In this document: one piece after another, positions 1 through 20,000 of the stretch
How positions within the stretch are numbered: position 1 is the first letter of the stretch
Layout of the letters: the number at the start of each line of letters is the position of its first letter
Assembly (NCBI GenBank): GCA_000442015.1
Contig: KE560636.1
Location: 59,181-79,180 of the forward strand
Length of the DNA stretch: 20,000 bases
Source: Rozella allomycis CSF55
Taxonomy: Eukaryota
Direction: 5' to 3'
Translations under genes and position numbers: made by a program
The notes under the pieces: generated by a model
The model's input: the letters and a program-made list of their open reading frames with translations, nothing else
Databases searched by the model: none
Told to the model about the DNA's origin: nothing

Positions 1-147
1 TGTAATCGAAAGTTTGTGTTGATCACCGATTACAACTAGCTCGGACTTTCTCATGTTATGAAGATTTTACAGAGAAAGAAATATTTATGAATAAATAATC
101 ATCTCAATATTTATTTTCAGTCATTTTGACATTGTGATTTTTCGAAA

Positions 148-2341
148 ATGGCGACAGCGAGAAACAAAACCTTGAAGCCTCCACAAGAGTTAGATTTAGA
201 AATACCTGTTTGTTTGACAAAATTTCATGATATAGATGACACAAAGCCTGTATTTCCTGCATCTAAAGGAAAAGGAGTAGTTACGAATCAAAGGCAGCAG
301 GAAAATATAGATTCTAATATAAAAAGAAAAATGCCGATGGGCGCAAATTCACATAAACGCCCAAGGTTAGATATTCCACCACCTGTACCTGTGAAAAAAG
401 CTATGGTATCGAAACCAGCAACCAGAGTTGCAAAGCCAGCTCCAGTTTCCAGAAGTAGGGTTACGGTTCCAAAGACTGCTAGTGGGAGACCAATGTCTAC
501 TTTGGAATTGCAGGTAAAATATTAGTAATTGAGTGAGGAGAATCAAATGCTTGCGATGGGAGAAAGAACAAGTGCATTAGAATCACAAAATTTAATGGCT
601 CAAGAAACTATTCAAAGCATATCAGATAAGTTAAAAGAGAGTGAAAGTAGAGTGAATGAAATCAAGGCGACACTTGAGAGTAAAGTACAAATCAAGGAAA
701 TGGAGTCTGTTGAAAAGCAAAAAGAAATATATGAGCTGAAAGCCAAGATGCATGTAATCAAAATTTAAATAGTTAAATTTAGCAAAGAGAGTTAGAGATG
801 GATATGAAATTAAGATCTTTAAATGAGAGTCATGAAATGAACGCAAGAAGTTTAAAGGACGACATAAGCAGATTAAATGAAAAGGTTACTCATCTTAAAA
901 GAGATTGTGAATTCAAGGAAGAAAAAATATTTCAACTGAATGTAATTAGTCTTGTTAAAGTATAATAGAAAACAATAGAGTCACAATCACTGGCAATGTC
1001 TACAGCATCAGTAGATAATCAAACGTTAAAAGTCAGGCTTGAATCAATGGAAAATGCACATAAAGTTTTGATTAAAGAGAATGAAGAGTTAAAGAGGAAG
1101 CTTGAAGAAGCAAATGAAACAATTAAAGCGTTGGAAAATCAAATTCAAGTTGATGAAAAGATTAGAAGAAAGTTGCATAATGATATTTTGGAATTGAAGG
1201 GAAACATTAGAGTATTTTGTAGAGTTAGGCCAATCCTACCAGGGGAAAGTGAAAATTCAGAAGAAACGAAAATTCAATTTCCAGAAAGTAAAGAAGAAAA
1301 TCAGATTGAAATTTTGCAAACCACGGAACATTTTTCTGATAATTCAAAACAAATTGTTAAATCTTTACCTTTTCAATATGATCGAGTTTTTCAACCAAAT
1401 TCTTCTCAAAGCCAAGTGTTTAATGAAATATCGCAGCTTGTCCAATCTTCACTAGATGGTTACAGAGTTTGCGTTTTCGCTTACGGTCAAACTAACAGTG
1501 GAAAATCTTACACAATGGAAGGCCCCGCGATATTTGATGAAGACACAGCTGGAATGGTAAAATCAAACCATCATTATTTAATCTTAGATTCCAAGAGCTG
1601 TAAAACAAATTTATGAAACTGCCGAAGAGCTAAAAGAAAAGGGGTGGGAATATGAAATGGAAGCAACTTATGTTGAAATTTACAATGAAAACATTAGAGA
1701 CTTGCTAGGAAACGGCGAAGAAAAGAAACATGACATTAGACACTCAAATGGCAAAACTATAATCACAGACATCACAACAAGTAAATTTATTTCTGCATTA
1801 CGAAATCAGTTCAAGTGAAAGATGCTAAACAAGTTCTATCGTTAATCGAAAAGGCAAGAAAAAATAGAGCAGTTGGAGAAACTCAATGCAACGAACGTTC
1901 ATCAAGAAGTCACAGCGTGTTCATCTTAAAGCTTAATGGCAAAAATTCTATAACAAATGAAGAAACTGAAGGTGTTTTAAATTTGATTGATTTAGCTGGT
2001 TCAGAGAGGCTATCAGCTTCAGGGGCAACTGGTGATCGATTAAAGGAAACCCAAGCTATAAATAAATCTCTCAGCAGTCTCGGTGATGTCATTGCTGCTT
2101 TGGCTAACAAAGAGCAACATGTACCTTATCGAAATTCAAAATTAACTTATCTATTACAAAACTCTCTAGGCGGTAACTCAAAAACGTTAATGTTCGTCAA
2201 TATTTCACCATTAGCTCAAAACATTCAAGAAACAATTTGTAGTTTAAGATTCGCCACAAAAGTATATTTCATTAATTTTATTCATCATAGGTGAATGCTT
2301 GCCAAATAGGAACAGCAAGGAAAAATATTACACTAAAATAA
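148..2341 (+). CDS. KAR3: Kinesin-14 (Kar3/Ncd/KIFC1-like) C-terminal motor kinesin, about 673 aa spliced
   Basis: Basic N-terminal tail and coiled coil, then neck/motor motifs [60 protein letters not shown]. Introns 514-540 (or -537), 754-782, 942-968, 1557-1587, 1781-1809, 2262-2290 restore the frame (GM|IPRAV, FATK|VNACQIG). Confidence 0.95.
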
Positions 2342-2374
2342 ATTTACTTTTGTCTAAGACTCTAAATTTCTTAA

Positions 2375-4361
2375 ATGGATACTCTAGATTATTTAAAATT
2401 GTATTTCAATGAAATCAAAGAAGAAAAACTCTTAGTACAAGAAGAAAAGGTTAAAGAACAATTATTCGACACAGTCCTCAAAGAATACCCCAAACTCAAA
2501 AGAGTCGTAGAAAGTGTTCAAGTTCTAAAAGACCACATATCATTTCTTAAATCCAAAAGACTTGAAAATATATCCATCATCAAGGTAATACTATCTATTC
2601 GCTCAAACAGCCACTTTATGAAAGACTCTCAGAGGAAAGACAGTTACTTGAACAATTGCGAAAACAAAAAATGCAAATAGAAAAAGAAAAAGAAAAGACT
2701 GTAATCATGATAAAGTTGGAAATGTTGCTCAATGATATTATTGTATCAAGTGATATCAACAGAATTGTTACATGCATGTTACAGATAAAGAGAATACTAA
2801 AGCAGTACAATATAGAAACTCAATCATTTGACTTTGTAATTATTACATATTTGTATTATAGAAACTAAAGGAGGCTAAAGAAAAGACCACGAAACAATTG
2901 GTAGTCTTGTTTGTTAAAGACCCATCGTCAGCCATTAAATATGCCAGTCTTTGTGATTTAATGGATTGTCTATACGACAGATTTAGGGATTACAGGTTCA
3001 AACCGTTTATTAAAAAGTACCTGGATGTCAAAAAAATGGATTCCAATTCCCTTGAAATTCTTTTACAAAAAATTATAGAATTCTTAAACGAGAATCACTT
3101 TAAGGAAATCCAGGAGACTATTTCTAAAGTCAAAAATGCATCTTTTATTGTTTATTCAATTCTTCCTACTTTGGTATCCACACTAATTCAACGACACAAT
3201 TCAATATTTCTTCCTGGAATACCATCCAAATTTCATCAAGTACTTCAATTCTATTCTTTAAATGTAGAATTATAAGCTAATAAATCAATTTATTGATGAT
3301 TTGAAAAGAATTGCTGCGAATGAGGATGAATTAAAGTTGATTAACGAGTCAGCATGTTTAACCGATTTGCTATTAAAATTTAACACTGGAATATATTTTC
3401 AAATTTTATATAATGATATTGTAGCCGAATTAGAAGAAGTCTTTGGAATGCCATCAATCCCGCCACCTTTGGAAGCATACGATATAGAACAAGACGAAAG
3501 ATTTCATTTCTCTGCTTCAACAAGATATCTTTCATCTTTGAACAAAATTTGGAGCGATAAATATTTTATTGGCCGACAAAAGGATATGTTCTGGAAGCTA
3601 ACGATGCAAGTAAATAATTTGAACAATTACAATGTAGATGAACCTGAGGTATAAAATGTGGGTAGAATCACAATCCTTTCAAGTACCATAAATAATATTT
3701 TATTCTAGGATTTGAAAGGCAATGTAGCCCTGTACTTTGATGCTAAATCTGTTCCTCTACTTGCCCAGCATATATTCGAAAAAGATATATCCGGTCATTT
3801 ACCAATGGAACATAAAGAAGACTTTTCAGTTGCTTTTAAAAATACAATTATGCTTAACGTCAATGTCGAATCCAAAATATTAGAGTGTCTGTTATATTCT
3901 GCCAGCCAAAATATTGAGCAAGTGAAAACCTTGCCAAACATTTATAGAGGAAACAACAAAGCGGTAATGCATTAATTATTTTAAATTAGTAGATGCCAAC
4001 AGAAAGTTCAGATTTCTTGTTATCGTTTTTTGAGCCTTTCCTCACATTTGAAACTACTTACAAGAATGTCATTCAAATTAGCTCTTTTGCTTTAGACTAT
4101 TGCAGGAATTTGATTCCATTATATTGCGAAGCCATCGATAAAGTATTGAAATCCATAAAAATCGCAGAAGAAAGTATAAGGAAATTAAGGAAGGTTAAAA
4201 CGACATCTTTTCATTCAGATGAAGACAAAATTAAAATGCAAATAACTTTAGATATTGATCATTTAATTCAACTTATAACCGCCAAACTTGGTGATCAAGG
4301 AAGGTCTTTTGATTTTAATCAGTTAATTGAGTTGAAAAATTTGATTACCAACAATGTATAA
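2375..4361 (+). CDS. COG2: Conserved oligomeric Golgi complex subunit 2 (COG2), divergent, about 607 aa
   Basis: Spliced motifs IFLPGIPSKFHQ|NY, FNTGIYFQI, FWKLTMQ|MNLRY, IYRGNNKA|MPTESS and SDEDKIKMQITLDI resemble the COG2 C-terminal domain. Phase-0 introns 2585-2610, 2836-2861, 3240-3267, 3610-3637, 3683-3708, 3964-3992. Confidence 0.8.
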
Positions 4362-4452
4362 ATAAACAATATTTAAATTATCTTGCATTAATGCTCGAAT
4401 GGGAGATCGTCACATTGCTAACGTTGAAATATATTTGAAAACGATAGAATGA

Positions 4453-4590
4453 TAGGTCATGCAATTGAGGTTCTCTTGAAACACCTCATGGAACATTACC
4501 TACAGTGTTATATATCCGAATGTCAAATGTAGACGAAATACTATCACTTTTATAATTCACTTGCTACATTCGTGCGTGGAGAAAGAAAAG
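4453..4590 (+). repeat. Copy 1 of a diverged direct duplication of an upstream (promoter-like) region
   Basis: Blocks TAGGTCATG..TTGAGGTT..CCTCAT.GAA, TATATCCGAATGT and CAAATGTAGACGAAA recur in the same order at 5061-5250. Confidence 0.85.
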
Positions 4591-4613
4591 GCACAATTAA
4601 CTAAATTAACTTA

Positions 4614-5013
4614 ATGAATATTAGTATTTTCTCTATTACCATCTTGAATATCAGATATGTGCTTCACATGGATTATACTTTTTACTTCGCGCTCATACAC
4701 CCACGGAGATAATCAGTCAACCTCAACTTCGCGTACGCTTGGAGGTAGCATATTGGGCACGAAACTACTATTGGATAAGGATAAGAGAATATCAATAGGC
4801 CTTGAATCGATGACGATGAACTTTGCAAAAGAGGTTGGAGAAGAACTATATCGGGAGGTATATATGTTTAATTCGCAACTTGATTTTGACGAGGCTTCAG
4901 TGGTAAATGGCGAGGCCTATTACTACTCTCTTAGTTATTGGACTGAATTGTCGGATGATGAATTAAATGTTTGCTTGGATTCTCTTAGTCGAATCGAATC
5001 TCCAAGTTCATGA
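4614..5013 (+). CDS. Small orphan protein with possible signal peptide; candidate truncated paralog of the downstream HECT gene
   Basis: ORF 4657-5013. An ATG at 4614 plus a 31-nt GT-AG intron (4624-4654) extends it in frame to MNINMCFTWIILFTSRSYTHG. C-terminal SDDELNVCLDSLSRIE resembles SDEELYFAVRSLVQIE of the next gene. ATTAAA lies about 10 nt after the stop. Confidence 0.5.
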
Positions 5014-5060
5014 AACCATTTTAATTAAAAAAATTTATAGTGATATAGATTTGTTAAAAT

Positions 5061-5250
5061 TAGGTCATGAATTTGAGGTTCACTTGGAGCGCCTCATTGA
5101 ATATAACTTTGTCAAGTAATCGACTCTTCTTAATTATACCGTTGTCCAGTATATATCCGAATGTACCCTAATCTCCAAATGTAGACGAAAGATTACTATT
5201 TTCGTTCTTCACGTGTCCTTCTTAAAACGTTTAACCCACGTGAAGAATAA
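5061..5250 (+). repeat. Copy 2 of the duplicated upstream region, directly 5' of the HECT gene
   Basis: Collinear matches to 4453-4590 with insertions. Confidence 0.85.
5205..5247. promoter_or_regulatory. Perfect 11-bp inverted repeat with a CACGTG (E-box) in each arm
   Basis: TTCTTCACGTG (5205-5215), 21-nt spacer containing AAACGTTT, CACGTGAAGAA (5237-5247), ending 15 nt before ATG 5263. The regulatory role is inferred. Confidence 0.5.
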
Positions 5251-5262
5251 GCCTTTTCATTG

Positions 5263-7326
5263 ATGCAAGTTCTAATATTCCTAACTATTCTTTCTTCCTT
5301 TTATATTGTGTGTTGGAGTCTATTTAATGAGGATGATCAAGTCATGGTGAGGTTTCCATTACCAGATTCAAACAAATTTGCGTACCTTACAGTGCGAATT
5401 ACAAGAAGCCAGAATAGCTTGGGATCGAAGTCTAGAAATATTGCATTTTATCCGATAAATTACGATTTTCCACCATATGAAGAGATTGTGAGATCTTTTG
5501 ATATAAGACTTGTCCGTGATAGCATACAACTTCGCTATCGTGAGAGTGATGAATCTGAAGACACATATTTGACTGTTAATGGAAAATGCCAATTTGTAGC
5601 TCGCACTGATAGGTTTGGAAGAGGAGGTCATTTTGAACTGATTAGTAGCGAAAATGAAACCTTTTATAGACTGAAAGTCAAAAATAGAATGAAGTTTCTA
5701 AAGGCAAAGCCCAACGGGTCGTCAGTCAATGAATTAGTCCCTTCTTTGTCGTCATATAGAAGCGAACAACAGGACAAATACTTTTTTCAAATTGTTCCTA
5801 TAAAAACTAAGGTCATGGTAGAAAGGAGGTTTCCTATTCTAAGTAGGCAGCATCGCAACAGACCGTCAATGGGAGAGTCAATTGCAACACTTGCCTCAGA
5901 TAACAACGAAAGTTTGACTCCAGGTGCAACACAAACATTTATTGGTCAATCACCACCTGGGTCAAGCACAGTTGAACAAATTTTGGAAAATACTCAAGAT
6001 GAAGACGTAATAAATTCAGAACCAGGCTCGTTGTTGACTTCGATCCCAAGTTCAAGTTTAACTATGAGTGATTATAGTGATTATAATGACACGATTCAAG
6101 AGATGGAAGGGCACAATAATGAATGGTTGACGGATGATTCTTCTGATGAGGAACTATACTTCGCTGTCAGGTCCCTTGTTCAAATAGAACAACAAATAGT
6201 TTATATACTACCATTGGTTATTGATAGAACCGATATTATAGGGCCTTTGAAAAGAGAAATAACTGAAACACTCAAATTTCTGCAGAGTCACGCAGGGTAT
6301 AATTCACGGAAGTTGAATTTACGAGTCAAATTTAATGGGGAAATGGGACAAGATTTGGGTGGATTAACAAAGTAACTAGATTATACTAACCAAATTAAAG
6401 ATCTTATCTTACCCTTCTTGGCGAACATTTTCTATCACTTCCTAACTTTCTCATCAAATCGGAATCCGGGTTTTACTATCCAGCTGGGGGATACCGTGAT
6501 AAAGACATGCTGATTTTATTGGGTGTTTACATCGCGTTATCTCTTCATCATGAATTGCCTTTAGTTTTTAATATTTCTCCTTCTTTCATCAATCTGATGA
6601 CTGATGAAAATTACATGCCATCTTTATATGATGTATTAGTAGAAGAGCCTAGTACATATAAGTGGATAATTAATTTTTTGACGTAATAACGATTTACCCG
6701 CAATTTAGTCAAAATGTCGAGACTCCATTTAGTTTGGACATTGGAGAAAAAGAAGTTTTTGTTGATGAACAGTCAAAGCACACAGTGGCCAGGTAAGAAA
6801 GGTGTTAATGGTATATAACACAGGGAATACGTCAAATGGCTATTGAAAGACCAGATCGTCGATAGTGCCAAAATAGTTGCCAAAGGATTGAAGTTTATGA
6901 TACCTAGTGTTTTTACAAAATTTTCTGATCAATTGAATTCAATAAATATTGAAAGGGAAATTAACATTGAAGAACTGAAGAAAGTTACTATATATGATGA
7001 TTATACTGCTTTTGATTCCACAATAATATCATTTTGGCGAGTAATAAACTATTCTTTATTTTAAAAGTACATGGCAGAAGCCGAAAATAGCAAAAGACAA
7101 AAGGTTCTCAAGTTTATCACAGGAATGACACATATTCCAAAGGAGGGCATAATGATTAAGAAATGCTCAGACATTAATCGATTCCCAGCTGCACATACTT
7201 GGTAAAGATTTATTTTACAATCAAATTAGCAACAACGGTTTCGATTTGCCAGAATATTTGGACTACGAAACACTCAAATATAAATTAGATGAAGCGATCG
7301 AACAAAATACATTTGGATTAATGTAG
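5263..7326 (+). CDS. HECT-domain E3 ubiquitin ligase with N-terminal signal peptide-like segment and beta-trefoil-like domain, 640 aa spliced
   Basis: Introns 6372-6400, 6683-6708, 6793-6823, 7041-7067, 7202-7229 give a 1923-nt open frame. HECT motifs LRVKFNGEMGQDLGGLTK, IISFWR, KVLKFITG, RFPAAHTCNNGFDLPEY (catalytic Cys) and terminal FGLM* (-4 Phe). N-terminus is MQVLIFLTILSSFYIVCWS. Confidence 0.92.
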
Positions 7327-7338
7327 AATAAATTTATT
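7327..7338. terminator. Palindromic bidirectional poly(A) signal AATAAATTTATT between convergent genes
   Basis: AATAAA on + (7327-7332) directly after the HECT stop, and AATAAA on - (7333-7338) 14 nt past the eIF2B-alpha stop. Confidence 0.6.
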
Positions 7339-7352
7339 ATATGGTTCATGAT

Positions 7353-8481
7353 TTAATAGTAAAGTTTGATCAATTCGTCAGATACTCCAGAGGGTGTCAG
7401 AACCCCAATGTCTGTAAATAGTAAGGTTATGTACGCTGGAGGAGTGTAGTCCAACAATGGACTAGCTAAATCCTATTATTCAAACAAATGTAGCATTACT
7501 TCCTTTTTTATAATTGGATCATTCATCATTTGATTTGAAAATGTTCTATAGCTTAAACTGGTCGGAGTCCCGGTGGATAGCTCAGATTGGCTCAAAGGAA
7601 ACAAGCGAACAAACTTGAATGATTCCGCTACGGCGTAAAATGGTTTATTTGCCGCTTTGGCCATAACTGAGATTAGGTATGTCCCAATCTAATATTAATG
7701 TTCAATAGTAAAAGCTACCTGATTGATCAAACCCCCATTTTCCACAAAGCCTTCGGCACCAACTAATACCATGTCGATAGATTCCATATAATAGCCGACA
7801 GCCGAATCCAAAATGACTTTGACTGGGATTCCTGCCTTACGTAAAATTTCCGCGGATGATATTCTAAATATCACTGAAAGTCAAATTCAGTTACCCTGAA
7901 CATCCAGGCCTAGCTTCAGTGACATAAACGGTAAATCTTTTGTTGGCAGCAGCAGCCTTCAATAGTACCAAAGTAACAACTCTTGAATATGAGTGAATTA
8001 AAATGTTCTATCCTTAAAAATATTATCGCTTACAGTTCCATCGCGGATAAAATTCAATGCTGATTGAGCAATTTTTTGCCTACACATTGACGCCTTTTGC
8101 TCAAACTTGCTTCCTCTTTCATAAAGTCTCTTTTTGCACTTTTCAAATTCCTTTTCTTTTATTAAATATTATACATACAATAAAGTCTGTTGCTGTTCTG
8201 GTAACGAAACGGAGAAACAACTCGCACCCAGCTGAAACTGATACAGCGTCATTAAAATGTCTTTTCAAACTTTCCACTGATTTTTCTATTTCTTGAATAA
8301 ATTCTGCCATTGTATTCGCTATTCCAGATTTAAATATTTTTTACCTTTGGATGTTGGAATGAGCTCAGAGAGAGCTTTAATAGCAGCAACAGGCACAGAC
8401 AAGTCTTGATCTGTCTGTAATAAATTTTCAAAGTGCTTTATGACTTCTAGTCTGGTGAAAAAATATTTCTTTACCTGCCAT
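7353..8481 (-). CDS. GCN3: Translation initiation factor eIF2B subunit alpha
   Basis: Spliced motifs [90 protein letters not shown]. Introns 8447-8474, 8319-8344, 8151-8178, 8008-8033, 7864-7894, 7689-7718, 7473-7499. Confidence 0.96.
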
Positions 8482-8630
8482 TAAAACTGAAAAATCGAAA
8501 AATAATTGGAATATAGGTGAACTGTTTTTATAAAGATTTATTTAAATAATGGAAGATTTGTATTGTTTTCTTTTTGAATACCATTTTAATTACGTGGCTG
8601 AGTGCCAATTTCAAACTCAGGTGATATAGC

Positions 8631-11600
8631 ATGACGGATGAGGCAGGTATTTAAATATGGCAAAATTAAAAGATATCCATAAACAGGCAGCCAAGATTCT
8701 GGCGCATCCTTCAATGAAAAGTGCCAAAGATATCCCTATCGTGAGAAGACGGTCTCTGATTGATCCGACGAGGGCGCCATCCACAAGAAGAAAGCTTATA
8801 TCCCAGCCAGTAGACAAAAAAGACGAAACGAGGTTCCATCCATGGAAATGGTTTTCGTATTTGATTACATTTTGGGCCCCGCCATTTGCTCTGAGGCTGT
8901 GTGGCAAAAGAGATAAAGCAACTCAACAGGGTTTTAGAGAAAAGATTGCATTGTGTTTTATCATCTTAATCCTTTGTGCAGCTGTTGCCTTTCTTACATT
9001 CGGCTTGCAAAGAACGCTGTGCCCACCTAGTGAAAGTTCAGAAAGCCGGAAAAGAGTATCATCATTTGTTAATAACCCTGGGCCGTTTGTATCTGTGTTT
9101 GGAAATGTGTATGCAATGTCTGATATATCCAACATTGCTAATGATCCGAATTTTCCGTTTAGTCAGATTGGAACTGATTTAACATTGTATTTTCCACCTT
9201 CTCCGGATATTTGTAATCAATCGCCTACTGTTGCTGGATCTTTTAAGTTTCCGTGTTCTGGCAGTCAATGTATGGATAGAAATTTGTTACAAGGATTAAA
9301 AACAAACGCCCTATTCTTTTTATGGGCTGATATTTCTAAAAATTATATAGTNTCCTACTGTTGCTGGGTCTTTTAAGTTTCCGTGTTCTGGCAGTCAATG
9401 TATGGATAGAAATTTGTTGCAAGGATTAAAGACAAACGCCCTATTCTTTTTATGGGCTGATATTTCTAAAAATTATATAGTGTACAATGGAGAAGTGATG
9501 GACATGTCATCATATGTTAGTCAAGGGAATCAGTTCTTGGGGCCTGTTGTTAATGATTTAATTTTGAAGAATTTAGGGAAAGATGTTACTGTTGCCTTGA
9601 AAAGGTTGGATCAGTCTGGAAGAACCGCAAAGTGCTTGGTGCAAACCTTTAAAGTGGGGAATGTTGATAAAGAGACTAGAGGTTGTTTTGCAGCACAATT
9701 AATAATGATGATATCTTTAGTTATTATTGTATGTGTGATAATTGTGAGGTTTCTCATGGCTGTTACATTTGATTGGTTTATGAGTAGCCAGTTGGATAAG
9801 TTTTCTAGAGACAAAGTAGCCAAACAAAATGCACAAAGAATGTCAAGGTATACATTGCCTAAAGCCAATAGAATGTCTGTTGTTAGTAATAAAACAAATA
9901 GCAAATATTTTCCACAAATTGATTTTGACTTTGACGATGATCCGTTTGTAGTTTTGCTGGTTACTTGTTATTCTGAAGGCGAAGAATCAATAAGGTCGAC
10001 CATTGAATCTTTGGCGGAGACAGACTATCAAGACAAGCGTAAATTGTTATTTATTATTGCTGATGGGTTGATTACAGGATCAGGGAATCCAAAGAGCACT
10101 CCTGACACCATTTTAGATATGATTGACATTGATGATGCATTTCCTGAACCGATTCCAATGTCATATTCAGCTGTTGCTGATGGATCTAAACAACATAACA
10201 TGGCAAAAGTTTATATTGGAGAATTCAAGTCACGTGGGCATGTAGTGCCAGTCATTGTTGTTGTAAAGTGTGGTACCCCTGAAGAATCCAAATTACCAAA
10301 ACCAGGAAATAGAGGGAAAAGAGATTCTCAGTTAATTTTAATGAACTTTTTTCAAAAAGTTTTGTTTGATGATAGAATGTGCCCACTTGAATATGAAATG
10401 TTTACAAAGTTGCATTACTTGATGGGTGTGACTCCTGATAGATTTGAAATTGTTTTAATGGTTGACGCTGACACTAGAGTGTTGCCAGATTCGTTAGGGA
10501 AAATGGTCTGTGCTATGAGAAGGGATAACATGGTTATGGGATTATGCGGCGAAACAAGGTAAACTTATTGTACATTACATTATAGAATTCATAACAAGAG
10601 AACTTCATGGGTTACAAGTATTCAAGTATTTGAGTATTACATTTCTCATCATTTGGGAAAAGCATTCGAAAGTGTTTTTGGTGGTGTCACTTGTCTCCCT
10701 GGTTGTTTCTGCATGTAAAATACAAAACCATGAAATTAAAAGGTATCGAATCAAAGCATTCAAGAATGGTTCCTGGGTTCCCATTATTTCAAACCCTGAA
10801 ATCATTGAAGAATATTCTCAAAACGTTGTTCAAACCTTACATGAAAAGAATTTGCTACTTTTAGGTGAAGATAGATTCCTCACTACCTTAATGCTTAAAA
10901 CTTTCCCTCACAGAAAACTTATTTTTGTACCAAACGCTGTTTGTAAAACGTAATTGCATTATCCTTTATGTGACCAGGGTCGTCCCTGATGAATTTAAAG
11001 TTTTACTTTCTCAACGAAGAAGATGGATTAATTCAACCATTCATAATTTATTAGAGTTAGTCAGAGTTAGGGAATTGTGCGGTATTTTTTGTTTTTCAAT
11101 GCAGTTTGTTGTTTTCCTTGAACTCATCGGGACTGTCGTTCTTCCAGCCGCTATTATCTTCACCTTTGTGCTTCTTTATACTACTTTCACTACCCCAAAT
11201 CCTCAAATTATTCCATTAGCTCTACTCGGTGCTGTGCTAGGTTTACCAGCTATCTTAATCTTAATGACAACTAGAAAAGTTGTTTACATATCTTGGATGC
11301 TAACATACCTTTTAGCTCTTCCCATTTGGAACTTTGTTTTACCCGTATATGCGTATTGGCATTTCGATGATGTTAGCTGGGGTCAAACAAGAAAAGTTGA
11401 CGGTGAGGGGAAAGACGACCACGGGAAAAAAGAAGGGAAATTCAATTCAAACTCCATTCCGCTAAAACGGTGGAATGAATGGAGAAAGTATAATGATGAG
11501 CAGGGAAATTTTCATATTCAAGTGGATAAACCAACAAAGGAATTAATGAAAGAAAAGAAAGAAAAGGAGAAAAGAAAAGCTGAAATCATTTTCTTGGAGA

Positions 11601-11647
11601 AACCGGATTCTTTATCTGAACAGCGGAATGAGGAAGAAAATCAATAA
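8631..11647 (+). CDS. CHS3: Chitin synthase, division 2 (class IV / Chs3-like), no myosin motor domain
   Basis: Motifs FREKIALC, cytochrome b5-like region, [47 protein letters not shown]. Introns 10559-10585, 10715-10742, 10950-10977 and probably 8647-8672 (start 8631; otherwise ATG 8657). The apparent frameshift at N9352 comes from a 129-nt duplicated overlap. Confidence 0.95.
9223..9481 (+). other. Near-identical duplication flanking single N 9352 (probable allelic contig overlap)
   Basis: 9223-9351 vs 9353-9481, with four synonymous differences (TCG/TCT, GGA/GGG, TTA/TTG, AAA/AAG). Confidence 0.85.
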
Positions 11648-11680
11648 ATTATTATTAGACTTATTATTAGAATTCAGTTC

Positions 11681-12090
11681 AAATTTAAATTCATATCCGA
11701 CTGTCGGACTTCGATAGGCGATAAGCAGGCTATTGAACAACTCCTTGGAAGTTGGATCTTTGAAAATTGAAACTGCACCAATTCCATTAAAAGGTTCATT
11801 TGTTACTTTAAATACTTTATAATGAGAATTTTTAGGCATTTGTTTCTTAAATTACACACGATTCTATTTTTGAGAACAAATGTTATAAATAAANAATAAA
11901 ATTTAAATTTATATCCGACTGTCGGACTTTGATAGCGATAAGCACTCCTTGGATATTTGAAAATTGCAACTGTACCAATTCAATTAAAAGGTTCATTTGT
12001 TACCTTAAATACTTTATAATGATAATTTTTAGGCCTTTGATTCTTAAATTACACACGATTCTATTTTTGAGAACAAATGTTATAAATAAA
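11681..12090 (+). other. Diverged duplication flanking single N 11894 (probable allelic overlap, intergenic)
   Basis: 11681-11893 vs 11899-12090, with about 10 substitutions and 3 indels counted by eye. Confidence 0.75.
11914..11926. promoter_or_regulatory. Palindrome TCCGAC-T-GTCGGA (also at 11696-11708)
   Basis: GC-rich 13-nt palindrome in AT-rich intergenic DNA, identical in both otherwise diverged copies, about 200 nt upstream of ATG 12130. Confidence 0.45.
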
Positions 12091-12129
12091 CGATGGTACA
12101 AATACGAGGAACATGCCCCGTTTCGTTTC

Positions 12130-12978
12130 ATGTACAAAACAACCGCCTTGTCTATTTTACTTGCCACCATTGTATCTGCCGGCGACTACTCTAGCAGCGA
12201 GACCCAAGTAGGAACAATAACAACATACTATGGTCCCAAATATGGGCATTTGCCAGACAGCGGCGGTGACCAAGTTGCATGTCCTGGAATTAAACCCGAC
12301 TGGCACAATGATCCGTACATGGCTGCCATTCCAGTAAGCAAATATGAAAACGGCAAGCATTGCAACAAAAAGATGAGAATTTGCAACGCCAACAATCGCT
12401 CCAAATGTGTCACGGTAAGAATAGTCGACTCGTGCGCTGGCGATGCTTGCAAAGAATTTGACTTGTCGTCTACTGCGGCTGAAGAACTCGGAGGTGATAA
12501 TATCAAAGTTGTGTATGGCCCAGCTGATGGAAGCCTTAGTGAAGAAACTGAGACTGTTTCAAAGGTACCAAAACACAATGTTTCTGCCAGTGAAACTAAG
12601 GTTTCTGCTGAAACTGTAACACCAACCGCATCTGCAACAACTACGACACCATGTCCTGAAGAAACAAGGTCAACGCAAGCATCAACTGAAGCATCAACAA
12701 CGCCATGTCCAGATGAACATGTTAGCGAAACATCAACAACACCATGCCCGGAGGAGACAACGGCAACAGAAGAGGGAAAATCTACCTCAACAACCACCCC
12801 ATGCCCAGAAGAAGATTCTTATCAAAATGATAAAGAAACTGAAAAGGGAGAAGAAAAGGAAAAGAGTACATCTGAAGTAATTGGGGACCAATTCGGAGGC
12901 TATGTAAGTGCTTCAAGCACCATTGGTTACTCAATTGTAGCGCTCTTGTCGATGTTTGTATTAAATGTTTATCAATAA
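12130..12978 (+). CDS. Secreted, probably GPI-anchored DPBB (RlpA-like/expansin-like/loosenin-type) protein with Thr/Glu-rich stalk, 282 aa, no intron needed
   Basis: Signal peptide MYKTTALSILLATIVSA. DPBB-type motifs GTITTYY, AC, YMAAIP, HCNKKMRI, CVTVRIVDSC, FDLSSTA. Four TTPCP(E/D)E repeats and hydrophobic C-tail SASSTIGYSIVALLSMFVLNVYQ. Confidence 0.85.
   Translation: MYKTTALSILLATIVSAGDYSSSETQVGTITTYYGPKYGHLPDSGGDQVACPGIKPDWHNDPYMAAIPVSKYENGKHCNKKMRICNANNRSKCVTVRIVDSCAGDACKEFDLSSTAAEELGGDNIKVVYGPADGSLSEETETVSKVPKHNVSASETKVSAETVTPTASATTTTPCPEETRSTQASTEASTTPCPDEHVSETSTTPCPEETTATEEGKSTSTTTPCPEEDSYQNDKETEKGEEKEKSTSEVIGDQFGGYVSASSTIGYSIVALLSMFVLNVYQ
12643..12813 (+). repeat. Four coding repeats TTPCP(E/D)E
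   Basis: Units start at about 12643, 12697, 12736 and 12793, with synonymous divergence. Confidence 0.9.
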
Positions 12979-12992
12979 AGTGGATTAATAAT

Positions 12993-15583
12993 TTATTTTC
13001 GTTTTCCTTTTTGATTTTTAGCTTGAGGCATGTCACGGAGTTTTTTGAACTCTTGCATGAACTGGTCAGCATCCATGAACACGTTCTTGAGCAATTCTCT
13101 CTTTCTCTTTTTCTTTTCCTTGTTTAATGCTTTAGGATCTTTTNAAACTCTTGCATGAACTGGTCAGCATCCATGAAAACATTCTTGAGCAATTCCCTCT
13201 TTCTCTTTTTCTTTTCCTTGTTTAATGCTTTAGGATCTTTTTCTTTTTCAGCTTCTTCAATCATTTCCTTTTCCATTTCTTCAAAGTCTGCAGCTTGTGA
13301 TTCTTCGTCAGAAAATGAAGCGAATTGATCGTCATTGTTTTGATCGTCTGAAGGAAGTTCATCATCCATATCTGAAGGCATTTCTTCATCAGATGGCATA
13401 TCAAATCCATCCATTTGCTCATCATCTTCATCTTCATCTAAATCGTCCATATCTTCCATGTCATCATCATCCAATTCTTCCACATCTTCATCATCTAAAT
13501 CTTCATCATCTTCATCATCTAATCCATCAGTGTCTTCATCGTCGTTCTCTCCAATGCCACCCATTAAAATTCTATCAATTTCTTCTTCCATGTCATTTTC
13601 AAAATCTTCTTCGTTTTCAAAAGTTTTTTTATTCTTCTTAACTTGAGGTTTCATTTTAAAGTAATGATAAAAAAATAATTCTTCAACTGGAACTTGTGAC
13701 GCTTGAAGCTGCTCAATGACACCCTGGTTAACTGGCCTGTCAAATAGTTTCTTAATCATTGAAGAATTATCTTGTTCATTTAATTTGATAAACGGAAGAG
13801 AGACTTCTTTTGCTTGTAAGAGAGATTTGGATTGTTTAACTTGCTTTGGATTCTTGTAAATAAATCGATCTAAAAACATCATAGGCGTGTAGTGCTGTAA
13901 GGGATCCACAGAACATTCAATTAAACCTCCAGAAAGCAATCTTTTAGCATATTGAGCTACCGTTGGATGGAAATGTTCTTTCAAGATGGAAATCTCCCAT
14001 AAACATACAGAATTGGCTCCAGTGAATGCAGGATCTCTTTTAGAAGCATCGTAAGGATACTTTTCATCATCTTCTAATTCTTCTGGTGTGGTTAACATAG
14101 TTCTCAACCCTGGTTTCAATTTGAATATTTCAGAGACAAAAATTAGTGAAGTGCAAATGAATGGAACATCATGCATAGCACTAACAGACAACAAGCGTTT
14201 TAAAAATGATTGAATTCTATGAGTATTAGAATCTGAGCTAACTGCTTTATACAGAACATTAAAAAACAATGAAAAATTAGAATGATTGTAAAACCTGAAA
14301 TTTCAGAAAAATGATTTCAATACCTGTGGTCTAAAATAAATTCATAGAGAGCACGAAGAAATCTATCCATCAATTCAGGAGAATGACATGCAATTTGATA
14401 AAGTACATTCAACGCTTGAATAGATGTGTTAAAAGCGCCAGTATGAATCATTTTAAACAACACATTCAAATGCTCAGTCAATGTTGCGGATTTATCTGAA
14501 AATGGATAAATTCTGTGTACCCCTGTCAAAATGGCACTAATAGATCTATCGTTATCATCCTTTTTAACAATCTTATTAAAAGAAGTTAAATACAAGTTAA
14601 TTAAATAATTAGCCACCTCTTGTTCACCTTTTCCAATTACAATCTGACTCAAAGTTAAATAACCATAATAACTTTTAACGAGACATTAAAAACCTTACTG
14701 GCATTCAATATTAGAAAATTGTCTAACAAAAAACGCTTCTATTTCTTTAATGACAATCATTTTCATCATCGGATGAGATTGAAGAACTTGAGTTAACAAA
14801 TACGACGCTCTGGAAGACACTTTATGCTCAGGATCTCCCAGTTTATTTGTTAACAGCGTAAGCATATTTTGTTCTTGTTCTGGCTTTGCAACTAGCATTT
14901 CATACAATACGTTCACTGCTTTATACTTTACAAAATAAAGTGGATCGACTGAATATGCCTTTTCAACCAAAAATTATCTTTTTACTTCTAACAATTTAAC
15001 AAACTTAAACATCAAGGCTTTCAAAGAATGTTCAAAATAAGCCATGGCCAAAATTTTTGGTTCTTTTGTAAACGGATATTGATGAAAATTTCTTTTTACA
15101 TAAAGTAATATATCTTACAATAACTTTCTGTCAGGCAAAACAACATTGAGCAAAAGTTCCTTTAGCACATCCACAGCCATAGTCGCTTCTTTTCTATTCT
15201 TCTTTTCCGCCATTGCCAAAAGTTGCTCCAAAAGGCTCAGAGAGTGAAACGGAGAAGATCTTATTTTGACAGAAAGCGCACCCACTTTATCTTTCAAAGC
15301 ACCATTTCTCAAGATCGACTGATACCAATCTTCATCAGATCTTGACAATGGAAACACTATTTCCCCAAACATTATAAATTTTACGCTTTTTGTATAATTC
15401 AACATCTTCTTCGTATAACTTTTTGGCTTCCTCTAAAACTGACAAATTCAAACGAGTTGCATCTGTTGGAATTTCAGTTGTAAACCAGGGTTTATCAATA
15501 GGCATTAATATTTTCGGCTTGCTGTCACTGTTATTTTCTTTTCGATGTGACTTTGTATTTTTTGAATGCTCTTTTTTCGCCAT
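12993..15583 (-). CDS. MAK21: MAK21/NOC1 (CEBPZ) 60S ribosome biogenesis factor
   Basis: Motifs GALKDKVGAL, LPDRKL, KPEQEQNMLTLLTNKLGD, LTGVHRIYPF, FNTSIQAL, YDASKRDPAF, HFHPTV, FLDRFIYKNPK and acidic tail. Introns 15357-15384, 15092-15118, 14959-14985, 14672-14698, 14295-14323. After collapsing the N13144 overlap the C-terminus is ...QEFKKLRDMPQAKNQKGKRK*. Start (MAKKEHSK) is less certain. Confidence 0.93.
13047..13241 (-). other. Near-identical duplication flanking single N 13144 (probable allelic overlap)
   Basis: 13047-13143 vs 13145-13241, with four differences, all synonymous in the MAK21 frame. Confidence 0.85.
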
Positions 15584-15756
15584 ATTTTTTGCCAAGCCAC
15601 TTTTGCGAATATGTGTTGAAATAACCAAATAAAACTACCTGATAATAATACTAGTTTAAATGATTGATTTATAATCATTTATAATCAATAATGGCATTTT
15701 GAAAAAAACAATTTCTTTTCGTTGCAATTCCTTTAACCAAATTTCGTAATTGCGAA

Positions 15757-18700
15757 ATGGCCGACGCAAAATACTTTACTCGGGGTAAACACTCTTCAAA
15801 ACACTAAAAGGCAAAATTGATGAATTGCGCGCTGATTTAACAAACGACAAGAAGGATCCCAAGTATACATTGAAAAAGTCAGCGATGAAGCGTATAGTAG
15901 CGAATATGACCATGGGAAACGACATGTCCTTGTTATTTCCCGATGTGCTTGCGTGTATGCAGATCCCAAGTTTGGAGGTGAAGAAGATGATTTATTTGTA
16001 TATTATTAATTATGCGCGATCGGCGCCTGATCTTGTTATAATGAGTGTGAATTCATTTATAAAGGTAGATAGATGTGGTTTTGTGTAGAGGATATGATGG
16101 ATTCGAATCCATTGATTAGGGCACTGGCGCTGAGAACGATGGGGTATATCCAGGTTGATAAGATGCAGCAGTGTGTATGTGAGCATGTGAGAAAGATGGC
16201 AAAAGATGAAGATCCGTATGTGAGAAAGACTGTAGCACATACATTTGCGAAACTGTATATGAGTAATCCAGAGCTGTTTGAGAGTGAGGGCTTTATTACT
16301 GATTTGAATGAAATGTTGGCAGATAATAATCCAACGGTAAATGATGAAGATAAGGGATAAAGGTTGTGGCAGCGGCGTGTGCTACTTTGGTGGAGATATA
16401 CGATAGAGACAAGGAAGAACAGCATGTGATTGAATTGAAGACTGTTAATATGATATTAGCCGCAATGAATGATTGCAACGAGTAAAATGGGGTTTAATTT
16501 AATAGAATAGATGGGGAAGTACGTGTATTTTAGAAATGTTGATGTTTTATGTTCCCAGGGTGAGTGAAGATGCGGAGTTGGTGGTGGAGAGAATAACGTC
16601 GCGACTTCAGCATGCCAATTCAGGTGTTGTGTTGGGGGCAGTTAAAGTGATAATAAAAATGTTGAATTATATTGAGAATGAAGAGATGAGAATGTTGGCA
16701 TGTAATAAACTGGGGCCACCGCTTGTGACGTTATTGAATTCATCATCAGAGATCCAATATGTGGCATTGAAGAATATATTTTTAGTTTGTCAGAAATATC
16801 CAAATTGTTTTAAAGAAGGAATAAAAATATTTTATTGTAAGTACAATGATCCAATCTATGTGAAATTGGCGAAATTGGAAGTGATGATGCAATTGATTAA
16901 TGAAAAGAATTATGAACAAATATTGATAGAGTTGAAGGAATATGCGAGTGAGATTGATGTTGATTTTGTTAGAAAGAGTGTTAGAACGATTGGATTGTGT
17001 GCAGTGAAGATTGAAAGTGCAGCAGAGAAATGTATTTCTGTTCTTGTTGAATTAATTGAAAGTAAAGTGAACTATGTAGTACAAGAAGCTATTGTTGTTA
17101 TTAGAGTAAGATGATTAGTTTTATTTGAAAGGATATATTTAGAAAATATCCCAACAGATATGAATCTATAATAGGGATTCTGTGTGATAATTTGGATAGT
17201 TTAGATGAGCCAACAGCCAAAGCATCGATGATATGGATAGTTGGACATTATTCAGACAGAATACAAAATGCGAATGAATTGTTGCAAGTATTCTTGGAAT
17301 CATTTAATGAAGAAACAGAACAAGTTCAATTATCACTTTTAACAGCAATAATAAAGTTGTTTATTAAAAGGCCAACAGCTGGCCAAGATTTAGTTCAGAA
17401 AGTTTTAAAATTGTCTACGCAGGTTGATAATCCAGATTTAAGAGATAGAGCGTACATTTATTGGCGTTTATTATCATCTGACCCACAATCAGCTAAATTG
17501 GTTGTATTTTCAGAAAAACCAATTTCAACAGAATCAGATAAATTGGATTCTTTCCTCTTGGAAGAATTGTTAATTCATATTTCTACTCTCTCTTCACTTT
17601 ATCAAAAACCTCCACAATCGTTTCTCGAAAATATTAAGAAACGTCAAGTCCCTGGTCTTAAGGTTCAAACAAGAAAAGAAGTCAACAATAATCAAAATCT
17701 ATTAAACAATTACAATCCTTACAGTATAACTGATGTTTCTCCTGTGTATCGTCAGCCAATGCAAAGTCTATTAGACATTGATGAATCTATCAATGATGTT
17801 CAATATAACAACATGGGTTTCAATAGTAATAGTTATAGTGCTATTGGTTACAATAATAACATTAATAATAATTCTAATATTGTTAATGTGAATAGTGTTA
17901 ACAGTAACGGTGTCAACGCTCTCAATACTAATAATGGTGTCAACGCCCTCAATACTAATAGCGGTGTTAACGCTTTCAATAATAACATGACTTTCAATAA
18001 TAATTCAATGAATACGCTTGCCAACACTAATAGTGTTAATGGTTCATACAACGCTAATTATAATTCAAATAGTAATAATCTACTTGCTGATCTCTTGTCA
18101 TCACCCTTGGATTCGTTACCTCAACAATCATTTAAAAGCCCTATTGATCAACTTTCTTCAATCATTCAACCTCAAACAGTAACAACTTCTTTCAATCAAA
18201 TATTATTGAATGATTCCATCCCCTTCACTGATCCTAAAAAGAAATTCTTGGATCCTTTGAATTCCAAGGGGTTGGAAATTTTTGGTTCTTTCATAAATAA
18301 AAATGGAACNCCTCAAACATTAACAACTTCTTTCAATCAAATATCATTGAATGATGCCATCCCCTTTACTGATCCTAAAAAGAAATTCTTGGATCCTTTA
18401 AATTCCAAGGGGTTGGAAATTTTTGGTTCTTTCATAAATAAAAATGGAACTCTCTTTATGGATCTGAAAATAACAAATCATTCTCTAGATTTAATGTCTG
18501 ATTTTGCTATTCAATTCAACAAAAATGTGTAATTCATTATCTTTCATTAAATAGTTTCGGTCTAAGGCCTGAACATCCAGTTCTTAACATTTCTTCTATC
18601 CCATCAAGACAGTCCATTGAAACTAAACTTAAACTACTCACAGATGGGCCAACTCAATCAATGAATCCTATAAACAACCTCCAAGTCGCAATCAAAAATA

Positions 18701-19122
18701 ACCTCGGCGTTTTCTACTTTCAAACTCAAGTTCCCCTCTTTATCTTCTTCTCTCAAGATGGGCTTTTCACCAAAGAAAATTTTCTCAGTTTGTGGAAAGA
18801 AATACCAGAAGAAACAGTTGCTGATATCCACAATTGTTCTTTCACTGATCTTCCTCATAACGATAGAGTAAATGTTCTAAGAAACAAACTTTTATCCAAC
18901 AATATTTTTCTCATTGCAGACAGGCAAGTTGAAAATAAGGTAATACTATCATTTCTACATGTCTAGTCTGTTTTATATTGCTCTTTAAAACTATTAAATG
19001 GAATGGCTTTCTTTTTAGAATTGACTATTTCAAACACATGCAAACTGGCAATCAAATCTTTCGCAACTCAGTTGATTTCTCCAGTCAGAGATTCTCTCCT
19101 ACAAATAATATCCTCAAAATAA
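15757..19122 (+). CDS. APL1: Adaptor protein complex beta subunit, fungal AP-2 beta (Apl1)-like trunk, with hinge and complete appendage domain
   Basis: [77 protein letters not shown]; ear motifs [35 protein letters not shown]. Introns 15785-15810, 16065-16090, 16337-16362, 16482-16510, 17106-17131, 18529-18554, 18940-18966. AP-2 vs AP-1 assignment rests on N-terminal resemblance only. Confidence 0.88.
17906..17986 (+). repeat. 27-nt x3 coding tandem repeat ([13 protein letters not shown]) in the Asn-rich adaptin hinge
   Basis: AACGGTGTCAACGCTCTCAATACTAAT / AATGGTGTCAACGCCCTCAATACTAAT / AGCGGTGTTAACGCTTTCAATAATAAC. Confidence 0.9.
18170..18450 (+). other. Near-identical duplication flanking single N 18310 (probable allelic overlap; happens to be in frame)
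   Basis: 18170-18309 vs 18311-18450, with five differences (V/L, L/S, S/A and two synonymous). Confidence 0.85.
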
Positions 19123-19197
19123 ATCTATAAATCTTTCAAATGTTCCCTATGTTTTCATGTTTCTATATTTCCCATTTCATCTTACTACCCTGGTTCA

Positions 19198-20000
19198 ATG
19201 TCTACACCTGCAAAGTTTAACGACTTGGCAAAGAGTGCAAACGACCTCCTGAACAAAGATTTTGTTGTCGGTAACATCAAATTAGAAGGAAAAACTACTA
19301 CAAGAGACGGAACAGTACTCATGTCCTCAATCCATCACCTTAGAGTTTCACATTCAATGGAGTCCGTGACAATCAATCAGGATTTCTTATCGCAGACCTC
19401 AAACACAAATACAATGCCCCCGACAGCGGTAACCATCAGTCGCAATTCGAATAATAGGTTTAGCAGTAACCTCCACCGTTTCTACTAACGGCGCATTAAG
19501 TGAACAAGTTGAATTCAATAATGCCCTATTTTCTGGCTTGAAGTTTGATCTGTTCGGCTCCTTTTTGCAAAATGGAAAACACGCACTCAGAACAGGTGTG
19601 GAATACAAGCAAGATTATGTTACTACAACAGCTTCAGCCGATATTCTCAAAGGACCTACCATCTCGGCTGATATCGTTGTTGGCTCTGATGGCGTCTACG
19701 CGGGAAGTGAAGTTGGCTACGATGTTCAGTCAGGCACGTTGACAAAGTATAACGCTGCAACTGCTTACAATGGAAGCAATTACACAGTCTCATTGCACGC
19801 GTAACAATGTTTTAATGTATTAAATCAAGATTAAACTCTTTCAAGACGTTCACTGCATCATATTTTCATCGCGTTAATTCTACCGTGGAAGCCGGTGGAA
19901 AAGCAACCTGGAACTACAAATCTGACAAGGAATCAGACATTACTGTTGAAGTAGCATCAAAATATACACTTGATAAAGACTCCTACATGAAAGTAAAATT
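19198..20000 (+). CDS. POR1: Mitochondrial outer membrane porin (VDAC), 3'-partial
   Basis: MSTPAKFNDLAKSANDLLNKDF N-terminal helix, GLKFDL, KGPTISADIVVG, AGSEVGYDV, SYFHRVN. Introns 19315-19343, 19429-19457, 19801-19829. Runs off the window end. Confidence 0.95.

Follow-up and report, generated by a model that had tools for sequence, protein, structure and literature searches.

A divergent HECT-type ubiquitin ligase of Rozella allomycis with a putative N-terminal ER signal, a candidate host-directed enzyme

The 20,000-nucleotide stretch of Rozella allomycis CSF55 DNA that was analysed here (the window) contains at positions 5263-7326 of the forward strand a gene of six exons, whose 1923-nt frame, after joining of the exons by script, encodes a product of 640 amino acids with a hydrophobic, signal-like N-terminus and a C-terminal HECT domain. 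We tentatively read this product as a fast-evolving, lineage-specific HECT-type E3 ligase, which an ER signal may move to the parasite surface or to the host interface, and regard this reading, which is drawn from the sequence, as quite possible. As a host-directed ligase the protein would be a plausible but unproven candidate. The full scenario, in which the Rozella ligase is exported into the fungal host, charged from host E2s and rewires host ubiquitination, is unlikely in our estimate. The use of ATG 5263, ER targeting, the orientation of the protein, its export, its entry into the host cytosol and its host targets are steps that we infer. Rozella is placed at the base of the fungi, beside the microsporidia, and its manipulation of the host is little understood. 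An earlier note on this DNA, made from the letters alone, had supposed that the sequence comes from an endoparasite, and this proved right because the protein of the locus is named as one of R. allomycis, an unwalled endoparasite of Allomyces.

Exon 1 (5263..6371) encodes the leader, an orphan region (residues ~26-195), an acidic Ser/Thr-rich linker (residues ~196-300) and the start of the HECT domain. The HECT N-lobe continues in exon 2 (6401..6682) and exon 3 (6709..6792), the latter lying within the HECT match of P0001, the public protein model of this locus. Exon 4 (6824..7040) also belongs to the HECT domain, exon 5 (7068..7201) encodes C-lobe sequence and breaks off behind the second base of the catalytic Cys codon, and exon 6 (7230..7326) provides the end of the C-lobe, the Phe at position -4 and the stop codon TAG. 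The five introns (6372..6400, 29 nt; 6683..6708, 26 nt; 6793..6823, 31 nt; 7041..7067, 27 nt; 7202..7229, 28 nt), which are like the exons on the forward strand, all start with GTA and end with AG. The spliced gene model that had been proposed in the earlier note was reproduced by script, with the frame closing at the TAG at 7324-7326. Likewise, the interruption of the catalytic Cys codon (TG/C) by the last intron was confirmed in the spliced frame. Short introns are found throughout the window. Among potential introns (GT..AG, 15-90 nt) connecting ORFs of at least 45 aa, taking the shortest join per site and adding two from the HECT gene, 26 of 26 introns are 26-31 nt long (mean 27.8), 25 of the 26 start with GTA and none has a G at acceptor position -3. 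Introns above 90 nt were outside this search, and no gene of the window seemed to require one. Moreover, introns of about 30 nt have been recorded for a ribosomal protein gene of Rozella, according to the available text of that study (PMC6349667). A single DNA contig covers positions 4300-7500 unbroken, and the minor-allele differences in two other DNA runs comprise six coding ones, four of which are synonymous. The single RNA run labelled with this species yielded no contigs matching 4300-7500.

Catalysis by HECT enzymes requires E1, E2, ubiquitin and ATP, which are lacking in the secretory lumen, and the HECT domain needs a short free C-terminal tail. The Pfam search that the earlier note had proposed as a check revealed a true HECT domain (PF00632) with both lobes. 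For the full-length score P0001 was used, which is identical to the 640-aa product over residues 20-639; it matches positions 24-305 of the 306-position profile with 120.6 bits (E 1.4e-34, cut-off 23.9). Exons 2, 4, 5 and 6 match the profile colinearly at positions 22-74, 144-221 (E 8.8e-6), 223-273 (E 7.7e-6) and 276-305, respectively (exon 3 was not scanned). The catalytic residue is Cys609, whose HTC motif phmmer aligns with that of yeast Rsp5; without removal of the intron 7202-7229 its codon is not restored. The spliced product ends with Phe-Gly-Leu-Met-stop and has therefore a Phe at position -4 and a free tail. Thus, both HECT motifs, which the earlier note had described as intact, are present in the spliced product. 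The retention of HTC, of the -4 Phe and of a full HECT match would argue for selection on catalysis.

Among the 60 solved chains listed as matches of the HECT domain, yeast Rsp5 is the closest (E 7.6e-22), followed by Itch, WWP1, pub2, TOM1, HUWE1 and E6AP. The best matches listed are HECT domains of the Rsp5/NEDD4 type (5hpl, 3olm, 4lcd, 3tug and 1nd7; E 7.6e-22 to ~1e-17), in which both lobes are covered and the HTC motif is aligned. In the alignment with Rsp5, 286 residues of the query are set against 323 residues of the Rsp5 chain; both sequences contain gaps, and the posterior accuracy is 0.76. In contrast to the members of the Rsp5/NEDD4 family, the Rozella protein has no C2 or WW domains. 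A word-based search for relatives of the HECT domain gave four matches at E <=0.001 among 1604 candidates, namely P0001 itself, two HERC4 proteins from ants (28% identity) and the 574-aa protein P0004. P0004 was rejected because it resembles the C-lobe only and has no hydrophobic start. Judging from these comparisons, the HECT domain is very divergent. A structural model of the 718-aa P0001, generated with AlphaFold2 from a 4-row alignment, has a mean pLDDT of 36.4, and only the C-lobe (residues ~590-685) reaches values of 63-91.

The signal-like N-terminus corresponds to codons 1-19 (5263..5319, forward strand) and was assessed by hydropathy, by the distribution of charges, by the position of the first in-frame ATG and by a shuffle control. 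Residues 3-21 give the highest 19-residue Kyte-Doolittle mean of the whole protein (2.25), and the hydrophobic run itself comprises residues 3-16 and is broken by two Ser. The observation of the earlier note that no other obvious transmembrane segment precedes the HECT domain stands up to this analysis, as the next-highest value (1.67, residues 407-425) belongs to a helix in the core of the HECT N-lobe. The first 22 positions contain no charged residue and no basic n-region, and the 15 residues following the hydrophobic run form an acidic cluster with a net charge of -3. Furthermore, Cys-Trp-Ser precedes residue 20, which places small residues at positions -3 and -1 relative to a potential cleavage site behind residue 19. 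The positive-inside or charge-difference rule and the -3/-1 rule are standard rules for signals and topology, and under the charge-difference rule the lack of charge before the stretch and the net charge of -3 behind it favour an N-in/C-out orientation. These properties favour a signal peptide, or alternatively an anchor with N-in/C-out orientation; both would place the HECT domain outside the cytosol. A hydropathy of 2.25 over 19 residues would also be sufficient for a stable membrane anchor. With five N-x-S/T sequons and no more than four Cys, the whole protein seems unlike a classical secreted protein, and this would count against export.

The 93-nt segment 5251-5343, from which the leader derives, consists of 45% T. 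When this segment was shuffled 200,000 times with matched composition, 650 of the shuffles (0.3%) had an open frame in which a Met and 19 further residues reach a mean hydropathy of at least 1.8, whereas shuffled 93-mers from intergenic DNA reached this in about 0.03% of the trials. Thus, it is unlikely that the leader is open merely by chance. Codon usage gives no support to ATG 5263 because 33% of the open wrong-frame windows attain the log-odds score of codons 1-27 (+1.05 bits). The same codon-usage test gave +9.95 for the antisense 3' extension of P0001, which is described below.

ATG 5263 is probably used as the start codon. It is the first in-frame ATG past the stop codon at 5248-5250, and upstream of it there are only two minimal uORFs (5161 and 5179). 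The nucleotide at position -3 is a T, as in three of six other gene starts of the window, and no GT..AG intron of 22-36 nt joins an upstream ATG-led exon in frame with 5263. The next in-frame ATG is located at 5344 (Met28); it has a G at -3 and at +4 and is preceded by the out-of-frame ATGs 5327 and 5333.

The sole public model of the locus in the collections searched is P0001, a protein of 718 aa with the name 'HECT domain-containing protein [Rozella allomycis CSF55]'. Its start codon, ATG 4864, lies within an orphan ORF upstream of the HECT gene, and the model proceeds through exons 4864-5005 and 5049-5115 and is then joined at 5319. For this purpose, the model uses an intron of 43 nt with a GTTCAT donor (5006-5048) and an intron of 203 nt with a GAG acceptor (5116-5318), and its splicing excises the stop codon 5117-5119, ATG 5263 and the entire hydrophobic stretch. 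At the 3' end, an intron of 42 nt skips the stop codon and adds 28 residues up to position 7449; the added stretch lies antisense to the final exon of an IF-2B family gene (Pfam IF-2B 255-280 of 280, E 1.2e-5). Since this stretch is antisense and the HECT domain needs a free tail, P0001 is wrong at least at its 3' end. Moreover, the atypical introns of P0001 and its antisense extension favour the start at 5263 and the end at 7326. As P0001 hides the leader, annotation-based surveys of the secretome would have missed the gene, and re-annotating the Rozella genome with the true intron size of 26-31 nt might uncover further cases.

The N-terminal 350 residues are without relatives in all collections searched. 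There is no Pfam family above the cut-off in exon 1, and a comparison of exon 1 with 1.84 billion representative proteins returned P0001, the model of the same locus, as the sole match. None of 1992 word-sharing candidates obtained a score against the N-terminal 369 aa, 135 pattern matches from metagenome contigs include no relative of the N-terminal region, and the Protein Atlas contains no usable match for exon 1. AlphaFold2 modelled exon 1 alone with a mean pLDDT of 33.

The HECT ligases of Rozella have been classified before. According to the available text of that work, six sequences were assigned, one each to RSP5, TOM1, HUL5, UFD4 and HUL4A and one to a group 'Other', and none to HUL4 (Marin 2018, PMC5913265). 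In the same text, the 'Other' sequence is read as an extremely divergent HUL4, and HUL4 is placed near the small HERCs (PMC5913265). The gene at 5263-7326 is probably this 'Other' sequence, for which Marin would have used the leader-less public model; the words signal peptide and transmembrane do not occur in the article (PMC5913265). Like the HUL4 group and the 'Other' sequence, as far as they are described there, the protein has a HECT-only architecture with no other detectable domain. If Rozella lacks a canonical HUL4 and 'Other' is a divergent HUL4, this would fit a housekeeping origin of the gene and would count against the export reading.

SopA and NleL are type III secreted bacterial E3s that depend on a Cys, use the host E2 and have a merely HECT-like bilobed layout. 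The Rozella protein would be like SopA and NleL in the idea of an E3 delivered by a pathogen, but it differs from them by its canonical eukaryotic HECT domain (PF00632) and by its eukaryotic ER-type leader; neither SopA nor NleL is among the 60 solved chains listed as HECT matches. The idea that eukaryotic HECTs are secreted is already known because predictions for the oomycete Pythium ultimum date from 2010. In this organism, SignalP predicted a signal peptide in 16 of 56 HECTs and a signal anchor in 10 of 56, and, in the part of the paper available, these proteins are discussed as possible secreted effectors (Levesque et al. 2010, PMC2926784). The Rozella protein is similar in that it is a true eukaryotic HECT of a eukaryotic pathogen with an N-terminal signal known by prediction only. 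However, the Pythium HECTs form, as the accessible text has it, an expanded family for which orthology to plant UPL1/UPL2 is stated, whereas in Rozella, a cryptomycotan fungus, we are dealing with a single gene. Furthermore, the Rozella HECT is closest to Rsp5/NEDD4 and the small HERCs, its N-terminal region is an orphan, and Rozella inhabits its host as an unwalled parasite. No report of a signal-bearing HECT in Rozella was found in the literature searched.

If the leader is functional, the preferred reading can be outlined as follows. Translation would begin at ATG 5263, and the first 19-21 residues would serve as an ER signal, which is removed by cleavage behind residue 19 or else persists as an N-in/C-out anchor. 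The compact HECT domain, together with the acidic linker and the orphan region ahead of it, would then leave the cytosol of the parasite and arrive at the parasite surface or at the host interface. If the host cytosol is reached, Cys609 could take over ubiquitin from a host E2 and pass it to host targets, which the orphan N-terminal region would pick. The host-parasite interface is said to consist of three membranes (Powell and co-workers, 2017). In the portions of the literature available, Rozella is described as an unwalled intracellular plasmodium, whose protoplast occupies a compartment, the plasma membrane of the host being pushed inward (PMC6317583), and which engulfs host cytoplasm by lobed extensions (PMC6317583; PMC10953367). 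Since the parasite sits in a compartment, secretion alone need not bring the protein into the host cytosol, and the crossing of another membrane may be required.

Three other explanations have to be weighed against the export of the ligase to the parasite surface or host interface. The one to which we give most weight, albeit as an unlikely one, is that ATG 5263 is used and the protein is a membrane-anchored housekeeping ligase, with an uncleaved anchor, the N-terminal end outside and the HECT domain in the parasite cytosol, where it would ubiquitinate parasite proteins at the membrane. Such an enzyme would reach E1, E2 and ubiquitin without an extra step, and the peak hydropathy together with an uncharged run of 22 residues would permit a stable transmembrane helix. 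Moreover, a precedent exists in AREL1, a HECT ligase that, according to the available text, resides in the ER with a transmembrane segment at its very N-terminus and the remainder in the cytosol (PMC12864862). The succession of an N-terminal hydrophobic segment, a non-catalytic region, a low-complexity or disordered stretch and a C-terminal HECT domain is common to both proteins as far as AREL1 is described there (PMC12864862). However, the bulk of AREL1 is cytosolic in that description, whereas the flanking charges of the Rozella protein point the opposite way: the acidic cluster after the stretch, with no basic residue nearby, speaks under the positive-inside rule against a cytosolic C-terminal side. 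In addition, the hydrophobic core is interrupted by the two Ser and is short for a transmembrane helix. Orthology to AREL1 was considered and rejected because neither Pfam, which finds no domain in exon 1, nor the search of 1.84 billion representatives indicates a relation outside the HECT domain, and because AREL1 is not among the 60 solved chains listed.

It is less probable again that the protein has no signal at all, because the mRNA follows P0001 or translation starts downstream at Met28 (ATG 5344), and that the product is a cytosolic or nuclear, divergent HUL4-like ligase. P0001 is the sole model found (one match in 1.84 billion representatives and none at 202-646 aa), ATG 5344 has the G at both -3 and +4, and the high T content of the leader segment favours hydrophobic codons. 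The view of Marin that the sole unclassed Rozella HECT is a divergent HUL4, taken from the available text, fits in with this explanation, as do the best non-self matches, which are small HERCs (HERC4, 28% identity), a group placed near HUL4 in the same text (PMC5913265). However, the introns that P0001 requires (43, 203 and 42 nt) contrast with the 26-31 nt of all 26 window introns, the GAG acceptor of its 203-nt intron is seen in none of the 26, and the 3' end of the model is clearly in error. All nine differences between the copies of an upstream repeat across the supposed exon 5064-5107 alter the amino acid. Furthermore, a start at Met28 would have the out-of-frame ATGs 5327 and 5333 ahead of it, and a Met-led, open hydrophobic leader appears in no more than 0.3% of the shuffles. 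The least probable of the alternatives weighed here is that the protein is exported but does not reach the host cytosol, and remains at the surface of the parasite, in the lumen of the compartment or, once host cytoplasm has been engulfed, in the parasite's food vacuoles, where the HECT domain would be inactive or would act only briefly on engulfed material. The life of the parasite in a compartment and its engulfing of host cytoplasm, as described in the available parts of two reports, agree with this (PMC6317583; PMC10953367), and visual inspection of the sequence behind the leader revealed no known host-translocation motif. However, the conserved HTC, -4 Phe and full HECT match suggest selection on catalysis, which requires a ubiquitin-charged E2, and the synonymous nature of four of the six coding minor-allele differences is a weak sign of constraint.

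As a secreted true HECT ligase, the product of the gene at 5263-7326 would be a concrete and testable effector candidate of Rozella. If the entire scenario is true, the protein would be the first shown HECT effector that is secreted from one eukaryote into another. Secretion of the protein would, moreover, give experimental meaning to the signal-peptide HECTs that have been predicted in oomycetes since 2010 and that are still predictions only in the available text of that study (PMC2926784).

The earlier note had located the gene between COG2 and the gene for eIF2B-alpha. It is indeed flanked by COG2 (COG2_C at 3268-4361, forward strand, stop codon 4359-4361) and by a gene of the IF-2B family (7356-8168, reverse strand), putatively that of the alpha subunit. 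In correction of this placement, about 900 nt with a further orphan ORF separate the stop codon of COG2 from ATG 5263. This ORF (4614..5013, forward strand) begins either with ATG 4614, in which case it contains an intron of 31 nt (4624-4654), or with ATG 4657, and its 3' part is exon 1 of P0001. It has no family or structure match, and in the Protein Atlas it has scores of at most 0.87, with bacterial hypothetical clusters only. A relationship between the proteins encoded by the upstream ORF and the HECT N-terminus was rejected, the best BLASTP match between them having an E-value of 10. Between the orphan ORF and the HECT gene there is a diverged direct repeat (copy 2, 5061..5215, forward strand) of a sequence at 4453-4563 (copy 1). 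A match to a miRNA family in Rfam, the only one obtained for positions 4300-5400, is sub-threshold (25.9 bits compared with a gathering score of 100), and the repeat is therefore not a known RNA. Copy 2 has a TATATAT run at 5150, with CACGTG boxes coming after it at 5210 and 5237, and we infer that it could act as a promoter. If the proposed role of the ligase is true, the neighbouring small orphan ORF, which shares the duplicated upstream element, would hint at a co-regulated infection module. The window also carries genes for a chitin synthase, a kinesin, an adaptin, a CBF/Mak21 protein and a porin.

The gene for the HECT protein is preceded by a diverged direct repeat, of which one copy (4453-4563, forward strand) lies upstream of an orphan ORF at 4614-5013 and the other (5061-5215, forward strand) upstream of the HECT gene itself. 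The two copies align in blocks of 47, 15 and 40 nt that share 81%, 100% and 75% identity, respectively, and a TATATAT run is present within the repeat. Moreover, each of its two 15-nt core motifs was found to be more common than in every one of 200 shuffled sequences. The repeat may be a duplicated promoter. In the publicly available model of the HECT gene, the 718-aa database protein P0001, a block of this repeat is read as coding, and all nine differences between the copies in this block are amino-acid-changing. The motif CACGTG occurs twice on the forward strand, at 5210 and 5237, within 55 nt 5′ of the ATG at 5263, and elsewhere in the 20-kb window it is found only at 10231. The counterparts of CACGTG in the copy at 4453-4563 are degenerate.

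The orphan ORF, which is located on the forward strand between COG2 and the HECT gene, encodes a product of about 120 aa with a short hydrophobic run at the start and an acidic end. The ATG at 4614 could be joined to this ORF via a candidate canonical intron of 31 nt (4624-4654). Searches of Pfam, PDB and Atlas did not reveal any relative of the product, and exon 1 of P0001 corresponds to the 3′ part of the ORF. The frame-joining introns that were picked across the window all have a length of 26-31 nt (26 of 26; mean 27.8), and 25 of them start with GTA. Three introns of P0001 lie beyond this range, and the annotation of the genome may therefore need an intron-length prior.

An intronless gene at 12130-12978 on the forward strand codes for a protein that bears a classical-looking signal and can serve as a local reference for the appearance of signals in the R. 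allomycis genome. The product matches DPBB_1 weakly, with a score of 24 bits that falls short of the cut-off (28.8). Furthermore, it contains a repeat region rich in Thr, Glu, Pro and Cys and a hydrophobic C-terminal end, and it is likely a surface or secreted protein.

Single N residues are present at positions 9352, 11894, 13144 and 18310, and near-duplicate sequence was found on both sides in all three cases with flanks compared (9352, 11894 and 18310). The stretch at about 11680-11893 is a near-duplicate of 11898-12110, and around 9352 and 18310 peptide stretches recur in the ORF list. Rather than being real repeats, these duplicates appear to be overlaps between contigs that were left unmerged.

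In two DNA runs, the HECT gene showed a minor allele at 5355-5427 and 6668-6724. This allele accounts for about one fifth to one quarter of the depth, and each of the two short bubbles contains four differences. The contig of one DNA run carries an extra T behind 6564. This T would cause a frameshift and probably reflects an error in the assembly of that run. At the 3′ end, just 26 nt separate the HECT stop codon (7324-7326, forward strand) from the convergent IF-2B stop codon (7353-7355, reverse strand), and judging from this spacing the 3′ ends of both genes must therefore almost touch or overlap.

Follow-up and report, generated by a model that had tools for sequence, protein, structure and literature searches.

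The N-terminal modules of HECT ligases vary and determine which substrate is taken or where in the cell the ligase works; the classification of these ligases, and guesses at their substrates, rely on them. Two surveys, one of eukaryotic (PMC3673628) and one of fungal HECT ligases (PMC5913265), mention no trefoil, fascin, ricin, or lectin partner in their main texts, and a trefoil-HECT architecture is absent from the titles and abstract openings of the 11 papers found to contain both "HECT" and "beta-trefoil", which agrees with the claim of an initial annotation that the architecture encoded here is unusual. The fungal survey (Marin 2018, PMC5913265) counts six HECT genes in Rozella, one of which, placed under "Other", is described as extremely divergent and HUL4-related; this could be the gene analyzed here.

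The gene analyzed here lies in a 20,000-nt stretch of DNA (the window) and bears introns; its deposited product in Rozella allomycis CSF55 is EPZ36204.1, annotated as "HECT domain-containing protein". We placed EPZ36204.1 exactly onto the window to obtain the exon map (Table 1). The protein is probably a beta-trefoil, which is still only predicted, on a divergent HECT ligase. Taken jointly with a targeting role and a 5' gene model that lacks a signal peptide, we consider it reasonably likely that the 157-residue domain N-terminal to the HECT domain, for which the searches found no relative, is lineage-specific and adopts the beta-trefoil fold. The structure of the gene around the domain, the identity of the HECT, the lack of relatives in these searches, and the trefoil of the Atlas model are shown. 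The account concerns a single gene, a single species, and a predicted fold.

Table 1. Positions in the window of the features of the EPZ36204.1 gene
Feature	Position	Strand	Basis or reading
Exon 1, deposited model (MFNSQ...RIESP)	4864..5005	+	EPZ36204.1 mapping; probably the true gene start
Exon 2, deposited model (NLLKLGHEFEVHLERLIEYNFV)	5049..5115	+	EPZ36204.1 mapping
Intron of deposited model, 203 nt, GTAATC...AG	5116..5318	+	CTAAC at 5281-5285, T-rich tract before acceptor
Supposed signal peptide, ATG and 18 codons (MQVLIFLTILSSFYIVCWS)	5263..5319	+	Inside the deposited 203-nt intron; probably intron read-through
Orphan domain, 157 residues (EPZ36204.1 residues 76-232), predicted beta-trefoil	5335..5805	+	ESM Atlas model matches; no sequence relatives
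Linker, S/T/D/E/N/Q-rich, probably disordered	5806..6150	+	Composition, codon score
HECT catalytic domain, six exon pieces	6151..7326	+	Pfam PF00632, Rsp5 alignment
Catalytic Cys660 codon, split tg/c (7200-7201 and 7230) by 28-nt intron 7202-7229	7200..7230	+	Rsp5 alignment
Deposited 3' intron (7323-7364) and last exon, probably spurious	7323..7446	+	Antisense overlap

HECT Domain and Linker

The identification of the C-terminal part as a HECT ligase is borne out. Pfam PF00632 matches residues 445-690 of EPZ36204.1 with an E value of 1.4e-34, and the exon pieces also match HECT separately. The best solved relative is yeast Rsp5 (5hpl, E 7.6e-22, residues 401-686), one of 60 solved HECT chains that match at E<=1e-5, and the alignment sets "aahtC" of EPZ36204.1, which ends in Cys660, opposite the active-site Cys of Rsp5 in "shtC". 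The pieces run to 6371, then 6401-6682, 6709-6792, 6824-7040, 7068-7201, and from 7230 to the stop at 7324-7326, separated by five introns of 26-31 nt with GTAA donors. Read without further splicing, the C-terminus ends in ...NTFGLM* at 7326 and places a Phe at position -4, as is typical of HECT domains. The deposited last exon instead overlaps, in antisense, the final coding exon of an eIF2B-family gene (7353-7472, minus strand); in its 3' part the deposited model is probably in error. Relatives at E<=1e-5 number four among 2289 candidates, EPZ36204.1 itself included, and the nearest named sequences belong to two ant HERC4 proteins, whose HECT domains are 28-29% identical to it. A HECT ligase is recognized by a domain of ∼350 residues that bears the catalytic Cys in its C-lobe, and the Pfam and Rsp5 matches place EPZ36204.1 in this class. 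Judged from its sequence, the HECT domain is catalytically intact though divergent.

N-terminal to the HECT domain, Pfam finds no C2, WW, RLD, AZUL, armadillo, or other domain. The S/T/D-rich linker of the initial annotation (ORF residues 182-295) is confirmed by its composition, 54% S/T/D/E/N/Q and 25% hydrophobic; it scores as coding (codon score +0.42) and has no match in Pfam or the PDB. A stop-free ORF (5263-6375) spans the orphan domain and the linker and reaches the first HECT motif, GGLTK (∼6358-6372), and the domain is therefore physically fused to the ligase. In EPZ36204.1, too, the domain, the linker, and the start of the HECT lie in the same exon.

Searches for Relatives of the N-Terminal Domain

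A phmmer search of the domain against 1.84 billion representatives returned only EPZ36204.1 itself and one protein of 64-residue repeats, which we judged spurious as a relative (five copies, each a 26-28% match over ∼40 residues). The word-indexed search among longer proteins gave a single match in 200 candidates, again EPZ36204.1 itself, and among proteins of near length none of 58 candidates at E<=10. A scan of metagenome contigs produced 187 pattern matches, none of which was confirmed by tblastn. A sequence match to a trefoil family profile, by which the fold might also be recognized, is absent at E<=10 for the Pfam trefoil families, with four of the five pieces searched matchless and the third unit giving two chance matches to unrelated families; the PDB sequence search likewise returned nothing at E<=10.

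We also compared the domain with 401 + 3 prokaryote genomes. A match at a per-genome E<=1 occurs in 34 of the 401, the best at 19.6 bits. Six of these loci were translated and rejected as relatives: three are ORFs of 348-350 residues, by eye release factor 2, and three are ORFs of ∼700 residues, by eye NAD-dependent DNA ligase. These weak matches are chance similarity to conserved genes, with no trefoil protein among the translated loci.

Predicted Fold of the Domain

The domain had been described as three pseudo-repeats of beta strands. All the strings on which this was based (VMVRF, YLTV, SFDIR, IQLRY, YLTVNG, FVA, GHFELI, FYRLK, KFLKA, LV, and YFFQIV) occur in the translation. Pairwise BLOSUM62 alignment of the three proposed units, cut from the domain, gives local scores of 31, 18, and 19 (sum 68); of 2000 residue shuffles, 12.95% reach this sum and 6.2% reach this maximum, so the repeat does not rise above chance by sequence. 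A MAFFT alignment of the three units differs from the one proposed, and a profile built from them finds nothing meaningful in the PDB, its one match being an ABC permease at E 0.69. Weak internal sequence similarity is usual in trefoils, and many genuine trefoils fail such a repeat test. The failure is weak evidence against the fold.

Structure-based evidence points to a trefoil. The ESM Atlas contains EPZ36204.1 letter for letter, and in all 10 rows listed residues 72-236 of this model align with model clusters over 131-147 residues, with a TM (by query) of 0.68-0.73. Nine of the 10 listed clusters carry PF14200 (RicinB_lectin_2), PF00340 (IL1), or PF06229 (FRG1); in four rows the aligned part is itself the trefoil family, and one row reaches the threshold for a name. 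Because ten clusters are matched at these scores over 131-147 of 165 residues, the Atlas model must hold a well-formed trefoil. A beta-trefoil comprises ∼120-160 residues and twelve strands in three units of four with pseudo-threefold symmetry; the match scores place the domain in this fold for the predicted Atlas model only, whose whole-protein confidence is modest (pLDDT 0.59, pTM 0.48).

Searches by language-model features agree. In the first, 18 of the 30 neighbors have a Pfam family, in every case RicinB_lectin_2, CDtoxinA, Inhibitor_I66, AbfB, Fascin, or FRG1; in the second, 17 of 30 do, with FGF added to the same families. All seven belong to the Pfam clan Trefoil (CL0066). The feature and structure searches both derive from the ESM language model and count as one line of evidence, and about one-third of shuffled proteins likewise obtain ten matches from the same clan.

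AlphaFold2, run on the domain without an alignment, gave two uninformative models (pLDDT 36.1 and 34.6). Foldseek on the first, unusable at pLDDT ∼36, found only sliding clamps and carboxylases at TM<=0.20. The two very low-confidence models (pLDDT ∼35) place strands at nine of the positions proposed from the sequence, which is weak evidence; DSSP gives 2-8, 15-21, 54-60, 63-69, 77-82, 99-105, 108-115, 118-123, and 133-135. The trefoil idea of the initial annotation agrees with the sole evidence at the level of structure, the Atlas model of EPZ36204.1 and its structural and feature neighbors.

The domain might instead be a fast-evolving N-terminal extension, of another beta-rich kind or partly disordered, that the language model forced onto a common all-beta fold. 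Every method that backs the trefoil depends on ESM, AlphaFold2 was unusable twice, and no family, PDB, or profile signal or significant internal repeat accompanies the prediction. The absence of relatives among the 1.84 billion representatives also makes evidence from covariation impossible. The recognition value, 1933, falls short of the 2300 that 91 in 100 known-family proteins attain, and the 109-153 shared features are below the 170 typical for true family members. Nevertheless, ten different model clusters are matched at TM 0.68-0.73, and the top feature match, 0.95 in the first search, is reached by only ∼1 in 100 shuffled proteins. Three four-strand units are compatible with the 157-residue length and with where the weak AlphaFold2 models place strands, and, as noted above, little internal similarity is common in trefoils. 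We regard a fold other than the trefoil as unlikely and infer that the predicted fold is correct.

Possible Ricin-Type or Fascin/FRG1-Type Trefoil

The initial annotation had called the domain "fascin/lectin-like". The trefoil part of this description agrees with the Atlas model and with the structure and feature neighbors; the narrowing to fascin or lectin is not supported, as no Pfam trefoil family matches at E<=10 and the domain contains no Trp. R-type lectins are defined by QxW motifs, and with zero Trp in 157 residues, the domain has no such motif.

Were the trefoil nonetheless a lectin of the ricin type, it would direct the ligase to glycans and not to protein or actin, much as sugar-binding F-box proteins do in SCF ligases. 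RicinB_lectin_2 appears in seven of the 10 listed structural rows and is the largest named set of feature neighbors in both searches (11/30 and 10/30), and hhalign sets TFYRLKVKNRMKFLKAK on the start of the ricin lobe, "yYqlvnrhSGKalDV", at P 0.29, which is not significant. Yet, in addition to the missing QxW, neither PF00652 nor PF14200 matches at E<=10, and the models of IL-18 (TM 0.69) and FRG1 (TM 0.68) are nearly as close. A home-made ricin-type profile from 29 Streptomyces domains fails to separate the domain from unrelated segments: the domain scores -1.1 bits (p ∼0.045-0.05 versus shuffles), the gene's own linker does better (p 0.025), and an adaptin segment does similarly (p 0.06), so the profile has no discriminating power. 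A ricin-type lectin is, in our estimate, quite improbable.

A recurring pattern in the domain, in which F-[DEQ]-[IL] comes some way after an aromatic-Leu strand (YLTV...FDI, YLTV...FEL, and FLKA...FQI), is reminiscent of the Fascin/FRG1 families. In the prokaryote genomes searched, a Fascin match occurs in one of 401. Binding of host actin or glycans by the putative trefoil, as had been suggested, is speculation.

5' Gene Model and the Supposed Signal Peptide

The initial annotation took the ORF to begin at ATG 5263 and read MQVLIFLTILSSFYIVCWS as a signal peptide. We find that this is probably an artifact, since the segment lies inside the deposited 203-nt intron, is T-rich (49% T, 65% pyrimidine) after a CTAAC, and has a noncoding codon score, while the upstream exon scores as coding. 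T-rich DNA, whatever its function, translates to runs of F, L, I, and S, and the hydrophobic MQVLIFLTILSSFYIVCWS arises only if 5263-5319 is taken as coding. Known coding windows average 0.40 per codon (sd 0.21 in the comparison with exon 1 and 0.25 in that with the supposed signal peptide). Exon 1 has a log-likelihood of +0.47 per codon in frame and exon 2 a score of +0.19, in each case with the other two frames negative, and the stretch 5116-5262 is negative in all three frames. The supposed signal peptide, at -0.12 per codon in frame, is ∼2 sd under the coding windows, and another frame scores higher. The deposited acceptor of the long intron has a branch-like CTAAC site, a T-rich tract, and an AG. 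The probable start of EPZ36204.1 is ATG 4864, in the first of two short exons upstream of the domain, and the protein probably has no signal peptide, which would make the ligase an intracellular protein of the parasite. This 5' model is one that we infer, and it is uncertain: the 203-nt intron is a length outlier, ∼7 times the five homology-supported HECT introns (26-31 nt), and the deposited model probably errs at the other end of the gene. The intron ahead of exon 2 is 43 nt with an atypical donor, GTTCAT. In the one run under the same species label that was examined for RNA evidence, no contig maps to 4600-7500.

In the opposite reading, translation begins at ATG 5263, the hydrophobic MQVLIFLTILSSFYIVCWS either acts as a signal peptide or anchors the protein in the membrane, and the exons in 4864-5115 form a separate gene of 71 codons. 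That ATG is in frame with the domain, and of the 18 codons that follow, 17 are uncharged and mostly hydrophobic, ending six residues ahead of the first predicted strand. Starting there also avoids a 203-nt intron in a gene whose five other verified introns are 26-31 nt; exon 2, left unspliced, immediately reaches a stop (TAA at 5117-5119), and at the 3' end the deposited model demonstrably cannot be relied on. However, the segment scores as noncoding and looks, with its T content after CTAAC, like the 3' end of an intron. Exon 1 is clearly coding by score, and the stand-alone product of 71 residues would have no Pfam or PDB match. The E1 and E2 enzymes needed for ubiquitin transfer are, moreover, cytosolic. 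We consider translation from ATG 5263 improbable.

Rozella grows inside Allomyces as a wall-less protoplast, and a secreted trefoil-HECT protein translated from ATG 5263 could for this reason be an effector with host proteins as its ubiquitination targets; the product could alternatively be an anchored ligase. The full version of the effector reading calls for transcripts that start in the 203-nt intron, entry of the product into the secretory pathway of the protoplast and its release into the Allomyces cytoplasm, binding of a host glycan, actin, or protein by the trefoil, and ubiquitination of host targets by the HECT domain. We regard this combination as very unlikely. Were it true, it would be a secreted eukaryote-to-eukaryote HECT effector with a targeting domain lacking detectable relatives. 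A more general lesson is that a reading from raw ORFs can take the T-rich end of an intron for a signal peptide.

Proposed Role and Comparison with Known Systems

Under the preferred reading, an intracellular ligase that starts at ATG 4864, the 157-residue domain would fold as a beta-trefoil, with three four-stranded units around a pseudo-threefold axis, and an acidic, Ser/Thr-rich flexible linker of ∼115 residues would lie between it and the catalytic part. Other HECT ligases suggest, by analogy, that the putative trefoil most likely serves in targeting; its partner, whether protein, glycan, lipid, or filament, would be brought close to the Cys660 thioester. Should the fold be confirmed, it would give a definite starting point for finding what this ligase, a fast-evolving and species-restricted protein of an intracellular parasite, recognizes.

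With the HECT E3 ligases of the Rsp5/NEDD4 family and insect HERC4, the Rozella protein shares a full HECT domain with a catalytic Cys and the order of variable N-terminal module, linker, and C-terminal HECT; it differs in having no Pfam domain N-terminal of the HECT and in the divergence of the HECT itself. Ricin-type trefoils (PF14200, PF00652) are the best structural neighbors of the Atlas model (TM 0.68-0.73) and are similar in domain length, whereas the Rozella domain has no QxW, Pfam match, or profile signal and sits on a ligase, the known members being mostly secreted carbohydrate-binding modules. Trefoils of the Fascin/FRG1 type (PF06268, PF06229) are feature neighbors at 0.93, and an FRG1 cluster of 1870 members, mostly from Ascomycota, lies at TM 0.68, but here too the Rozella domain lacks a Pfam match at E<=10. 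The bacterial HECT-like effectors SopA and NleL, the known case of secretion for a HECT-type ligase, would be comparable only if the Rozella protein were secreted, as HECT-type ligases put into a host cell with their own targeting domain. Both come from bacteria, resemble HECT only distantly, and reach the host through type III secretion, in contrast to the Rozella protein, whose secretion is not supported and whose HECT domain is canonically eukaryotic.

A domain, linker and first HECT motif share one reading frame

The 157 residues translated from 5335-5805, residues 76-232 of the deposited HECT protein EPZ36204.1, contain every string quoted in the initial annotation. Because this domain lies in a stop-free frame (5263-6375) that continues through the linker into the first HECT motif, its fusion to the ligase is a fact of the DNA, independent of the gene model. 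The linker, described as S/T/D-rich, is indeed 54% S/T/D/E/N/Q.

A word-indexed protein search returned a single 718-residue protein, 100% identical to our translation: EPZ36204.1 (UniProt A0A075B0W4, "HECT domain-containing protein [Rozella allomycis CSF55]"). Neither the gene nor its HECT domain is new to public databases. Pfam finds HECT alone in the deposited protein (E 1.4e-34, residues 445-690), with no match in scans N-terminal to that domain; the precomputed Pfam list holds PF00632 only, and individual exon translations also match HECT. Among solved structures, sixty HECT chains reach E<=1e-5, the best being Rsp5 (7.6e-22) with the catalytic Cys aligned, which bears out the ligase claim. 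We call the HECT domain divergent on sequence comparison because just 4 of 2289 candidates reach E<=1e-5: one is EPZ36204.1 itself, two are ant HERC4 proteins with 28-29% identity, and the fourth is unnamed. A fungal survey counts six Rozella HECT genes, one of which, "Other", is an extremely divergent HUL4-related sequence (Marin 2018, PMC5913265).

Genes around EPZ36204.1 are ordinary housekeeping genes, and the many short frames interrupted at GT...AG sites in the window's ORF list form a eukaryotic small-intron pattern. The ORF matching DPBB_1 occupies the window's most GC-rich kilobase (0.416 vs about 0.34). Four isolated N bases (9352, 11894, 13144, 18310) all fall within or at the edge of coding ORFs, and one puts an X in the chitin synthase translation. 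The gap of some 500 nt that separates COG2 from ATG 4864 seems non-coding and is long compared with other gaps in the window.

Features of the window, with codon-usage scores trained on its Pfam-supported exons
Feature	Position	Strand	Codon score per codon	Remark
Kinesin	969-2294
COG2	about 2375-4361
Exon 1 (scored part)	4864-5004		+0.47
Exon 2 (scored part)	5051-5113		+0.19
Start of deposited intron	5116-5262		negative in 3/3 frames
Claimed signal peptide	5263-5319		-0.12
Predicted trefoil domain	5335-5805		+0.23
Linker			+0.42
Known coding windows, 19 codons			mean 0.40, sd 0.25
eIF2B-family gene	7353 to about 8480	minus
Chitin synthase with cytochrome b5 domain	8657-11647
DPBB-domain ORF	11893-12978			DPBB_1 (expansin/RlpA-like), E 6.7e-5, weak, under Pfam cut-off
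CBF/Mak21, beta-adaptin, porin				other neighbours

The gene model at both ends

When the deposited protein is mapped onto the window, its introns measure 43, 203, 29, 26, 31, 27, 28 and 42 nt. The five within the HECT domain (6372-7229; 26-31 nt, GTAA donors throughout) are confirmed because the HECT alignment is continuous across them; that at 7202-7229 interrupts the catalytic cysteine codon (tg|c). The last 28 residues (ILINSS...AGGV) arise from the 42-nt intron plus an extra exon, together 7323-7446 on the plus strand; this exon lies antisense to the final coding exon of the eIF2B-family gene (7353-7472, minus strand). Read unspliced, the HECT gene terminates in ...NTFGLM with its stop at 7324-7326, placing Phe at position -4, as we would expect of HECT domains. 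The deposited gene is probably mis-annotated at its 3' end.

At the 5' end, the initial annotation read a signal peptide from an ATG at 5263, whereas the deposited protein starts at ATG 4864, runs through two small exons and leaves the hydrophobic peptide inside the 203-nt intron (5116-5318). The codon score of the peptide falls well below that of known coding windows, and its 49% T, CTAAC at 5281-5285 and terminal AG fit the 3' end of an intron. Against the deposited model, the 203-nt intron far exceeds the others in length, the 3' end is probably wrong as well, and median intron lengths in fungi are put at 29-197 bp, with R. allomycis having the highest gene density (PMC8042348). On balance, a real signal peptide or anchor is unlikely, and we favor the intronic reading. 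Upstream, 4657-4863 (part of a 118-codon ORF, 4657-5013) scores near zero (-0.004 per codon) and is therefore probably 5' UTR or promoter.

A predicted beta-trefoil to which sequence methods are blind

Sequence methods do not see the fold of the domain. Neither the domain nor its three units matched Pfam trefoil families at E<=10, and the domain matched no PDB chain at that threshold; 1.84 billion representatives yielded solely the protein itself and one spurious repeat protein, and nothing was found by the near-length protein search or among metagenome contigs. An unbiased search of 404 prokaryote genomes gave chance matches only. Weak matches (12-20 bits) to 348-350-residue ORFs in several genomes and to ORFs of roughly 700 residues in about a dozen recur because the targets are conserved, not through homology; on six translated loci, these read as release factor 2 (L120, L123, L124; query residues 57-147) and NAD-dependent DNA ligase (L125-L127; query residues 19-59), respectively. 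The three-fold repeat proposed initially is statistically invisible: the pairwise local scores among units are 31, 18 and 19, their sum was equalled in 12.95% and their maximum in 6.2% of 2000 shuffles, and MAFFT aligns the units differently. As no alignment was obtainable, AlphaFold2 was run on the single sequence (pLDDT 36.1 and 34.6); a Foldseek search with the first of these models returned nothing meaningful.

The positive evidence is model-based and comes from the ESM Atlas, whose feature and structure searches count, according to the tool, as one source. The first feature neighbour has a score of 0.95, which, the tool reports, roughly 1 in 100 shuffled proteins also attain. All Pfam-bearing neighbours (18/30 in one feature search, 17/30 in the other) are RicinB_lectin_2, CDtoxinA, Inhibitor_I66, AbfB, Fascin, FRG1 or FGF, families that we take to be members of Pfam's trefoil clan. 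For residues 72-236 of the Atlas model, 131-147 residues align at TM 0.68-0.73 in all 10 listed clusters; seven contain RicinB_lectin_2 (23-100% of their members), and the others are interleukin-18, FRG1 and one with no family. In 4 of the 10 listed rows the aligned part is itself a trefoil family. Recognition value (1933) and shared features (109-153) lie under those typical of known families, and whole-model confidence is modest (pLDDT 0.59, pTM 0.48). We consider a beta-trefoil fold likely.

The trefoil may be of a fascin-like, a lectin-like or another kind; Fascin, FRG1 and RicinB_lectin_2 are among the feature neighbours. QxW motifs are a feature of R-type lectins, and the domain has none because it has no tryptophan (0 in 157 residues). 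A ricin-type profile built on 29 Streptomyces RicinB_lectin_2 domains gave -1.1 bits, equalled by 4.45% of 2000 shuffles; this test carries no weight because, among 13 control segments from the window, the gene's own linker scored better (p 0.025) and an adaptin piece about equally (p 0.06). With hhalign, the same profile gave P 0.29. Fascin matched in 1 of 401 prokaryote genomes searched.

Comparison with known HECT ligases

The main text of a eukaryote-wide HECT survey (PMC3673628) contains none of fascin, trefoil, ricin, lectin, signal peptide or transmembrane; trefoil and fascin are likewise absent from the text of the fungal survey (PMC5913265), and none of the papers listed as pairing HECT with trefoil-type terms concerned, by title or abstract opening, such an architecture. 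A trefoil-HECT architecture is thus absent from the literature searched and may exist unnoticed in InterPro or AlphaFold DB. What may be new is the combination of HECT with a predicted trefoil; the gene and its HECT domain were known. Our best reading is that EPZ36204.1 would be an intracellular, divergent HECT ligase in which an orphan predicted trefoil, carried on a flexible acidic linker, may choose substrate or location, a selecting module of the kind for which general HECT ligase design provides the basis.
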